Shown piece after piece: positions 1 to 64,000 of a DNA stretch of 64,000 bases. The notes under the pieces are model-generated. The model was not told the DNA's origin and did no database searches. It saw nothing but the letters and a program-made list of their open reading frames with translations. Numbering within the stretch: position 1 is the stretch's first letter; each line of letters starts with the position of its first letter. The stretch is from Thermoplasmatales archaeon SW_10_69_26 (GTDB lineage: Archaea; Thermoplasmatota; SW-10-69-26): the NCBI GenBank assembly GCA_003009755.1, contig PXUB01000003.1:1-64000 (forward strand), read 5' to 3'. The position numbers were made by a program, and so were the translations under genes.

Positions 1-304
1 CGCTGATGCGATCCCCCCTGGAGAAGTGCGGCCGCCTTGAGGGCCGAGTTCCGCGATGGCTGCCTCTGCCCTCAGATTCGGACGGCCTCGGCAGTGTCCG
101 CGGTCGGCCGTCCTCTCCCGGCGGCCGCACGTGCCGCTGATGCGATCCCCCCTGGAGAAGTGCGGCCGCCTTGAGGGCCGAGTTCCGCGATGGCTGCCTC
201 TGCCCTCAGATCCGGACGGCCTCAGCAGTGTCCGCGGTCGGCCGTCCTCTCCCGGCGGCCGCACGTGCTGCTGATGCGATTCTCCCTGGAGAAGTGCGGC
301 CGCC
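1..304. repeat. 134-bp tandem repeat (2 full units plus a partial one, probably continuing beyond the window start) downstream of tRNA-Gly
   Basis: Units start at 1, 135 and 269 and differ by only a few substitutions. Each carries GTGCGGCCGCC (tRNA 3' end) and an inverted copy, TCCCGGCGGCCGCAC. Confidence 0.95.
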
Positions 305-365
305 GGGATTTGAACCCGGGCTAAGAGCTTGGAAGGCTCTGGTCCTACCCCTAGACCACGGCCGC
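295..365 (-). tRNA. tRNA-Gly (anticodon TCC), no intron, CCA not encoded
   Basis: Minus strand reads GCGGCCG...AGAGC-CTTCCAA-GCTCT...GGTTCAAATCC...CGGCCGC-A. It forms a full 71-nt cloverleaf. Confidence 0.97.
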
Positions 366-461
366 GTGCGCCCGACCACATACCGACCCTTACTTTAGAG
401 CCCGGGTCCCATCAGGGCGAACACGCACACGCCCGAGCACGCGCAGTAATAATCAGAGGTC

Positions 462-825
462 GTCGGACGGGTCGCCGTCTGAGGCCGCCGTCTGACGGAG
501 GGCCGTATGACGATCGTGTCTGACGCACCGTGTCTGACGCGATCGTCTGACGCTGCCGATGCCCGTCCGAGGGGGCCTGTGAGGGCCCGAACGGCCTGAT
601 CCCCCGGCCTCACCGTATGACGGGGCCGTATGACGCCTCCGTCTGACGCGACCGTATGACACCGGCGTCATACGCGTATGACGAGCGGCATACGCCCGCC
701 GGTGACGCCTGAAGATGTCGCCTGTCGGGTCGATGGAGCCTCTCGGCGGATGACGCCTGGCCGGGGGGACGCCCATGTCTGACGGTGATGACGCCCCTGT
801 CTGACGCCGTCGTCGCCGTCTGAGG
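462..825. repeat. Array of short direct repeats GT(C/A)TGAC(G/A), many at 13-15 bp spacing
   Basis: Exact copies at 490, 505, 518, 532, 545, 615, 628, 641, 654, 676, 777 and 799, one inverted copy at 666, and variants at 462, 477, 701, 749, 787 and 818. Confidence 0.92.
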
Positions 826-930
826 GCGCTGTCGGGCGGCCGCTCGAGCCGACGGCGACGCGGAACCGTCCGTCTGTCAAGGGAGACGGGCTACGCCGTC
901 ACGGCTCGAGGTGGCCGAGCCGACCGGAAC

Positions 931-982
931 GGAACATATATATCGGGGGCCCAAGTGTTCTATTGTCAGACGATGTCTGACA
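931..982 (+). promoter_or_regulatory. TATA-like box (TATATAT, 937-943) and palindromic operator TGTCAGAC-GAT-GTCTGACA (964-982) upstream of RHH-ftsZ2
   Basis: An AT-rich box in GC-rich DNA. The perfect 8-3-8 inverted repeat uses the same motif as the upstream array and lies near the expected transcription start. Confidence 0.7.
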
Positions 983-1098
983 GCTGATGTCGGTCGGCAT
1001 CCAAGGGCCGACGACCCGCGCCGTGTTGGTGGGGGTCCGACGCCGGACGGGTGCCGGACCGACAGCTGTTGGGCGTCGTCGGGCACACGAGGGTTTGC

Positions 1099-1365
1099 AT
1101 GGGAACGGACACGAAGCGGATCACGGTGCGAGCGCCCGTCCGGGACGTCGAGTTCATGGACGCGCTCGTCGAGGCGGGGGAGTACCCCAGCCGAACCGCC
1201 GTGGTCCGTCGTGCGATCCGCGAGTTCCTCCGGGACAAAGGTCCCGAACTCGAGGAAGCCGTGGAGAGCCAGCAGTCCCTGACCCAAGCGCTGCAACAGA
1301 TGGAGCAGATGCAAGAACAGATCGAGGCTCAAAAAGAGCTCCTCGAGAAGTTCGTGCAACAGTAG
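1099..1365 (+). CDS. cdrS: CdrS-like ribbon-helix-helix protein with a C-terminal Q/E-rich coiled-coil extension
   Basis: RITVRAP..DVEFMDALVEAGEYPSRTAVVRRAIREFL is a typical RHH. It lies directly upstream of ftsZ2, like the euryarchaeal cdrS-ftsZ2 arrangement. Confidence 0.8.
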   Translation: MGTDTKRITVRAPVRDVEFMDALVEAGEYPSRTAVVRRAIREFLRDKGPELEEAVESQQSLTQALQQMEQMQEQIEAQKELLEKFVQQ

Positions 1366-1514
1366 TGTGTCGAGGCCAGCCGGGCCTGAATCAACACGGA
1401 TGGGATGCAATCGTTCGGGGTCGGGCCGCTCCCGCCGGGGTCTCCCGGCGGGGTGGCCAACTCCCGGATGCACGCGCACAGCACGCTCAACCGCTGACGA
1501 CAAGCCGCTAGGAG

Positions 1515-2660
1515 ATGGATGGGATGGAAAGCATCATTCAAAGCGCGATCGAGCACGCCGGGGAAGAAGAGGACGAAGGGATGCCGCAGGATCTGGGCGG
1601 GGGTGAGGCCTCCGATTTGACCGGAACACCGCGCATCGTCATCGTCGGGTGCGGTGGTGCCGGTAACAACACGATCAACCGGCTGCACCAGATCGGTGTC
1701 CGAGGCGCCGAGACGGTCGCCATCAACACCGACAAGCAGCACCTCGACATGATCGAGGCCGACAAGAAGCTCCTGATCGGGAAGTCCGTCACCCGCGGCC
1801 TCGGCGCCGGCGGGTACCCCGACGTCGCCGAGCGATGCGCCGAGATGGCTCAAGGCCAGCTCGAATCGCTGCTCGAAGGCGCCGACCTGGTGTTCATCAC
1901 CGCCGGCATGGGCGGCGGCACCGGCACCGGCACCTCGCCCGTCGTGGCCGAGGTCGCCAAGGAGCAAGGCGCCATCGTGATCGGGATGGTCTCCACCCCG
2001 TTCAACGTCGAGCGCGCCCGCATCAAGAAGGGCGAAGAGGGCCTCGAGCGCCTTCGCAAGAAGGCCGACACCGTCATCGTCCTCGACAACAACCGCCTGC
2101 TCGACTACGTGCCCAACCTCCCCATCGACCAGGCGTTCTCGGTGATGGACCAGCTCATCTCCGAGACCGTCAAGGGCTTGTCCGAGACGATCACGCAACC
2201 GTCACTGATCAACCTCGACTACGCCGACGTGAAGACGATCATGGGCTGCGGCGGCGTCGCCGTGATGCTCTACGGCGAGTCCCAGGCCACGGACTCGAAC
2301 AAGGTCATCAAGGAGGCGCTCAACCACCCGCTGCTGGACGTGGACTACAAGGGCGCCACTGGCGCGCTCGTCCACATGACGGGCGGTCCCGACCTCACGC
2401 TCCGCTCCAGCGAGAACATCGCCCAGGGGCTCACCATGGAGCTCGAGTCCAACGCGAACGTCATCTGGGGCGCCCGCATCGACCCGGCCTACGAGGGTCG
2501 CGTCCGCGTCATGGCGATCATGACCGGCGTCGAATCGGCCAACGTGCTCGGCAGCGACTCCCCGCAGGGCGCCAGCCGCCAGGCGACGCCCACGCAGGAG
2601 CCCGAGTCCGTCGAGGAGTCGACCACCCAGGACGGCCAGGAGATCCACTGGATCAAGTAA
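1515..2660 (+). CDS. ftsZ: Cell division protein FtsZ (FtsZ2 type)
   Basis: GCGGAGNN, the tubulin signature GMGGGTGTG, and [11 protein letters not shown] and [10 protein letters not shown], which are typical of archaeal FtsZ2. Confidence 0.97.
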
Positions 2661-2894
2661 GCCACTGAGTTCACGTTCGAAAGGGGGGAGGACGGCAGCT
2701 CAGCTGCCCAGGCCGCAAGGTCTGCTGGTTCCCTCTCGCTCACTCCTCCCCAACCCCAGACGCGCTTGGACCTGCCCTCCCCCCTTTCACACTCCTCCCC
2801 CTCTTTTCCGATTGTCTGACCCCGCTGCCCAGCGTCGGCCATCGGCGGCCACTGTCGACGGAACTTATCCCCGAAGCTGGCGGTTGCTTCGACG

Positions 2895-4436
2895 ATGAGC
2901 GACCGGCTGACCTCCGTGAACCCGGCGACGGGCGATCTCGTCCACGAGACCGCGATCGACGACGCCTCCCAGGTTCGACAGGCCATCGCGAAGGCGCGCG
3001 AGGCCCAGCCCGCCTGGGCTGAACGAAGCCCCAGCCAGCGGCTCGTGGCCCTCGAGCCGGCGTTGACCCGGATCGTCGACGACCGCAACGCGTTCGCCGA
3101 AGCCGTCACCGCCGAGGCCGGCAAACCCGTCGCCGAGGCGCTGGTGGCCGACGTCATGCCCACCCTCGAGGCCGGCGCCTTCCTCGACCGTCACGCCGAG
3201 GCCATCCTCGAACCGCCCGCCCAGCGCCTGGACAACATGCTGCTGAAGGACCGCAAAAGCCATCTCCGGCGCGAACCGGCCGGCCTCGTCGCCATCGTCG
3301 CCCCCTGGAACTACCCGCTGGCCATCCCCGCCTCCCAGGCCCTGTTCGCGTTGGCTGCCGGCAACGCCGTCGTGCTCAAGCCCTCCGAGCGCACGCCCGG
3401 CGTCGGCCAACGGTTCGCCGACGCGATCGCAGACGCCGACCTCCCCGAGGGCCTGTTCCAGCTCGTCCAAGGCCCCGGCGATCCCACGGGCCGGGCCCTC
3501 GTCGAGGCCGACCCCGACGTGCTGTTGTTCACCGGCCGCGCCGAAACCGGGCAAGCCATCGCCGACGAGGTGGGACCCGACACCGCGACCGTGCTCGAGC
3601 TGGGCGGCAACGACCCGATGCTCGTGCTCGACGACGCCAACCTCTCGCTGGCGGCCCGCGGAGCCACGTGGGCTGCCTTCGCGAACGCCGGGCAGACCTG
3701 CTCGGCCGTCGAGCGGCTGTTCGTCGACCGCACGCGCGCCGGGGATCTCGAGGATCGACTGGCCAAGCACGCCGACGCGCTCCGCGTGGGCCCCGGCGAC
3801 CGCGAGGACGTCGACGTCGGCCCGATGATCACCGACGCCGCCGTCGAGCGCACGATGAGCCACATCGAGGACGCGCTCGACCGGGGCGCCCGGCTCGTCG
3901 CCGGCGGCCAGCGGCGCGACGACCTGGGGCCACGGTTCGTCCAGCCCGCGGTCTTGGCGGACGTGCCTCCCCAGGCGCGCGTGATGCGGGAGGAAACCTT
4001 CGGCCCGGTGCTTCCCGTCGCCACCGTCGAGGGTGAGGACGAGGCCCTCGAGCGCGCCAACGCCTCATGCTACGGGTTGACCGCCAGCGTGTGGACGACG
4101 CGGCCCGACCGCGGCGACGAACTGGCTGGCCGCCTGGAGGCCGGCACGGTCACGATCAACGATCACGCCTACACCTACGCCGCCTGCGAGACCCCCTGGG
4201 GTGGCGTGAAGGACAGCGGAGCCGGCCACACCCACGGCCGAGCCGGCCTCGAGGCCCTCACCCAGCTCAAGCACGTCAACCACGCCTCACCCAACCGCCC
4301 CGGCTCGCCGTGGTGGTTCCCCTACGACCAGGACCTCCGACGCATGGGCGACGAAGGCCTGGCGTTCCTCTACGGCTCGAAGAAGGAAGGTTTGGCCTCT
4401 GTCGCGCCCGCCGTCCGTCGTCTGCTCGGCCCCTGA
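2895..4436 (+). CDS. NAD(P)-dependent aldehyde dehydrogenase
   Basis: Motifs PWNYP, LKPSE, FTG, LELGGNDP, GQTC and EETFGP. Confidence 0.95.
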   Translation: MSDRLTSVNPATGDLVHETAIDDASQVRQAIAKAREAQPAWAERSPSQRLVALEPALTRIVDDRNAFAEAVTAEAGKPVAEALVADVMPTLEAGAFLDRHAEAILEPPAQRLDNMLLKDRKSHLRREPAGLVAIVAPWNYPLAIPASQALFALAAGNAVVLKPSERTPGVGQRFADAIADADLPEGLFQLVQGPGDPTGRALVEADPDVLLFTGRAETGQAIADEVGPDTATVLELGGNDPMLVLDDANLSLAARGATWAAFANAGQTCSAVERLFVDRTRAGDLEDRLAKHADALRVGPGDREDVDVGPMITDAAVERTMSHIEDALDRGARLVAGGQRRDDLGPRFVQPAVLADVPPQARVMREETFGPVLPVATVEGEDEALERANASCYGLTASVWTTRPDRGDELAGRLEAGTVTINDHAYTYAACETPWGGVKDSGAGHTHGRAGLEALTQLKHVNHASPNRPGSPWWFPYDQDLRRMGDEGLAFLYGSKKEGLASVAPAVRRLLGP

Positions 4437-4440
4437 TCGT

Positions 4441-4465
4441 GGTTGTTCGTTCGAGTTGAACAACC
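4441..4465. promoter_or_regulatory. Inverted repeat GGTTGTTC-N9-GAACAACC, putative operator
   Basis: Perfect 8-bp inverted repeat. A 19/25-identical copy lies at 5261-5285, upstream of the paralogous gene. Confidence 0.55.
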
Positions 4466-4514
4466 GAGGCACGATGGGCCTGGGGGTCCTTGCATGGGAT
4501 GGGTGCGTGAGGAT

Positions 4515-4718
4515 ATGACGATCGATGCCGATGTGGATCTCGACGAGACCAAGACGCTGAAAGTGACCCTGCCGGCGAGCATGCATCTGAAGCTCCACAG
4601 CCTCAAGGTGCTATCAGGGACGAACATCTCCGAGACCGTCGAGGAGGCCGTCCAGACCCACCTCGACGAGGAGTACGACGGCGAGGAGATCCCGATCCTG
4701 CCCGCCGGAGGCGACTGA
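4515..4718 (+). CDS. Small RHH-like DNA-binding protein (paralog 1)
   Basis: KTLKVTLP-ASMHLKLHSLKVLSG-TNISETVEEAV follows a strand-helix-helix pattern. GAGG RBS precedes the ATG; an alternative ATG is at 4494. Confidence 0.65.
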   Translation: MTIDADVDLDETKTLKVTLPASMHLKLHSLKVLSGTNISETVEEAVQTHLDEEYDGEEIPILPAGGD

Positions 4719-4800
4719 GCTGCCGGGCGGCGGCTCTTCCTTCCGGAACCCGCCCCGCCGGGCAACGCTCGGAGAGGCCGGCTCGTCTCCACAGCCTCGG

Positions 4801-5211
4801 GTGCTGCTCGTCGAGGACGATCCCGACCGGATCCGCCTCAGCGAGCACGCGATCGAGACGGCCTCGGCCAAGTGCGAGCTCGAAGCCGTCGAGACCGGTC
4901 GAGACGCGCTGGCTCGCCTGGATGAGGGCTCGCCCGCAGCCTTCGATCTCGTGTTGCTGGATCTGGACCTCCCCGACGTCTCCGGCCACGAGGTCTGCGC
5001 GGAGATCCGATCCCAGGTCGCCCCTAGCGAGGTCCCGGTCGTCGTCCTGACATCCTCCGAGGAGGAGGACGACGTCCGCGCCTCCTACGAGGCCGGGGCG
5101 AACAGCCACGTCGCGAAGGCCGTCGACTACCAGACCTTCCGCGAAGACCTGGCCGGCATCCTCTCCTACTGGCTCGACGTCAACCAGACCGTCCCCTCCT
5201 CGACCTTGTAG
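4801..5211 (+). CDS. Stand-alone response regulator receiver
   Basis: LLVEDD, LLDLDLP, VVVLTSS and GANSHVAK. The start is uncertain. Confidence 0.9.
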   Translation: MLLVEDDPDRIRLSEHAIETASAKCELEAVETGRDALARLDEGSPAAFDLVLLDLDLPDVSGHEVCAEIRSQVAPSEVPVVVLTSSEEEDDVRASYEAGANSHVAKAVDYQTFREDLAGILSYWLDVNQTVPSSTL

Positions 5212-5326
5212 CGGGGACGGCCGCTAGATCCCCCTTGGGATGGTAACGCCTTCGATGTCCGGGTGTTTGTGCGATCTGAACAAGCATGTCTTGTCATGAC
5301 AAGGCACAGTTTCCCATGGACGAGGG

Positions 5327-5569
5327 GTGACGCGAGTGAAGATCCAAGAGGGCGACCGGGAATTATCCGAGCGCAAAACGCTGAAGGTGTCCTTGCCGGC
5401 CAAGCTCCACCTGCAGCTCCACACGGTGAAGATCCTCAAGGGAAGGAACATCTCCGACACGGTGGAGAACGCCTTGGACGAGTTCTTCGAGGATCGGATC
5501 GACGACGGAGCCAGCGACGCCGGCGAAGGGGCCAGCGGTGCCAACGGTGCGAGCGAAGCCTCCGCCTGA
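5327..5569 (+). CDS. Small RHH-like DNA-binding protein (paralog 2)
   Basis: KTLKVSLPAKLHLQLHTVKILKGRNISDTVENAL is clearly homologous to 4515-4718. Confidence 0.65.
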   Translation: MTRVKIQEGDRELSERKTLKVSLPAKLHLQLHTVKILKGRNISDTVENALDEFFEDRIDDGASDAGEGASGANGASEASA

Positions 5570-5621
5570 CGTGCGTACCCCGGCGAAGGTATAAGGGGCT
5601 CCCAGCCGCGTGGATAGGGAG

Positions 5622-8150
5622 ATGGCCTCTCCGGGCGAACACGGGGAACCGACCCCTGCACGATCGTGGGACAGCCTGCTTGCCTGGTTCCCGGAGGCTG
5701 CGCTGCTCTGCGACGCGGGAGGCCGCATCCGCGCGGCCAACGATGCTGCCCGGGAGCTGGTGGCCGAGGCCGATCCCGTCGGCCGACGCCTCTTCGACGT
5801 CGTGCGGATCGAGGACCCCGCCTACGCCGGGGCCTGGCCCCCCGAGACCGAGGAAGCCAGCCTCACTGCCCGCGTCGGGGCCGAGCCCGTGGTCCTCCGC
5901 GTGCAGACCCGCGGTACGGGCGAGGACGAGCGGACGATCGTCTCGTTGCGCCGCCTCGATGGGACCACCGAGACGGTGGAACGCGCCGTCTCGCTGTTGG
6001 AGGCCACGCTCGACGCGACCGCCGACGGCATCCTCGTCGTCGACCTCGACGGCAGCATCGTCACCTGGAACCAGGCCTTCCAGCAGATGTGGAACGTCCC
6101 CGGGGACCTGCTGGCCGAACGCGACGACGAGAAGCTTTTGAGCTTCGTCGCCGACCAGCTCGAGGATCCCGACTCCTTCCTCGACAACGTCCGCGAGGTC
6201 TACCAGGATCCCGAGACCGAGAGCTTCGACGTCCTCCGGTTCGAGGACGGTCGCTGCTTCCACCGGTACTCGAAACCCCAGCGCGTCGGTGGCCAGGTCG
6301 TCGGCCGGGTGTGGAGCTTCCGCGACGTCACCGACCAGGAACGCATCGAGAAGCGCCTGCGGCGCAGCGAGCAGCAGTTCCGCTCGCTGTTCGAGAACGT
6401 GCCCATCGGCATCTACCGGACCACGCCCGACGGACGGATCCTGCTCGCCAACCCCTGGCTCGTCGACATGCTCGGCTACGAGTCCGCCGAGGAGATGGCC
6501 ACCCGCAACCTCGAGGCGGACACCGAGTTCTTCGAACCGGACTACTCCCGCGAGAAGTTCCGTCGCCAACTCGAGGAGGACGGCGAGGTCCGCGGCATCG
6601 AGGCCCGCTGGATCCGCGAGGACGGCAGCGAGATCTACGTCCGCGAGAGCGCCCGCGCCGTCCGTGACGAGCAAGGTGACATCCTGTACTACGAGGGGAC
6701 CGTCGAGGACATCAGCGAACGCCGCGAGTACGAGCGCCGGCTGCGCCGCATGGCGCGGTTCCCCGAGGAGAACCCGAACCCGATCCTCGAGGTCACGGCC
6801 GAGGGCGAGGTCACCTACCGCAACCCCCCCGCGCGCGAGAGGCTGGCCGAGCTGACCCACCTCGAACCCGACAGCCCGATCCGAGCCGCCGTCGATCACC
6901 TGCTCGACGCGGCCCAGGAGGGCCGCGAGATCGACGACCAAGGCGAGGTCTCCGTCGACGATGCGACCTTCGAGTGGAAGGCCTACACGCTGCCCGACGA
7001 GGGCTCGCTGCGGCTGTACCTGCACGACGTGACCGACCGCGTCGAAGCCAAGCAGGCGCTCCGCGAGAGCGAGCAGCGGCTGCAGACCGTCGTCAGCGAG
7101 GCTCCGATCCTGCTGTTGACGCTGAACCCCGACGGACGCGTCCGGTTCGTCACCGGCACCGGCCTCCAGGAACTGGGCCTCACCGCCGACGAGCTCGAGG
7201 GCCGCCACCCGCAAGAGATGGACGCGCTCGACGAGGACGCCCGGCGGTCGATCGAGCACGCTCTCGAGGGCCACCACGCCCAGACGCTGGCCCACATCGA
7301 CGACCGCTGGGCCCAGATCCAGCTCTCCCCCGTCCGAGACGAGGACGGCGAGGTCGAGAGCGTCATCGCCGTCGCGATCGACGTCACCGACCGCAAGGAG
7401 GCCGAGGACGAGGTCCGGCACCTCAACGAGAACCTCGAGCAGATCGTCGAGGAGCGGACCGCCGAGCTCGAGGCCGCCAACCGGGAGCTCAAAGCCTTCA
7501 GCTACAGCGTCAGCCACGACCTCCGCGCGCCCTTGCAGACGATCGACGGCTTCAGCCAGATCCTGCTCGAGAGCCGCTCGGAGGAGCTCGGCGAGGAGGG
7601 CCGTCACCTGTTGTCCCGCATCCGTCGCGCCAGCCAGACGATGGCCGACCGCATCGATGCCCTGCTCACCCTCTCCCGCGTCACCCGACACGAGCTCAAC
7701 CCCGACCGGCTGGATCTCTCCGACATGGCGCGCGAGATCCTGACCGAGCTCCACGAACGCAACCCCGAACGCTCGATCGAATGGGAGGTCGAGGACGACA
7801 TGCGGGCCACCGGGGACCCCTCGCTCGTGCGGGCCATGCTCGACAACTTGATCCGCAACGCCTGGAAGTTCACCCGCGAAGAGGACCCGGCCCGGATCCA
7901 GGTCTACCGCGCCGAAGGGGACGAGAACGCGTTCGTCGTCGAGGACAACGGCGAAGGCTTCGACCCCGCGCACGCCGACGAGCTCTTCCAGCCCTTCGAA
8001 CGCCTGGACGAGGACGTCGAGGGCACGGGCATCGGGCTCGCCACGGTCGAACGGATCGTCCGCCGCCACAACGGCGCGATCGAAGCCGACGGCGAGCCCG
8101 GCGAGGGAGCTTGCTTCACCTTCGTCCTGCCGGAGGAAACCGATGAGTGA
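5622..8150 (+). CDS. Multi-PAS cytoplasmic sensor histidine kinase
   Basis: Several PAS/PAC repeats, H-box FSYSVSHDLRAPL, N-box NLIRNAWKFT, and G-boxes DNGEGFD and GTGIGLA. Confidence 0.95.
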   Translation: MASPGEHGEPTPARSWDSLLAWFPEAALLCDAGGRIRAANDAARELVAEADPVGRRLFDVVRIEDPAYAGAWPPETEEASLTARVGAEPVVLRVQTRGTGEDERTIVSLRRLDGTTETVERAVSLLEATLDATADGILVVDLDGSIVTWNQAFQQMWNVPGDLLAERDDEKLLSFVADQLEDPDSFLDNVREVYQDPETESFDVLRFEDGRCFHRYSKPQRVGGQVVGRVWSFRDVTDQERIEKRLRRSEQQFRSLFENVPIGIYRTTPDGRILLANPWLVDMLGYESAEEMATRNLEADTEFFEPDYSREKFRRQLEEDGEVRGIEARWIREDGSEIYVRESARAVRDEQGDILYYEGTVEDISERREYERRLRRMARFPEENPNPILEVTAEGEVTYRNPPARERLAELTHLEPDSPIRAAVDHLLDAAQEGREIDDQGEVSVDDATFEWKAYTLPDEGSLRLYLHDVTDRVEAKQALRESEQRLQTVVSEAPILLLTLNPDGRVRFVTGTGLQELGLTADELEGRHPQEMDALDEDARRSIEHALEGHHAQTLAHIDDRWAQIQLSPVRDEDGEVESVIAVAIDVTDRKEAEDEVRHLNENLEQIVEERTAELEAANRELKAFSYSVSHDLRAPLQTIDGFSQILLESRSEELGEEGRHLLSRIRRASQTMADRIDALLTLSRVTRHELNPDRLDLSDMAREILTELHERNPERSIEWEVEDDMRATGDPSLVRAMLDNLIRNAWKFTREEDPARIQVYRAEGDENAFVVEDNGEGFDPAHADELFQPFERLDEDVEGTGIGLATVERIVRRHNGAIEADGEPGEGACFTFVLPEETDE

Positions 8151-8559
8151 ACGCCACGTGCTGCTCGTCGAGGACGACCCCGACCGGGTCATGCTCACCA
8201 AGCGCGCGCTGTCGGATGCCCCCAGCCGGGCCAACGTCGAGGTCGCCGAGACCGGCGACGAAGCCATCGACCGGCTCGGCGAGGGCACCCCGGTCCCCGA
8301 TCTGGTCCTCCTGGATCTCAAGCTGCCGGGGTCGGACGGCTTCGACGTCCTCGACGCGGCCGGGGCCGACGACATGCCCATGGTCCCCATCGTCGTGCTC
8401 ACCAGCAGCGACGAGCGGGAGGACATGGTCCGCAGCTACGAGCTGGGCGCCAACGGTTTCGTCACCAAGCCCGTCGACTTCGAGGAGTTCCGCGAGGTCG
8501 TCCGCCACATCGCCCGCTTCTGGCTGGAGATCAACACGCCGCCGAGGTACGGCGGGTAA
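8143..8559 (+). CDS. Stand-alone response regulator receiver, overlapping the kinase
   Basis: LLVEDD, LLDLKLP, LTSS and FVTKP. Confidence 0.93.
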   Translation: MSERHVLLVEDDPDRVMLTKRALSDAPSRANVEVAETGDEAIDRLGEGTPVPDLVLLDLKLPGSDGFDVLDAAGADDMPMVPIVVLTSSDEREDMVRSYELGANGFVTKPVDFEEFREVVRHIARFWLEINTPPRYGG

Positions 8560-8562
8560 GGT

Positions 8563-9795
8563 TCAGCCCCCGTCGGCGGTCCGCGCGAGCCGGCGGTCGA
8601 TCGTGTCGACGAACTGCTGGACACCATCCTCGGCCGTCAGCCAGACGGCCCACTCCCCTTCGAAGGTCATCGAATCCGGCTCGCTGGCCGTGCCCATCGC
8701 GACGAGGACCTCCTCCTCGTCCACCTCGAGCACGGTCGCGTGGAAGGGCCCCTCGGCCGCCTCGAACAAGCCCTCGCCGGCGGCCTCGTCGGAGATGGCG
8801 CGCACGTCGGCCCCCTTCTCCTCGGCCCGGCGCAGCGCCGTCTCGATCCGGCCGCCGAGCACGCGGTCCCGCTCCACCGGTCCGGCGAGCAACCGCACGC
8901 GCTCCTCGGCGCGGTAAAGCATCTCCTTCATCCGGTCGTAGCGCATCCACCGACCGCGCACGACGTCCACGCGCTCGGCGCGCTCGCCGGTGTCGACCTC
9001 GGCCAGGCGTTCGCTGTGGTCCAAGCCCGTCGACCACAGCGTGTCGAACAGGGCCTTCTGGGCCATGATGAAATCCTTGGCGTTGAGCCACAGCACGGTC
9101 TCGCCGCTGCCCTCCGTGGACACCAACGGATCCAGGGACACGAACAAGGCGATCTCGGCCGTGTCCACGATGACGAGCTGGGCGTACCCGGGCAGGTCGA
9201 CGTGGCGGATCGAGCCCTCGCGCGCGACCGTGTCGATCGCCTCCGAGGACTCGTCGACCTCGGTCAGGGCGCGAAGGTCGACCCCGTCGGCGGCCCGGTC
9301 GGCGAACCCCTCGAGGACGCCCATCTGATCCAGCCGCGCCAGCCCGCGAGGAGGCGCGAGCACGAGCACCTCGTCCTCGGCCGTCTCGACCATGCGTTCC
9401 AGCACGCCGCGGATCTGGCTGCGGCCCTGGTGGACGCTGAACCGCTCCTTGCGCGCGCCGCGCCGGTCCTCGGTCTGCGGCCAACGGTCGGCCAAGCTCT
9501 TGCGCGTCTGCTCGAGCTCCTCGAGACGGCGGTGCTCCTCCTCGAGCTGCTGCTCGAGCACGTCCTCGACCGGGCGCGGCACGAACTTGCGCGGTCGCTC
9601 GAGCGTCGTCTCGACGAAGCCCTCGGACTCGAGGTCGTCCATCACGCGGTAGACCTCGGTTCGGCCCACGTCGGTGGCCTGGGCGACGTCCGAGGCGGTG
9701 GACGGTCCCAAGCGTGACAGGTGGAAGTACACTCGCGCGGCGCGTTCGTCGAGCCCGAAATCGGTCAGTTCCTCGACCAGTTCGCCGGCTTTCAC
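8563..9795 (-). CDS. TrmB-family transcriptional regulator
   Basis: N-terminal wHTH (GPSTASDVAQATDVGRTEVYRVMDDLESEGFV...RPRKF), a coiled coil and a TrmB-like effector domain. Confidence 0.85.
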   Translation of the reverse strand: MKAGELVEELTDFGLDERAARVYFHLSRLGPSTASDVAQATDVGRTEVYRVMDDLESEGFVETTLERPRKFVPRPVEDVLEQQLEEEHRRLEELEQTRKSLADRWPQTEDRRGARKERFSVHQGRSQIRGVLERMVETAEDEVLVLAPPRGLARLDQMGVLEGFADRAADGVDLRALTEVDESSEAIDTVAREGSIRHVDLPGYAQLVIVDTAEIALFVSLDPLVSTEGSGETVLWLNAKDFIMAQKALFDTLWSTGLDHSERLAEVDTGERAERVDVVRGRWMRYDRMKEMLYRAEERVRLLAGPVERDRVLGGRIETALRRAEEKGADVRAISDEAAGEGLFEAAEGPFHATVLEVDEEEVLVAMGTASEPDSMTFEGEWAVWLTAEDGVQQFVDTIDRRLARTADGG

Positions 9796-10190
9796 GCCGG
9801 AGCCTCCAGGTTCGCGAGAACCTCGTCGGCGATGCGATCCATGAAGCTGGGACCCTTGACCACGTAGTCGTCCGCGCCGGCGTCGAAGGCCTCCCGCACG
9901 AGCGCCTCGCGGTCGACCGCCGTGACAAGCAAGATCAACGCCTCGCTGGCCTCCTCGCGGATCCGCTGACAGACGTCGATGCCCTCCCGGTCGGGGAGCC
10001 GGTAGTCCAGCAGGAACACCTCGAAGTCCTCGCTTCGGGCGGCATCGATCGCCTCGGCACCCGTCCGGACGTGGGTCACCTCGAACCCGAGGTCGGCCGG
10101 GAGGCCGTTCTGGGCGAGGAGAGCGTGGTCGACGTTGTCCTCGACGAGGAGAACGCGGATGATCTCGCCAGGATCCTCTGCTTCAACCAC
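9792..10190 (-). CDS. Stand-alone response regulator receiver, overlapping the TrmB gene by GTGA
   Basis: LLVEDN, LLDYRLP and GADDYVVK. Confidence 0.9.
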   Translation of the reverse strand: MVEAEDPGEIIRVLLVEDNVDHALLAQNGLPADLGFEVTHVRTGAEAIDAARSEDFEVFLLDYRLPDREGIDVCQRIREEASEALILLVTAVDREALVREAFDAGADDYVVKGPSFMDRIADEVLANLEAPA

Positions 10191-10255
10191 TTGAGGCCAT
10201 CCTGGGGCTTACGCACCCTTAAGGGTTGGGGCGCCCGCCGAGGCGGGCGATCGCC

Positions 10256-11218
10256 TCACCAGACCGTCTTCTCCTCGAGGTAGTCGTCGATGTCAGCGGT
10301 CGGCTCGCCGTCGTCGTGCCAGTCCTCGACCGCGGGCGCGTTCTCCGGCCCGTACTCGCCCAGCCGGCCCTCGAGGCGCTCGCCGTAGGTGGGGAGGTCG
10401 ATCTTGTAGAAGTTGCCGATCGGGATGCGCTCGCCCCACTCCTGCGAGCGGGTGAACGCCTGAGCCTTCTTCGCGTTGACCTCCTCCTCGTCGGAGGGAT
10501 CCTGCACGTAGGGATCGTAGTCGTCCTCCTCCTCGAGCTTGTAGACCCGCGGCATGCCCGTCGCCGGCACGCTGGACTCGCTGTAGAAGTCCTTGTCGTG
10601 CAGGTCGTTGTACGTCGGGCACGGCTGCAGGACGTCGAGCAGGGCGGCCCCCTTGTGCAAGGTCGCTTCCTTCACCATGCGCTTGAGGTGCTGGACGTCG
10701 AAGGCGTACGAGCGCCCGACCCACGTGTACCCGGCGGCCAGCGCGGTCGCGATCGGGTTCACGTTGTCGTTGATGTTCGGCTCGGGGAGCGACTTCGTCT
10801 GCTCGCCGAGATCCAGCGTCGGCGAGGCCTGGCCCTTGGTGAGGCCGTAGACCTCGTTGTCGAACACGATGTAGGGCATGTCCAGGTTGCGCCGGCCAGC
10901 GTTGACGAAGTGGCCGGCGCCGATGCCGTACCCGTCGCCGTCACCGCCGACCGCGATGACCTCGAGGCCGGGGTTGGCGAGCTTGGCGCCCGTTGCCGTC
11001 GGGAGCACGCGACCGTGCATCGTGTGGACGCCGTAGGCCTTCACGTAGTGCGGCGTCTTCCCGGAGCAACCGATCCCAGAGAACAGGCCCACGTTGTGGG
11101 GCTCGACGTCCAGATCGGCCAGCGCCATCTGGATGCTGTTGAGGATCCCGAAATCCCCGCAACCGGGGCACCAGTCGTTCTCGATCTCGTTCTCCTTGAA
11201 GTCGGTGACGCTAGCCAT
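10256..11218 (-). CDS. korB: 2-oxoacid:ferredoxin oxidoreductase beta subunit
   Basis: WCPGCGDFGIL, SGIGCSG and the TPP motif GGDGDG...NEVYGLTKGQASPT. True start is MASVTDF. Confidence 0.95.
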   Translation of the reverse strand: MASVTDFKENEIENDWCPGCGDFGILNSIQMALADLDVEPHNVGLFSGIGCSGKTPHYVKAYGVHTMHGRVLPTATGAKLANPGLEVIAVGGDGDGYGIGAGHFVNAGRRNLDMPYIVFDNEVYGLTKGQASPTLDLGEQTKSLPEPNINDNVNPIATALAAGYTWVGRSYAFDVQHLKRMVKEATLHKGAALLDVLQPCPTYNDLHDKDFYSESSVPATGMPRVYKLEEEDDYDPYVQDPSDEEEVNAKKAQAFTRSQEWGERIPIGNFYKIDLPTYGERLEGRLGEYGPENAPAVEDWHDDGEPTADIDDYLEEKTVW

Positions 11219-11220
11219 GG

Positions 11221-13152
11221 TCAGATCCCTCCTCGCAGCACGATCCGATCGGGGGCGTCCTTGCGCACGTCGTCGACGATGTCGAGCACCTCGTTCTGCA
11301 TGATGGGGCGACCGTTGTACTTGACTGCTCGGTGATCGAACCCGCGGCCCAGCTGCTCGCGGACGAGGCGAGCCAGCTGGCTGGTGTAGTTGTTCTCGAG
11401 GCTGACAGCGTTGGTCGCCTCGTCGAGCACGTCGTCGATGACGTGGTTCGGGAACGGGGACAGGACACGGATCTGGACGAGATTCACCAGGTCGCCGTCC
11501 TCGTTGGCGACCTCCATCGCGTCGAGCACGGCGCCCTTCGGCGTGCCCCAGGTGACGAAGGTGACCTCCGCGTTCTCGGGACCGACGCGACGGACCATCC
11601 GGTCGTCGGGGATCTCCTCGCGTGCGGTCTCGATCTTCTCCATCCGCTTCTCCATGATCTCCTCGCGCTTGACGACGTCCTCGGTGATGTGACCGATCTC
11701 GGTGTGCTCGTCGCTCGTCAGCCAGTGGATGCCCCCCTCCTGGCCGATGACGCTGCGCGGCGAGATGCCGTCCTCGGTCGTGTCGAAGCGCGGGTGACGG
11801 TCCGCATCGTCCCGCCACTCCGTCTCGGCGAGCTCGTCCTCGTCGAACAGCTTGCCACGATCGATCTCGGCCTCGTCGACGTCGAACGTCTCGACGGTGT
11901 GGTTGTTGCCGGCCAGGTCCTTGTCCGGCAACATCAAGACCGGCGTCTGGTAGCGCTCGGCCAGGTTGAAGGCGTCGATCGTGTCGTGGAACATCTCGTC
12001 GAGGTCGCCCGGCGCCAGGACCAGGCGCGGGTACTCGCCGTTGCCCAAGGACAGGGCGAACTGGAGGTCGCCTTGCTCGGTCCGGGTGGGCATGCCGGTG
12101 CTGGGGCCGCCGCGCTGGTAGTCGACCAGGACGAGCGGGACCTCGCACAGCCCGGCGAAGCCCAGGCCCTCGACCATGAGGTTGACCCCGGGCCCGCTGG
12201 TGCTCGTGGCGGCGCGGGCGCCCGTCAGGGCGGCACCGATCGCCATGTCGACGGCCGAGAGCTCGTCCTCGGTCTGGACGACGACCACGTCGCTGCCCGG
12301 CTTGGACTCGAGGTAGACCGACTCGTCGGTGGCCGGGCTGATCGGGTAGTAGGTCTGCATGCGGCAACCGGCGACCATCTTCCCGAGCGCGACCGCGTCG
12401 GTGCCCTGCATGAACAGGCGCTCCTCGTCGGGCTCGGCGGGCGCGATCGTGTGCTCGAAGGGCTCGTAGTTGTCCCGCATGTACTGGGCCGAGTGCTCGG
12501 CCGCGACCTTGTTCATCTCGACGATGCGGTCGCTCTTGTCGCCGAAGATCGCGTCGATCGTCTCGTTGAGGTGCTCGAGCCCGAACTCGATCATCGCGAT
12601 CGAGGCGGCGGTCGCCATCGTGTTCTTGAGGATCTGCAGCCGGTTGTGATCGTCCATGCCGAGCTCGTCGGCGATGTCCTTCTGCAGCTCCTCGTACGGG
12701 AACGCGAACAGGCGGACGCCGTCCGCGGCCGCGTCATCCAGCAGCTGCTGGATGGTGATCTCGTCGGCCGGTTGGCCGTACTCCTCGGCGATGTCCGCCT
12801 TGACCCGGTGGTCCATGAACCGGATGTCGGCGATCGTCTCGTCGGTGTGCGAGGGATCGTAGAGAACCCCGCCACCGCCGACGAGAGCCCGGTGATCCTG
12901 GACGTGTCGGGCGAGCGTCTCGCTCTCGTACGTGGCCAGGAAGTGGACCCTGTCCACAGGGCTGTGGATCTCGTCCTCCGACATCCGGATCTTCGTGTAG
13001 GAGTGCTTGCCCTTGATGTTCGAGTAGTACTCGCGCTGGCCCCAGACGTTCAGTCCACCTCGGGAGACCGTCTGCGCGAACAACTGCGCCGCAGAATCGA
13101 CGCCTGAGCCCTGGGGTCCACCGACCATCCAAACGAGTCCATCTTCGGCCAT
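11221..13152 (-). CDS. korA: 2-oxoacid:ferredoxin oxidoreductase alpha subunit
   Basis: GGPQGSGV, YPISPAT, EDELSA, TSTSGPG and QRGGPSTGMPT. Confidence 0.95.
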   Translation of the reverse strand: MAEDGLVWMVGGPQGSGVDSAAQLFAQTVSRGGLNVWGQREYYSNIKGKHSYTKIRMSEDEIHSPVDRVHFLATYESETLARHVQDHRALVGGGGVLYDPSHTDETIADIRFMDHRVKADIAEEYGQPADEITIQQLLDDAAADGVRLFAFPYEELQKDIADELGMDDHNRLQILKNTMATAASIAMIEFGLEHLNETIDAIFGDKSDRIVEMNKVAAEHSAQYMRDNYEPFEHTIAPAEPDEERLFMQGTDAVALGKMVAGCRMQTYYPISPATDESVYLESKPGSDVVVVQTEDELSAVDMAIGAALTGARAATSTSGPGVNLMVEGLGFAGLCEVPLVLVDYQRGGPSTGMPTRTEQGDLQFALSLGNGEYPRLVLAPGDLDEMFHDTIDAFNLAERYQTPVLMLPDKDLAGNNHTVETFDVDEAEIDRGKLFDEDELAETEWRDDADRHPRFDTTEDGISPRSVIGQEGGIHWLTSDEHTEIGHITEDVVKREEIMEKRMEKIETAREEIPDDRMVRRVGPENAEVTFVTWGTPKGAVLDAMEVANEDGDLVNLVQIRVLSPFPNHVIDDVLDEATNAVSLENNYTSQLARLVREQLGRGFDHRAVKYNGRPIMQNEVLDIVDDVRKDAPDRIVLRGGI

Positions 13153-13366
13153 GTCCGCACCTTCTGGGAGCTCTCAACGGAAGGAGACTTCCAGCGTTCC
13201 GGGGGTAGGATACCTTCTTCATTAAAAGCTTCTCCAGGCGTTGGCTCTGGTCCTCAGTGGGGGCCTGGCCCTCGATCGCGGACGCATCGAACCGTCCTTG
13301 TTCGCGGTTCCAAGCCTTCGCCGGCCAAGGGTTGGCTTTAGGAGCCCCTCATCCTTCGGCCGCCGG

Positions 13367-14146
13367 ATGGTCCTCGGCGTCACCGCGACCCAACTCGTCC
13401 TCACCGTCCTCGCCGGCGTCGCCGCCGGCGTGATCAGCGGCCTGTTCGGGCTCGGCGGCGGCGTCGTGGCCGTGCCCGCAGCGCTGTGGATCTCCGCCTC
13501 CTCGTTCCACGAAGCCAAGGCCGCCTCGCTGATGGTCATCGTGTTCGGATCCACCATCGCGCTCGCGCGCCACCACCGCGCCGGCAACGTCCGCTGGCAG
13601 CGCGGGCTGCGGCTGGCTGGCGGCGGCGTCGCCGGCTCGATCCTGTCCTCCCTGATCGCTCAGGACGTCGCCGGCACCGTGCTGGGCCAAGCCTTCGGCG
13701 TGCTCGTGATCCTCGTCGGCCTGCGCATGGCCCTGGCCGCCCGCCCCGAGGAGGGCCGGGTCTGCTTCCCCGGCGCCGTGTTCGCGCTGGGCTTCTTCGC
13801 CGGCACCCTGACCGGCTTCCTCGGCGTCGGCGGTGGCGTCGTCATGACGCCCGGCCTGGCCCTGTTCGGCTTCCCGATGCACGCCGCCGTCGCCACCAGC
13901 CTCGTCGGCGTCATCGGCAACGGCTTCTTCGCCGCCGTCACCCAAGCCTTCCTCGGCATGGGCGAAGCCATGCTCACCGTCGGCGTTCCCCTGGCGGTCG
14001 GCGCCATGCTCGGCGGCCGCGCCGGCGCCAAGCTCGCCCTCGTCACGCCCGCCGACAAGCTCCGACGGGCCTTCGGTGTCTTCCTGGCGCTGGTCGGGTT
14101 GCGTTTCCTCGGCGTCTGGGAGGCCGTCGTCGGACGCTTCCGGTGA
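13367..14146 (+). CDS. TauE/SafE-family membrane protein (sulfite exporter family)
   Basis: Duplicated GLFGLGGG and GFLGVGGG motifs, with about 8 hydrophobic segments. Confidence 0.85.
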   Translation: MVLGVTATQLVLTVLAGVAAGVISGLFGLGGGVVAVPAALWISASSFHEAKAASLMVIVFGSTIALARHHRAGNVRWQRGLRLAGGGVAGSILSSLIAQDVAGTVLGQAFGVLVILVGLRMALAARPEEGRVCFPGAVFALGFFAGTLTGFLGVGGGVVMTPGLALFGFPMHAAVATSLVGVIGNGFFAAVTQAFLGMGEAMLTVGVPLAVGAMLGGRAGAKLALVTPADKLRRAFGVFLALVGLRFLGVWEAVVGRFR

Positions 14147-14399
14147 ACGCCGTCGCTGGCCGGCCGGTGTCGCTCATGGGTGCCCTCCTTGCCCGCCTCC
14201 GCCACCGCCCGGCCGACCGCACCCGCCGCTGAGGCTCTGGCGGCGTTCGTCCGCCGTCGGCGCGGACGGTCCCTCGGTGCGGCGAGCGCTCGGGCCGGGG
14301 CTGGTCGTGCTTCGCGGGGCGGGTTCGTCAGCGTTGTCCGGCAACGGCGTGGGGGTTGGGCCCCCGACATTGAAAGCGACCCATGGTTGTGCAGCGCCG

Positions 14400-15572
14400 A
14401 TGCCGCGCCCCGCGCCGGACCCGGGCACGCCGATCGACGAGCTCGCGACACCCCGCCTGCTGCTCGATCGCCAGCGTCTGCAGGCCAACTGCGAGCGCAT
14501 GCAGACCCGCGCCGACGAGCTTGACGTCGCGCTGCGGCCCCACATCAAGACGGCCAAGACCGTGCCCGTCGCCGAGCGAGCCAGCCCGGCCGAGCACGGC
14601 CCGCTGACCGTGTCCACGCTCGCCGAAGCCGAGCACTTCCACGAGGCCGGCTTCACCGATCTCACGTACGCGGTCGCGCCCACCGCCGCCAAGGTCGACC
14701 GATGCGCCGACCTGATCGCAGGCGGCGCCGAGCTCACGCTGATCGCCGACGATCCCACCACCCTGCGCGCCATCGAGGCGGCCGGGCGCGATCTCGAGGA
14801 GCCGATCGGGGTCCTGATCGAGATCGACTGCGATGGCACCCGCGGCGGCGTCGACCCCGAGGAACCGTTCCTCACGTACCTCGCCGAGATGTTCGCCGAG
14901 GCCAGCGGGGTCGAGCTCGCGGGCGTGCTCACCCACGCCGGCAGCGCCTACGACGCCCGCGGCGACGACGAGCTCCGCGAAGCCGCGGAGACCGAGCGCG
15001 AGGCCGTCGTGCAGGCCGCCGGGCGCCTGCGCGAACGAGGCCACGAGGTCCCCACCGTCAGCGTCGGCTCCACGCCGACCGCGCTCTCGGCCGAGGACCT
15101 GACCGGCGTCACCGAGATGCGGCCCGGCAACTACGTCTTCTTCGACCTCTACCAGGTGGGTCTCGGCGTCTGCGATGTCGACGATGTCGCCGTCACCGTG
15201 CTGGCTGAGGTCATCGGCCACCGCGACAGCGACGGCGCCGGGATCGTCGACGCCGGATCGCTGGCTCTCAGCGAGGACCGTTCCACCGCCGCCCACGATG
15301 ACGAGCGTGACAAGGCCTACGGCCTCGTCGCCGGCCTCGACGGCCAGCCGATGACGACCGAAGAGGAAGGGGAGGAGGTGCTCGTCGCCGAGACCAGCCA
15401 GGAGCACGGTCTCCTGCTCACCCGGGGAGGCCAGGCCCCGCAGCTGCGCGTCGGGGACAAGGTCCGCATCTACCCGAACCACAGCTGCATCACGGCCGCC
15501 TGCCACGACGCGTACACCGTCCTCGACGACGGCGAGGTCGTCGACCGGTGGGCGCGCGTCGACGGGTGGTAG
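14400..15572 (+). CDS. PLP-dependent D-serine dehydratase / D-threonine aldolase family enzyme
   Basis: LRPHIKTAK, LTHAG, SVGSTPT, EMRPGNYVFFD, SQEHG and PNHSC. Confidence 0.88.
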   Translation: MPRPAPDPGTPIDELATPRLLLDRQRLQANCERMQTRADELDVALRPHIKTAKTVPVAERASPAEHGPLTVSTLAEAEHFHEAGFTDLTYAVAPTAAKVDRCADLIAGGAELTLIADDPTTLRAIEAAGRDLEEPIGVLIEIDCDGTRGGVDPEEPFLTYLAEMFAEASGVELAGVLTHAGSAYDARGDDELREAAETEREAVVQAAGRLRERGHEVPTVSVGSTPTALSAEDLTGVTEMRPGNYVFFDLYQVGLGVCDVDDVAVTVLAEVIGHRDSDGAGIVDAGSLALSEDRSTAAHDDERDKAYGLVAGLDGQPMTTEEEGEEVLVAETSQEHGLLLTRGGQAPQLRVGDKVRIYPNHSCITAACHDAYTVLDDGEVVDRWARVDGW

Positions 15573-15674
15573 GCGGGATCCCAGCGACGCTGCTTCTCTC
15601 TGGTCGTCGGGGAGAACAGACGAGAGCCGCAGCGGGGGCAACGCCCGCTGGGGAACCAGGCCCGTCAGCGCCGG

Positions 15675-16514
15675 TCAGCCGCGGCGCACGCGCATGGCGC
15701 CGACGGCGCCCACGCTACCGATGGCCGCCATCGCGACCAGCGCAGGGTTGCTGAAGAACGGGATCGCCGTCACCTCGGCGGTGGGGCAGTCCTCGGCATC
15801 GCCGGCCTCGTTGGCCGCGGTCACCTCGTAGGTGTACGTGGTCTCGGCCTCGGTCTCCGTGTCCGTGTAGCTGGTATCGTTGACCTGGGCGGCGTGGGTC
15901 ACCTCGCCGTCCGCCTGAGCACGGTAGACGTGGTACGTGCTCGCGTTGGCGGAGGCATCCCAGTCGAGGCGGATGTCCTCGGTCTGCATGGCGTGGGCCT
16001 CGAGGTTCGCTGGGCAGGCGGGGGGCTGGGTCTGCGTCTGGTCGCCATCGCCCGAGCCGTCGCACGTCTTGTAGTTCACGTCATGGTTGGGCGGCCCGTG
16101 GTCTCCTCCCTCGGCCCTGAGATGGACGAAGAGGAGGTAATCGTCGGACTCTTCGAGCGTGAACGGTCCGGCGTCGAAATCGTAGGTGCCGTTCTCGTTC
16201 TCCGTCCCGTTGAACGTGCCCACCGTCGTCACCTCGACGCTGGGCCCCGACCCGCTGGTGGCGTTGATCCACCCGCTCTGGTGGGAGAGGTTGTGGCCCT
16301 TCACCCAGAACTCGCATGTCAGCTCGACAGGATCAGGCTCCGTTGCTGTCGATGTCTGGGGCTCCCCATCTTCGCTATCGTGGAGCGTGACCTCCCCGTG
16401 GTCCTCGGAGGACACGTGCGCGGCCGCGCCGCCAGCCACGGCGCCGAACGCCATGAGGCCGATCAGGGCGAAGCCGATGCCGCGACGCTGTTCGTTGTGG
16501 GTTCGATCGAACAT
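15675..16514 (-). CDS. Secreted surface protein with an FN3 domain and a C-terminal sorting/anchor signal
   Basis: Signal peptide, FN3 motifs (LDWDAS..YHVYR, YTYEVTA), and a C-terminus IPFF + hydrophobic helix + RVRR. Confidence 0.8.
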   Translation of the reverse strand: MFDRTHNEQRRGIGFALIGLMAFGAVAGGAAAHVSSEDHGEVTLHDSEDGEPQTSTATEPDPVELTCEFWVKGHNLSHQSGWINATSGSGPSVEVTTVGTFNGTENENGTYDFDAGPFTLEESDDYLLFVHLRAEGGDHGPPNHDVNYKTCDGSGDGDQTQTQPPACPANLEAHAMQTEDIRLDWDASANASTYHVYRAQADGEVTHAAQVNDTSYTDTETEAETTYTYEVTAANEAGDAEDCPTAEVTAIPFFSNPALVAMAAIGSVGAVGAMRVRRG

Positions 16515-16528
16515 GGTCGTCACCTGCG

Positions 16529-16771
16529 TCACCCCGTCCCCCGCCAGGCGAGATAAGGGTGCTGAGGGACAGAGGCGAGGCATCGGCTACCGATATGCGG
16601 CGCCCCACCAACCCCTGCCACGCTCGCGACCACCTCTCGCACGGCCCGCTTCAGCCACCCGGTGTCGGTACGGTTCCCGGCGTCGTTCTCGGCCAGCTCG
16701 TCCATCTTCTCGTGCAGCTCGTCGATGCGCTCCTCGATCCGCTCGAGTCGGACCTCGTGCTTGCCGTTCAC
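16529..16771 (-). CDS. Small coiled-coil protein, possibly a viral relic
   Basis: GTG start after GGAGGGG, overlapping an upstream stop. Reads VRLERIEERIDELHEKMDEL...WLKR then a weak hydrophobic stretch. Confidence 0.35.
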   Translation of the reverse strand: MNGKHEVRLERIEERIDELHEKMDELAENDAGNRTDTGWLKRAVREVVASVAGVGGAPHIGSRCLASVPQHPYLAWRGTG

Positions 16772-17042
16772 CCGTCCCCCTCCAGCAGCTCGAACCCGGA
16801 CTCGTCGGTCCGCTCGGCTTGGACGTAGCCGAAGTCGCACCCCTGTTCGAGCCTTTGGCGCTGAGGGCAGCTCTCGCCGGTCGTCCTCGCGAGCCGATCC
16901 GGGCCGTCGAGACCCTCTACCGACACAGGCCGAGAAGCACGTTTCGGTGGATGGGTGGTCTCCCCGGGATGGCGGAGGTGGCCCGCAAGCGCCTGCGGGC
17001 ATCGTTGCCGGAGACGCTCTGTCTGGATCACAAGGGGCGCCC

Positions 17043-17300
17043 TCACCCCCTCTGGATCAGCCCCAGCTTCTCGTCCCGCGTCATCGCCTTGATCTCGGCC
17101 TCGCGGCTCATCGCCGCCGACCGCGTCTCGAAGGTCTCCTCGTGCACGAGCTCGACCGGCGTCCGGCCGCGCGTGTACTTCGCCGCCACGCCCTCATCGT
17201 GCTCTCGGACGCGGCGGTCGACGTCGGTCGTGTACCCGGTGTAGAGGGTGTCGTCGCTGCAGCGAAGCACGTAGACGTGGTGGGGCAACGGATCGAGCAC
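17043..17300 (-). CDS. GIY-YIG nuclease family protein (UPF0213-like)
   Basis: VYVLRCSDDTLYTGYTTDVDRRVREH...AKYTRGR...AMSREAEIK. The start is uncertain. Confidence 0.9.
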   Translation of the reverse strand: MLDPLPHHVYVLRCSDDTLYTGYTTDVDRRVREHDEGVAAKYTRGRTPVELVHEETFETRSAAMSREAEIKAMTRDEKLGLIQRG

Positions 17301-17597
17301 CCGGTCGCCGACCTCGAAGCTTGCGGTTCCCCCCGCCGGCTCGCCTGCTCGTGTAGGGGTCGGCAACCTCGCCGTTGACCAGGTCCTTGGGGCCGAGGAC
17401 CGCTCGAGGCAACGCCGCTTGGGAGGCCCCAACCCTGCATCGTTGCCCTGCTTGGTGGATCTTCGGCGACGCAGGAGGTCGGACCCTACGAGGCTCGGGC
17501 GAGCCTCGCCGCCGCCCACTGCTCGGTCGACGATGACGGGACGCGGACCCCCGCGTCTTCTCCGTTCCTGCTGTCTTCTCCTCCTGTCCGTTCTCGG

Positions 17598-18689
17598 TCA
17601 GCGTCGGGGGGTCGCCGGCAGGGGGCTAGGCTCGTCGATCAGGACGTTGACGCTCGTCGGCCAGACGCCGCCGTGGTCGAGCTGGGTGACCGTCACGGTC
17701 CGATTGCCTGTCAGAAGGTCCAGGTCCTCGGGCGCGATCTCGGCCCGGTAGGCGGGGATCTCGGCGACGCCCGTGTGGACGCCGGCTCGGTCGAGGGCCT
17801 TGTGGCCGCTCCACCAGGCGTGCTGGTTGAACGCCTCGGCCACCTGGCCGCCGTCGAGCCCGAGCAGCGCGTACACGTAGGGCACCGCCTCGAGGTAGCC
17901 GACGGGCTCGTCGTCGATGGTCACCTCGAACGTGGGCGGCGTCGGCTGCCGGACCCCGTTCAGGTACCAGAACTCGCCGTCGCCGTGGCCGCTGGTGAAC
18001 ACCTCCAGGATCGCCGACCGGGGAGCAGCGTCGCCGAAGGACACCTCGCCGGATACCGCGTCACCGGCGCCCTTGATCCGATCGAGGTAGAACGGGCTCT
18101 CGATCGCGTCCACCCGCGTCTGATCCGACGTCGACGGGGTGGGGTCCTCGAGGAAGTGGAACTGGACGTCGGTGACGATCCCCTGGCCGGGGACCCAGGT
18201 ATCTATGTACCAGGTCACGTCCACCGTCGTGCCGGGCTCGAACAGCGGGTCCAGCTCGGTCAGGTCCTCGTAGACGGTGAAGTTGCCCCGCGTGGTCGTG
18301 CCGTGCAGGACCTCGGCGCCCTCGACACCGACGCTGAACGTCCGATCCCACGGGTCACCATCGGGGTGGTTGGGCCAGGACGAGTACTCGATGTACACCC
18401 GATCGAAGTCCTCCTCGGGCACGTCCATCGAGGCCTGCCAGGTGCCCGCCGTGAACTCTCGCAGCTCGGTGTCGACCGGGTTCCGCGTGGCCACGTGCGT
18501 CGGAGCCTCCTGCCGGGTGGTCACGTCACCGGGTGGCACGTCCGGGCCTTGGTCCGGGACCAGCATCGGCTCCTCGGTCGGATCCTCCATGATGTTGGCG
18601 GACTGACCGAGACCGACCCCGGCCAGCGCGACGATCGCGACGATGACGACGCCCAGCAGCTCCGTGCGCACTTTCGCAGGCCTCCCCAC
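17598..18689 (-). CDS. Secreted protein resembling peptide-N-glycosidase (PNGase A/F-like)
   Basis: Signal peptide, DPWDRTFSV, and EVFTSGHGDGEFWY. Confidence 0.55.
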   Translation of the reverse strand: MGRPAKVRTELLGVVIVAIVALAGVGLGQSANIMEDPTEEPMLVPDQGPDVPPGDVTTRQEAPTHVATRNPVDTELREFTAGTWQASMDVPEEDFDRVYIEYSSWPNHPDGDPWDRTFSVGVEGAEVLHGTTTRGNFTVYEDLTELDPLFEPGTTVDVTWYIDTWVPGQGIVTDVQFHFLEDPTPSTSDQTRVDAIESPFYLDRIKGAGDAVSGEVSFGDAAPRSAILEVFTSGHGDGEFWYLNGVRQPTPPTFEVTIDDEPVGYLEAVPYVYALLGLDGGQVAEAFNQHAWWSGHKALDRAGVHTGVAEIPAYRAEIAPEDLDLLTGNRTVTVTQLDHGGVWPTSVNVLIDEPSPLPATPRR

Positions 18690-18801
18690 CTCTAGTGGGC
18701 TGGGGTCTTTTCAGGTTGCCGGCCAGCGGCGACGGTGGCTCGGCTGCCGGCAGGAGGGTCGGCCCTGCGGCTCGCCCCGCCATCGGTCCGGGGTTCGCGG
18801 T

Positions 18802-19401
18802 TCACCGCTCACCGGGCGGCGTGGTGCCCTCGGGGCAAGTGATCGAGGGGTTGGTGGGCTCGAAGTCGGGCGTGGAGCGCACGTCCTCGGCCAGGTAGAC
18901 GTGGAAGTCCACGTGCCAGGGCATCTCGGGCGTGTGGCCCGGCATCGGGCCCTCCATCTCGGCGCCCATGAAGTCGGGCTTGGTGTCGGTCGAGTTCATG
19001 TCGGTGCCCTCGGTGAAGACGATGTACTCGATGCCGACGAACCGGTTCGCGTCCGGGTCCGTGAAGTTCTCGTTCTCGGGTTCGAAGAGGATGGCCTCGG
19101 GTTCGTCCTCCGAGAGCTCGGCGTCGAGGGAGGAGCCCTCTTGCCCGGGTTGGTGCAGCCAGTGCACGCCCATGCCGGGGACGCAGAACCGGTCGGGCTC
19201 GTAGCCGGCCTCGCGAGCCTCCTCGACGGTGTCGATGCCCGAGGAGACCTCCTCGGCGTGGTCCATGATCTCGGCGTGGCGCTCCTCGCTGGAGAGCTCG
19301 GCCTCCTGGTCGGCCTGCTGCGTGCACCCTGCAAGCAGGATGGCGAGACCGATCGCGAGCACCATGCCCCAGCGCGTGCGAAACGTCGTGTTCTCCGACA
19401 T
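18802..19401 (-). CDS. Lipoprotein of unknown function (GMGxHW...HVY family)
   Basis: Lipobox LLAGC, CVPGMGVHW, GIEY and WHVDFHVYL. Confidence 0.75.
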   Translation of the reverse strand: MSENTTFRTRWGMVLAIGLAILLAGCTQQADQEAELSSEERHAEIMDHAEEVSSGIDTVEEAREAGYEPDRFCVPGMGVHWLHQPGQEGSSLDAELSEDEPEAILFEPENENFTDPDANRFVGIEYIVFTEGTDMNSTDTKPDFMGAEMEGPMPGHTPEMPWHVDFHVYLAEDVRSTPDFEPTNPSITCPEGTTPPGER

Positions 19402-19585
19402 GTCCGACCCTCGTCGACCGAACCCCGTTCGGGGGATCGCGTCGACGCGGCGACGGGACGCCACGGTCAAGAGGGTTCCCTGTACGAGATTACAGCGGGA
19501 GGACGGCGCCCGGCCGGGGACGTCGACGGACCCTCCTAGGAAGGTTGCCCGAACCCTTAGGGGCGATCTCGGTCCTTCCAGGCTT

Positions 19586-20623
19586 ATGCCAGGCGGACGC
19601 GCGTCGGGGTCCCCGCTGGACGAGGCCGCGGGGGCCGCGGGACCGCACACCGTCGAGGGGTTCAAGCTGTTGAGCGACGAGACACGGCTGGCCATCTTGT
19701 TGGCCCTCTGGGAAGCCTACGATCCCGAGGAGGGCCGCGGGACCGTCTCGTTCAGCGATCTCTGCGACAGGGTGGGCGCCGCCGACAGCGGCAACTTCGC
19801 CTACCACCTGGACAAGCTCGCGGGCCGCTTCGTCGACGAGCACGAGGCCGGCTACGCCCTGTCCAACGCTGGCCACCGCGTCGTCCGGTCCGTCATCGCC
19901 GGCACGGGCCTCGAGGAGGCCACGCTCGAACCCACGGAGATCCCGCGGTCGTGCCCGACCTGTGGAGACCCGCTCGAGATCACCTATCGGGACCAGCGTC
20001 TCTACCAGCGCTGTTCGGAGTGCGAGGGCAGCCTGGGCCCGAGCTCACCTCTCCGGGCTCCCGAGGGAACCGTGACCGTCCACGACGACTTCGAACCCGC
20101 GGGTCTCGCCGGTCGAACCCCCGAGGAGGTGTTCGTGGCCGGCACGATCGACCAGACCCTCGCGCTCGCGCTGGTCGTCCGCGGCGTCTGCCCCGCCTGC
20201 ACCGGCTCGATCGAGGATGCCCTCCACGTCTGCGAGGACCACGACCCTCCTGTGGGTCACCGTTGCGGGGCCTGCGGCACGCGGGACGAGGTACGCGCCC
20301 GCTACGTGTGCTCGGTGTGCAAGTTCAACGTCTCCTACCCCGCCTGGTGCGTCACGCTCGACCACCCGGCCTCGTTGGCTTTCTACCACGACCACGGCTT
20401 CGAGGGCACCTACGGGCTCGAGGATCCCGAGACGACGGCTCGCCTGTGGGAACGGTTCCGCCGACGGCAGCAGATCGTCGACCGCGACCCGCTCCGCGTC
20501 CGCGTCGTGGTCGAGGACGCCGGCGAGACGTTGGCGCTCCTCCTCGACGGGGAGTTGGACGTGATCGAGGTCGAGGGTCCCCGCCCCGTGGCGGCCGAGC
20601 GGGCGAGCCTCGGGGACCGGTGA
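19586..20623 (+). CDS. ArsR-like winged-helix protein with multiple Zn-ribbon CxxC pairs (haloarchaeal type)
   Basis: FKLLSDETRLAILLALWE, SFSDL..DSGNFAYHLDKL and five CxxC motifs. Confidence 0.85.
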   Translation: MPGGRASGSPLDEAAGAAGPHTVEGFKLLSDETRLAILLALWEAYDPEEGRGTVSFSDLCDRVGAADSGNFAYHLDKLAGRFVDEHEAGYALSNAGHRVVRSVIAGTGLEEATLEPTEIPRSCPTCGDPLEITYRDQRLYQRCSECEGSLGPSSPLRAPEGTVTVHDDFEPAGLAGRTPEEVFVAGTIDQTLALALVVRGVCPACTGSIEDALHVCEDHDPPVGHRCGACGTRDEVRARYVCSVCKFNVSYPAWCVTLDHPASLAFYHDHGFEGTYGLEDPETTARLWERFRRRQQIVDRDPLRVRVVVEDAGETLALLLDGELDVIEVEGPRPVAAERASLGDR

Positions 20624-20741
20624 GGTCCGATCAGCGGGGACTTGGCGGAGGGGGCCTGGCCCCGGACGGGGGCGGTAAGGGTCCACACGCCCGCGTGCCC
20701 TTTATCAAGCCGTTCGGGCATGGGCCGGTGAGGCGTCGACG

Positions 20742-21893
20742 ATGCCCCCCTACAAGCAGATGGGTGAGGTCCCGCCCAAACGGCACACCGAGTTCCGGAC
20801 CGAGGACGGCAAGCTGTTGCGCGAGGAGGTCTTCGGCACCGAGGGCTTCGAGGGTGTCGAAAGCATCCTCTACCACCACCACCCGCCCACCGAGATCAAC
20901 AGCCTCGAGGGCCGGCGCAACGTCGCGCCCGAGGAGTGGGAGCCCGACCAGCACCGCCATCACCACTTCCGCGCCGGCAAGCTCGGTGGCGACGGCGACC
21001 CGATCGACGCCCGCAAGGTCGTCTTGTTCAACGACGAGGCCAACGTGGCGATGGTCAACCCGAGTGAGGACCAGGACCGGTTCTTCCGCAACGCCGGCGC
21101 CGACGAGCTGTGGTTCGTCCGCGAGGGCGAGGGCCACCTCGACACCGTGTTCGGCGAGCTGCACTACACCAGCGGCGACTACATCCACGTCCCCCGCGGG
21201 ACGACCTACCGGTTCCGCAACCCCGCCGGCCACAGGTTCTACCTCGTCGAGAGCTCGGACCCGATCCGCATCCCGGATCACTTCCTCAACGATCGCGGCC
21301 AGCTCGTCGAGGGCGCGCCCTACAGCGAGCGCGACCTCCACGGCCCCAAACAGCTGATCACGAACGACGAGGAGGGCGACTTCGAGCTCGACGTCAAGGT
21401 CGACGAGGCGATCAGCACCTACACGCTCGACAACCACCCCTTCGACGTCGTCGGCTGGGACGGTTACAACTACCCGTTCACGTTCAACATCGCCGACTAC
21501 GAGCCGATCACCGGCAAGATCCACCAGCCACCCCCGGAGCACGTCACCTTCGAGGCCTCCAGCTTCGAGCTGATCAGCTGGGTCCCGCGCAAGGTCGACT
21601 ACCACCCGGACGCGATCCCGGCCCCCTACTACCACAGCAACATCGACACCGACGAGGTCATCTTCTACGTCGAAGGCGAGTTCTCCTCGCGCGAGGGCAT
21701 CGGCGACGAGTCGATCACGATCCACCGCCGCGGCCTGCACCATGGCCCCCAGCCCGGCCGCTACGAGGGATCGATCGGCGTCGACGAGGTCGAGGAAACC
21801 TCGGTCATGATCGAGGCCGACAGCCCGTTCAAGACCACCAAGTGGGCCCACCAGGTCGACGACAGCGAGTACATGTTCAGTTGGGCGGAGTGA
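20742..21893 (+). CDS. hmgA: Homogentisate 1,2-dioxygenase
   Basis: RNAGADEL, HPFDVVGWDG, IHQPPP, PYYHSNIDTDEV and LHHGPQPG. Confidence 0.93.
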   Translation: MPPYKQMGEVPPKRHTEFRTEDGKLLREEVFGTEGFEGVESILYHHHPPTEINSLEGRRNVAPEEWEPDQHRHHHFRAGKLGGDGDPIDARKVVLFNDEANVAMVNPSEDQDRFFRNAGADELWFVREGEGHLDTVFGELHYTSGDYIHVPRGTTYRFRNPAGHRFYLVESSDPIRIPDHFLNDRGQLVEGAPYSERDLHGPKQLITNDEEGDFELDVKVDEAISTYTLDNHPFDVVGWDGYNYPFTFNIADYEPITGKIHQPPPEHVTFEASSFELISWVPRKVDYHPDAIPAPYYHSNIDTDEVIFYVEGEFSSREGIGDESITIHRRGLHHGPQPGRYEGSIGVDEVEETSVMIEADSPFKTTKWAHQVDDSEYMFSWAE

Positions 21894-21897
21894 GGGA

Positions 21898-22357
21898 CGA
21901 GCTCGACCGACCGGGAGAGTTCGTCCCGAACGAGTACGGCTACGGGTAGCTTGGGGCGGTAGCCGTACGTAGTCGGAGGCCAGCGGTGGGTGTTGTGCGC
22001 TGGTCTCCGATGCGAGCTCGACCGACAGGCAGAGCTCGTCCCGAGCGAGTACGGCTACCGGTGGCCTCGTGCGGTAGCCGTGCGACGTCGGAGGCCAGCG
22101 GTGGGTGTTGTGCGCTGGTCTCCGATGCGAGCTCGACCAACTGGGAGAGTTCGTCCCGAGCGAGTACGGCTACGGGTAGCTTGGGGCGGTAGCCGTGCGA
22201 CGTCGGAGGCCAGCGGTGGTGTCGTGCGCTGGTCTCCGAGTTGTGGGGGCTCGACCGACTGGGAGAGTTCGTCCCGAGCGAGTACGGCTACCGGTGGCTT
22301 GGGGTGGTAGCCGTGCGATGTCGGAGGCCAGCGGTGGGTGTCGTGCGCTGGTCTCCG
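21898..22357. repeat. Four ~115-bp tandem hairpin-rich repeat units after hmgA
   Basis: Units start at about 21898, 22013, 22128 and 22246. Each has stems ACGGCTAC/GTAGCCGT and CGGAGGCCAGCG/CGCTGGTCTCCG. Confidence 0.95.
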
Positions 22358-22723
22358 GGTCGTGTCGAGCCCCAGCGCCAGCAGCGTCGGTCGCGCGGGT
22401 CTCCGGCCCGCTCGAGGCCTGCCGGCTCATGGGGACCTCCTCGCCCGCCGCCCTCCCCGGTACGTCGACCTTGACGCCCGGTCCCGAACCGAGCCCGGCC
22501 CCGTGACCACCGCCCGGGCCCCGGCCGCTCCCGGCCGAGTGCCCGTCGGCCGACCCGGACACGCCGTCCGACGTGCCGCCAGCCCGCGCCCGAGATCCTC
22601 GCCCGCCTGGACCCTCCCCCGCGTCCCGCTCCTCGCCCCCTCGGCGGCGCGACCCCGCACGCCCCGGTCCAGCCGAACGCTTATGCGCACCCCCTGCCCT
22701 CACACACCACGGAGGCTGTCTGG

Positions 22724-24091
22724 ATGCAACTCGCCAGCGACGACGCGGCCCTGCGGGGCCTCGTGCTGTTGGCGGCGGCAGGGCTGGCCGTCGCCGGCGT
22801 CCTGTTCGTGACGACGCTCAGCGACGAGGCCGTCTCGCAGGCCAACGAGGACGCCGAGCTGGCCCCGCGCGGGGTCCATCTGAGCTTCACGGAAGACACG
22901 AGCACGACGATGACGGTGACCTGGTTCACCGACGGCGGCGAGGACCCGGGCACCGTGGCCCAGTGGGCATCCACCTGTGAGGACCTCGTGGACCCCGACA
23001 CCCGCTCCTCCACCACCGGCTCGGCCGAGCCGCTCACGCTGGCCCCGGACACCACCGTGCACGAGGCGACCATGACCGGGTTCGAGCCCGGCGAGAGCTT
23101 CGCGTACCGCGTCGGCAGCGCGGCGGGGGGCTTCTCGTCCTGCTGGGAGACCAGCACGATCCCCGAGGAGGGCCCCGTCGACATCGCCTTCTACGGCGAC
23201 CAGGGCCTGACCCCGAACGCCGAGGACGTCCGCGACCAGGTGCTCGAGGAGGATCCGGACCTCGTCCTGATCGCCGGGGACCTGTCGTACGCTGAGGGCG
23301 ACCCCGAGGTGTGGGACGAGTGGTTCGAGGTCCACGAGGAGCTCCACACCGAGACGCCGATCATGACCGCGCCCGGCAACCACGAGACCTACGCGGACAC
23401 CGACCCCGCCACGCTCCCCTACGAGGAGCGGCTGGCCCAGCCCGGCGAGGAGATCTACTACAGCTTCGACGTCGCCAACATGCACTTCCTGGTGCTCCAC
23501 TCCGACCTCGGCGACGCGCGCGAGCAGGGCGTCTACCTGGACATGCTCGAGTTCGCCGAGCGGGACCTCGAGCAGGCCCAGGCCGCCAAGGAGGCCGGCG
23601 AGATCGACCACATCTTCGTCCTGCAGCACCACCCGTTCTACAGCAACACCCAGAGCGTCACTCGGTGGGTGGAGCCCGAGCACACGGTCGTGCAGGAGCA
23701 GTGGCTGCACCGCTACGACGTGGCCATGCTCCTCACTGGCCACAATCACAACTACGAGCGGACCTACCCCGTCGCCTACCAGGCCCCGACCGACACGAGC
23801 GAGGGCCCCTACGAGGACCCGATCGGCTGGATCCAGGTGATCAGCGGCGGCGCCGGGCGCGGCTTGTACGAAATCAAGCACCCCAACGACCAGCTGCCGT
23901 ACTCCGCCACGGTCGAGTTCGCACACCACCACACGAACCTCCACGTGGACGGTGGCGAGGTCGAGGTGGAGGCGGTGCAGGCCCAGTTCCCCGCAGGCCA
24001 GGTGCTCGACGCGTTCACGTACCGCGACACCGGCGAGGACACGCCGGTCCCGACGCCCGAGGACGCGCGGGCCGACGCCCCGTCGCCCTGA
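22724..24091 (+). CDS. Membrane-anchored purple acid phosphatase-like metallophosphoesterase
   Basis: N-terminal TM helix, FN3-like N-domain, and motifs GDQG, GDLSY, GNHE, QHHPFY and GHNHNYER. Confidence 0.9.
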   Translation: MQLASDDAALRGLVLLAAAGLAVAGVLFVTTLSDEAVSQANEDAELAPRGVHLSFTEDTSTTMTVTWFTDGGEDPGTVAQWASTCEDLVDPDTRSSTTGSAEPLTLAPDTTVHEATMTGFEPGESFAYRVGSAAGGFSSCWETSTIPEEGPVDIAFYGDQGLTPNAEDVRDQVLEEDPDLVLIAGDLSYAEGDPEVWDEWFEVHEELHTETPIMTAPGNHETYADTDPATLPYEERLAQPGEEIYYSFDVANMHFLVLHSDLGDAREQGVYLDMLEFAERDLEQAQAAKEAGEIDHIFVLQHHPFYSNTQSVTRWVEPEHTVVQEQWLHRYDVAMLLTGHNHNYERTYPVAYQAPTDTSEGPYEDPIGWIQVISGGAGRGLYEIKHPNDQLPYSATVEFAHHHTNLHVDGGEVEVEAVQAQFPAGQVLDAFTYRDTGEDTPVPTPEDARADAPSP

Positions 24092-24166
24092 CGCCGAGCG
24101 CGGAGGCAACGCCGGGGAGGGAAGCCTTGATGTCGGCCGAGAGCCATTTCCAGGGTGGAGGCTGAC

Positions 24167-26221
24167 ATGCGAGGCGACCCACGGCGAGGCAAGGCGCTGT
24201 TCGTCACGCTCTTCCTTCTGACCACCCCCCTGGCGCTGACCACGGCCGCCGCCCTCGGCGGCCCGACGACCCTCTCGCCCGACGCGGCGCGGACCCCTGT
24301 CGAGGCCGAGGGCCCCCTCGAGGCCGCCCACCAGGCAGCCGACCACGTCGACGCGGTCGCCGCCGCGAACGGGGCCCCTGCGCCGGGATCCACGGCCGTC
24401 GACGCCGTCGGCCCGACGCTGGACCTCGCCGAGGCCCTGCGGACCGCCGACGACCCGGGGATCGACACCGCGCTCGAGCGGGCCCGCCTCGCGAGTGACC
24501 ACCAGATCGGCCGGCTGGGCACCGACGCCGAGCCGGTCACCGCAGGGGACCACGAGCGGCCCAGCCGGGCGCTTACCGCCCTCGCCGACGACCACGACCG
24601 CCGCCTCGCGCTCGACGAGGTCCAGGCCCTGCGGGCCCTCGACCGGCTGCCGACGCCGACGGCTGACGCGCTGGCGGACACCGTCGACGCCTACCGCGCC
24701 TTCGAGACCGCGACCCTCGACGCCGCCGAGCAGGGCGCCTTCGAGGCCATCGCGGACCCGAGCCCCGCCGGCCTGGCGGGCGACGACCACGAGCAGGTGG
24801 CCACCGTGCTCGCCACGCGAACCGCGTTCCTCGACGCCGTCGCCGACCTGCACGCGGCCGCCGACGCGCCGCCCGCCGAGGCGCAGGCACCCGGGGCCTC
24901 GGCCGCCGCCGCGCCGGACGTCGACCTGTGCCCGGTCGCCGCCGTCGACCTCGGTGGCGCCACGAGCTACGAGGCCGACTGCTCGCTGATCGTCGACCTC
25001 GCCGGCGACGATACCTACGCGAACAACGCCGGCGGCGCCCGCGGGGGCGCCGCGGCCGTGGTCGACCTCGGCGGCCAGGACGCGTACGGGGACCCCGTCG
25101 ACCTCGACGACAACGGCGCCAACGGCGGCGCCGTCCAGGGCGCCGGCGTCCTCGTCGACGCCGCCGGGGACGACACCTACGAGGCCCGCTCCTGGGGCGT
25201 CAACGGGGGCGCCTTCCGCGGCGCCGGCCTGCTCGTCGACGGGGGCGGCGCCGACCGCTACCGGGCGGCGACCGACGAGACCGTCACGCGGCTGGCCGAC
25301 AAGGATGTCGGCTCCTACGGCGTCAACGGGGGCGGCCACCGCGGCGGGCTCGGGCTGCTCGTCGACCAAGACGGCCACGACGCCTACGAGGCGGGGACCG
25401 GGCTCGACTGCCAGGCCGTCTGCGCCACCGTCGGCTCCTACGGCGTGAACGGCGGCGGCAACTACGGCGGCCAGGGCCTGCTGCTCGACGCCGGCGGCGA
25501 CGACCGCTACCTGGCCGGCGTCGGCGCGGCGTGCCCGCTGGACTGCGACGACCTGGGGATCAGCGGCGTCAACGGCGGCGGGTTCTTCGGGAACGGCGGC
25601 CTGGTCGACGGCGGCGGCGAGGATGTCTACCGGGCCGGCGTCAACGTCGTCTGCGAGACCTCGGAGTGCCGGGAGATCGGGGAAAGCGGGGTCAACGGCG
25701 GCGCCCAGACGCACGGCGCCGGCGTCCTCGTCGACCACGGGGACGCGGACGACACCTACGAGGCGGGCGTGCACGTGAACTGCGACCCGCGGTGCACCGC
25801 CGGACGCGACGGCGCCAACGGCGCCGGCACCGCCGGGACCGGGCTCCTCGTGGACGAGGGTGGCGACGACGCCTACCGGGCCGGCGTCGACGTGCACATG
25901 CCCTGCGAGGGGACCTCCTGCGACGTGAATGTCGGCGGGGACGGCGCCAACGGCGGCGCCGACAGCGTGGGCCGGGCCGCGCTGGTGGACCTCGGCGGCG
26001 ACGACGCCTACCTCGGCGGGGTCGACGTGACGTGCGAGGCCGAGCTGTGCGAGGTCGGTCAGGAGGCCGTCAACGGCGGCGCTGACCTGGGGGCGGGCCT
26101 GCTCGTCGACGCCCAGGGGACCGACCGGTATGAGGACGACCAGGGCGGCACCGGCACCGACCGGACCGTCGCGCCCAAGGGCGAGCTCGGCGCCCAGATC
26201 GACACCGACGACGCGCCCTGA
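24167..26221 (+). CDS. Secreted protein with GxNGG..GLLVDxxGxDxY repeats and Cys-pair loop inserts
   Basis: GGAGG RBS, signal peptide and many DxxGxDxY repeats. Paralog of 30827-32788. Confidence 0.85.
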   Translation: MRGDPRRGKALFVTLFLLTTPLALTTAAALGGPTTLSPDAARTPVEAEGPLEAAHQAADHVDAVAAANGAPAPGSTAVDAVGPTLDLAEALRTADDPGIDTALERARLASDHQIGRLGTDAEPVTAGDHERPSRALTALADDHDRRLALDEVQALRALDRLPTPTADALADTVDAYRAFETATLDAAEQGAFEAIADPSPAGLAGDDHEQVATVLATRTAFLDAVADLHAAADAPPAEAQAPGASAAAAPDVDLCPVAAVDLGGATSYEADCSLIVDLAGDDTYANNAGGARGGAAAVVDLGGQDAYGDPVDLDDNGANGGAVQGAGVLVDAAGDDTYEARSWGVNGGAFRGAGLLVDGGGADRYRAATDETVTRLADKDVGSYGVNGGGHRGGLGLLVDQDGHDAYEAGTGLDCQAVCATVGSYGVNGGGNYGGQGLLLDAGGDDRYLAGVGAACPLDCDDLGISGVNGGGFFGNGGLVDGGGEDVYRAGVNVVCETSECREIGESGVNGGAQTHGAGVLVDHGDADDTYEAGVHVNCDPRCTAGRDGANGAGTAGTGLLVDEGGDDAYRAGVDVHMPCEGTSCDVNVGGDGANGGADSVGRAALVDLGGDDAYLGGVDVTCEAELCEVGQEAVNGGADLGAGLLVDAQGTDRYEDDQGGTGTDRTVAPKGELGAQIDTDDAP

Positions 26222-26561
26222 GCCGAGACGAGCCCCTCTGGGGGCCCGTCGAGGGCGTCACCACGTTCCACGCGTCGTCCCCCGGTCCGAACGAACGGGG
26301 CGAGGAGGCGTGAGACGCGAGCGTGGCGCCCGAGCCTGCTCGGTCCACTGGCCGCCCTCGTCGCCCCGGTGGCCGGTTCCAGCCGGTCAGCTTCCCCCTC
26401 GAGCCGGGGCAGGCCTGCAGCACGCGGGTCTCCGGGTCGCGGGCCTCGACCGACAGGGAGAGCTCGTCCCCGTTCTCCTCGTCGCTTCGTCTGCCGCCAC
26501 ACATGCTCGGCGCGGCGAAGCCTCACCAGCCCTCCGCGGGTTCGGCCCGCGAGGCCTCGCC

Positions 26562-27851
26562 GTGCCCTCGATCCCCACCACGATCCTGCCTGACAGCACG
26601 CTCTCCTTGATGCGCAAGCCCTACGATTTCATCCGCGAGGAGTGCCAACGCCAGGGCGCCGACCTCTTCGCGACCCGGCTCATGCTCGAGCCGACGATCT
26701 GCGTGACCGGCCCCGAGGCCGCCGAGCTCTTCTACGACGAGGACCGGTTCCGACGCTACGGCGCCGCCCCGGTCCGCGTCCAGAAGACCCTCTTCGGCGA
26801 CGAGGGCATCCAGAGCCTCGACGGCCAGGCCCACCGCCACCGCAAACGGATGCTGATGGACCTGACCACGCCGGAACGGGCCCGGGACCTGGCAGTGCGC
26901 TTCCGGCAACTGTGGCGGTCGACGGTGCCCCGCTGGGCCAGCGCCGACCGCGTCGTGCTCTACGACGAGGTGCGCGAGCTGATCACCCGCAGCGTGTTGC
27001 CCTGGGCCGGCATCCCCGTCGACGAGGACGAGATCCCGACGCGGACCCGCCAGCTCAGCAGCCTCTTCGAGACCGCCGGCGCCGTCGGACCCAAGCATTG
27101 GAAGGGCCGCATGGACCGATGGCAGGCCGACCGCTGGGCCGGTGACCTGATCCAAAGCGTCCGCGATGGCGAGATCGATCCACCGGAGGGCTCCCCGCTG
27201 CACGAGGTCGCCTGGCACCACGACCTGGCCGAGCGGCTGCTCGACCCGCGCGAGGCCGGCGTCGAGCTGTTGAACCTCCTGCGGCCGACCGTCGCCGTCG
27301 GCGTCTACATCACTTTCGTCGCCCACGCCCTCCACCAACACCCCACCTGGGACGACGACATCGACGACGAGCGAGCCTCGCGCTGGTTCGCCGAGGAGGT
27401 CCGCCGACACTACCCCTTCTTCCCCGTCGTCGCCGCCCGCACGCGGCGATCGTTCACCTGGAAGGGCTACCGGTTCCCCGCCGACCGCCGCGTCCTCTTG
27501 GACGTCGACGGCACCAACCACGACCTCCGCGTGTGGGAGGACCCCCACGAGTTCCGGCCCGAACGCTTCCGCGAGGCCGACCACGGCCCCTACGGCTTCA
27601 TCCCGCAAGGCGGCGGCGACCCCGAGACCGGCCACCGATGTCCCGGCGAGGACATCACGCTGGCTCTCACGGAGACGGCGCTGGACTGCCTGCAGCAGAC
27701 CAGCTACGGCGTGCCCGCCCAGGACCAGGCGATCGACCGCAGCCGCTTGCCCGCGTTGCCCTCCGAGGGCTTCGTGATCGACGACGTCGAGCCCCAGCCC
27801 GAGATCGAGGCCGCGATCGAACCGCCCGAACAGCGCCGGACGGCCCCCTGA
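26562..27851 (+). CDS. Cytochrome P450, CYP152 (fatty-acid peroxygenase) family
   Basis: I-helix NLLRPTVAV, EEVRRHYPFFP, and heme motif FIPQGGG...GHRCPGE. Confidence 0.9.
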   Translation: MPSIPTTILPDSTLSLMRKPYDFIREECQRQGADLFATRLMLEPTICVTGPEAAELFYDEDRFRRYGAAPVRVQKTLFGDEGIQSLDGQAHRHRKRMLMDLTTPERARDLAVRFRQLWRSTVPRWASADRVVLYDEVRELITRSVLPWAGIPVDEDEIPTRTRQLSSLFETAGAVGPKHWKGRMDRWQADRWAGDLIQSVRDGEIDPPEGSPLHEVAWHHDLAERLLDPREAGVELLNLLRPTVAVGVYITFVAHALHQHPTWDDDIDDERASRWFAEEVRRHYPFFPVVAARTRRSFTWKGYRFPADRRVLLDVDGTNHDLRVWEDPHEFRPERFREADHGPYGFIPQGGGDPETGHRCPGEDITLALTETALDCLQQTSYGVPAQDQAIDRSRLPALPSEGFVIDDVEPQPEIEAAIEPPEQRRTAP

Positions 27852-27913
27852 TCCACCGTCCGCAGGGATCTCGAAGCGTTCAAGCCGATCCACCAGCGTC
27901 CTCCCCGACCACG

Positions 27914-28333
27914 ATGGTCGACACCCACCAGGACCGGGACATGAGCACGCACTTCACGGTCGTCGCCGCCCTCAACCTCGTCCTCGCCGTGCCCGCCATC
28001 CTGCTGGGCCTGTTCGTCTTCGTCGGCGGCCTGATCGGCGGCGGCGCCGTCGGCGCCTTCTCCGACGTGCCCGCGGTCGGCGGCCTCGTCGCAGGGGCCG
28101 GCATCGTCGTCGGCCTCGGCATCATCGCGTTGGCCATCCCCGCCATCGTCGCTGGCGTCGGCCTGCTCAATCGCACGTCGTGGGCCAAACCCTGGACGAT
28201 CGGGGCCGCCGTCCTGCACCTGATCAACGTCCCGATCGGCACCGCGTTCGGCATCTACGCGCTCTGGGCCATGCTCCAGCCCGAGACCGACCGCGCCCTG
28301 GGTCGGCCTACCTCGGCACCCCAACGCCCATAG
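27914..28333 (+). CDS. Small membrane protein
   Basis: Three to four hydrophobic segments ending in PIGTAFGIYALWAML. Confidence 0.75.
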   Translation: MVDTHQDRDMSTHFTVVAALNLVLAVPAILLGLFVFVGGLIGGGAVGAFSDVPAVGGLVAGAGIVVGLGIIALAIPAIVAGVGLLNRTSWAKPWTIGAAVLHLINVPIGTAFGIYALWAMLQPETDRALGRPTSAPQRP

Positions 28334-28356
28334 GCCACGCTGGGCCTCTCGGACCC

Positions 28357-29433
28357 ATGACCGACCCATCGATCCGCGAACCGGACGTGCTCAACGAGCC
28401 CGGCGCCCGCGAACGCGCCGGCTGGGCCGCCGAAGCCGCCGAGCGCGAGAACGCCTTCGTGATCGCCTCCGGCAGCGTCCAACGCGAGACCCCGATCGTC
28501 GCGGACGTCGAGGAGGCCCTCGAGGACTTCCACGTCGGCACACACGTCGGGATCGGTCAACACGCCCCCAAGGACAACGTCGAGAAGGCCACCGAGGCCG
28601 CGCGCCGCGCCGACGCCGACCTCCTCGTCTCCGTCGGCGGCGGCAGCGTGCTCGACGCCGCCAAGTTCGTGCAACGCGAGCTCTCCGACGGGTTCGAGAC
28701 CGAGATCCCCGCCCACGTCGCGATCCCGACCACGCTGTCCGGCTCCGAGTTCACGATCCTCGCCGGCTGGACCGCCGAGGGCTCCGACGGCCAGCCCGTC
28801 AAGACCGGCATGAGCGACCCCCGCATCGTGCCCGACGTCGCCCTGCTCGACGGCGAAGCCTGCACGTACACGCCGCGCTGGCTGTGGGCCGCCACCGGGA
28901 TCCGCGCCGTCGACCACGCCGTCGAAGGCATCACCAGCTCGCAAGCCACCGAGGAAAGCGACGAGCGCTGCCTCGAAGCGATCGAGCTCTTCGCCGAGCA
29001 CCTGCCCGAGGCCGTCGACGACGCCGACGACGTCGAGGCCCACACCCAGTGCCTGGAGGCGGGCCGCCAAGCCTCGGCCGGCATCAACTACGCCGCCAGC
29101 GGCGCCGGCCTCTCCCACAAGCTCGGCAAGGCGATCGGCTCCACCTGGGACGTCCCCCACGGCGTCACGAGCGCGCTCACGCTGCCCAAGGTGCTCGAGT
29201 TCGAGGCCGAGCGCCAGCCCGAACGCGTCGCGCTCATCGAGGACGCGCTGGGCGTCGACGACGCCGCGGACGCCATCCGCCAGCTCGTCGCCGACGTCGG
29301 CATCGAGCGCAAGCCGCTCAAGGAGTACGGCATCGAGGGTACAGATGTGCCCTGGATCGTCGAGTACGCGCTCGGCAAGCGCGACGACGACGTCGAGCAG
29401 CTGACGCTGGAGCTGCTGGAAGACGTGGAATAG
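28357..29433 (+). CDS. Iron-containing alcohol dehydrogenase family (maleylacetate reductase-like)
   Basis: SVGGGSVLDAAK, IPTTLSGSE, AVDHAVEG and SHKLG...VPHG. Confidence 0.9.
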   Translation: MTDPSIREPDVLNEPGARERAGWAAEAAERENAFVIASGSVQRETPIVADVEEALEDFHVGTHVGIGQHAPKDNVEKATEAARRADADLLVSVGGGSVLDAAKFVQRELSDGFETEIPAHVAIPTTLSGSEFTILAGWTAEGSDGQPVKTGMSDPRIVPDVALLDGEACTYTPRWLWAATGIRAVDHAVEGITSSQATEESDERCLEAIELFAEHLPEAVDDADDVEAHTQCLEAGRQASAGINYAASGAGLSHKLGKAIGSTWDVPHGVTSALTLPKVLEFEAERQPERVALIEDALGVDDAADAIRQLVADVGIERKPLKEYGIEGTDVPWIVEYALGKRDDDVEQLTLELLEDVE

Positions 29434-29558
29434 GAAGGGCGGAGGCCTGCGGGCTTGGGTCCTCCGACGATCTCAGCCTGACCAGATCGACCCGATCGGA
29501 GAACGTCCGCTGTAGCCACCGGAAGGACTAAGCCACTTGGCGGTCTTAGATATGCCAT

Positions 29559-30029
29559 ATGGCACTAGGCGCCGGGGCGGGGGATGCGCCCTCTGTCGAG
29601 GCGGCAGGCGACACCGAGCTCCCGACGGTCATCCGGAGCTTGAACTTGCAGGCGTCGAGCCCGCTCGCGGTCGCCGACGAGATCGAACAGGGGTTGGGCG
29701 TCGACGCGCTGGAAGCCCTGCAAGAGACCCTCCGGTTGTCCGGTGACCAGATGGCCGAGGCCATCGGTATCTCCCCCCGAACGCTCTCCCGGAGGAGGGA
29801 CGCCGGCATGCTCACCCCCGAGGAGTCGGACCGGCTCGTTCAGCTCGGGATCCTGTTCGACGAAGCCGTCGCGCTCTTCGACGGCGAAGTCGAGCAAGCC
29901 CGCGATTGGTTCAAGCACCCGACGCGAGCTCTGGGGGACGCGTCCCCGCTGGCCACGGCCAGCACGTTCGTCGGCGCCCGCGAGGTGGAGAAGCTCATCG
30001 GCCGACTGGAGCACGGGGTCTTCGCTTGA
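29559..30029 (+). CDS. Xre/MbcA/ParS-type antitoxin
   Basis: HTH IGISPRTLSRR, LTPEESDRL, W..P.RALG..PL and LEHGVF. Confidence 0.9.
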   Translation: MALGAGAGDAPSVEAAGDTELPTVIRSLNLQASSPLAVADEIEQGLGVDALEALQETLRLSGDQMAEAIGISPRTLSRRRDAGMLTPEESDRLVQLGILFDEAVALFDGEVEQARDWFKHPTRALGDASPLATASTFVGAREVEKLIGRLEHGVFA

Positions 30030-30484
30030 CTCGGATCTGGCGGATGTGCAGATCTCGCCACCTCGACGACGCCTTCGACGGCGAGGGAGCCCGACGCTAC
30101 GGCGGCCGGTGGAACAGCCCCGGAACCCGGATGGTCTACACCGCGGACAGCGCCGCCCTCGCCACGCTCGAGATCCTCGTCAACCTCGAGCAGACAGCCT
30201 TGCTCGCGGCCTACAACTTCGTCCCGGCCGACCTCGACGAGGAGTTCATCGAGGATCTCGGCAACGACGAGATGCCCGACGACTGGCGTCAGGCCCCGCC
30301 CTCCGAGAGCACGCAGCGCATCGGGGACGAGTGGATCGAAAGCGAGAGCTCCGTTGGACTGAGAGTCCCCAGTTCCGTGGTGCCTGGAGAGAACATCCTC
30401 CTGAACCCCGACCACTCCCACTTCCGGGAGATCGAGGTCCAAGAACCGATGGACTGGGACGCGGATCCCCGGCTTCTGCCCTAG
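30026..30484 (+). CDS. RES-domain toxin (NAD+ phosphorylase family)
   Basis: TTG start overlapping the antitoxin stop, GEGARRYGGRWNSPG..VYTA..LATLE and VPSSVV..NILLNP. Confidence 0.92.
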   Translation: MTRIWRMCRSRHLDDAFDGEGARRYGGRWNSPGTRMVYTADSAALATLEILVNLEQTALLAAYNFVPADLDEEFIEDLGNDEMPDDWRQAPPSESTQRIGDEWIESESSVGLRVPSSVVPGENILLNPDHSHFREIEVQEPMDWDADPRLLP

Positions 30485-30564
30485 TAGCTCACACGTCTCG
30501 TTCCCCTTCACAGTCCGTGGGAGGTCAGTAGGGGCGTCCGACCGAGCGGGGTGGGCAACGCGAA

Positions 30565-30728
30565 CTGGGATCCCCCGCGGCGTCACGAGCGCGCTCACCC
30601 TGCCCAAGGTGCTCGAGTTCGAGGCCGAGCGCCAGCCCGAACGCGTCGCCCTCGTCGAGCACGCGCTCGGCAAGCGCGACGACGACGTCGAGCAGCTGAC
30701 GCTGGAGCTGCTGGAGAGCGTCGAGTAG
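30565..30728 (+). pseudogene. Diverged, internally deleted copy of the 3' end of the Fe-ADH gene
   Basis: Matches 29145-29433 with a 123-nt internal deletion. It ends LLESVE* versus LLEDVE* in the intact gene. Confidence 0.92.
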
Positions 30729-30826
30729 ACGGGTCGGCGTCCGTCTCCGTCGGGTCGAGGACGACCGTGGCCTAGCTGTCCGTCGCCTCGTTGCCCACCT
30801 CGGCCCTCAGAGGTCGGCCGGGCATC

Positions 30827-32788
30827 TTAGGGGGTGGTGTCGTCGCTGTCCACCTGGGCGCCCACGGTCCCCTTCGGGGCCACGGTGCGGTCCACGCCGG
30901 TCCCGCCGGCACCGTCCTCGTACTCGTCGCGACCGCCGCCGTCCAGCAGCGCACCGACGCCCCCGGACCAGCCGCCTCCGTTCGTGCCCCTGTCCTCGGC
31001 GGTGTAGATGTCGTTCCCGGCTCGGTCGAGCAGGAACCCCTCACCGTCCCAGTAGCCGCCGCCGTTCGTCCCTGCACCTTCCGCGGCGTAGGTGTCGTCC
31101 CCGGACCGATCAAGGAGACGGCCTTCGCCTCCGGCAGCGCCACCGTTCGTCCCTTCGAAGCCACCCTGGTACGTGTCGTTGCCCGCTCGGTCGACCAGCA
31201 GACCGCTGGCGCCGTCGGCTCCCCCACCGTTCGTGCCCACGTCGGCGGCAGCGTACGAGTCGTTCCCGGCCTCGTCGATCAAGGTTCCCTCGCCGTCGAA
31301 GTTGGCCCCCTCGTGGGCTCCGCCGTTGGTACCCGACGTCCCGGCGGTGTAGGTGTCGTCGCCACCTTCGTCGAGCAGGAAGCCCGTGCCCGAGTCCCCT
31401 CCTCCGTTCGTGCCCCTGTCCTCGGCGGTGTAGGTGTCGCTTCCGCCTCCGTCGAGCAAGGCACCCACGCCAGCGAACCATCCGCCGCCGTTCGTGCCGA
31501 GGTCTTCCGCGCCGTAGGCGTCGTTGCCAGCTCGGTCGAGCAGGAAGCCGACCCCGTCGGATGTGGCTCCGCCATTCGCACCCGAGAGACGGGCGGTGTA
31601 GGTGTCGTTGCCGGCTCGGTCAAGCAGGGAGCCGGTGCCGAGGTTGTCTCCGCCTCCGTTCGTGCCGTGCGAAGCGGCCGTGTAGGTGTCGTTCCCGGTT
31701 TCGTCGAGCAGGAACCCTGCGCCGAGCGATCCACCCCCGTTCGTGCCGACGCGATGCGCATGGTAGACGTCGTCCCCGCCCTCGTCGAACAGGAAGCCCG
31801 CACCCTCGTAGCCACCGCCGTTGGCACCACAGCTGCGGGGGTCGGTTCGATCTCCGAAGGCATCCTCGCCGTGACCGAGGTCGATCAACGCCGCGGACGC
31901 ATACTCTCTCGTCTGGAGGAGCTGGCAAGTCCCCTCGGCGAGGTTGCTGCCACCGGCGTTGTTGCGGTAGCGGTCGTCGCCTCCCCCGTCGACCAGCACA
32001 GCCACGTCTTCCTCGTAGAGGTTGTCGCAAGAGGTCAAGTCGATCGAGAACGCAGGTGCCACGGTGAGGGGGTCACAGGCGGTCTGGGCCCCCGACTGGG
32101 GGAAGGCATCCTGTAGCCGGGTGGCGGCCTGGAGGACGTGTGTTCGGGACGTGAGGATGGGTCCCAGGTCTACGCCCGCCTCGGCCAGCGGGGTCGCACC
32201 CCTCGCGGAAGCGCTCTGGTGGGACGGACGGTCGGGGTCGACATCGGTCCCGGATGCAGCCATCGCGGCTTGGGGGCGCACGGTTCCCGGGTCGTAGCCC
32301 TCGTAGGCTCGCTGCGTGGCGGCATCGAAGGCCAAGAAGGCGTCGACGAACCGCGTCAGGGCATCGTGTTGCTCCGCGGGGAGGGTGTCGAGAACCTGGA
32401 GGGCCCGCCGGTCCTCGGACGAGGGTGTGGTGTTGTGGCGATCCATGAGCGTGGTCAAGGCATCGCTGGGCGAGCCATGGTGGGGCACCTCCACGTCGGC
32501 GAGCTCGGCTCCGTGCTGGTTGGCCTGCCACTCCGCCGCCTGCCGGGTCAGGCTCACCCTGTCTGCCTCCAGCGTGACTGGGGCCTCGGTCCGGCTACCG
32601 ATCGCGCTGGCGTCCACCGAGAGCCGCTGGGCTACCGGGTCCGGGAGGAGCGGCAGGTGCAGCCGATCGCGGACGTTCGCGTCCGCTGACGGGGACGCTG
32701 CGGTGGCGGAGGTCGCCAACCCCAACAGGACCAAAGCCACCACGCCCACGCCGACGATCGCCCAAGATAGGGATCGCGTAACCGTCAT
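30827..32788 (-). CDS. Secreted protein with ~27-aa GTNGG..G.LLD..G.DTY repeats
   Basis: Signal peptide and regular repeats. Its C-terminus DRTVAPKG..GAQ.D is shared with 24167-26221. Confidence 0.85.
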   Translation of the reverse strand: MTVTRSLSWAIVGVGVVALVLLGLATSATAASPSADANVRDRLHLPLLPDPVAQRLSVDASAIGSRTEAPVTLEADRVSLTRQAAEWQANQHGAELADVEVPHHGSPSDALTTLMDRHNTTPSSEDRRALQVLDTLPAEQHDALTRFVDAFLAFDAATQRAYEGYDPGTVRPQAAMAASGTDVDPDRPSHQSASARGATPLAEAGVDLGPILTSRTHVLQAATRLQDAFPQSGAQTACDPLTVAPAFSIDLTSCDNLYEEDVAVLVDGGGDDRYRNNAGGSNLAEGTCQLLQTREYASAALIDLGHGEDAFGDRTDPRSCGANGGGYEGAGFLFDEGGDDVYHAHRVGTNGGGSLGAGFLLDETGNDTYTAASHGTNGGGDNLGTGSLLDRAGNDTYTARLSGANGGATSDGVGFLLDRAGNDAYGAEDLGTNGGGWFAGVGALLDGGGSDTYTAEDRGTNGGGDSGTGFLLDEGGDDTYTAGTSGTNGGAHEGANFDGEGTLIDEAGNDSYAAADVGTNGGGADGASGLLVDRAGNDTYQGGFEGTNGGAAGGEGRLLDRSGDDTYAAEGAGTNGGGYWDGEGFLLDRAGNDIYTAEDRGTNGGGWSGGVGALLDGGGRDEYEDGAGGTGVDRTVAPKGTVGAQVDSDDTTP

Positions 32789-32842
32789 CCGTGCGAGCCG
32801 CCCAGCGGGGAGAACCCGCCGTGCGCGGAAAAACATGAGGTC

Positions 32843-33337
32843 TTGCCGCCCAGTTGGGGCACACCTCTGACTGCTCCGGCCGCCGCCGACCATGGCGCTG
32901 GACAGAAGTTCGTGGAGATGCAGGTTGGGCAAGCGCCGCTCCCGACGGCTGGCAACCACGTTCACCTCGACCCCGCCGACCCGGTCGGCACAGAGCGGAC
33001 CGTGGCGACGTTCGAGGTCCCCGACCACGACGATCGGTTCTACCTGCACGTGACCGAGGTCCAGACCAACGGCGCGGCGGTCGAGTTCAGCGACCGCATC
33101 ACCGCCGTCAGCCCCGACGGTAACCGAAGCGAGGTCGGCGGCTACACGCCGAACGGCAACTTCGTCGCGGTCTGGGCCTGCTACGATCCCCCGGCTCCGT
33201 TCTGTTCGGATGAGCGCCATCCCGGCCTGGATCCACCCCACGTGACCGAGGCCGGAGACGGGGAGTACGAACTCCGGTTCGTCGGCCTCACGTCCCTCAG
33301 CTACACCGTCTCCGTGTACGGGTTCGTCGACGGATAG
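32843..33337 (+). CDS. Paralog of the adjacent secreted protein, signal peptide apparently damaged
   Basis: GAGQKFVEMQVGQAPLPT matches GAGETFVEMEIGDAPAPT. There is no intact hydrophobic leader in frame. Confidence 0.6.
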   Translation: MPPSWGTPLTAPAAADHGAGQKFVEMQVGQAPLPTAGNHVHLDPADPVGTERTVATFEVPDHDDRFYLHVTEVQTNGAAVEFSDRITAVSPDGNRSEVGGYTPNGNFVAVWACYDPPAPFCSDERHPGLDPPHVTEAGDGEYELRFVGLTSLSYTVSVYGFVDG

Positions 33338-33377
33338 TCCCCGAAGTCCTTATCCACGCCGAGACGGTTCGACTGAC

Positions 33378-33896
33378 ATGCGATGGAGGTCCGGGCTCGC
33401 GGTCTGGGTCGGTCTAGCGATGGCGTTGCTGGGGATGGCTCCGGTCGCCGCCGACGACGGCGCCGGAGAAACGTTCGTCGAAATGGAAATCGGTGACGCA
33501 CCGGCACCTACCGTCGGGTACACGACCGAGACGGACGGCGGTTTTCCCGCCGACCGGGGACGCACCGTGGACACCTTCGAGGTGCCCGACCGCTTCGACG
33601 AGTTCCACCTCTACATGACCGAGAAGCACACCGAGGCCACGACGCGCGCCGAGGTGTGGGAGAGCTTCACTGCTGAGGCGCCCAGCGGGGCCTCGGTCCA
33701 GGTCGGCGGCCACACCGGCGGCACCGGGTTCGGGTTCAGCACCTGCCTCCCGCCGGCGGTGTCCTGCACGTACGAGAAGCACCCCGGATCGAACCCGAAC
33801 TACGTCAAGCCGGCCGAGGACGGAACCTACGAACTCCGGGTGGAGGGCGTCGTGACCGGCACCTACACGGTCACCGGCTATGGGCTCAGCGGGTGA
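33378..33896 (+). CDS. Secreted hypothetical protein
   Basis: Signal peptide ending APVAA and a Cys pair conserved with the upstream paralog. Confidence 0.75.
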   Translation: MRWRSGLAVWVGLAMALLGMAPVAADDGAGETFVEMEIGDAPAPTVGYTTETDGGFPADRGRTVDTFEVPDRFDEFHLYMTEKHTEATTRAEVWESFTAEAPSGASVQVGGHTGGTGFGFSTCLPPAVSCTYEKHPGSNPNYVKPAEDGTYELRVEGVVTGTYTVTGYGLSG

Positions 33897-33917
33897 GAGC
33901 CTCGGCTTCCGGGCCGC

Positions 33918-34150
33918 TCATGCGCCCCGCGGGTCGACGAGCCGGAACCCGATGTCCGAGCCCATCTGCTGATCGAACGCCAGCTGCCTGTTCAGGTACG
34001 CCAGCGATTCCAGGTAGCGCGCATTCGCCAGCGGGCCGGCATCCGTCGTCTCGAACCCGATATCCTCGGCCAACGAGACCGCCTCCCGGCGAGCCTGCTC
34101 GTCGCCGGCCGCGACCACCGTCAACGGTTCCCCGCGCACGTCGCCGGACG
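33918..34150 (-). pseudogene. Orphan C-terminal fragment of an NADPH-dependent F420 reductase / NADP oxidoreductase family gene
   Basis: VVAAGDEQARREAVSLAEDIGF...DAGPLANARYLESLA. The N-terminal Rossmann motif is missing. Confidence 0.65.
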
Positions 34151-34233
34151 GAGAGGCTTCCGAGAAAGGAACTGTTCGAGGACGCCCCCTCCCGGGGCCG
34201 CCTCGTGACCGACCGAGCCGCTGAGGCTCCCCG

Positions 34234-34400
34234 CTATTCGAGCGTGCGGCGCTCGGCCTGCTGTTGCTCGATCGCCTTGAACAGGGCCTTGAAGTTGCCC
34301 TTGCCGAACCCTTGGGCGCCCCTACGCTGGATGATCTCTCGAAGAACATCGTCGGGCGATCCTGGATCGGGTTCGTGAACAGCTGCAGCAGGTAGCCCTC
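34234..34400 (-). pseudogene. Diverged copy of the 3' end of hppD
   Basis: Matches 35477-35641 with a 2-nt insertion. It ends QQQAERRTLE* versus QQQEERGTLE* in the intact gene. Confidence 0.95.
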
Positions 34401-34464
34401 GTGACCCCTGGACGTGAGTCCACCTTTCGAAACCATCAAACCGTCGCCGCTGCGTTCGCGATGC

Positions 34465-34785
34465 GTGCCGAACCGACGGAGAGACGCCGCGAGGGAGTTC
34501 GCCCGCCGGCTCGAGCAGTTGCTGGGCGACAACGTGCGGTCGATCCTCCTCTTCGGATCCGTGGCCCGCGGCGAGGACGACGCTTCCAGCGATGTGGATC
34601 TCCTGGTGATCGTTGAGGACGAAGGCGAGGTGCCCGATCTCTCTGAGGCAATCGGGTCCTGGATGGTGGAGCACGACGAGGTTCTCCAGCTCCACGTCGT
34701 CTCGCGGGAGAAGTACGAGGAGCTCCGTTCCAGAGGCACCGCGTTCGCCAACACGATCGCAAGAGAGGGCGAAGCGCTTGCCTGA
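34465..34785 (+). CDS. Minimal nucleotidyltransferase (MNT) antitoxin
   Basis: LLFGSVARGED..SDVDLLV and IAREG. Confidence 0.9.
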   Translation: MPNRRRDAAREFARRLEQLLGDNVRSILLFGSVARGEDDASSDVDLLVIVEDEGEVPDLSEAIGSWMVEHDEVLQLHVVSREKYEELRSRGTAFANTIAREGEALA

Positions 34786-35173
34786 CGGAGCGGACCGGGA
34801 AGCGCAGGCGACCTTCGAGGAGGCCGAGCGGTTCCTCGACGAGGCTCATCGCCTCCACCGAGCGGGTTTCTCCGGGCCCTCGCTTCGATCCTCCTACTAT
34901 GCCTGTACCACGCGGCGCGAGCTCTGCTCCGTCTCGAGGGAAGCGACCCGAAGACACATCGCGGCGTGGTTTCCGAGTTCACGCGCCTCCTCGTGCGCGA
35001 GGGACCGTTCACGGAGGGAACGAGTGGCGACCTCAGCCGGGTCCTGTCAACGGTTGGAGAGCGACTATGAACCCGGCTTGGAGGTCACCCAAGAGAAGGC
35101 CAACTGGGCCCTGGAACGCGCCCGACGATTCGTGAACGAGGTAGGTGACGAACTGGCGACACGCCTGTCGTGA
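34778..35173 (+). pseudogene. HEPN-domain protein with two compensating frameshifts
   Basis: After SYYA, the family-like sequence (YHAARALL..PKTHRGVVSEF) continues in another frame from about 34906 and returns at about 35048 (QRLESDY). Confidence 0.8.
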
Positions 35174-35337
35174 GGTCCAGCCGTCGGACGAGGCAACCTC
35201 GAAAACGGAGCTGGCGAGAACGAGGGGATGAGAGGACGACCCCTCCCGGGGCCGTCTAACCGGCGGTGGACGCGACGATGCGAGCGAGGTCGGCGACGAA
35301 CGAGCGGACCGAGGCAGGGCGTACGAAGAGATGAGTT

Positions 35338-35433
35338 CGGCGTGAGCGGTCGCTGACGAGGAGCGCGAAGCAGGGATACCCCTGTGGTATCCCGATGCAG
35401 CGCAACGACCGTCAGCGGGACCCGCTCACGCCG
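35338..35433. repeat. Nested inverted-repeat (REP-like) element downstream of hppD
   Basis: CGGCGTGAGCGG/CCGCTCACGCCG, CGCTGACG/CGTCAGCG and GGGATACC-CCTGT-GGTATCCC. Confidence 0.7.
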
Positions 35434-35476
35434 GCCTGCCGAGGGAGCTCGTGAGGCAGCCGACCGACCGAGCCCC

Positions 35477-36637
35477 CTATTCGAGCGTGCCGCGTTCTTC
35501 CTGCTGCTGCTCGATCGCCTTGAACAGGGCCTTGAAGTTGCCCTTGCCGAACCCTTGGGCGCCCTTGCGCTGGATGATCTCGAAGAACATCGTCGGGCGA
35601 TCCTGGATCGGGTTCGTGAACAGCTGCAGCAGGTAGCCCTCCTCGTCCTGGTCGACGAGGATGCCGAGCTCGGCCAGGTCCTCGAGCTTCTCGTCGATGT
35701 CTTCGACGGGGATGCGGTCGGGCAGGTCCTCGTAGTAGGTCTCCGGGGCGTCCAGGAAGTCGACGCCGCGGCCGCGCATCTGGTCGATCGTGGTCAGGAT
35801 GTCGTCGGTCGTGATCGCCAGGTGCTGCACGCCCGGCCCGGGGTAGAAGTCCACGTACTCCTGGATCTGGGACTTCTTGAGGCCCTCGGCGGGCTCGTTG
35901 AGCGGGATCTTGACCGACAGGTCGTCGTTGGCCATGACCACGGACCGCAGCGCGGTGTAGTCCGTCGAGATGTCGTCCTCGTCGAACCCGACGAAGCGCT
36001 CGAAGCCGAACACGTCCTCGTAGAAGCTGGCCCAGGGCTCGAGACCGCCCTCCGGCAGGTTGCCGACGGTGTGGTCGATCGTGCCGAGGCCGACGTCGCC
36101 GGCGCCGTCCGCGTCGTCGTAGGGCTCGTAGCCGGGCAGGAACACGCCGTCGTAGTCGGAGCGGTCGACGAACGTGTGCACGGTGTCGCCGAACGTCGCG
36201 ATCGTCGCGATCTCGACGGTGCCATGCTCGTCCTCGAGCGTCTCCGGCTTGCGCACCGCGACCCCGTCGTCGATCTCGCCCTGCGTGAGCTGATCCTCGT
36301 AATCGCGGGCGCGGTCGAGCGCGGTCTGGAACGTGTCCTCGACATCGTCAGCCGCCAAGGCGACGTCGCGGACGCCGTCGGTGTGCAGAGCCACGTGGTC
36401 GGCGATCGTGGTGTCCGGCGTCATCGGCGCCGTCAGGACGATCCGGATGTCCCCCTGCTCCATCACGTAGCTGGCCCGATCCTCCACGTCCGTCTCTGGG
36501 CCGGCGTAGGCGACGGGTTCGAAGCCGTACGCGTGTTCGTAAACGTAGGCCGCCTGCTTGGCGTTCCCAACGTACAGTTCGACGTGGTCGAACCCCTCGA
36601 TCGGGAGCTGTTCCACGTCCGTGTCGTTCGAGGTCAC
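35477..36637 (-). CDS. hppD: 4-hydroxyphenylpyruvate dioxygenase
   Basis: DHVELYVGNA, IDHTVGN, PLNEPA, GPGVQHLA, LLQLFT and FFEIIQRKG..GFGKGNFKALF. Confidence 0.97.
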   Translation of the reverse strand: MTSNDTDVEQLPIEGFDHVELYVGNAKQAAYVYEHAYGFEPVAYAGPETDVEDRASYVMEQGDIRIVLTAPMTPDTTIADHVALHTDGVRDVALAADDVEDTFQTALDRARDYEDQLTQGEIDDGVAVRKPETLEDEHGTVEIATIATFGDTVHTFVDRSDYDGVFLPGYEPYDDADGAGDVGLGTIDHTVGNLPEGGLEPWASFYEDVFGFERFVGFDEDDISTDYTALRSVVMANDDLSVKIPLNEPAEGLKKSQIQEYVDFYPGPGVQHLAITTDDILTTIDQMRGRGVDFLDAPETYYEDLPDRIPVEDIDEKLEDLAELGILVDQDEEGYLLQLFTNPIQDRPTMFFEIIQRKGAQGFGKGNFKALFKAIEQQQEERGTLE

Positions 36638-36762
36638 CCTGAGCCCTCCATGACCCTGAACGGACGGCGCCGCGATAAGGGTTGTGTGTCACCGCGTGCC
36701 ATCGACCGCGCGCAAGGTGCCTTGTCGAAGAGTACAAGGGTCCGGGCGAGCTGGCCGGGGTG

Positions 36763-37536
36763 ATGGACGACCTCGAGCTGCTCCGCTCGATGGCCGACGA
36801 GGTCGAGGCGGCGGTCGGTGACCTCTCCCTGAAGGAACGAAGCGAGGAGGCCGGCATCGGCGCCGACGGCCTACCCGCCCACCGCATCGACCGCGTCGCC
36901 GAGCAGGCGGTCTTCGACGTTCTCGAGGGATCCCCCGCCGAGCTGAACGTCTGCTCCGAGGAGCACGGGGTCGAGGAGGTCGGCGCGCCCCGCACCCTGA
37001 TCGTGGACCCCGTCGACGGCACGCGCAACGCCCGCCGCGGCATCCCGTTCTACTGCGTGTCCCTGGCGATCACCTCCGGCGGCCTCGATCGGGTCGAAGC
37101 CGCCCTCGTGCGCAACATCCCCGCCAACCAAGACTACGTGGCCGTGCGCGGCGAGGGCGCCTACTGCGATGGCGAGCCGATCAGCGTCTCCGCCTTCGAT
37201 CCCGAGGAGGCGATCCGCAGCCCGATCCTCGTCTCGCCGGTCGGCACGGTCGCCGCCGGTCCGCTCGAGCAGGCACCCAACGTCCGCGGCCTCGGCGCCG
37301 CCGCGCTCGAGATGTGCCTGGTCGCCCAGGGCTCGATGGACGCCTTCCTCCACCTGACCGAGGGCCTGCGCATCGTGGACGTCGCCGCGGGCCTGCTCAT
37401 CGTCGAGGAGGCCGGCGGCAACGTCGTCGCCCCCGACGGCTCACGCCCCGAGCTCCCCGTCGACCCCAGCGCCCGCACGAGCCTGGTCGCCGTCGGCGAC
37501 GAGACCGTCCTCTCCGATCCGGAGGTGGCAGCGTGA
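36763..37536 (+). CDS. Inositol monophosphatase family (FBPase/NADP phosphatase-like)
   Basis: SEE, VDPVDGT and DVAAGLLIVEEAGG. Confidence 0.9.
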   Translation: MDDLELLRSMADEVEAAVGDLSLKERSEEAGIGADGLPAHRIDRVAEQAVFDVLEGSPAELNVCSEEHGVEEVGAPRTLIVDPVDGTRNARRGIPFYCVSLAITSGGLDRVEAALVRNIPANQDYVAVRGEGAYCDGEPISVSAFDPEEAIRSPILVSPVGTVAAGPLEQAPNVRGLGAAALEMCLVAQGSMDAFLHLTEGLRIVDVAAGLLIVEEAGGNVVAPDGSRPELPVDPSARTSLVAVGDETVLSDPEVAA

Positions 37537-38348
37537 AGCTGGGCGTCAGCGGCCGCGCCGACATGGACCGCCGCGTCGAACTGGCGCAGGAGGTCGTCGA
37601 GACCTGGGAGAAGGTCGCCGGCGACACCCCCTCGATCGAGCCCGCGCTCGCCGACGCCCTCGGTCGCGACGGCGGCACCCCGGTCGAGGAGATGGACGCC
37701 GAGATCATCGTGCCCGTCGGCGGCGACGGCACGATCCTGTGGACGCTGATGAAGAACCCCGAGGCCCAACTGCTCGGCGTCAACGACGGCGAGCTCGGCT
37801 ATCTGACCGAGGTCGAACCCAACGAGATCCCCGACAGCCTCGAACGCCTGCACGCCGGCGACTACTTCGTCGAAAGCCGCAGCAAGCTCGACGTCACCCT
37901 CGACGGCGAACCGCTGGGCTCGTGCGCCAACGAGGTCGTCGTCAAGACCCCCCGCCCGAGCAAGCTGTTGTCCTTCGAGGTCTACGCCGAGGACCACCGC
38001 CTGGAGGACGTCCAAGCCGACGGCATCATCCTGGCCACGCCCACCGGCTCGACCTCGTACTCGATGTCGGCCGGCGGCCCGCTGGTCCACCCGGCGCTCG
38101 AGGCCGTGCTCTTCGTGCCCATGGCACCGTTCCGCGTCAGCCAACGCCCGATGGTGCTGCCCGCCTCCAGCGACGTCCGCCTTCGGCTGCAGGAGAAGGG
38201 CAAGGAGGGCGTGCTCGCGCTCGACGGCCAAAGCGAACACCGCATGGAGCCCGGCGACGAGCTCGTCGTCAGCCGCTCGGACGACGAGGCCCGCTTCGTC
38301 CGCTTCGAACCGCACTTCTACTCCCGCCTGCGGGAACTGTTCGGGTGA
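37533..38348 (+). CDS. nadK: NAD(+) kinase
   Basis: GGDGT, NEVV and [22 protein letters not shown]. Confidence 0.95.
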
Positions 38349-38788
38349 TCCTCGTGGGGTTCATCGACTGGCTGCTCGGCCGAGAGGACGAGACCCCCAA
38401 CCAGCGCCAACGCAGCGAGCACCCCGTCCAGAAGATCGAGAAGGAGGTGCTCGAGACGATCATCGAGTCCGCCAAGGCCGCCCACCCCAACGAGTTCGCC
38501 GGCGCGCTCCGCGCCGAGGGCGACACGATCACCGCCGTCCTGCTCGTGCCCGGCACCGTGCAAGGCGCCCGCCACGCCGTCATCCGCATGAACCGCTTGC
38601 CGGTCGACCGCAGCGTCGTCGGCGTCGTCCACAGCCACCCCTCGAAGAGCGCCCGCCCCTCCAAGGAGGACCTCCAGCTCTTCGGCAAGCACGGCCACAC
38701 CCACATCATCATCCACCACCCCTACACCGAGACCACCTGGCGGACCTGGAACCACCGCGGCGAACCGGTCCACCTAGACGTCGTCTGA
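38345..38788 (+). CDS. JAMM/MPN+ metalloprotease domain protein
   Basis: HPNE...VHSHPS..RPS..D. Confidence 0.88.
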
Positions 38789-38976
38789 CCCCCCTCCGCT
38801 CTGAAACGGGGGCGGCGAGTTCCCGATTCCGCTCACTATCTGGGACGACGCCGGTCCTTGTTATGGCTGCTCTGGCGGCCAACTTCGGCCGTTTCGAAAT
38901 CGAAGGTCGCCCGAAATTTCCCAACGCTTACATAGGCCGTGTTGGGTTAGACGGCAACCCCGAGGGAGACCTTCCA

Positions 38977-39216
38977 ATGACGCACGTGATCGCCGAACCC
39001 TGCATCGGGACCAAGTCCGGAGACTGTGTCGACGTCTGCCCCGTCGACTGCATCTACGAGGAGGAGGAGATGTTCTACATCCACCCCGAGGAGTGCATCG
39101 ACTGCGGGGCTTGCGTCGCCGTGTGCCCGGTGACGGCGATCTTCACCGAGGGCGACCTGCCCGACAAGTGGTCCGAGTACAAGGAGAAGAACCGCGAGCT
39201 CGCCGGCCTCGCGTAA
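38977..39216 (+). CDS. Ferredoxin (7Fe dicluster type)
   Basis: C-x7-CVDVCPVDC and [12 protein letters not shown]. Confidence 0.93.
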
Positions 39217-39274
39217 GCGACGTATCGACCACCCGTCGCGAACCCTGAAGGCCCCCGGCGAGCATTCCAAGCCC

Positions 39275-39949
39275 GTGGCCCTCGACCGCGAACGCGTCCA
39301 CGGCCAGCGGGTCCGCCCGGCCCGACGCCCTCGCTGGCGGTCCTACGCCCCTGCGATCGTCACCACGCTCCTGGCAGCGTCGTTGATCCCTGCCGGGAGC
39401 GGTCTCGCCGACCTCGGCGCTCGGATCGCCCTGCCCGCCCACGCCTCGGTGACGATCGCCGCGGGACTCGTCGTGTTGCTCACCAGCCTCACGGCTGCCC
39501 TTTGCGACCAGCCGCCGGCCCGCTGGTACATCGCCGGCGTCTTCGCCGTCAGCCTCGGCGGCAACGTCGCCCCGACGACGTGGGTCTCGATCCCGCTCGT
39601 CGCGACCGGCGTGATCGGCCTGCTCGTCCGCGAGGTCGAACGCGGCTTCGACGGCATCACGCTCGGCCCGGCCGGGTTGACGATCCACCGCCCGCTCAAG
39701 GACCCGCTCACCGTCGACTACGAGGACGTCCGCGCCGTCCACACGACACCCTCCGTCGACGACGACGGCACGCTCATCCTCGAGACCGAGCACGGCACCG
39801 TCACCGCTGGCGACCTCCCCGCCGTGGGCGATCTCAAGGCCCGCATCGAGGCCCGCACCGGCGGCTTCGACGTCGACGATCCCCAACAGACCGCTCGCGA
39901 GGTCCGCGAACGCATCCAGGACATCGTGCGAGGCAAGACCCCGACGTGA
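39275..39949 (+). CDS. Membrane protein with a PH-like C-terminal domain
   Basis: About four hydrophobic segments followed by a soluble domain (GTLILET). GTGA overlap with the next gene. Confidence 0.6.
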   Translation: MALDRERVHGQRVRPARRPRWRSYAPAIVTTLLAASLIPAGSGLADLGARIALPAHASVTIAAGLVVLLTSLTAALCDQPPARWYIAGVFAVSLGGNVAPTTWVSIPLVATGVIGLLVREVERGFDGITLGPAGLTIHRPLKDPLTVDYEDVRAVHTTPSVDDDGTLILETEHGTVTAGDLPAVGDLKARIEARTGGFDVDDPQQTAREVRERIQDIVRGKTPT

Positions 39950-40407
39950 GCTCCGCCGACCCCGAGATCCGCAGCCTGACCCCCGGCGACCGCGAGGCCG
40001 TCCGCCAGCTGCACGAGGCCTCCTTCGCCGACGAGGTCGCCTTCGACGACATCGTGCTCGACCGCGTGTTCCGCCACTGGAACACGCTCAACCTCGTCGC
40101 CGAGACCGAGGACGGCATCGTCGGCTTCGCCGCCGCCTTGCACGGCAGCCGACCGAAGGCCCGCCTGCTCACGATCCAGACCCACCCCGAGGCCCGCGGG
40201 CGAGGCGTCGCCAGCGCCCTCCTCGCGGAGGTCCAACGCCGGCTGCGAGCCCGCAAGGCCGACGTGCTCGAGCTCGAGGTGCACGTCGACAACGAGCCCG
40301 CGATCGAGCTCTACGAGAAGCGGGGCTTCGCGATCGAGCGCGAGGACCCGGCCGCCTACCCGAGCCTCGACACCTCGGCCGGCTACGTCATGCACAAACA
40401 GCTCTAG
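39946..40407 (+). CDS. GNAT acetyltransferase (RimI-like)
   Basis: HPEARGRGVA and LEVHVDNEPAIELYEKRGF. Confidence 0.9.
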   Translation: MSSADPEIRSLTPGDREAVRQLHEASFADEVAFDDIVLDRVFRHWNTLNLVAETEDGIVGFAAALHGSRPKARLLTIQTHPEARGRGVASALLAEVQRRLRARKADVLELEVHVDNEPAIELYEKRGFAIEREDPAAYPSLDTSAGYVMHKQL

Positions 40408-40449
40408 CGAACCCAACGCCTTTTTGAGGGCGATACGGCTGGCCGGTCG

Positions 40450-41412
40450 ATGCGGTTGGTCTCGTTCCAGCGGTCGGACGCCGCGAGCGTCGAGGCAGGC
40501 GTGCTCGACGACGGCAGCGTGATCCCGGTCCGCCAGCTCGTCGACATCGCCCACGCCGTCGTCGACCGCGACCCGCCCGAACGCCTGCGCTCGGCCGATC
40601 CCGTCACGATGGAGGTCCTGCTCGACGGTTTCGGCGAACACCAACCGCTGCTGGAGGCCGCGCTCGCCGAGATCGACGACTCCCAGGGCCTGTCCCGCGA
40701 GGACGTGTACCTGCATCCGCCGGTCCCGACGCCGCCCTCGCTTCGCGACTTCTACGCCTTCGAGGGCCACGTCAGCCGCTCGTGGAAGCGCCGCGGCGAG
40801 CCCGTGCCCGACGCCTGGTACGAGATCCCCGTCTTCTACTTCTCGAACCCGGCCGCCACGTACGGGCCCGGCCAACCCGTTCCTCGCCCCAACTCGACCC
40901 GAGCCCTCGACTTCGAGCTCGAGGCCGCCTGGATCGTCGGCAAGCGCGCCCGCGACCTCGACGAGACCGAGGCCGAGAACGCCATCGTCGGCCTCACCAT
41001 CATGGACGACTTCAGCGCCCGCGACGTCCAAAAACAAGAGATGAGCGTCGGCCTGGGCCCCTCGAAGGGCAAGGACTTCGCGACCGCGCTGGGCCCTGCG
41101 ATCGTGACGCTCGACGAGCTGCCCCGAACCGACGAGGGCCACTTCGACCTCACCATGGAGGCCTACGTCGACGGGGAACGGATCTCCCAAGGCAACCTCG
41201 ACCAGCTCCAGTACACGATCGCCGAGATGACGGCCCACGCCAGCCGCGACACCTGGTTGCAACCCGGCGACGTCATGGGCACCGGCACCGTCGGCACCGG
41301 CTCGACCCTCGATCAGGGCACCGAGGAGTGGCTGGAACCCGGCCAGACCGTGCGCCTGGAGATCGAGGGCCTCGGCACGCTGGAGAACGAGATCGTCGAC
41401 CCCGGCGCCTGA
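40450..41412 (+). CDS. Fumarylacetoacetate hydrolase family protein
   Basis: RDFYAFEGH, PVFYFSN, LDFELE, DFSARD, KGKDFA and GDVMGTGT. Confidence 0.93.
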   Translation: MRLVSFQRSDAASVEAGVLDDGSVIPVRQLVDIAHAVVDRDPPERLRSADPVTMEVLLDGFGEHQPLLEAALAEIDDSQGLSREDVYLHPPVPTPPSLRDFYAFEGHVSRSWKRRGEPVPDAWYEIPVFYFSNPAATYGPGQPVPRPNSTRALDFELEAAWIVGKRARDLDETEAENAIVGLTIMDDFSARDVQKQEMSVGLGPSKGKDFATALGPAIVTLDELPRTDEGHFDLTMEAYVDGERISQGNLDQLQYTIAEMTAHASRDTWLQPGDVMGTGTVGTGSTLDQGTEEWLEPGQTVRLEIEGLGTLENEIVDPGA

Positions 41413-41455
41413 GACGTCACGGCCGGGCACGATCGCGCCGACCTCTCGCCGGCCG

Positions 41456-41593
41456 TCAGAAGAGCAGGACCCAGGCGATGTAGCCGTAGCCGAAGAACAC
41501 GAACGCCATCGACACGATCCACAGCCACCGGAAAGCGTTGGCGCGGCGCTCGGGATCCTCGAGCACGGCGAGGAGCCGATCCTCGATCGACAT
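41456..41593 (-). CDS. 45-aa single-pass membrane protein (absent from the ORF track)
   Basis: MSIEDRLLAVLEDPERRANAFRWLWIVSMAFVFFGYGYIAWVLLF*. Codon usage is typical of the genome, and it is divergent from trmI. Confidence 0.7.
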   Translation of the reverse strand: MSIEDRLLAVLEDPERRANAFRWLWIVSMAFVFFGYGYIAWVLLF

Positions 41594-41677
41594 CCACCGA
41601 AGTTCACCTGTCCTTTGCCGTTCAACGTTTCCCCTTCACCCCCCGGCTTCAAGGACCCCCACCTCTTCGTCGGGCCG

Positions 41678-42451
41678 ATGCCATCCCAGTCGGCGCCCGG
41701 CGACCCGATCGTGCTCAAACGCGACGACAGCACGCACCTGTTCCTCGTGCCCGAGCCCGGCGACACCGTCGACGTCGACGGGATCGGCGTCGTGAGCGGC
41801 GACCTGCTCGCCGACCTGGCCGTCGGCGACCGGATGGAGCTGGGCCGCACCGCCTTCCGGGTGCTGTCCCCCACCCCCCAGCTCGTCTTCGAAGCCCTCG
41901 AACGCGGCGCCCAAGTGATCCGCCCCGCCGACGCCGCCCGCATCGCCCACCTCGCCGCGATCGGTCCGGGCACCCGCGTCGTCGAAGGCGGCGCCGGCAG
42001 CGGCGCGTTGACCGCCTACCTGGCTCACCTCGTCGGCGACGACGGCCAGGTCGTCACCGTCGACCGGCGCCAGGACCACCTCGACGTGGCTCGCCGCAAC
42101 GTCGAGCGCGCCGGCCTGGCCGACCGCGTCAGCTTTCGGGAAGCCGAGCTGGCCGGCGTGGAGGAGGCCTGCGATGCGTTCGTGGTGGACGTGCCCTCGC
42201 CGGCCGACGTCGCTCCCGCCGTCGAGGACGGCCTGCGCCCCGGCGGCCGGGTCGTGTTCTACAACCCGCTCGTCGACCAGGTGCAGGCCGTCCGCGAGGC
42301 GCTCGACGAGGCGCCCTTCGCCGAGGTGCGCACCCTCGAGGCCCTGCAGCGGGACTGGGTCGTGCACGAGCGCGGCGCTCGCCCGGACTTCGACATGCTC
42401 GGCCACACCGGGTTCCTGACCGCGGCCACGCGCGTCACCGAGCGCTCGTGA
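41678..42451 (+). CDS. trmI: tRNA (adenine-N1)-methyltransferase TrmI-like
   Basis: RGAQVIRPAD, VVEGGAGSGALT and RPDFDMLGHTGFL. Confidence 0.88.
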   Translation: MPSQSAPGDPIVLKRDDSTHLFLVPEPGDTVDVDGIGVVSGDLLADLAVGDRMELGRTAFRVLSPTPQLVFEALERGAQVIRPADAARIAHLAAIGPGTRVVEGGAGSGALTAYLAHLVGDDGQVVTVDRRQDHLDVARRNVERAGLADRVSFREAELAGVEEACDAFVVDVPSPADVAPAVEDGLRPGGRVVFYNPLVDQVQAVREALDEAPFAEVRTLEALQRDWVVHERGARPDFDMLGHTGFLTAATRVTERS

Positions 42452-43751
42452 CCTGAACCTGGAACACCAACAGCCGACCGCCCAGGTTGTTCTCGCCGTA
42501 GGCTTGGCGCCCGTAGGCGTCCTCGGGCGCGATGAACCCGACCACGGTCTCGCCCAACCGGGCACGCTGGATCAAATCGCCCGGCTGGGTCTTGTTCAGC
42601 GTCTCGGGCGAGGGCGACAGCGGGATGGCCTGAGGCTGGGCCGGCGGGTCCTTGAACCAGGTCAGGGACGCCTCGTCGACGTAGATGGTTTCGGTCGTGT
42701 CGAAGGCCCGGCCGTCCTCGAGCACCCCGATGTAGCGGAGGTGCACCTTGTCCTGATCGACGGCGGGCTGACCGAGTTCGCCCACGCGCGTCGTCAACTC
42801 GAGCGAGGTCGAGGACTCCTCGCCCCGGAACGTGACGTCGAACGTCTTCTCGGTCCCGGTCTCGGCGTCCTCGGGCACCGTCACGTTCAGCCCGTAGACC
42901 ACGGTTTGGCCGGAGGAGACGACGACCTGCTCGGCGTTCGTGATCGTCGCCCCCCACCCCTCGACGTCGTCCAGCGAGGTCTCCATCGTCCCGTCGAGGA
43001 TCGAGGGCCCCGTGTTGCGGACCGCGATCAGGTGCTCGGCGGTGTCGCCCGGCTCGGCCACCTCGGTGCAATCGTACCCGTAGGCGGACAGCTCGGGCGG
43101 GGGCGCAGCCGGCTCGGGCGGATCGATCCACGTCACGTTCTCCAGGTGAGCCCCGTACAGCGGTCGGTTGCGGTCGTCGGTCGGGGTGTAGGACAGCTCG
43201 CGCGCCGTGTCCAGGCCCTCGACGACCTTGCCGAACACCGGGTTGCGGTCGTCGAGGCTCGGCGAGGGCGACAACGTGATCACGAACTGGCTGCCGGCCC
43301 CGTTCGGCTGCGGGCTCAACAGCGAGACGATGCCGGGCTCGTCGTGGCGCAGGAACTGGTGGTGCTCGTCGACGGTGTTGAAGTGGTAGCCGCCCGAGCC
43401 CCACGCGTCCCGATCGTCGTTGCTCGAGCGCGGGTCGCCGCCGAACACGGCCTCGTCGGGGAACACCTGGTGGAAGCGGGTGTCCTCCCAAGTGTCCTCC
43501 TGCTGGGCCAGCCGGTTGACGTGGCCCGCCGTGAAGGGGACCTGTTGCCCGTACACGACGATCGTCATCGTGCCGTTCGTCGTCTCGAACCGCAACCGAG
43601 GGTTGTGCTCGGTCGTCGGCTCGAACGAGGTGTCCAGCTGGCCGCAGGGCTCGATCGGGTTCTCGGTCGACGGCCCAGCGCCGGTGCCCGCGCATCCGGC
43701 GAAGACGGGTACCAGAACGACGAGCGCGAGCGCGAAACCCCGGCCACGCAT
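42435..43751 (-). CDS. Lipoprotein PPIase: cyclophilin domain + Ig-like domain + FKBP-like domain
   Basis: Lipobox FAGC. Cyclophilin motifs RFHQV..GGDP, GSQFVIT and PVFGKVVEG. FKBP motifs VHLRYIG.LEDG..FDTT, PEDAYG and LGGRLLVF. Confidence 0.85.
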   Translation of the reverse strand: MRGRGFALALVVLVPVFAGCAGTGAGPSTENPIEPCGQLDTSFEPTTEHNPRLRFETTNGTMTIVVYGQQVPFTAGHVNRLAQQEDTWEDTRFHQVFPDEAVFGGDPRSSNDDRDAWGSGGYHFNTVDEHHQFLRHDEPGIVSLLSPQPNGAGSQFVITLSPSPSLDDRNPVFGKVVEGLDTARELSYTPTDDRNRPLYGAHLENVTWIDPPEPAAPPPELSAYGYDCTEVAEPGDTAEHLIAVRNTGPSILDGTMETSLDDVEGWGATITNAEQVVVSSGQTVVYGLNVTVPEDAETGTEKTFDVTFRGEESSTSLELTTRVGELGQPAVDQDKVHLRYIGVLEDGRAFDTTETIYVDEASLTWFKDPPAQPQAIPLSPSPETLNKTQPGDLIQRARLGETVVGFIAPEDAYGRQAYGENNLGGRLLVFQVQVTSAR

Positions 43752-43970
43752 GCTCTGGCCAACCCGGGCCCCGGCAAAAACGTTCCCGATGTTGGCCCTG
43801 GTCGTGACAGCTGGCCCGTCCCCGCCGCTTGCCTCGGGGGAACACCGAGGTTGCGGATATCGAAAGGGCTTTCCCGAGCTCGCCGGCTCGGCCGATCGCA
43901 GGGTCGCCGTGGACAGAGCGCCATCGTCCCCCGATCCGCCGACCCGCGGGTCCGTCACCCTGGGGGCTGG

Positions 43971-45257
43971 ATGGAGGCGGCGACCGTGACGACCGCCTCT
44001 TTCCTGCTGGGCTTGGCGGCGGCGATCGGCGTGGGCGCGCTCGTCGGCATCGAGCGCGAACACCGGCGCGACCGCACGACCGTCGTCGCCGGCATCCGCA
44101 CGTTCCCGCTGATCGCGATCGCCGGCTACCTGACCGCGCTGCTGGCCGTCGAGTTCGACAGCGAGCTCGTCATGGCCGCCGGTGTCGTGGCCGCCGCCGC
44201 GTTCACGATCGGGTTCTTCTACGTCCGCTACCTCTCGGGCAGCCTCGGCCTCACGACACCGATGGCGGTCTCGGTCACCTTCCTCGCCGGAGCCCTCATC
44301 GGCGTCGACCTCCTGCTCGAGGGCATCGTGGTCGCCGTCGCCGCCACCTTCCTTTTGTTGACGAAGGACCGGCTGCACCAGCTGGCCGAGACCCTGACCC
44401 AGGACGAGGTGATGGGCGCCTTGCAGTTCGTCGCCTTGGCGTTCGTCGCCTTCCCGATCGCGACCGAGTTCGAGGGCCCCTACCTGCGAGGCCTCGTCGG
44501 CGACGGGCGACCGATCGATCTCCAGTGGACCCTGCTCATCGTCGTCGCCGCCAGCGGCCTGGCCTTCCTCTCGTTCCTCGCCATGCGCCAACTGGGCGGT
44601 CGACGCGGGATGGCGGCCAGCGGCGCGCTGGGCGGCCTCGTCAACTCCGAGGCGGCCACCGCCAGCGTCGCCACGATCGCCCAGAACACCACCGGCCTGC
44701 AGCGGGCCGCCGCCACCGCCGTCGTCGCCGCCGCCGGCACCTCGCTGATCCGCAACCTCGTGCTCGCCGGGTTCGCCGACCCGTCGCTGGCGATGGTGGA
44801 ACCGTTCGCGATCGTGCTCGCCGCGCCGGTCGTCGTGACGATCGTGGGCGTCGCCTGGCTGGCCAGCGGCGCCGAGGAAAGCCAACCCCCCGACGACATC
44901 GGGCTGCGCAGCCCGTTCGCGATCAAGCCGGCGCTCACGTTCGCGCTCGTGTTCACCGCCGTCAACGCCGCCGCCTTCTTCCTCCAGCAAGGCGCCGGCG
45001 ACCTCGGCGTGTACGCCACCAGCATCGGCGCCGTCGTCTCCTCCGGCGCGGTCGTCGCCTCCGCCGCCAACCTCGTCTACACCGGCACCGTGAGCCCCAC
45101 CGTCGGCCTGATCACGGCCACCTTGGCCACCATCATCGGGTTCCTCGCCAAGATCGGCGTCGTCGCCTTCGCCAACCGCGGCCTCGTCCGGGACGTCACG
45201 CCCTCGCTCGTGCTCGGCGCGCTCGCCACCGTCGGCGGCCTGCTGTTCGTCATCTGA
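43971..45257 (+). CDS. MgtC/SapB + DUF4010 family membrane protein
   Basis: GALVGIERE, AGIRTFPL, LGLTT, LGGLVNS and many TM segments. Confidence 0.88.
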   Translation: MEAATVTTASFLLGLAAAIGVGALVGIEREHRRDRTTVVAGIRTFPLIAIAGYLTALLAVEFDSELVMAAGVVAAAAFTIGFFYVRYLSGSLGLTTPMAVSVTFLAGALIGVDLLLEGIVVAVAATFLLLTKDRLHQLAETLTQDEVMGALQFVALAFVAFPIATEFEGPYLRGLVGDGRPIDLQWTLLIVVAASGLAFLSFLAMRQLGGRRGMAASGALGGLVNSEAATASVATIAQNTTGLQRAAATAVVAAAGTSLIRNLVLAGFADPSLAMVEPFAIVLAAPVVVTIVGVAWLASGAEESQPPDDIGLRSPFAIKPALTFALVFTAVNAAAFFLQQGAGDLGVYATSIGAVVSSGAVVASAANLVYTGTVSPTVGLITATLATIIGFLAKIGVVAFANRGLVRDVTPSLVLGALATVGGLLFVI

Positions 45258-45302
45258 TCCGCGAGCACCAGGCTTTTCCTCGCCGCCACGGTGCCTTCTG
45301 CG

Positions 45303-46148
45303 ATGCCCGTCGCGATCGTCACCGGCGGCCCCGGCACGATCGGGGCCCGCATCTGCGAGCACCTCGCCCGCGAGGGATACGACGTCGCCATCGGTTACCG
45401 CCAAGACCACGAGGGCGCCCGCGCCGTCGCCGACGACGTCGAGGACCGAAGCCAACAGGCGACCACGCTGGCCGGCGACGTCACCGACGCGATGGTCCGC
45501 CGCCGCATCGTGCAACGCACCGTGGACGAGCTGGGCGGTCTCGACCTGCTCGTCAACAACGCCGGGATGCGCGAGACCGAGCCCTTCCTCGAGGTCCCCG
45601 CCGGCGAGCTCGAACGCACGCTGCGCCTCGACGTGGCGGCCGGCTTCCACCTCGCCCAGCAAGCCGCCGAGCCCATGCTCGATGGGGACGGCGGCGCGAT
45701 CGTGAACGTCGCCGCGGCCGCGGGCCTCCGCGCCGACCCAGCCCGGGCCGTCTTCTCGATCGCCAAGGCCGGCGTGCTCGCGTTGACGCGCTCGGCCGCC
45801 GTCGAGCTGGCGCCCGAGGTGACCGTCAACGCCGTCGCGCCCGGGTTCGTCGCCAGCGCCGACGACACCGACCGGGCCCCGGGCGAGCAGACGACCGTCG
45901 AGGAGCAGACCCCGGCCGGGCGATGGACGAGCGCCGCCGAGGTCGCCGACGCCGTCACCTACCTCGCCCAAGCCCCGGCCACGCTCACCGGCGAGGTGCT
46001 CACACTCGATGGCGGCCTGGCCAGCCAGCTGTACCCGGCCGGGGACGAGACCGACCGGGCCGGGGACGAGGAGCTGGGCCCCGGCATCGAGCAACGCATC
46101 GAGGGCCCGCCCGAGGAAGCCGTCGAACGCCACGAACGCGATCGTTGA
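45303..46148 (+). CDS. Short-chain dehydrogenase/reductase
   Basis: IVTGGPGTIG, LVNNAG and VNAVAPG. The catalytic YxxxK appears as FSIAK. Confidence 0.85.
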   Translation: MPVAIVTGGPGTIGARICEHLAREGYDVAIGYRQDHEGARAVADDVEDRSQQATTLAGDVTDAMVRRRIVQRTVDELGGLDLLVNNAGMRETEPFLEVPAGELERTLRLDVAAGFHLAQQAAEPMLDGDGGAIVNVAAAAGLRADPARAVFSIAKAGVLALTRSAAVELAPEVTVNAVAPGFVASADDTDRAPGEQTTVEEQTPAGRWTSAAEVADAVTYLAQAPATLTGEVLTLDGGLASQLYPAGDETDRAGDEELGPGIEQRIEGPPEEAVERHERDR

Positions 46149-46384
46149 GCCGACCGCGGACGAGGGCCAGCGTGGACGAGGGCCATCGGCCCCACGCTGG
46201 TCGGGCCCCGGCCCGCCCACCTCGCCGACGATCGGGTCACCGGCGAGACCAGCAGCGAGCGGGACGTGCTCGTCGTCTTCGCCGCCGAGGAGGCCGACCG
46301 CCAGGACACGCCCGCCCCCGCGGCCGCCCTCGCCGCGATGGCCATCGTGGGCGCCGCGCTCCTAAACTGCCGGACGTGTTTTGC

Positions 46385-46647
46385 TTAAGCTCTCGCGCCG
46401 GTCTGAGCGAGGTAAGGTCGCGGAGCCCGAGGAAGGAAACCCCTGTGGGTTTTCGACGGATGCTGGGGGCGACAACGGCCGAGCACCGGTCTGCCACGCA
46501 GACCGGTCTCGGCTGCGTACGGATCTTCGATCCGGGCGAATCCAGCGATCGGCCACCGGCCGATCGGTGGAGAATACGAATCTCCGATTCGTGTGAACCT
46601 TCGTCTCGGCTCCGCGCTTTCACCGCCTGAGGGCGGCGAGAGCTTAA
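46385..46647. other. 263-bp element with terminal inverted repeats and nested hairpins (MITE-like or structured RNA)
   Basis: Ends TTAAGCTCTCGC/GCGAGAGCTTAA, an inner long stem 46419-46436/46598-46616, and five internal hairpins. Confidence 0.75.
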
Positions 46648-46735
46648 CCCAAGCATGGCCGGCAGTCTAGCTCGACGCCGCTGAGACGAGCGTCCGGTCG
46701 GACGTTGAAGACCCAGCCCGTGCCTAGCCGGCTCG

Positions 46736-48673
46736 ATGCCGGGGACCGTCGCCGAACAGCTCGTCGAGGATCACCTGGTCGAGGGAACGATGGAGCCGGG
46801 CGAGGAGATCGCGCTCGCGATCGACCAGACCCTCACCCAAGACGCCACCGGCACGATGGTGATGCTCGAGCTCGAGGCGATGGGCATCGAGGAGATCGAC
46901 ACCAACCTCTCCGCCCAGTACGTCGATCACAACCTCATCCAGGAGGACAACAAGAACCCCGACGACCACCTGTTCCTGCGAAGCGCCGCCGAGAAGTGGG
47001 GGCTTTGGTACTCGCCGGCCGGCAACGGCGTCTCCCACCCCGTCCACCAGCAGCACCTCGGCGTGCCCGGGCAGACGCTGCTCGGCTCGGACAGCCACAC
47101 CCCCGCGGCGGGCTCGATCGGCATGCTGGCCATGGGCTCGGGCGGCCTCGACGTCGCGATGGCGATGGCTGGGGAACCCTACTACGTCAACATGCCCGAG
47201 ATCTGGGGGGTCGAGCTCCGCGGCGAGCTCCCCGACTGGTGCAGCGCCAAGGACGTCATCCTCGAGATGCTGCGCCGCCACGACGTCGACGGCGCCCTCA
47301 ACCGCATCATCGAGTACCACGGCCCCGGGCTCGCGGACCTCTCGGCCATGGACCGTCACGTCATCGCCAACATGGGCACCGAGCTGGGCGCCACCAGCAC
47401 CGTGTTCCCCGCCGATCGGGAGGTCCAGCGGTTCCTGCGCCGCCAGGACCGCGCCGGGGACTTCCAGCCGGTCACCACCGACGACGACGTCACCTACCAC
47501 GCCACGGAGACGATCCACCTCGACGAGATCGAACCGATGATCGCGTTGCCCTCCAGCCCCGGCAACGTCGAACCCGTCGCCGACGTGCAAGGCGAGGAGA
47601 TCTACCAGGCCTACATCGGGTCCAGCGCCAACCCCGGCCTGCGGGACTTCGGCGTGCCCGCGGAGATCGTCGACGGCCACCAGATCCCCGCCGACGTCAG
47701 CTTCGACGTCAACCCCACCTCCCGCCAGATGCTCGAGAACCTCATCGACGGCGGCCACCTCGGCCAGCTGCTGCGATCGGGCGCCCGCATCCACCAGGCC
47801 GGCTGCAACGGCTGCATCGGCATGGGCCAAGCCCCCGCCTACGGCCGCAACAGCGTCCGCACCGTGCCCCGCAACTTCCCCGGCCGCTCGGGCACCCGCG
47901 AGGACAGCGTCTTCCTCGTCAGCCCCGAGACCGCCGCCGCCAGCGCCCTGACCGGCGAGATCACCGATCCCCGCACGCTCGCGGACACCCACGGGATCGC
48001 GTACCCCGAGTGGAACGAGCCCGACGACATCATCGTCGACCGCGCCAACCTCCGCCCACCCAGCCCCGACGGCGCCGGCGAGCTGCACAAGGGACCCAAC
48101 GTGCGCTCGCTGCCGGAGTTCGAACCGATCGAGCCACCGCTCGCGGGCGAGGTCATGATCCACGTCGGCCACGACATCTCGACCGACGAGATCATGCCCG
48201 CCGGCTCCAACGTGCTGCCGTTCCGCTCGAACGTGCCCAAGATCAGCGAGTGGGTGTTCGACCAGCTCGACCCGGCCTTCTACGATCGCGCGATCGACGC
48301 CGAGGGCCCCTGGGTCGTCGTCGCCGGCCGCAACTACGGGCAAGGCAGCTCCCGCGAGCACGCCGCCCTGGCGCCCTACCACTTGGGCATGCGGGCCGCG
48401 ATCGCGATGAGCTATGCCCGCATCCACTGGCAGAACCTCGTCAACTTCGGCATCGTGCCGCTCGAGTTCCTCGACGAAGCCGACTACGAGGCGATCGACC
48501 AGCGCGACGAGCTGGCCTTCCCCGCCATCCGCGAGGAGATGGCCAGCGGCCACCGCGTCACGGTCGAGAACCGCACCCAGGGCACGACGTTCGAGGCCGA
48601 GCACGAGCTCAGCGACCGCCAAGTGGACGTCGTCCTGGAAGGCGGCCTCATCCGGGACTACAAGCAGCGCTGA
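46736..48673 (+). CDS. Aconitate hydratase
   Basis: QDATG, DHN, GSDSHT, IGSSAN, CNGCIG, RNF and NYGQGSSREHA. Confidence 0.95.
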   Translation: MPGTVAEQLVEDHLVEGTMEPGEEIALAIDQTLTQDATGTMVMLELEAMGIEEIDTNLSAQYVDHNLIQEDNKNPDDHLFLRSAAEKWGLWYSPAGNGVSHPVHQQHLGVPGQTLLGSDSHTPAAGSIGMLAMGSGGLDVAMAMAGEPYYVNMPEIWGVELRGELPDWCSAKDVILEMLRRHDVDGALNRIIEYHGPGLADLSAMDRHVIANMGTELGATSTVFPADREVQRFLRRQDRAGDFQPVTTDDDVTYHATETIHLDEIEPMIALPSSPGNVEPVADVQGEEIYQAYIGSSANPGLRDFGVPAEIVDGHQIPADVSFDVNPTSRQMLENLIDGGHLGQLLRSGARIHQAGCNGCIGMGQAPAYGRNSVRTVPRNFPGRSGTREDSVFLVSPETAAASALTGEITDPRTLADTHGIAYPEWNEPDDIIVDRANLRPPSPDGAGELHKGPNVRSLPEFEPIEPPLAGEVMIHVGHDISTDEIMPAGSNVLPFRSNVPKISEWVFDQLDPAFYDRAIDAEGPWVVVAGRNYGQGSSREHAALAPYHLGMRAAIAMSYARIHWQNLVNFGIVPLEFLDEADYEAIDQRDELAFPAIREEMASGHRVTVENRTQGTTFEAEHELSDRQVDVVLEGGLIRDYKQR

Positions 48674-48921
48674 CCGCTCGCCGACCCTGCCCAAGAGCCG
48701 AAGTGAGAGGAGGGGAACACGAAGCCGGGTGCAGGGAGAGGACATCGGCCCGCCGGGCGCCGCCCGAGCGGCCAGTCTCTCCGTCGCGCTGCCTCGGAAC
48801 CCGCTGGCCGGGGGTCCCTCCTCGCGCTCCTCGATCTCGTCTCGGTCAGCCGCAGCGAGCGGCCAGCGGATCCCCCCTCTCCGTGGCCGGGAACTGAAAC
48901 GACGGAGGCCCGTTCGCTGAG

Positions 48922-49419
48922 GTGATGCAGCGCCACGAGGCTCTCGCCGACCTCTCCCGCGATCACCACCGCGGGCTCGTGTGGGCCAAGCGCCTGAGCG
49001 ACGCCGCCGAGGACGAGGCTGAGGCCACCGCCGAGGCCTTCGTGGCGTTCTGGGACGACGAGCTGGCCGCCCACGTCACCGAGGAAGAACACGTTCTGTT
49101 GCCGATCTACCAGCGCCACGTCGACCTCACCGAGGACGAGCTGGTCCTCACCATGCTGGCCGACCACGCCTGGTTCCGCGACCGCGTCCCCGACCTCCGC
49201 ACCCGGTCGAGGGAGGGCCAGCCGCTGGGTGAGGCCCTCGCGGAGCTGGGTCGACGGCTGCACGACCACGCCCGCATGGAGGACCGCGAGCTGTTCGGTC
49301 GCATCGAGGAGACGCTGGCCGAGGACGAGCTGGCCGAGGTCCACGACCGCTCGCGCCGGTTCCGCCGAGCCCACCGTGGCGAGGGCGCCATCGGTCCCCG
49401 ACCCACGCGCGAGGACTAA
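48922..49419 (+). CDS. Hemerythrin/HHE cation-binding domain protein
   Basis: LSRDHH, HVTEEE..LLP, DH and HARMEDRELF. Confidence 0.85.
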   Translation: MMQRHEALADLSRDHHRGLVWAKRLSDAAEDEAEATAEAFVAFWDDELAAHVTEEEHVLLPIYQRHVDLTEDELVLTMLADHAWFRDRVPDLRTRSREGQPLGEALAELGRRLHDHARMEDRELFGRIEETLAEDELAEVHDRSRRFRRAHRGEGAIGPRPTRED

Positions 49420-49871
49420 ACCGCCAGCGGGTCGACCAGCTCCTCACGCATCTCCTCGAGGTGGTGCCGGGTGTCCCATCGAAGGATCCTCTCGACGATC
49501 GGGCGCGTGGCGCCGGAGATCCAGGACAGCGGCCCTCGCGGGTCGACGTCGGCCACGAGCGAGACCTGGGTCCCCTCGGGATCGAACGTCGGCTCGAACG
49601 TGTAACGCGCCCGGAACGTGGCCCACGTGTTCTCCCCGAGCAGCTTGACCGTGTTGCCGCGCTGCTGGGCACGCACGCGCTCGGTGAACACCGGCAGGCC
49701 CAGCCACTCGACGCGGTCCTCGATCACGTGGGCGCGCTGTTCCTCCATCACGCGGCGCTCGATCCCGGGGACGAACGTGTGATCCCGCTGGCCCTCCCGG
49801 TAGTCGGTCCACCACGACAGGGCCCGTTCGGGATCGACGCCGGCGACGGTGTCCTCGAGCTCGACGCGCAC
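49416..49871 (-). CDS. SRPBCC/START-like protein
   Basis: WWTDY motif, a beta-rich core and a C-terminal helix. It resembles 60334-60822. Confidence 0.6.
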   Translation of the reverse strand: MRVELEDTVAGVDPERALSWWTDYREGQRDHTFVPGIERRVMEEQRAHVIEDRVEWLGLPVFTERVRAQQRGNTVKLLGENTWATFRARYTFEPTFDPEGTQVSLVADVDPRGPLSWISGATRPIVERILRWDTRHHLEEMREELVDPLAV

Positions 49872-49948
49872 GCTGACCCAACCTGGGGCTGATGCTTTAG
49901 TCCCACGAAGCGAAGGCCGTGGGCGCCCTCGGGTCGGCCCTCGAGGCG

Positions 49949-50992
49949 TCAGATGCTGTCCACGATCAGGTCGTCGAACGCGGCCACGCGTTTGCGCCAC
50001 TCCTTGGGGTGGACGAAGCGGCTCACGGCGGCCACGTTGGACAAGATCGCGTTGCCGTCCTGGGGCGTGAAGCAGAACCCGCTCACGGTCGAGCCGTCGG
50101 TGTGGATCGACTCGCGAGCGATGACGCCCTGGTTGAGGATGCGACCGAAGGGCCCGAACTGCCGCCCCATGTTGAACACGAGGTCGGCGTTCATCTTGTC
50201 GGTGAGAGCGATGTACTCGTCGTCCTCGAACCGGGCGATCGCCTCCTCGCGGGTGACGGGGTCGTCGAGATCCAGTTGGAACCAGATCGTGTGCATGAAC
50301 TGCGTGGGGACCTTGATCGCGGAGGAGAACAGGTCCAGATCCTGGTCGCGGGTCCCGTAGAGGTCGACGACGTCCTCGGCGTGGTGGGTGCCCTCGTCGG
50401 CGTCGTGGACGCTGAGCTTCGGCGCCAGCGGGCCCGCGCCCTGCTGGCCGACGTCGGTGGCCCGACGGATGCAGACCACGCGCCCGCTGTCGAGGGCATG
50501 GCCCCCGTCGCCGAGCGCGCGCACGATCGCGGCGATGTTGTGCGTGTTGCAGGACACGATGTGCACGAACCGGTCGTCCACGGCGTCGAGCACGTCGTTG
50601 TTCACGCCCAGCGCGAACGGCGTACCGAACCCGGCCTCGCTCCCCTGCGCGAGGAAGCCCTCGGGGCCGTCCATCGTCTCGTAGGTGGGCTTGCGGTCCA
50701 GCGCGATCCCGCTCGGCGTCGCCTCGACGACGACGGTCGCCTCCTCGACCGTGCCATCGAGCTCGCCGTCCACGTCGAACCCCGACTGCGCGAACTGCTT
50801 GCGGCGGTCCTCGTCGACGACGAACTCGGCACCCGCCTCGCGGACGCGATCGACGAGCGGTGCGTCGCTGCGTCGAGGGGTGTGCTTGGTGAACGTGACG
50901 CGGTCGAGGCCCAGCTCGGTGCCGCGGTCGGCCAGCAGGTAGGCCAACGGGGCCCCGATCGTGCCGGCACCCTGGATATGGACCCGGGTCAT
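49949..50992 (-). CDS. gap: Archaeal (type II) glyceraldehyde-3-phosphate dehydrogenase
   Basis: GAGTIG, VSCNTH, RRATD, THHAEDV and KVPTQFMH. Confidence 0.88.
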   Translation of the reverse strand: MTRVHIQGAGTIGAPLAYLLADRGTELGLDRVTFTKHTPRRSDAPLVDRVREAGAEFVVDEDRRKQFAQSGFDVDGELDGTVEEATVVVEATPSGIALDRKPTYETMDGPEGFLAQGSEAGFGTPFALGVNNDVLDAVDDRFVHIVSCNTHNIAAIVRALGDGGHALDSGRVVCIRRATDVGQQGAGPLAPKLSVHDADEGTHHAEDVVDLYGTRDQDLDLFSSAIKVPTQFMHTIWFQLDLDDPVTREEAIARFEDDEYIALTDKMNADLVFNMGRQFGPFGRILNQGVIARESIHTDGSTVSGFCFTPQDGNAILSNVAAVSRFVHPKEWRKRVAAFDDLIVDSI

Positions 50993-51082
50993 GCTTGGGC
51001 CAACCACCACGACCATCCTTATAAAGGTTGCACGACGGTTGGTGCCCAAGCAGGTCGTCGCTATGGATGGCGGGCCGACGGT

Positions 51083-51655
51083 TCACCGCTTGCAGATGTC
51101 GACGAAGTTCTCGAAGATCTCCTCACCGTGCTCGGTGTGGGAGACCTCCGGGTGGAACTGCAATCCGTACAGCGGGCGCTCGCGGTGGCGCATCGCCTGC
51201 ACGCGGCAGGCCTCCGAGCTGGCCAGGGTCTCGAAGCCCTCGGGCACGGTCGTCACCTCGTCGTTGTGGCTCTCCCAGACCTGGCTGCGATCGGGGAGGC
51301 CGGCTAGGATGTCGTCCTGACCGACCCCGTCCTCGAGCACCAGCTCGGTCTTGCCGAACTCCGGCGTCTGGGCCGCCTCGGCGCGCCCGCCGAAGTGGCC
51401 GGCCATGAACTGGTGGCCCGCGCAGATGCCCAAGATCGGCACCTCGGCCTCGTCGAGGTAGGTCCCGCACTCGCCCAAGGTGTCCTCGAGCCCGATGCGC
51501 GGGGACCCGCCCGAGAGGACGAGACCGTCCACGTCGAGCTCGGCCAGCGGCGTGTCGTTGGGCACGATCTCCGTGTCCACCCCGAGATCGCGCAGCGTGC
51601 GCCACTCCCGGTGCGTCCACTGCCCTCCATTGTCGATGACGACGATGCGGACCAC
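51083..51655 (-). CDS. guaAA: GMP synthase subunit A (glutamine amidotransferase)
   Basis: DNGGQWTH, LSGG, GICAGHQ, SHNDEV and QFHPEV. Confidence 0.95.
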   Translation of the reverse strand: MVRIVVIDNGGQWTHREWRTLRDLGVDTEIVPNDTPLAELDVDGLVLSGGSPRIGLEDTLGECGTYLDEAEVPILGICAGHQFMAGHFGGRAEAAQTPEFGKTELVLEDGVGQDDILAGLPDRSQVWESHNDEVTTVPEGFETLASSEACRVQAMRHRERPLYGLQFHPEVSHTEHGEEIFENFVDICKR

Positions 51656-51946
51656 GGTCGGCTCCTATCCCGACCAAGCCTCCCTCCGTTCTTAAGCGAT
51701 TCGTCGTCGGCCCCCGCCGTGGACCCCGGGCTGTCTCGTTAAGCAGGGGCCGCGAAGGACACGAGGGATCGCCACGGCCACGAAGGGCCTGTGACTCGCC
51801 GCCGGGCGGCGTTGTCACGGCAGCTGCTCGCCTTTGTGCCCTGCGTCCCTTCGCGTACTTGGTGGTCCCCCCCGTTCCTTATCCTTACAGCGCGCGTGGA
51901 CCCCCTCGCGTGGTTTTTCAACGATGCCGACGTTGGTCGCGCCACC

Positions 51947-52675
51947 ATGGCAGCACCGATCGAAGACCTCGAGCCGCCGGTCCTCGTCGTCAACTACAAG
52001 GTGTACCCCACGGCGCTGGGCGAACGCGCCCTCAGCCTTACACGCGAACTGGAGGAGGCCGCCGCCAGCTACCCGGACGCCACGCTCGCCATCGCCCCCA
52101 GCCACCCCGACGTCGGCGCCGTCGCCCAGGCCAGCGACCTACCCGTGCTCGCCCAGCACGCCGACGGCCACCGACCCGGGTCCGGTACCGGTCGCGTGCT
52201 GCCCGAGAGCCTCTCCGACCGAGGCGCGATCGGGAGCCTCATCAACCATGCCGAGCGCCAGGTCACCGAGAAGGAGGCCAACCGGTCCGTGGACCGCCTG
52301 ACGGAGAAGGGCATGGCCGTCATCGCGTGCGCCGAGGACGTCGAGGTCACGCGCACGATGGCCTCCCTGGAACCGACCTATGTCGCCATGGAGCCGCCCG
52401 AACTCATCGGCGGCGACGTCTCCGTCACCAGCGCCGATCCCGGCATCATCGAGGACAGCCTCGAGGCGGCCCAGGAGATCGATCCCGACGCCCGCATCCT
52501 GTGCGGAGCCGGCGTCAAGGACGCCGAGGACGTGGCCAAGGCTCGCGACCTCGGCGCCGAGGGCGTGCTCGTGGCCTCCGGGGTCACGAAGGCAGAGGAC
52601 CCGACCCAGGCGGCCCGCGACCTGCTGCGAGGCGCCGTCGAGCCGGCAGCGACGCTCGAGGGAAGCGAGAAGTGA
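51947..52675 (+). CDS. tpiA: Archaeal triosephosphate isomerase
   Basis: NYK, AQH, INHAER, EPPELIG, LCGAGV and GVLVASG. Confidence 0.95.
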   Translation: MAAPIEDLEPPVLVVNYKVYPTALGERALSLTRELEEAAASYPDATLAIAPSHPDVGAVAQASDLPVLAQHADGHRPGSGTGRVLPESLSDRGAIGSLINHAERQVTEKEANRSVDRLTEKGMAVIACAEDVEVTRTMASLEPTYVAMEPPELIGGDVSVTSADPGIIEDSLEAAQEIDPDARILCGAGVKDAEDVAKARDLGAEGVLVASGVTKAEDPTQAARDLLRGAVEPAATLEGSEK

Positions 52676-52723
52676 AGAGGAGAGAGAAGAGGGGAAGCGG
52701 CCGGAAACCGGCCGAAGTGGAGG

Positions 52724-52909
52724 TTACGACTTCCGCAAGTACGGAAGTCCGGTCGAGTCGTTGACGCCAACCTCGTAGCCGTCAGGCAACTTGGATTGGC
52801 TCCCGGACTTCGGTTCGTCCTTGGAGAAGAAGTAGATCGTCTGCTCCCCACCGTTCTTCAGATCCACGTTGCGGGAATAGAGTGTGTACCCGTTGTGCTC
52901 GTACGGCAT
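52724..52909 (-). CDS. 61-aa conserved-looking small protein
   Basis: YTLY...L.NG..QTIYFFSK...LP.GYEV..N..TGLPYLRK. Locally lower GC. Confidence 0.75.
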   Translation of the reverse strand: MPYEHNGYTLYSRNVDLKNGGEQTIYFFSKDEPKSGSQSKLPDGYEVGVNDSTGLPYLRKS

Positions 52910-53140
52910 CCCTTGCACCCGACGGTGGTATAGCGTGGCCAGGCATGAAGGTTCCGCTTTCCCTCCGGGGAAAGCGGTCCTCACAAGGGAAACAGCCGAC
53001 GGCAGCGGGGTTGACGCCGAGCGTCACCGCGATCCGTCCCCACGCGGTGTGGATGGGGCCCATTGAAAGGGCCGAAGGGAATATGGCAGGGAAGGCATGG
53101 AGGCCTGTCCCCTTCGATGGCATCCTCCGGAGGAGGAGTA

Positions 53141-53626
53141 GTGGTCGGTCCCGACGAGATCGTGGCCAACGCCCGCGACCGGGGGGTCCCCGTGGATCTG
53201 CTCTCGGATCTGGGCCCCATCCGAACGGTCGTCGAGGCCTCGGAAGCCGCCGGCCGCAGCCTCGGGGAGGTCGGGAACACGGTCCTCGTCACGATCCAGG
53301 GCCGACCCGTGCTCGTCGTCGTCCCCGGCGACCGCGCCCTCGACGGCGAAGCCGTCGGCGCCACGTACGGCGCGGACGCGCTCGAGATCTCCCTCGCCAC
53401 GCAAGCCGAGGCCCGCGAGCTGACCGGCTACGATCTCGGCCTGATCCCGCCCGTCGGCCACGAAGCCGACTGCGACCTCCTCGTCGACCGCCACCTCCTC
53501 GACCACGAGCGGGTCCTGTTCCCAGCCGGCACCGACGACACCCTCCTCGAGCTGGATCCCCGCCAGCTCGCCGCGCTGGACGACGCCGAGGTGGGCGAGT
53601 GGAGCCGCGCCAAGGACGAGGGTTGA
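53141..53626 (+). CDS. YbaK/prolyl-tRNA editing family protein
   Basis: GGAGG RBS, ARELTGY..G.IPPVG and PAGT. Confidence 0.8.
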   Translation: MVGPDEIVANARDRGVPVDLLSDLGPIRTVVEASEAAGRSLGEVGNTVLVTIQGRPVLVVVPGDRALDGEAVGATYGADALEISLATQAEARELTGYDLGLIPPVGHEADCDLLVDRHLLDHERVLFPAGTDDTLLELDPRQLAALDDAEVGEWSRAKDEG

Positions 53627-53679
53627 CCCCGTCCGGACTGCCGAGGTTTTATCACGAGTCACGGCTAAGAGGAGCCACG

Positions 53680-53997
53680 ATGGCCGAGGACGATGACCAG
53701 GGCAGCGGGTTCAACGGGCCTCTGCCCGACGAGCGGAAGCGGGAGATGTTCGCTCTCGCCAAGAACCTGCTCGGCGGCTCCCGCCTCGAGGTCGTCTGCG
53801 AGGACGGCGAGACCCGCATGGGACGCATCAAGGGCAAGCACAAGCGCCGCATGTGGATCCGCGAGGGGGATCTGTTGATCGTCAAGCCCTGGGACTTCCA
53901 GGACGAGAAGTGCGACGTCGAGTACCGCTACGTCCAGAACCAGTCCGAGTACCTCTCTCGCCGGGGCATGATCCCCGACGAGCTGGACGTGTTCTAG
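53680..53997 (+). CDS. eif1a: Translation initiation factor 1A (aIF-1A)
   Basis: LLGGSRL.V.C.DG..R.GRI.GK.KRRMWIREGD..IVKPWDFQ..K.D..YRY. Confidence 0.95.
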   Translation: MAEDDDQGSGFNGPLPDERKREMFALAKNLLGGSRLEVVCEDGETRMGRIKGKHKRRMWIREGDLLIVKPWDFQDEKCDVEYRYVQNQSEYLSRRGMIPDELDVF

Positions 53998-54582
53998 CTC
54001 GGTCGGTCGGCTCCCTTGGGGTCTCCCGTCGGCAGGCTGCCCCCAGCGGCTCCCGCCGACGGCGTCGCTCTGGATCGGAACGCCTCCGGCATTCCTGCTT
54101 CGAGCTCGTTGTCAGTGACCGCTGAGGCTATGCAGTGGATTCGGGCAGCCTGCCTCGGTCCGACCCTTCGGTCGCCGACCTCCCTCGCTGTGAAGCCGGG
54201 GTCATTGTCAGCGAACATGGGAGGGCGGCCATCCTGCCTTGGGTCCAATCGGCAGAGGCCGGCCCTCCGAGGAGGACGGATCCTGATCCGTCCGAACCGT
54301 GAGGGCTCCTGCCGTCAGGCGAACCCTCGCGGGAAGCCGAGCTTGCTCGGCTGACCCTTCGGTCGCCGACCTGCCTCGCTGCTGTGCAGCTGCCTGTTGC
54401 TGCTTGAAGCCTGGACGATGATAGAGGGGGAACTCCGCAGGTCGTTTCCTCGTCTGAGCGGGGGAGGTTCTACCGCCAAGAGGGGAACCGATCCCGATCT
54501 GCCGTGGCACGACCCCACACATATATGGCGGCTGACCGATACGGGCCACGGGCGCTGGGAGGCGTCCAGGAAGCAACTCGAT

Positions 54583-55011
54583 ATGCGGAACACGATCATC
54601 CTGCTGGCAGCTGCGAGCCTGTTGACGATGGCGCCGGCGGCCGTCGCCGGTCACGGCGAAACGTTCGAAGAGGACGGCGAGATCCTCCTCGGTCAGCCCG
54701 GCACCAATGCCGGGGTCGGCGTCACCGAGCTCGGCGCCGCCTGCGATACCGAGAGCGAGCTGAACGGTGTCGACGGCCAATGGTACGCCATCGACGGCTT
54801 CGACGACCACGACTTCGAGCTGACGATGGACGACACGCTCGACGTCGACATGTACTTCTACACGACCGAATGCGAGTTCATCGACGACGGCTTCGACGGA
54901 GCCGAGGCCTTCCTCGGCGGCACCGAGGACGGCACGGTCCCGTCCGAGGCCGCCTTCGCCGTCGTCGACGGCTTCGCCGGCACCGGCGACTTCACGCTCT
55001 CGATCAGCTGA
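54583..55011 (+). CDS. Secreted acidic hypothetical protein
   Basis: Signal peptide MRNTIILLAAASLL..APAAVA, DVDMYFY and two Cys. A TATA-like ATATAT lies at about 54521. Confidence 0.75.
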   Translation: MRNTIILLAAASLLTMAPAAVAGHGETFEEDGEILLGQPGTNAGVGVTELGAACDTESELNGVDGQWYAIDGFDDHDFELTMDDTLDVDMYFYTTECEFIDDGFDGAEAFLGGTEDGTVPSEAAFAVVDGFAGTGDFTLSIS

Positions 55012-55111
55012 CGATCGGGCCCACCGCGGGCGGCCGCTGGCCGCCCGCCGTCTTCTTCTGTACATCTGACCCTCGCCGGGGCTCCAAGAGGCACCGGTGG
55101 CTTCCCAGCCC

Positions 55112-55426
55112 ATGCGCGCGATGGTGTTCTTCTCCCTGCATCCGATCGGCCGGGACGACAGCATGTCCGACGAGATCGCCGAGGCCGTCAAGGTCCTCCG
55201 CGAACACGGCCTCGAGCACGAGGTCGGCCCGACCGGGACCACGATCTTCGGCGAGCTCGGCGACATCATGCAAGCGATCGAGGAGTGCCACGACCGGATC
55301 AGCGAGGACGGCACCCGCGTGAACAGCGAGCTGATGATCGACGCCAAGCCCGGGCTCGACGTCGGCGAGATGCGGGGCCGCGTCGACCGGGTCATGGAGC
55401 GGTTGGAGGAGCCGGCTCCCGCCTGA
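55112..55426 (+). CDS. MTH1187/YkoF thiamine-binding family protein
   Basis: FSLHPIG, GLEHEVGPTGTTIFGE and RV...IDAKPG. Confidence 0.88.
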   Translation: MRAMVFFSLHPIGRDDSMSDEIAEAVKVLREHGLEHEVGPTGTTIFGELGDIMQAIEECHDRISEDGTRVNSELMIDAKPGLDVGEMRGRVDRVMERLEEPAPA

Positions 55427-55464
55427 GCCCGCAGCCTCGAGACCCGCCGCCCGGTTCGCGGGTC

Positions 55465-55756
55465 GTGCGCGCGATAGCGGTCGTCTCGATCCATCCCATC
55501 GGCGAGGGGGCCAGCCTCGGCGACGAGATCCGAGACGATCGAAGTCCTCGAGGACGGCGGCCTCGAGCACGAGGTCGGCCCCAGCGGCACCACGATCCTC
55601 GGCGGCTGGGACGAGGGGATGGCCACGCTCGAGCGCTGCAACGAGGCCTTGGGCGCCCCCGAGACGCGGGTCAACACCGTGATCGAGGTCGACGCCAAGC
55701 CCGGCCTCGACCCCGGCGACATCGAGGCGAAGGTCGACCGCGGGACCGGTCCCTAA
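55465..55756 (+). pseudogene. Frameshifted tandem paralog of the thiamine-binding protein
   Basis: VRAIAVVSIHPIG..DEI, then a frameshift at about 55531, resuming as EVLEDGGLEHEVGPSGTTILG...DAKPG. Confidence 0.85.
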
Positions 55757-56466
55757 ACATGAATCGCTACGGGCCGGCCCGTCTGCGGGTCCTCGTCGGG
55801 AACCTCGGGCAACCGGCCGGCCTCGCCCTCGGCCACGCGGTGGGCCGACCAGGCGGCGATCGAGGCGTCGAGCACGTCGCGCGGGCTCATCCGGCCGACG
55901 CCACCGAGCGAGCGCGTGGGCCGCAGCCCGGCTTCCGCCAACAGCGTCAGCCGTTCGTAGGTGGCTCGCGCGCCGCGCCCGTAGGTCTCCAGCGGCCCGC
56001 CCTCGCCGCGTGCGTCGTTGAGCGCCAGGTAGGAGACCTCGGGGTGCATCTCGACGATCCGATGATCGTCGCCGGCGGCCTCGTTCACCGCCAACAGCCG
56101 CTGGCGGCCGGCGAACATCGGCTCCGCGGGCTGCGGGCAGCCCTGCTCCTCGGCGATCCGGCAAGCCTGCTCGTAGCTGTCGACCTCGAACACGGCCAAC
56201 GGCGGCGTCCAGAACACGCGCTCGCCGGCCTCGCCCAGCGCCTCGCGAGCGGCCACGTCGGCCCGGCGGCGGCCATCGCGCTGGTTGCCCTCGGGGTCGT
56301 CGTGCCCGATCGGGACGTCGACGGCGATCGTGTCCGCGCCCTCGGCGGCGTCGAGCAGCTCGTCGAGCTGGTCGAAGCGGCGGATCGCCGCCAGCGAGCC
56401 GTCCTGCAGCTCGACGGCGACCCAGGCGTCCGGCTGGCGGGCGTCGACGCCCAAGACCCTCGTCAC
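55753..56466 (-). CDS. DUF429 family protein (predicted RNase H-like nuclease), copy 1
   Basis: LGVDA, AVDVPIG, RRADVAAR, EMHPE and DVLDA. Confidence 0.88.
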   Translation of the reverse strand: MTRVLGVDARQPDAWVAVELQDGSLAAIRRFDQLDELLDAAEGADTIAVDVPIGHDDPEGNQRDGRRRADVAAREALGEAGERVFWTPPLAVFEVDSYEQACRIAEEQGCPQPAEPMFAGRQRLLAVNEAAGDDHRIVEMHPEVSYLALNDARGEGGPLETYGRGARATYERLTLLAEAGLRPTRSLGGVGRMSPRDVLDASIAAWSAHRVAEGEAGRLPEVPDEDPQTGRPVAIHV

Positions 56467-56506
56467 GCGCCCGGCAGAACGCCGGGCCCGTTTGTACGTG
56501 ACGGCC

Positions 56507-56872
56507 TCAGCAGGTGGAGTGGATCAAGGCGCCGACGTCGGCGTCCTCGGCGAGCTCGTTGTACCGCTCGACCGCCGCGTTCGACTCGAGCACCTCGGTC
56601 TCGATGCCCTGTTCCTCGAGCCAGGCCAGCGTCTGGTCCTGCACCTGCAGGCGCTCGTTCTGGCCGCGGGAGAGGATGATGCGCTGGGCCCCCTCGTCGA
56701 CGAGCTCCTCGACGTCCCCGATCTGGATGCCGGGGACGTGGCTGGTGCCGGTCTCGTTCCAGTTCCAGCCGCGAGCGCCGCCGGGCCACAGTTTCGCGTC
56801 GCGGAACGAGCCGTGGCCCTCGACGTCGACCTGGCCCCACGACAGGTCCTCGATCGTTGGTGGCTTCTCCAT
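56507..56872 (-). CDS. Mth938-like (AAMDC) protein
   Basis: LSWG, DAKLWPGG...W.W.ETGT.H.PG and GALIHSTC. Confidence 0.9.
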   Translation of the reverse strand: MEKPPTIEDLSWGQVDVEGHGSFRDAKLWPGGARGWNWNETGTSHVPGIQIGDVEELVDEGAQRIILSRGQNERLQVQDQTLAWLEEQGIETEVLESNAAVERYNELAEDADVGALIHSTC

Positions 56873-56920
56873 CGTCGACCCTCGTGCTGGCAAGCGGGTC
56901 CCGGCTACATGGGTGCTGGG

Positions 56921-57616
56921 TCAGGCGTGCACGGCGACCAGGCGACCCGTGCGCGGGTCCGAGGGCGGGTCCCCGGGCAGACGGCGGGCCTGGCCGCGGC
57001 TCACGCGGTGGGCGGTCCAGGCGGCCGCGCAGGCGTCCAGCGCCGGGCGCGGGTCGTGGTCGGCCGGTTCCACCTCCTCCGGGTGCAGGCCCTCCCCGTG
57101 CAGCCGCTCCAGCCGCTCGTCGAGGGCGGCCCACGAGCTGCCGTAGTGCTCGGGCGGGCGCCGACCCGCGCCCATGTGGGCGAAGCTGACCTCCGGATGC
57201 ACCTCGACCAGGCGCTGGTCGCGACCGGCGCGGTCGGCCAGCGCCGCCAGCCGGTCGGCGGCGAACCACAGCGCGGCCTCGAGCTTGGGCCAGCCGCGCT
57301 CCCGGCACATCGCCAACGCCTCGTGGTACGTGTCGGTCGCGAACACGGCCGGCGGTGGCAACACGAAGAACCGCTCGCCGGCCTCGCCCAGCACCTCGCG
57401 CGCGGCCACGTCGCAGGCCCGCCACCCGTCGCTCTCGCCTCGGGGGTCCTCGTGGCCGAGGGGCACGTCGACGGCGATCGTGGCCACCTCATCATCGGCC
57501 GCCAGGGCCGCGTCGAGATCCCCGGCCGCGTGCAGGTCGACGAGCTCGCCGTCCTCGATCTCGGCGACCCAGAACGGGGCTCGTCCGCGAGCGTCGACGC
57601 CTTGGACCCGCACCAC
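56921..57616 (-). CDS. DUF429 family protein, copy 2
   Basis: GVDA, AVDVPLG, RACDVAAR, EVHPE and LDACAAAWTA. Confidence 0.88.
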   Translation of the reverse strand: MVRVQGVDARGRAPFWVAEIEDGELVDLHAAGDLDAALAADDEVATIAVDVPLGHEDPRGESDGWRACDVAAREVLGEAGERFFVLPPPAVFATDTYHEALAMCRERGWPKLEAALWFAADRLAALADRAGRDQRLVEVHPEVSFAHMGAGRRPPEHYGSSWAALDERLERLHGEGLHPEEVEPADHDPRPALDACAAAWTAHRVSRGQARRLPGDPPSDPRTGRLVAVHA

Positions 57617-57650
57617 ACGCTCGCGAACCCGGGTCCGGGTTGAAGACTGT

Positions 57651-58367
57651 TCACACGTGGATCGCGACCGCTCGCCCCGTGCGGGGATCCGTGGGCGGAT
57701 CGGTGGGCACCGTCCGCGCCGCCTCGCGTCTCACCCGTCGGGCGACCCAAGCGCAGGCGGCCGCGTCGACGACGTCGTGGGCGCGGGCCCGCCCGGCCTC
57801 GCCGGCCTCGCGGGGCAGCTCGATGCCCGCCGCCGACAGAAGCGACAGCCGTGCCCACCGTCCCCGCCAGGACCGCTTGGATCCGATCGCGAGGTCGGGG
57901 TCGTGGGTTCCAGCCATCGCCTGGAAGGCCAGTTCGGGGTGAGCCTCCACGAGGCGCGGGTCGCCGGTGGCCACCTCGCGGACCTCGCGGATGCGGTCGG
58001 CCAGCGCCCAGGCTTGGCGGGAGGGGGCGATCGTGTCGCGCTGGCGGGCCCGATCGACGGCCGCCTCGTAGGTCTCGGCCGCCATCACGTCCGGGGGCGG
58101 GACGGGGAAGACCGAGGCGGCCCTGTCCCCCAACAGGTCGCGAGCGCGCTCGTCGGCCCGCCGGCGGCCGTCGGCGTCGCCGTGGGGGTCCTCGTGCCCG
58201 ATCGGGACGTCGACGGCCACGGCCTCGGCGGCCGGGTTGGCGTCGAGGGCTTCGGTCAGCTCCTCGACGAAGGACAACGCGGGTGAGGCGTCCTCCGCCA
58301 GGCGGCACACGAGCCAGCCTTGGACCGAACCCATGCGAGCACCGTCGACACCGAGCACGCACGACAT
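57651..58367 (-). CDS. DUF429 family protein, copy 3
   Basis: LGVDG, AVDVPIG, RRADERAR, EAHPE and DVVDAAACAW. Confidence 0.88.
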   Translation of the reverse strand: MSCVLGVDGARMGSVQGWLVCRLAEDASPALSFVEELTEALDANPAAEAVAVDVPIGHEDPHGDADGRRRADERARDLLGDRAASVFPVPPPDVMAAETYEAAVDRARQRDTIAPSRQAWALADRIREVREVATGDPRLVEAHPELAFQAMAGTHDPDLAIGSKRSWRGRWARLSLLSAAGIELPREAGEAGRARAHDVVDAAACAWVARRVRREAARTVPTDPPTDPRTGRAVAIHV

Positions 58368-58378
58368 CGGATCGGTCC

Positions 58379-58945
58379 TCAGGCGCGCCCGGTGCGGCGC
58401 TCCCACTCCTCGCGCAGCAGGCCGAAGAAGATCTTGTCCATCCAGTCGCCTTGGCGGCGGGTGTGCCAACGCAACCGGCCTTCCTCGTGGAACCCGTAGC
58501 GTTTGAACAGGTCGATGCTGGCCTTGTTACCCTCGAGCACGACGCCGTAAAGCTTGGTCAGGTCCAGGCGGTCGAAGGCGATCTCGAGCAACAGGTCGAA
58601 GGCCTCGAAGGCCACGCCCTCGCCCCACATCTCGCGGCCGAGCCAGATCCCGATCTCGGCGTTGTGGGATTCCAGGTCGACGTCGGAGAGGGCAGCCATG
58701 CCGACGAGGCGATCGGCCTCGATCGTGGCGATCGCCAGGTGGAAGGACTTGCCCACGCGGGCCTCCTCCTCGGCGAGCGCGATGAAGCGGGCCCCGTGCT
58801 CGCGCGAGTAGGGGTGTGGGAGGTCGGTCCAGCGGGCGATCGCTTCGTCGTCGGCGGCGTCGACCAGGTCCTCCAGGTCCCCGTCCTGGACGGGGCGTAG
58901 GCGGACCCGCTCGCCTTCGCGCCGCAGAGCCTTGGCCTGGACCAC
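58379..58945 (-). CDS. GNAT acetyltransferase (RimJ/RimL-like)
   Basis: VRLRP, AEIGIWL..WGEG and N.ASI...GFHEEG.LR. Confidence 0.9.
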   Translation of the reverse strand: MVQAKALRREGERVRLRPVQDGDLEDLVDAADDEAIARWTDLPHPYSREHGARFIALAEEEARVGKSFHLAIATIEADRLVGMAALSDVDLESHNAEIGIWLGREMWGEGVAFEAFDLLLEIAFDRLDLTKLYGVVLEGNKASIDLFKRYGFHEEGRLRWHTRRQGDWMDKIFFGLLREEWERRTGRA

Positions 58946-59441
58946 ATCGATGCTGGAGGTCTCCTCCGCCTAAAGGCACGGGGCTTTTCCCACCGCGGGA
59001 GCCCCGTTCTCGGGTTCCGCCGGTCAACGGCGGGCCGCCCGATCTCGTCCGCGATGGTGAACTGTGAGCAGTCACCCAGCTGGGACAGGCAGCCGCGCTG
59101 GACGGGGACCGTCGGTGGTCAGCTGGCGGTAGAGGACGGTCGGTCGGCCGTGTCGGCGCCCGTGAGGCCGCCCGCATAGAGGTTCCCGCTTCACCGTGTC
59201 GGGCGCGTTGCCCGCGTTGTGGTGCCACCCGTCCGGATCCTCGTCGGTGCCGTCGACGGCGAACCCGAGGCGTCCCTCCTCGGCCGCGGTCACGGCGGTG
59301 AAGAGGACTGAGGTGAGATCCTCGGGCTCCAAGCCGATCGCGGAGAAGAGGAAGGAGAACCCCCTGGCGGGGGGCCAGGGGGAGAGGGGGCGGACCCCAG
59401 CACGTCAGCGGATAGACGCAGACCGCCGGCGGGTGGCCGGT

Positions 59442-59783
59442 CTAGACGGAGGCGCCGTCCTCGATCGGGAACAGGGGACAGTCGGGTCCGCACTGGAAGG
59501 GTCCGTTGTTCAGCTCGAACTCGCAGTCGCCCTCGTGCTCGAGCAGGGTGTTCGTGTCGGCCAGGTCCTGGCAGGCCTGCTCGTCGTGGACGATCACGGA
59601 GGGGCAGCCGTCCGAGCCGTCGACGGTGACGTAGCGGCCCTCCTCGTGGAAGAGGTAGACCTGCGTGCAGTTGTCGGGCTGCTTGCCGGGGATCTCGGTC
59701 TCCGCGCCGGCGAGGGGGGCGGTCAGCGCGGAAGCCAGCAGGCCAAGCGTCGCGATCGCGAGGATGGTGGTTCGTAGGTTCAC
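59442..59783 (-). CDS. Small secreted Cys-rich protein (6 Cys)
   Basis: GTG start and leader NLRTTILAIATLGLLASALTAPLAGA. Confidence 0.75.
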   Translation of the reverse strand: MNLRTTILAIATLGLLASALTAPLAGAETEIPGKQPDNCTQVYLFHEEGRYVTVDGSDGCPSVIVHDEQACQDLADTNTLLEHEGDCEFELNNGPFQCGPDCPLFPIEDGASV

Positions 59784-59966
59784 GGGAACACCGCCCACGC
59801 CAAATCCAGGCCAAGGCAAATCTCTTGCGGTGCCGACGCAGCGAGGATCGCTCTCCCGCGGAACGTTCCCACGATGGGTCGAAGCCTCGGACGCGGGATC
59901 GAGGCTAGCCGTCAGGGGTGAAGAGGGAGAGGGAGCGGACCGGTCGCGTCCGGCCCGCCGGGCCGA

Positions 59967-60269
59967 TCACTTCTCGATCGGGGTCGAGGAGGCCTCGGAG
60001 TCGATCACCGGGCAGGTACAAACGGGGTTGCAGGGGATGGTGGTGACGAGCTGGCAGGGGTCCGTCTCGATCGCGCAGGCGATGAACATCGGCGTCGCGT
60101 CTGTGCACGTCTCGTTGACCTCGTCCTCGATCGCCTCGCGGCAGTCGTCGGTGTCGTCGTGGACGTTCTGGGGCTCGCAGGTCGCCTCGCTGGCGCTCGC
60201 GGTGGCGGTGAACGCGGTCGCGAAGAGGCCGAGCGCGGCGACGGCCAGCAGCGTGGTTCGAAGCTTCAC
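59967..60269 (-). CDS. Small secreted Cys-rich protein (8 Cys)
   Basis: Leader KLRTTLLAVAALGLFATAFTATASA. Confidence 0.8.
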   Translation of the reverse strand: MKLRTTLLAVAALGLFATAFTATASASEATCEPQNVHDDTDDCREAIEDEVNETCTDATPMFIACAIETDPCQLVTTIPCNPVCTCPVIDSEASSTPIEK

Positions 60270-60333
60270 GTCGATCACTCGGCGGGCCAGGCCGGCTGGG
60301 CCCGATAGTCGTTGCGGATCCCGCTCGGTGCGC

Positions 60334-60822
60334 TCACGTCGATGCCCTCGTGGGCGAGGCCGCCTCGCCCGCGCGATGCTCCTCGAAGACGGCGACCGCG
60401 TCCGAGAAGACCTCGGTGAACATCTGCTTCCAGTTCGGGATCATGACGCGCTGGGCGAGCTTGCCTGGGAGGTGATCGTAGCTGATCGTCGAGCGGATCT
60501 CCAGGTGGGCGCCCGTCTCCGTGGCGGTCACCTCGTAGCGGTCGACGATCTCGAACCCGGGCCCGGGGACGACGAACCGCCACCGTCCGGGCCCCTCGTC
60601 GTGGAGGGTCTCCTCGAGCGTGAACGTGAGCCCCATCGGTCCCCGCCACTCGGTCTCGTAGACCGCGCCGTCCTCGGTCGTGGCGAGCCGCTCGATCCGA
60701 TGCGGCTGCTCGCGGGGGTCCTCGGCCTCGTACACCTCCGGAAGGTCGGTCCACCACTGCTCCAGGCGCTCGGGCGAGGCGGCGACGTCGAAGCCGAGGA
60801 CGAGCTCTTCGGGTTCCACCAT
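60334..60822 (-). CDS. SRPBCC/START-like protein
   Basis: WWTDL motif, a beta-rich core and a C-terminal helix. Confidence 0.65.
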   Translation of the reverse strand: MVEPEELVLGFDVAASPERLEQWWTDLPEVYEAEDPREQPHRIERLATTEDGAVYETEWRGPMGLTFTLEETLHDEGPGRWRFVVPGPGFEIVDRYEVTATETGAHLEIRSTISYDHLPGKLAQRVMIPNWKQMFTEVFSDAVAVFEEHRAGEAASPTRAST

Positions 60823-60953
60823 CGCCACACCGACGGGACGGTGCGGGGGATGATAGAGCTTGGCCCGGACGTTGACGGCCAGCTCCGCTCGCTTGGCGGA
60901 GGGTGAACGGAAAACAGAGCGCGGGGGCGGCCCCCGCTCGGTGGGACGACGGC

Positions 60954-61223
60954 TTACAGGAACCGGGGGTGCGGGTCGCAGGTGCAGGTGCAGAACAGGC
61001 GAAACTCCTCGCAGGGGTGGAACTCCGGCGAGCAGTCCACGCTGTATTTGAGGACGGTCTCCTCGCAGACGAGGGCCCGAACGTCGTCCTCGTCGGGCAG
61101 GTCTTCCTCGTCGGGCAGGTTGTCCTCGTCGGGGAGGTCGTGGTTGGCGCTGGCGGAGGGGGCAAACGCGGTCGCAAACAGGCCTACGGCGGCGAAGGCG
61201 AGAACGATCGTTCGGGGGTTCAT
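60954..61223 (-). CDS. Small secreted Cys-rich protein (6 Cys, three LPDE repeats)
   Basis: Leader MNPRTIVLAFAAVGLFATAFAPSASA. Confidence 0.8.
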   Translation of the reverse strand: MNPRTIVLAFAAVGLFATAFAPSASANHDLPDEDNLPDEEDLPDEDDVRALVCEETVLKYSVDCSPEFHPCEEFRLFCTCTCDPHPRFL

Positions 61224-61310
61224 CCAAACACCGACGGATCAACGCCGGTCGAGGCGAAAAGGCTTGCGAAGCCCGCCGCGGCCTCGGCCCGCTGGGGTGA
61301 CGTGCCGGTC

Positions 61311-61574
61311 TCACTGCTCGAGGACCTGCTCGAGCAGCTCGCGCTGGGTCTCGATCTGCTCCTGCATCTGCTCCATCTGCTGGAGCGCCTGCGTGAGCCG
61401 CTGTTGGCTCTCGACCGCCTCCTCGAGCTCGGGTCCCGTGTCCTTCAGGAACTCGCGGATCGCCCGACGCACGACGGCGGTCCGGCTGGGGTACTCGCCG
61501 GCCTCGACCAGCGCGTCCATGAACTCCACGTCCCGGACCGGGATCCGGGTCGTGATCCGCTGGGTGTCGGGCAT
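61311..61574 (-). CDS. Second copy of the CdrS-like RHH-coiled-coil protein
   Basis: 73 of 85 aligned residues are identical to 1099-1365 (hand count). Confidence 0.9.
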   Translation of the reverse strand: MPDTQRITTRIPVRDVEFMDALVEAGEYPSRTAVVRRAIREFLKDTGPELEEAVESQQRLTQALQQMEQMQEQIETQRELLEQVLEQ

Positions 61575-61959
61575 GGGAGCCGGACCCATGCTTTGGTCGG
61601 CTGGCCCCAAATACGTTCGGGTGCTAGGCGAGGTCCCCGCCGCGCCGGGCCCCGAGCGTCCATCGACGGTAGGCATCGCCGGAGGCCACGATCGGGTGTA
61701 GACCTTCGACGGGATCGGGCGTCCCCGGCGCCTGCCGGTCGACGAACGCCACCCCTGCCACCAGCCCCAGACCGACGGCCAGGCCAGCGACCGGCTCCCA
61801 CCCCGCGAGCTCGGGTCGCTCCCGTCACCGGAAAGCGTCGTTGTAGAAGGCCCACTGGGCCGCGAGACCGCCCCTCGGTCCCGAGCTTGGGGGTGGTTGA
61901 TCAGGGAGGAAAGAGGGAAGGAGGGGCCAGCTGGCCCCGGGTCGGTCGACGGTGGGGGC

Positions 61960-62328
61960 TCAGTCCTGGCCGGGCTTGGGCGGGCAGTGGCTTTGCGGGC
62001 AGGGCTCGAAGGGACCGTGGTCCTCGCAGAACGTGAGCGCGACCCCGAACTCCCCGGTGTCGCAGGCGTTCTGCGGATCGTCGAGGACGCCGTTCACGTA
62101 CTCGCAGTACGTGGATGGGACGTGGATCCCGTCGGGGTCGAGCTCGCAGGGCACGTCGGCCGGGGGATCCTGGGTCTGGTCGTCGACGTTGCACTGGATG
62201 CCGTTGGGTTCACCGTGCGGGTACACGGCGCAATCGACCGGGCCCGGCTGGGCGGCCACGGCGGGAGCGAGCCCAGTGGCGAACAGACCGGTAGCCGCGA
62301 TCGCGAGAAGCGTGGTCTCGAGATCCAT
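61960..62328 (-). CDS. Small secreted Cys-rich protein (8 Cys)
   Basis: Leader MDLETTLLAIAATGLFATGLAPAVAA. Confidence 0.8.
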   Translation of the reverse strand: MDLETTLLAIAATGLFATGLAPAVAAQPGPVDCAVYPHGEPNGIQCNVDDQTQDPPADVPCELDPDGIHVPSTYCEYVNGVLDDPQNACDTGEFGVALTFCEDHGPFEPCPQSHCPPKPGQD

Positions 62329-62531
62329 GAGATACCATCGCGAGCAGTCCCGCTGACCGGCAAAAGCGTTACGCATCACCGGCACCACGGTGCCGAGCGG
62401 GGCGTCTCGTGGACCGTCCACGGCCCCTTCGATGCCGTTGGGTTCACCGTCGGCAGCCATCCCAGTCGACAGGGCCATGCTGGTCGGCCTCGGCGGGAGC
62501 GAGCCCGGTGACGCGGCATCGAGCCCGAGGA

Positions 62532-62559
62532 TTGACAACATATCGCCGTCTCATGTTAA
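62532..62559. promoter_or_regulatory. Putative NikR-type operator TTGACA-N16-TGTTAA
   Basis: An imperfect 6-16-6 inverted repeat directly upstream of the nikR-like start. A related AT-rich inverted repeat lies at 62951-62983, before the ZnuA-like gene. Confidence 0.5.
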
Positions 62560-62562
62560 GAC

Positions 62563-62949
62563 GTGCGCGTCATCAGCGTCTCCCTGCCCGAGGACACCGT
62601 GGACGAGCTCGACCGGCGAGCCGACCAAGACGGATACAGCGGCCGCAGCGAGCTCGTGCGCGCGGCACTGGGGCCCTTCCTCGATCAGGCTCGAGGCGAG
62701 GAGGCACGCGAGGGACCGGCCACGGCCACGCTGGTCCTCGCCTACGACGAGGAGATCAGCGATCTCGTGAATCGGCGCCGCCACGATCACGCCGAACCGA
62801 TCACGACCATGGTCCACGGGCACACCGATGATCATCGGTGCCTGGAGGTCCTCGTCCTCGAGGGGGGAAGCGACGAGATCCGGTCGTTGGCGAACGACCT
62901 GCGGGGCCGCCCGGGGATGAACCAGGTCGAGCTGACGTGGCTCGACTGA
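62563..62949 (+). CDS. NikR-family metal-responsive regulator
   Basis: RHH ISVSLP..GYSGRSELVR plus an ACT-like domain with HGH...CLEV. Confidence 0.88.
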   Translation: MRVISVSLPEDTVDELDRRADQDGYSGRSELVRAALGPFLDQARGEEAREGPATATLVLAYDEEISDLVNRRRHDHAEPITTMVHGHTDDHRCLEVLVLEGGSDEIRSLANDLRGRPGMNQVELTWLD

Positions 62950-63020
62950 CTGTTGATAGTAAAACAGGCCTTCACAGTTAACAGGAGGAAACTAATAACG
63001 GGAGGGGGGTGGCAGGCGTG

Positions 63021-64000
63021 ATGACGCGCCGATTGCTCCCCCTGCTCGCCGCGACGCTGCTCGCCACCGCCGGTTGCGTCGGCCCCCTGACCGACACCGG
63101 CGATAGCCCCGATGTCCTCGTCACCCACTACCCCATCGAGTTCCTCGCCTCCGAGATCGCCGGCGACGATGTCGACGTCGACGCCTTCGTCGAGGGGGGC
63201 CAGCCCCACGACTTCAACCCAGGCTTCGAGGACAGGTCCGCCCTCGAGGACGCGAGCCTGGTCGTGTACCAGGGCGCCGGCTTCTCGCCCGGCGTCGAGG
63301 GGATGCTGGCCAGCGCCGGCGAGGACGGGCCGCCCTCGCTTGCCCTCGTCGACACCGTCGACACGATCGTTCACGAGGACGAGCACCGTCACGAGGCTGA
63401 GGAAAACCATTCCAACCACGAGGACCGCGACGGTGGCGACCAGGACGAGCACCACGAGAGCGAGCACGAGCGCGAGCACGACGAGCACGCGGAGGGTCGC
63501 GAGGACCCGCACACCTGGCTGGACCCCGTGCGCATGACCCAGCACGCCGAGGCGATCCGCGACGCGATGCAGGAGGCCTTCCCCGAGCACGAGGAGGCCT
63601 TCGCGAACCGGACCGCCGACCTCGTCGACGACCTCGAGGCCCTCCACGGGGACTTCGAGGCCGGCCTCGCGACCTGCGAGGTCCGGACCGCCGTCGTCAA
63701 CCACAACGCTTTCGCTTACCTCGGAGACCGCTATAACATCACCTTCGAGGCCGCCCACGGGCTCTCGCCCGACACGGAGCCCTCGGCCGAGACGATCGAC
63801 CGCCTCGCGGAGATCGTCGACCACCACAACCTCACGACCGTGTTCTTCGAGGAGTTCGTCAGCCCGGAGGTCGTCGAGACGATCGCCGACGAGACCGGCG
63901 CCGACACCGAGGTCCTCTCGCCCCTCGCGGCGCTCACCGACGAGCAGCGCGCCGACGGCGAGACCTACCTCACCCGCATGCGAGCCAATCTCCACGCGCT
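63021..64000 (+). CDS. ZnuA-like metal ABC transporter substrate-binding lipoprotein (runs off the window; absent from the ORF track)
   Basis: MTRR leader with lipobox TAGC, QPHDFNP, a His/Glu-rich loop, DPHTWLDP and HNAFAYL. Confidence 0.92.
   Translation, partial: MTRRLLPLLAATLLATAGCVGPLTDTGDSPDVLVTHYPIEFLASEIAGDDVDVDAFVEGGQPHDFNPGFEDRSALEDASLVVYQGAGFSPGVEGMLASAGEDGPPSLALVDTVDTIVHEDEHRHEAEENHSNHEDRDGGDQDEHHESEHEREHDEHAEGREDPHTWLDPVRMTQHAEAIRDAMQEAFPEHEEAFANRTADLVDDLEALHGDFEAGLATCEVRTAVVNHNAFAYLGDRYNITFEAAHGLSPDTEPSAETIDRLAEIVDHHNLTTVFFEEFVSPEVVETIADETGADTEVLSPLAALTDEQRADGETYLTRMRANLHA

Follow-up and report, generated by a model that had tools for sequence, protein, structure and literature searches.

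The ftsZ2-type gene of an uncultured salt-crust archaeon is preceded by an array of short DNA boxes that is real and unique within its genome, and the box itself is, judging by its recurrence in related loci, a conserved control site of the RHH-ftsZ2 operon across the phylum Thermoplasmatota, not a peculiarity of the source genome. We consider it probable that the locus is a self-regulated cdrS-like/ftsZ2 operon whose operator has been extended upstream by an array of auxiliary sites, with the extra copies most likely tuning self-regulation rather than moving DNA. Our literature search found no published description of the box, the arrays or the mRNA leader.

We scanned the window (the whole 64,000-base stretch of DNA analysed) for GTMTGACR and obtained 15 exact matches, 13 on the plus strand and 2 on the minus strand, every one of them inside 490-982. 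Shuffles of the whole window yielded 8.68 ± 2.87 matches, so about 0.07 boxes would be expected per 500 bp. The genome total was 58 matches (2,816,557 bases, 69% G+C), 15 of them at the array, and a scan of these 2,816,557 bases revealed no second 600-bp window with at least three. Exact 7-base cores numbered 101 genome-wide, and all 10 pairs at 8-16 bp spacing fell in the array locus; permitting one mismatch in one partner added merely 4 weak core pairs elsewhere in the genome. No boxes were found at ftsZ1 of the same genome. Outside the array locus, the four box 8-mers stood at the 10th-17th percentile among 8-mers of equal composition, which is low yet unremarkable, and genome-wide avoidance of the box was rejected.

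The boxes are arranged in three distal clusters and one proximal pair. Distal cluster A (477..552, plus strand) consists of six direct boxes starting at 477, 490, 505, 518, 532 and 545 (spacings 13, 15, 13, 14 and 13), the first of which carries one mismatch (GTCTGAGG). Distal cluster B (615..693, plus strand) begins with boxes at 615, 628, 641 and 654 in 13-bp steps, followed by 666 (minus), 676 (plus) and a one-mismatch box at 686 (minus); Tandem Repeats Finder detected period 13 at 612-660, and the boxes at 666 and 676 form a perfect 18-bp palindrome, CGTCATACGCGTATGACG, at 666-683. Distal cluster C (748..825, plus strand) contains exact boxes at 777 and 799 and one-mismatch boxes at 748 and 818, and the remaining exact boxes lie at 964 (minus) and 975. 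Box positions 0-7 were invariant or two-state in 15/15 boxes, compared with only 0.05-0.3 bits in the spacers. Because the core GTCWGAC is itself nearly palindromic, the "orientation" of a GTCTGAC box hangs on the central base only. The first-pass annotation had described 15 exact GT(C/A)TGAC(G/A) boxes in about 500 bp, with phased clusters and 18-bp and 8-3-8 palindromes; our motif scan recovered all of these, and the genome-wide cluster count that it had proposed left the array as the only cluster.

We compared the array with a strain-variant DNA contig. All 13 distal boxes were kept, with the unit number unchanged, and the contig was identical to the window over 462-563. It differed by 15 substitutions and 14 deleted bases at 366-461 and by 9 substitutions and 2 insertions at 462-900, and just one of the 11 changes in the latter interval hit a box, at the variable central base.

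Other readings of the region were also assessed. The minus-strand ORFs at 453-776, 668-880 and 395-613 had no Pfam match above threshold and were treated as spurious ORFs of high-G+C DNA; on the plus strand, every box contains a TGA. A match to a C/D-box sRNA (sR30, 746-806) was rejected at 16.8 bits against a gathering threshold of 38 (E 0.45), with misfit box spacings, and tRNA was the only Rfam family found at the locus. A replication origin was rejected as well: both Cdc6/Orc1 genes lie on other contigs (C43 and C19), and an ORB-like pattern gave scattered matches only. The conserved element in other loci that had raised the origin idea is a palindrome and more likely the site of another factor.

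The array lies between a tRNA gene and the operon. The tRNA-Gly(TCC) gene (294..365, minus strand; ARAGORN; Rfam tRNA 66.5 bits) is transcribed away from the array, with its likely TATA element near 392-399 on the minus strand; tRNA-Gly is also found upstream in the family relatives G002 and G004 and not in other families. The RHH regulator (1099..1365, plus strand) has 88 aa, matches to Pfam RHH_8 and RHH_1 and the ribbon K-R-I-T-V-R-A, and its helices span residues 14-25 and then, as a single long helix containing the Q/E-rich tail, residues 32-87. It scored 34.6 bits over residues 4-83 with Pfam RHH_8 (PF17723; gathering threshold 25.4) and 37.8 bits with the CdrS equivalog of Halobacteria, NF058555, against a cut-off of 100; the best NF058555 scores genome-wide were those of the two RHH paralogues (41.5 and 38.2 bits). 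A small RHH gene thus placed just before ftsZ2 on the same strand is kept in relatives, the pair being present in 19 of the 30 loci that the RHH retrieved and in 33 of the 80 retrieved with FtsZ2, and on this gene order the RHH regulator is the positional counterpart of CdrS. The ftsZ2-type gene (1515..2660, plus strand) encodes an FtsZ of 381 aa (PF00091, 154.5 bits; PF12327, FtsZ_C, 100.4 bits) that scored 402.4 bits with the FtsZ equivalog TIGR00065 (threshold 295.2) and shares 67-88% identity with FtsZ2 from the 80 related loci fetched. Both genes, and the cdrS-like unit that they form, are as first annotated.

A second FtsZ in the genome, on contig C28, is 44% identical, and the RHH regulator also has a paralogue in the window (61311..61574, minus strand). 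This paralogue is 86% identical, presents the same R-x-T-x-R ribbon face and scores 32.8 bits with RHH_8; it is not beside any ftsZ, its own promoter is without boxes, and it was found in the source genome and G001 only. The window also encodes a true NikR (62563-62949), away from the array locus, whose neighbours are chromosomal housekeeping genes. Searches of the Protein Atlas and of solved structures with the RHH regulator returned generic RHH neighbours only, the nearest solved folds being the RHH domains of ParD antitoxins, NikR and CopG, and a complex prediction for FtsZ2 with two RHH copies scored 0.00, a value that weighs neither way on an interaction.

The putative core promoter of the RHH-ftsZ2 operon lies at 926..943 (plus strand) and comprises the purine-rich CGGAACGGAAC, a possible BRE, and the TATA element ATATATAT (936-943, plus strand), which was recognised by its sequence. 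The predicted proximal operator (964..982, plus strand) is the inverted pair TGTCAGAC-GAT-GTCTGACA, an 8-3-8 palindrome that covers the predicted transcription start. The centres of the pair are 10 bp apart, and it lies 21 bp past 936-943, with its first base 29 bp behind that of the TATA 8-mer; as at operators of the Arc/CopG type, the predicted sites are paired about one helical turn apart over the core promoter or start of their own gene. In a footprint comparison of G000, G002 and G004, invariance was confined to the TATA element, the proximal pair and a single distal box, and the proximal pair was the only long intergenic block left unchanged across three genera of the family.

Transcription of the operon runs from about position 983 onward. 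RNA contigs from two studies start at 983 and 986, a weak hint of the exact start; RNA contigs also cover the RHH gene, and one spans 1297-1537, bridging the RHH stop and the ftsZ start. In runs X5 and X6 no RNA contig lay over 381-947, and such missing cover is not evidence of silence. A bacterial promoter/terminator scan, which is not suited to archaea, yielded no hits. The mRNA leader (969..1083, plus strand) is predicted to fold into one long hairpin, a conserved structure that is new (-80.5 kcal/mol, z -5.47), with the second operator box in its 5' arm and a degenerate box, GTCCGAC, inside it at 1035-1041. The inner leader without boxes (983-1068) gave a z of -3.15, and the leaders of G002 and G004 gave -5.28 and -5.59.

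We then compared the control regions of 45 distinct Thermoplasmatota RHH-ftsZ2 loci, the source locus included. The results showed an exact GTCWGAC/GTATGAC core no more than 170 bp from the RHH start in 44 of the 45, placed shortly behind the TATA box where transcription is predicted to begin, with an A+T-rich 8-mer 26-29 bp ahead of the first proximal box in 31 of these 44. In 18 loci a second box lies 10-11 bp away, and in 14 the distance is 64-65 bp; sequences on either side of the +64 box show the covariation of an RNA hairpin, so some in-transcript boxes may contribute to RNA folding and not to protein binding. Such equivalents across the phylum, together with the invariance in three genera, suggest that the palindrome downstream of the TATA box acts as an operator, as first proposed. 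Ribbon residues R7, T9 and R11 (R-x-T-x-R) were invariant in 24/24 RHH orthologues, and the helical tail is a family trait, kept in relatives with just two boxes and whatever the box number. Among loci in the genome contig set, at least two cores within 2 kb before ftsZ2 were present in 29/32 RHH-bearing vs 0/47 RHH-less loci (10/47 had one core), a co-occurrence confounded with phylogeny because the loci lacking the RHH come from Methanosarcinales and other records outside Thermoplasmatota.

Box number is far less constant than the box. Elsewhere it ranges from 1 to 9 with a median of 2, the source locus with 15 being extreme; 28 of the 45 loci have 1-2 boxes and only 9 have five or more. The multi-box loci (9 boxes in L073; 8 in L075, L050 and L039; 7 in L114; 6 in L043) vary in box-to-promoter spacing, and distal box pairs are often 12-14 bp apart. 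Background counts in relatives are low, at 20-121 boxes per 2.0-4.5 Mb; the RHH-ftsZ2 locus accounts for 3 of them in G010, 4 in G018 and 6 in G011. In G001, of the same family, no box pair was found, but this carries no weight: the assembly reaches 88% completeness and a contig end truncates its ftsZ2. From this comparison, the box count appears to have grown separately in several loci. The first-pass annotation had held that absence of the array from relatives would count against its reading, and this is partly the case: the box recurs at 44/45 loci, but the phased 13-box array is not present in the other 44.

In the mechanism that we propose, the boxes would be bound by a locus-dedicated regulator, most likely the adjacent RHH protein (CdrS-like, RHH_8), with the 86%-identical paralogue as a possible second binder of the array. 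CdrL of Halobacterium is a precedent for an RHH protein acting at this promoter. One RHH dimer would occupy each near-palindromic box (C)GTCWGAC(G). Occupation of the inverted pair 964-982 over the transcription start would turn the RHH-ftsZ2 operon off by classic archaeal repression, amounting to negative autoregulation. Upstream, at 477-825, 13 or more further boxes would serve as auxiliary operators that gather the regulator beside the promoter, by dimer-dimer contacts along the 13-bp steps, by loops to the proximal pair via the long C-terminal helices, or by both; acting in cis, these distal boxes may make start-site occupancy cooperative and switch-like. RHH tetramers usually sit on the same face of the DNA helix, and 13-bp steps turn neighbouring dimers about 85 degrees apart, off this geometry, a point against this mechanism.

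It is unlikely that the boxes are instead bound by another regulator, be it only the paralogue at 61311-61574 or an unrelated factor in the role of CdrL. According to the available text of Darnell 2020 (PMC7439475), the Halobacterium cdrS-ftsZ2 promoter is the only reproducible ChIP-seq site of CdrL, an RHH protein, with binding there reported for CdrL and not for CdrS, and in the available text of Liao 2021 (PMC8406309) the own promoter of Haloferax CdrS is not among its 18 listed ChIP-seq sites, so by analogy the binder here could be another protein; the paralogue, moreover, shares the R-T-R ribbon face and carries no boxes of its own. However, the box is phylum-wide, whereas the paralogue occurs in two genomes only, CdrL is reported as restricted to Halobacteria, and an invariant ribbon goes with an invariant box in all 24 orthologues.

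Two further readings would give the distal boxes a role beyond local repression, and we regard each as quite unlikely. As decoys, they would soak up the RHH protein without touching the promoter complex and act as a division timer or buffer, so that ftsZ2 expression would follow the ratio of protein to chromosome copies. The high-quality sites do exceed what a repressor needs (13 distal vs 2 proximal), promoter spacing is not constant among multi-box loci, and the array is stable between two populations; since the regulator apparently has no other genomic target, the amount of it left free would depend on a sink at the locus. Yet two boxes suffice in most relatives, and the 64-65-bp spacing in 14 loci and the frequent 12-14-bp distal pairs fit contacts between bound proteins better than sinks acting independently. 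Alternatively, the RHH protein and its paralogue might coat the 13 phased boxes as a ParR- or omega-like nucleoprotein platform, titrating the regulator against chromosome copy number or holding the locus at FtsZ2 assemblies. Such a platform, if true, would be the equivalent of a plasmid segrosome on a chromosome, with a link to FtsZ, and if its titration branch held, FtsZ2 synthesis, and hence division, would be timed by replication.

Neutral expansion, in which replication slippage copied a 13-bp unit holding the operator and left surplus copies without a role, is improbable. The units are short and tandem and differ widely in number among relatives, but the information sits in the box and not in the spacers, the same unit number persists in two populations despite a strongly diverged tRNA-proximal spacer, and several other loci also have multi-box upstream regions.

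A centromere-like segrosome, in which the RHH protein would cover the phased boxes in the manner of ParR, omega or TubR on their iterons and tie the site to FtsZ2 filaments, is highly improbable: iterated short repeats by a promoter, an RHH with a C-terminal extension and a cytomotive GTPase do share one operon, but the GTPase is a conserved division FtsZ2, neither TubZ nor ParM, the surrounding genes are chromosomal, the tail occurs regardless of box number, and the RHH-FtsZ2 pair needs no array because 28/45 loci hold only 1-2 boxes. The first-pass reading of the locus as centromere, adaptor and tubulin, with the array tethered to FtsZ2, thus finds no support, because this FtsZ is an ordinary division paralogue, one of two, and most relatives have two boxes. 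What stands of it is that the extra phased boxes are real and conserved against a diverged background in the strain-variant contig.

To our knowledge, transcriptional control of FtsZ-based division in archaea has been described for CdrS-type regulators only, whose DNA sites are known solely from ChIP-seq in two haloarchaea; Thermoplasmatota have few cultured members. The locus and its 44 relatives offer, for the Thermoplasmatota system, a concrete candidate operator, (C)GTCWGAC(G), at the transcription start. The arrays and the conserved structured leader suggest several layers of control over FtsZ2 dosage, and loci with 2, 5, 8 and 15 boxes form a natural series for showing what extra operators do to a self-regulated switch.

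Several known systems share parts of this architecture. Omega/delta of pSM19035 and TubZRC of pBtoxis are plasmid partition cassettes with an adaptor and an iterated centromere. In ParMRC of plasmid R1, parC has its iterons in two groups of five, each of them bound by ParR, as described in the available text of PMC2241845. Like these cassettes, the present locus has 7-13-bp repeat clusters by a promoter, a small DNA-binding protein that also autoregulates (putatively here) and a filament NTPase in the operon. Unlike them, it is chromosomal, its NTPase is the division FtsZ2, which passes the FtsZ equivalog, instead of a dedicated ParM/TubZ-family enzyme, and its repeats are not iterated wherever the gene pair occurs, the number being unconserved. 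We know of no adaptor-NTPase contact for RHH and FtsZ2.

Arc, MetJ, CopG and NikR are cooperative RHH repressors acting on tandem or inverted sites, and E. coli NikR reads GTATGA half-sites. The regulator described here resembles them in its R-x-T-type ribbon for a short half-palindrome and in a predicted operator of two sites about one helical turn apart; it differs in having one long helix and no ligand- or toxin-binding domain, with up to 15 sites and 13-bp distal steps. The available text of PMC9976878 and PMC9976892 describes aCcr1 of Sulfolobales, likewise a small RHH factor for archaeal cell division, which belongs to another phylum with ESCRT-type division and for which no array is described there.

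The nearest comparison is with Halobacteria. The RHH protein differs from their CdrS in its 88 aa with a 40-aa helical tail, its Pfam RHH_8 membership and its low equivalog score, and the locus differs in having tRNA-Gly upstream and no CdrL-type partner. For the haloarchaeal cdrS promoter, the available text of PMC7439475 and PMC8406309 gives no box motif or array, the Haloferax CdrS motif being published as a figure. As in the cdrS-ftsZ2 unit of Halobacteria, a small RHH gene stands directly before ftsZ2, an RNA contig spans the junction and the genome holds two FtsZ paralogues, and, like CdrL, the regulator proposed here would have the cdrS-/RHH-ftsZ2 promoter as its only clear target.

We searched the window for exact matches to the box GTMTGACR. 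The results confirmed the 15 matches reported in the first-pass annotation, all within 490-982 and 13 of them on the plus strand, compared with 8.7 ± 2.9 expected from shuffles of the whole 64 kb (~0.07 per 500 bp); its box spacings, 18-bp palindrome (666-683) and 8-3-8 palindrome (964-982) were likewise borne out. Across the assembly (49 contigs, 2.82 Mb, 69% G+C), in which the window forms the opening 64 kb of contig C3, the genome-wide count that it had proposed gave 58 boxes, with the array locus as the sole 600-bp stretch containing three. Exact 7-base cores (GTCWGAC, GTATGAC, GTCATAC) numbered 101, and all 10 pairs spaced 8-16 bp apart lay in the array locus; allowing one mismatch in one partner added four weak pairs outside it. 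The only box-like pairs elsewhere in this genome were two isolated inverted repeats with GTCATAC/GTATGA-like halves at 13-14 bp spacing (contig C31 near 12152; contig C19 near 65324). Box information was limited to (C/T)GTMTGAC(G/A), that is, the box and one flanking base per side, with spacers near background. The reverse complement of the core GTCWGAC is almost identical to the core, so that every box forms a short palindrome that would suit one ribbon-helix-helix (RHH) dimer.

The locus runs from tRNA-Gly(TCC) (294-365, minus strand) through plus-strand box clusters A (477-552), B (615-693) and C (748-825), a purine-rich stretch and ATATATAT (926-943), the inverted proximal box pair (964-982), a leader of ~115-130 nt, the RHH gene (1099-1365) and ftsZ (1515-2660), followed by an aldehyde dehydrogenase gene. 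The RHH protein matched Pfam RHH_8 (34.6 bits) and scored 37.8 bits against the Halobacteria CdrS equivalog, far under the cut-off of 100; the genome held no stronger CdrS candidate. Its AlphaFold2 monomer (pLDDT 89.5) comprised a ribbon segment, helix 14-25 and an unbroken helix 32-87 with a Q/E-rich tail. The closest solved folds were the RHH domains of ParD antitoxins, NikR and CopG, none of which matched the tail. The FtsZ exceeded the FtsZ equivalog threshold (402 bits) and was 44% identical to a second FtsZ on contig C28. At 62563-63998, a true NikR (RHH_1 plus NikR_C) adjoins a ZnuA-type metal-binding protein with abundant His, Asp and Glu; these genes are unrelated to the boxes. A 134-bp tandem repeat (1-304; 2.3 copies, 97% identical), within which contig C3 begins, has units that close with the final 11 bases of tRNA-Gly at its 3' end and the 24 bases beyond them; it may represent an assembly edge or the duplication of a segment resembling an attachment site.

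The nearest named records were Thermoplasmata and Thermoplasmatota metagenome-assembled genomes. An RHH-seeded search of 41 relatives matched 31 genomes, with RHH followed by FtsZ2 in 19 of 30 fetched loci; an FtsZ2-seeded search, one genome per species, kept 80 loci, 33 with this RHH by tblastn. Before box counting, we removed duplicates (L003, L004, L007, L009, L010, L020, L044), one locus with upstream DNA truncated by a contig end (L041) and loci where the RHH-ftsZ2 pair was not re-found (L002, L008, L015, L021, L023-L025, L027-L030), leaving 45 distinct loci. An exact core lay ≤170 bp from the RHH start in 44/45. In 31 of these 44 it started 26-29 bp past an A+T-rich 8-mer, where transcription would be expected to begin. 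The neighbouring box stood at a distance of 10-11 bp in 18 loci, in direct or inverted orientation, and of 64-65 bp in 14. In the 1.2 kb upstream, box numbers were 1 (5 loci), 2 (23), 3 (4), 4 (4), 5 (2), 6 (1), 7 (1), 8 (3), 9 (1) and 15 (1, the window). The motif sought upstream of relatives' RHH-ftsZ2 pairs recurred as a core, usually in two copies. Genome background in five relatives was low, at 20-121 boxes per 2.0-4.5 Mb, of which the ftsZ2 locus held 3 (G010), 4 (G018) and 6 (G011). Two family relatives showed the same layout with fewer boxes: in G004, tRNA-Gly is followed by five boxes in direct orientation (spacings 12, 19, 12, 20), then by TATA, the proximal pair and a single leader box; in G002, a lone inverted distal pair separates tRNA-Gly from TATA and the proximal pair. 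Only the TATA element, proximal pair and one distal box were invariant in the three-way intergenic alignment. In L073, L075, L100 and L114, which belong to a different Thermoplasmatota clade, a conserved palindrome, cattgcaYgtggaActccaYgtgcaatg, absent from the window, lies after the distal boxes ~100 bp before the TATA boxes and probably binds a second regulator.

In the public halite-metagenome runs, RNA contigs from two studies started at 983 and 986 and continued through the RHH gene, and one RNA contig covered 1297-1537, reaching into ftsZ. The coincident starts are a weak hint of transcription starting in or just past the proximal pair. Folding predicted one long, very stable hairpin for the transcript at ~969-1083 (-80.5 kcal/mol, z -5.47), and the barely alignable G002 and G004 leaders folded alike (z -5.28, -5.59), giving z near -5.5 in three genera of the family. 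Among 20 leaders folded phylum-wide (window 969-1083, L042:1469-1605, L039:84-233(-) and 17 others), 17 reached z ≤ -2.0, scores that boxes inflate because they are self-complementary. Control folds gave z -5.64 (cluster A), -1.43 (cluster B) and -1.78 (RHH-ftsZ spacer); three box-free inner leaders gave -3.15, -4.00 and -4.44. Where a clade spaces its boxes by 64 bp, the downstream box caps a hairpin with covarying flanks, compensatory changes occurring at 8/12 predicted pairs (20 sequences). The leader folds, box-free folds and covariation therefore point to a conserved structured leader in the RHH-ftsZ2 operon, with the proximal operator part of its predicted 5' arm. In haloarchaea, a report has proposed post-transcriptional control of cdrS-ftsZ2 (PMC8303175).

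The cdrS-ftsZ2 unit is already known; the papers found by our literature search did not describe the Thermoplasmatota operator, the arrays into which it has grown at several loci, or the structured RHH-ftsZ2 leader. As judged from sequence, the locus is most likely a self-repressing RHH-ftsZ2 operon with a start-site operator and auxiliary distal boxes. The pair at 964-982 would be the operator proper, and the distal boxes would raise local regulator concentration and cooperativity through contacts between bound RHHs, plausibly via the long helix. Alternatively, and less probably, the distal boxes could be a pure titration sink; that the same spacings keep recurring (10-11, 12-14, 64-65 bp) favours contacts between proteins.

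The boxes could also be bound by a protein other than the adjacent RHH. At least two cores lay within 2 kb upstream in 29/32 RHH-bearing loci of the FtsZ2-seeded set versus 0/47 without this RHH, a co-occurrence confounded by phylogeny, the 47 being Methanosarcinales and other non-Thermoplasmatota. Ribbon residues R7, T9 and R11 were invariant in 24/24 RHH orthologues, the remaining protein averaging 43% column identity. An RHH_8 paralogue (61311-61574, minus strand), 86% identical and retaining the R7/T9/R11 equivalents, is not adjacent to ftsZ and has no boxes of its own. Its helical tail is almost identical, it precedes genes encoding small, acidic, Cys-rich proteins with signal peptides (60954-61223, 59967-60278, 59442-59819; another at 61960-62541), and a similar gene occurs in relative G001 (L002). 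We infer that the adjacent RHH would bind the boxes and repress at the start site. RHH C-termini finish with short conserved motifs that vary from clade to clade (alignment A2; orthologues from L073, L075, L100, L114 and from L077, L087, L093, L099, L108, L110, L111): one clade has GLGLF(D/E)(D/E)L and a second KLGL. These could be docking peptides; the window's RHH protein ends in LLEKFVQQ.

Less probably, neutral slippage could have made the extra boxes. We compared contigs of four public halite-metagenome runs with window 300-2700. One DNA run matched exactly and may be the window's source; a second, from a separate study, yielded a variant contig spanning 300-1601, with 15 substitutions and 14 deleted bases at 366-461, 9 substitutions and 2 single-base insertions at 462-900, and 1 substitution at 901-1601. 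It showed no box-unit gain or loss, and the single change in an exact box was 644 T>C at the central base, giving GTCCGAC. Elsewhere, many-box loci (L073, L075, L114, L050, L043) are irregularly spaced and L073 repeats include longer repeated flanks, which suggests that these arrays arose separately.

The first-pass annotation had read the RHH-ftsZ2 unit, which stands with a conserved start-site operator, as a centromere/adaptor/tubulin architecture in which RHH on the boxes links to FtsZ; layout resemblance alone, also to omega and TubR, favours this, but the GTPase is a conserved division FtsZ paralogue, the helical tail is universal in the family and most relatives manage with a pair of boxes. 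In plasmid R1, ParR is described as binding parC through two sets of five iterons (PMC2241845). For Haloferax CdrS, its own promoter is not among the 18 sites listed (PMC8406309). Because the genome has no further box pair, ftsZ1 included, the box-binding factor appears essentially single-target. Halobacterium CdrL, an RHH plus zinc ribbon protein reported as restricted to Halobacteria, is alike, located by ChIP-seq, as reported, only at the cdrS-ftsZ2 promoter (PMC7439475).
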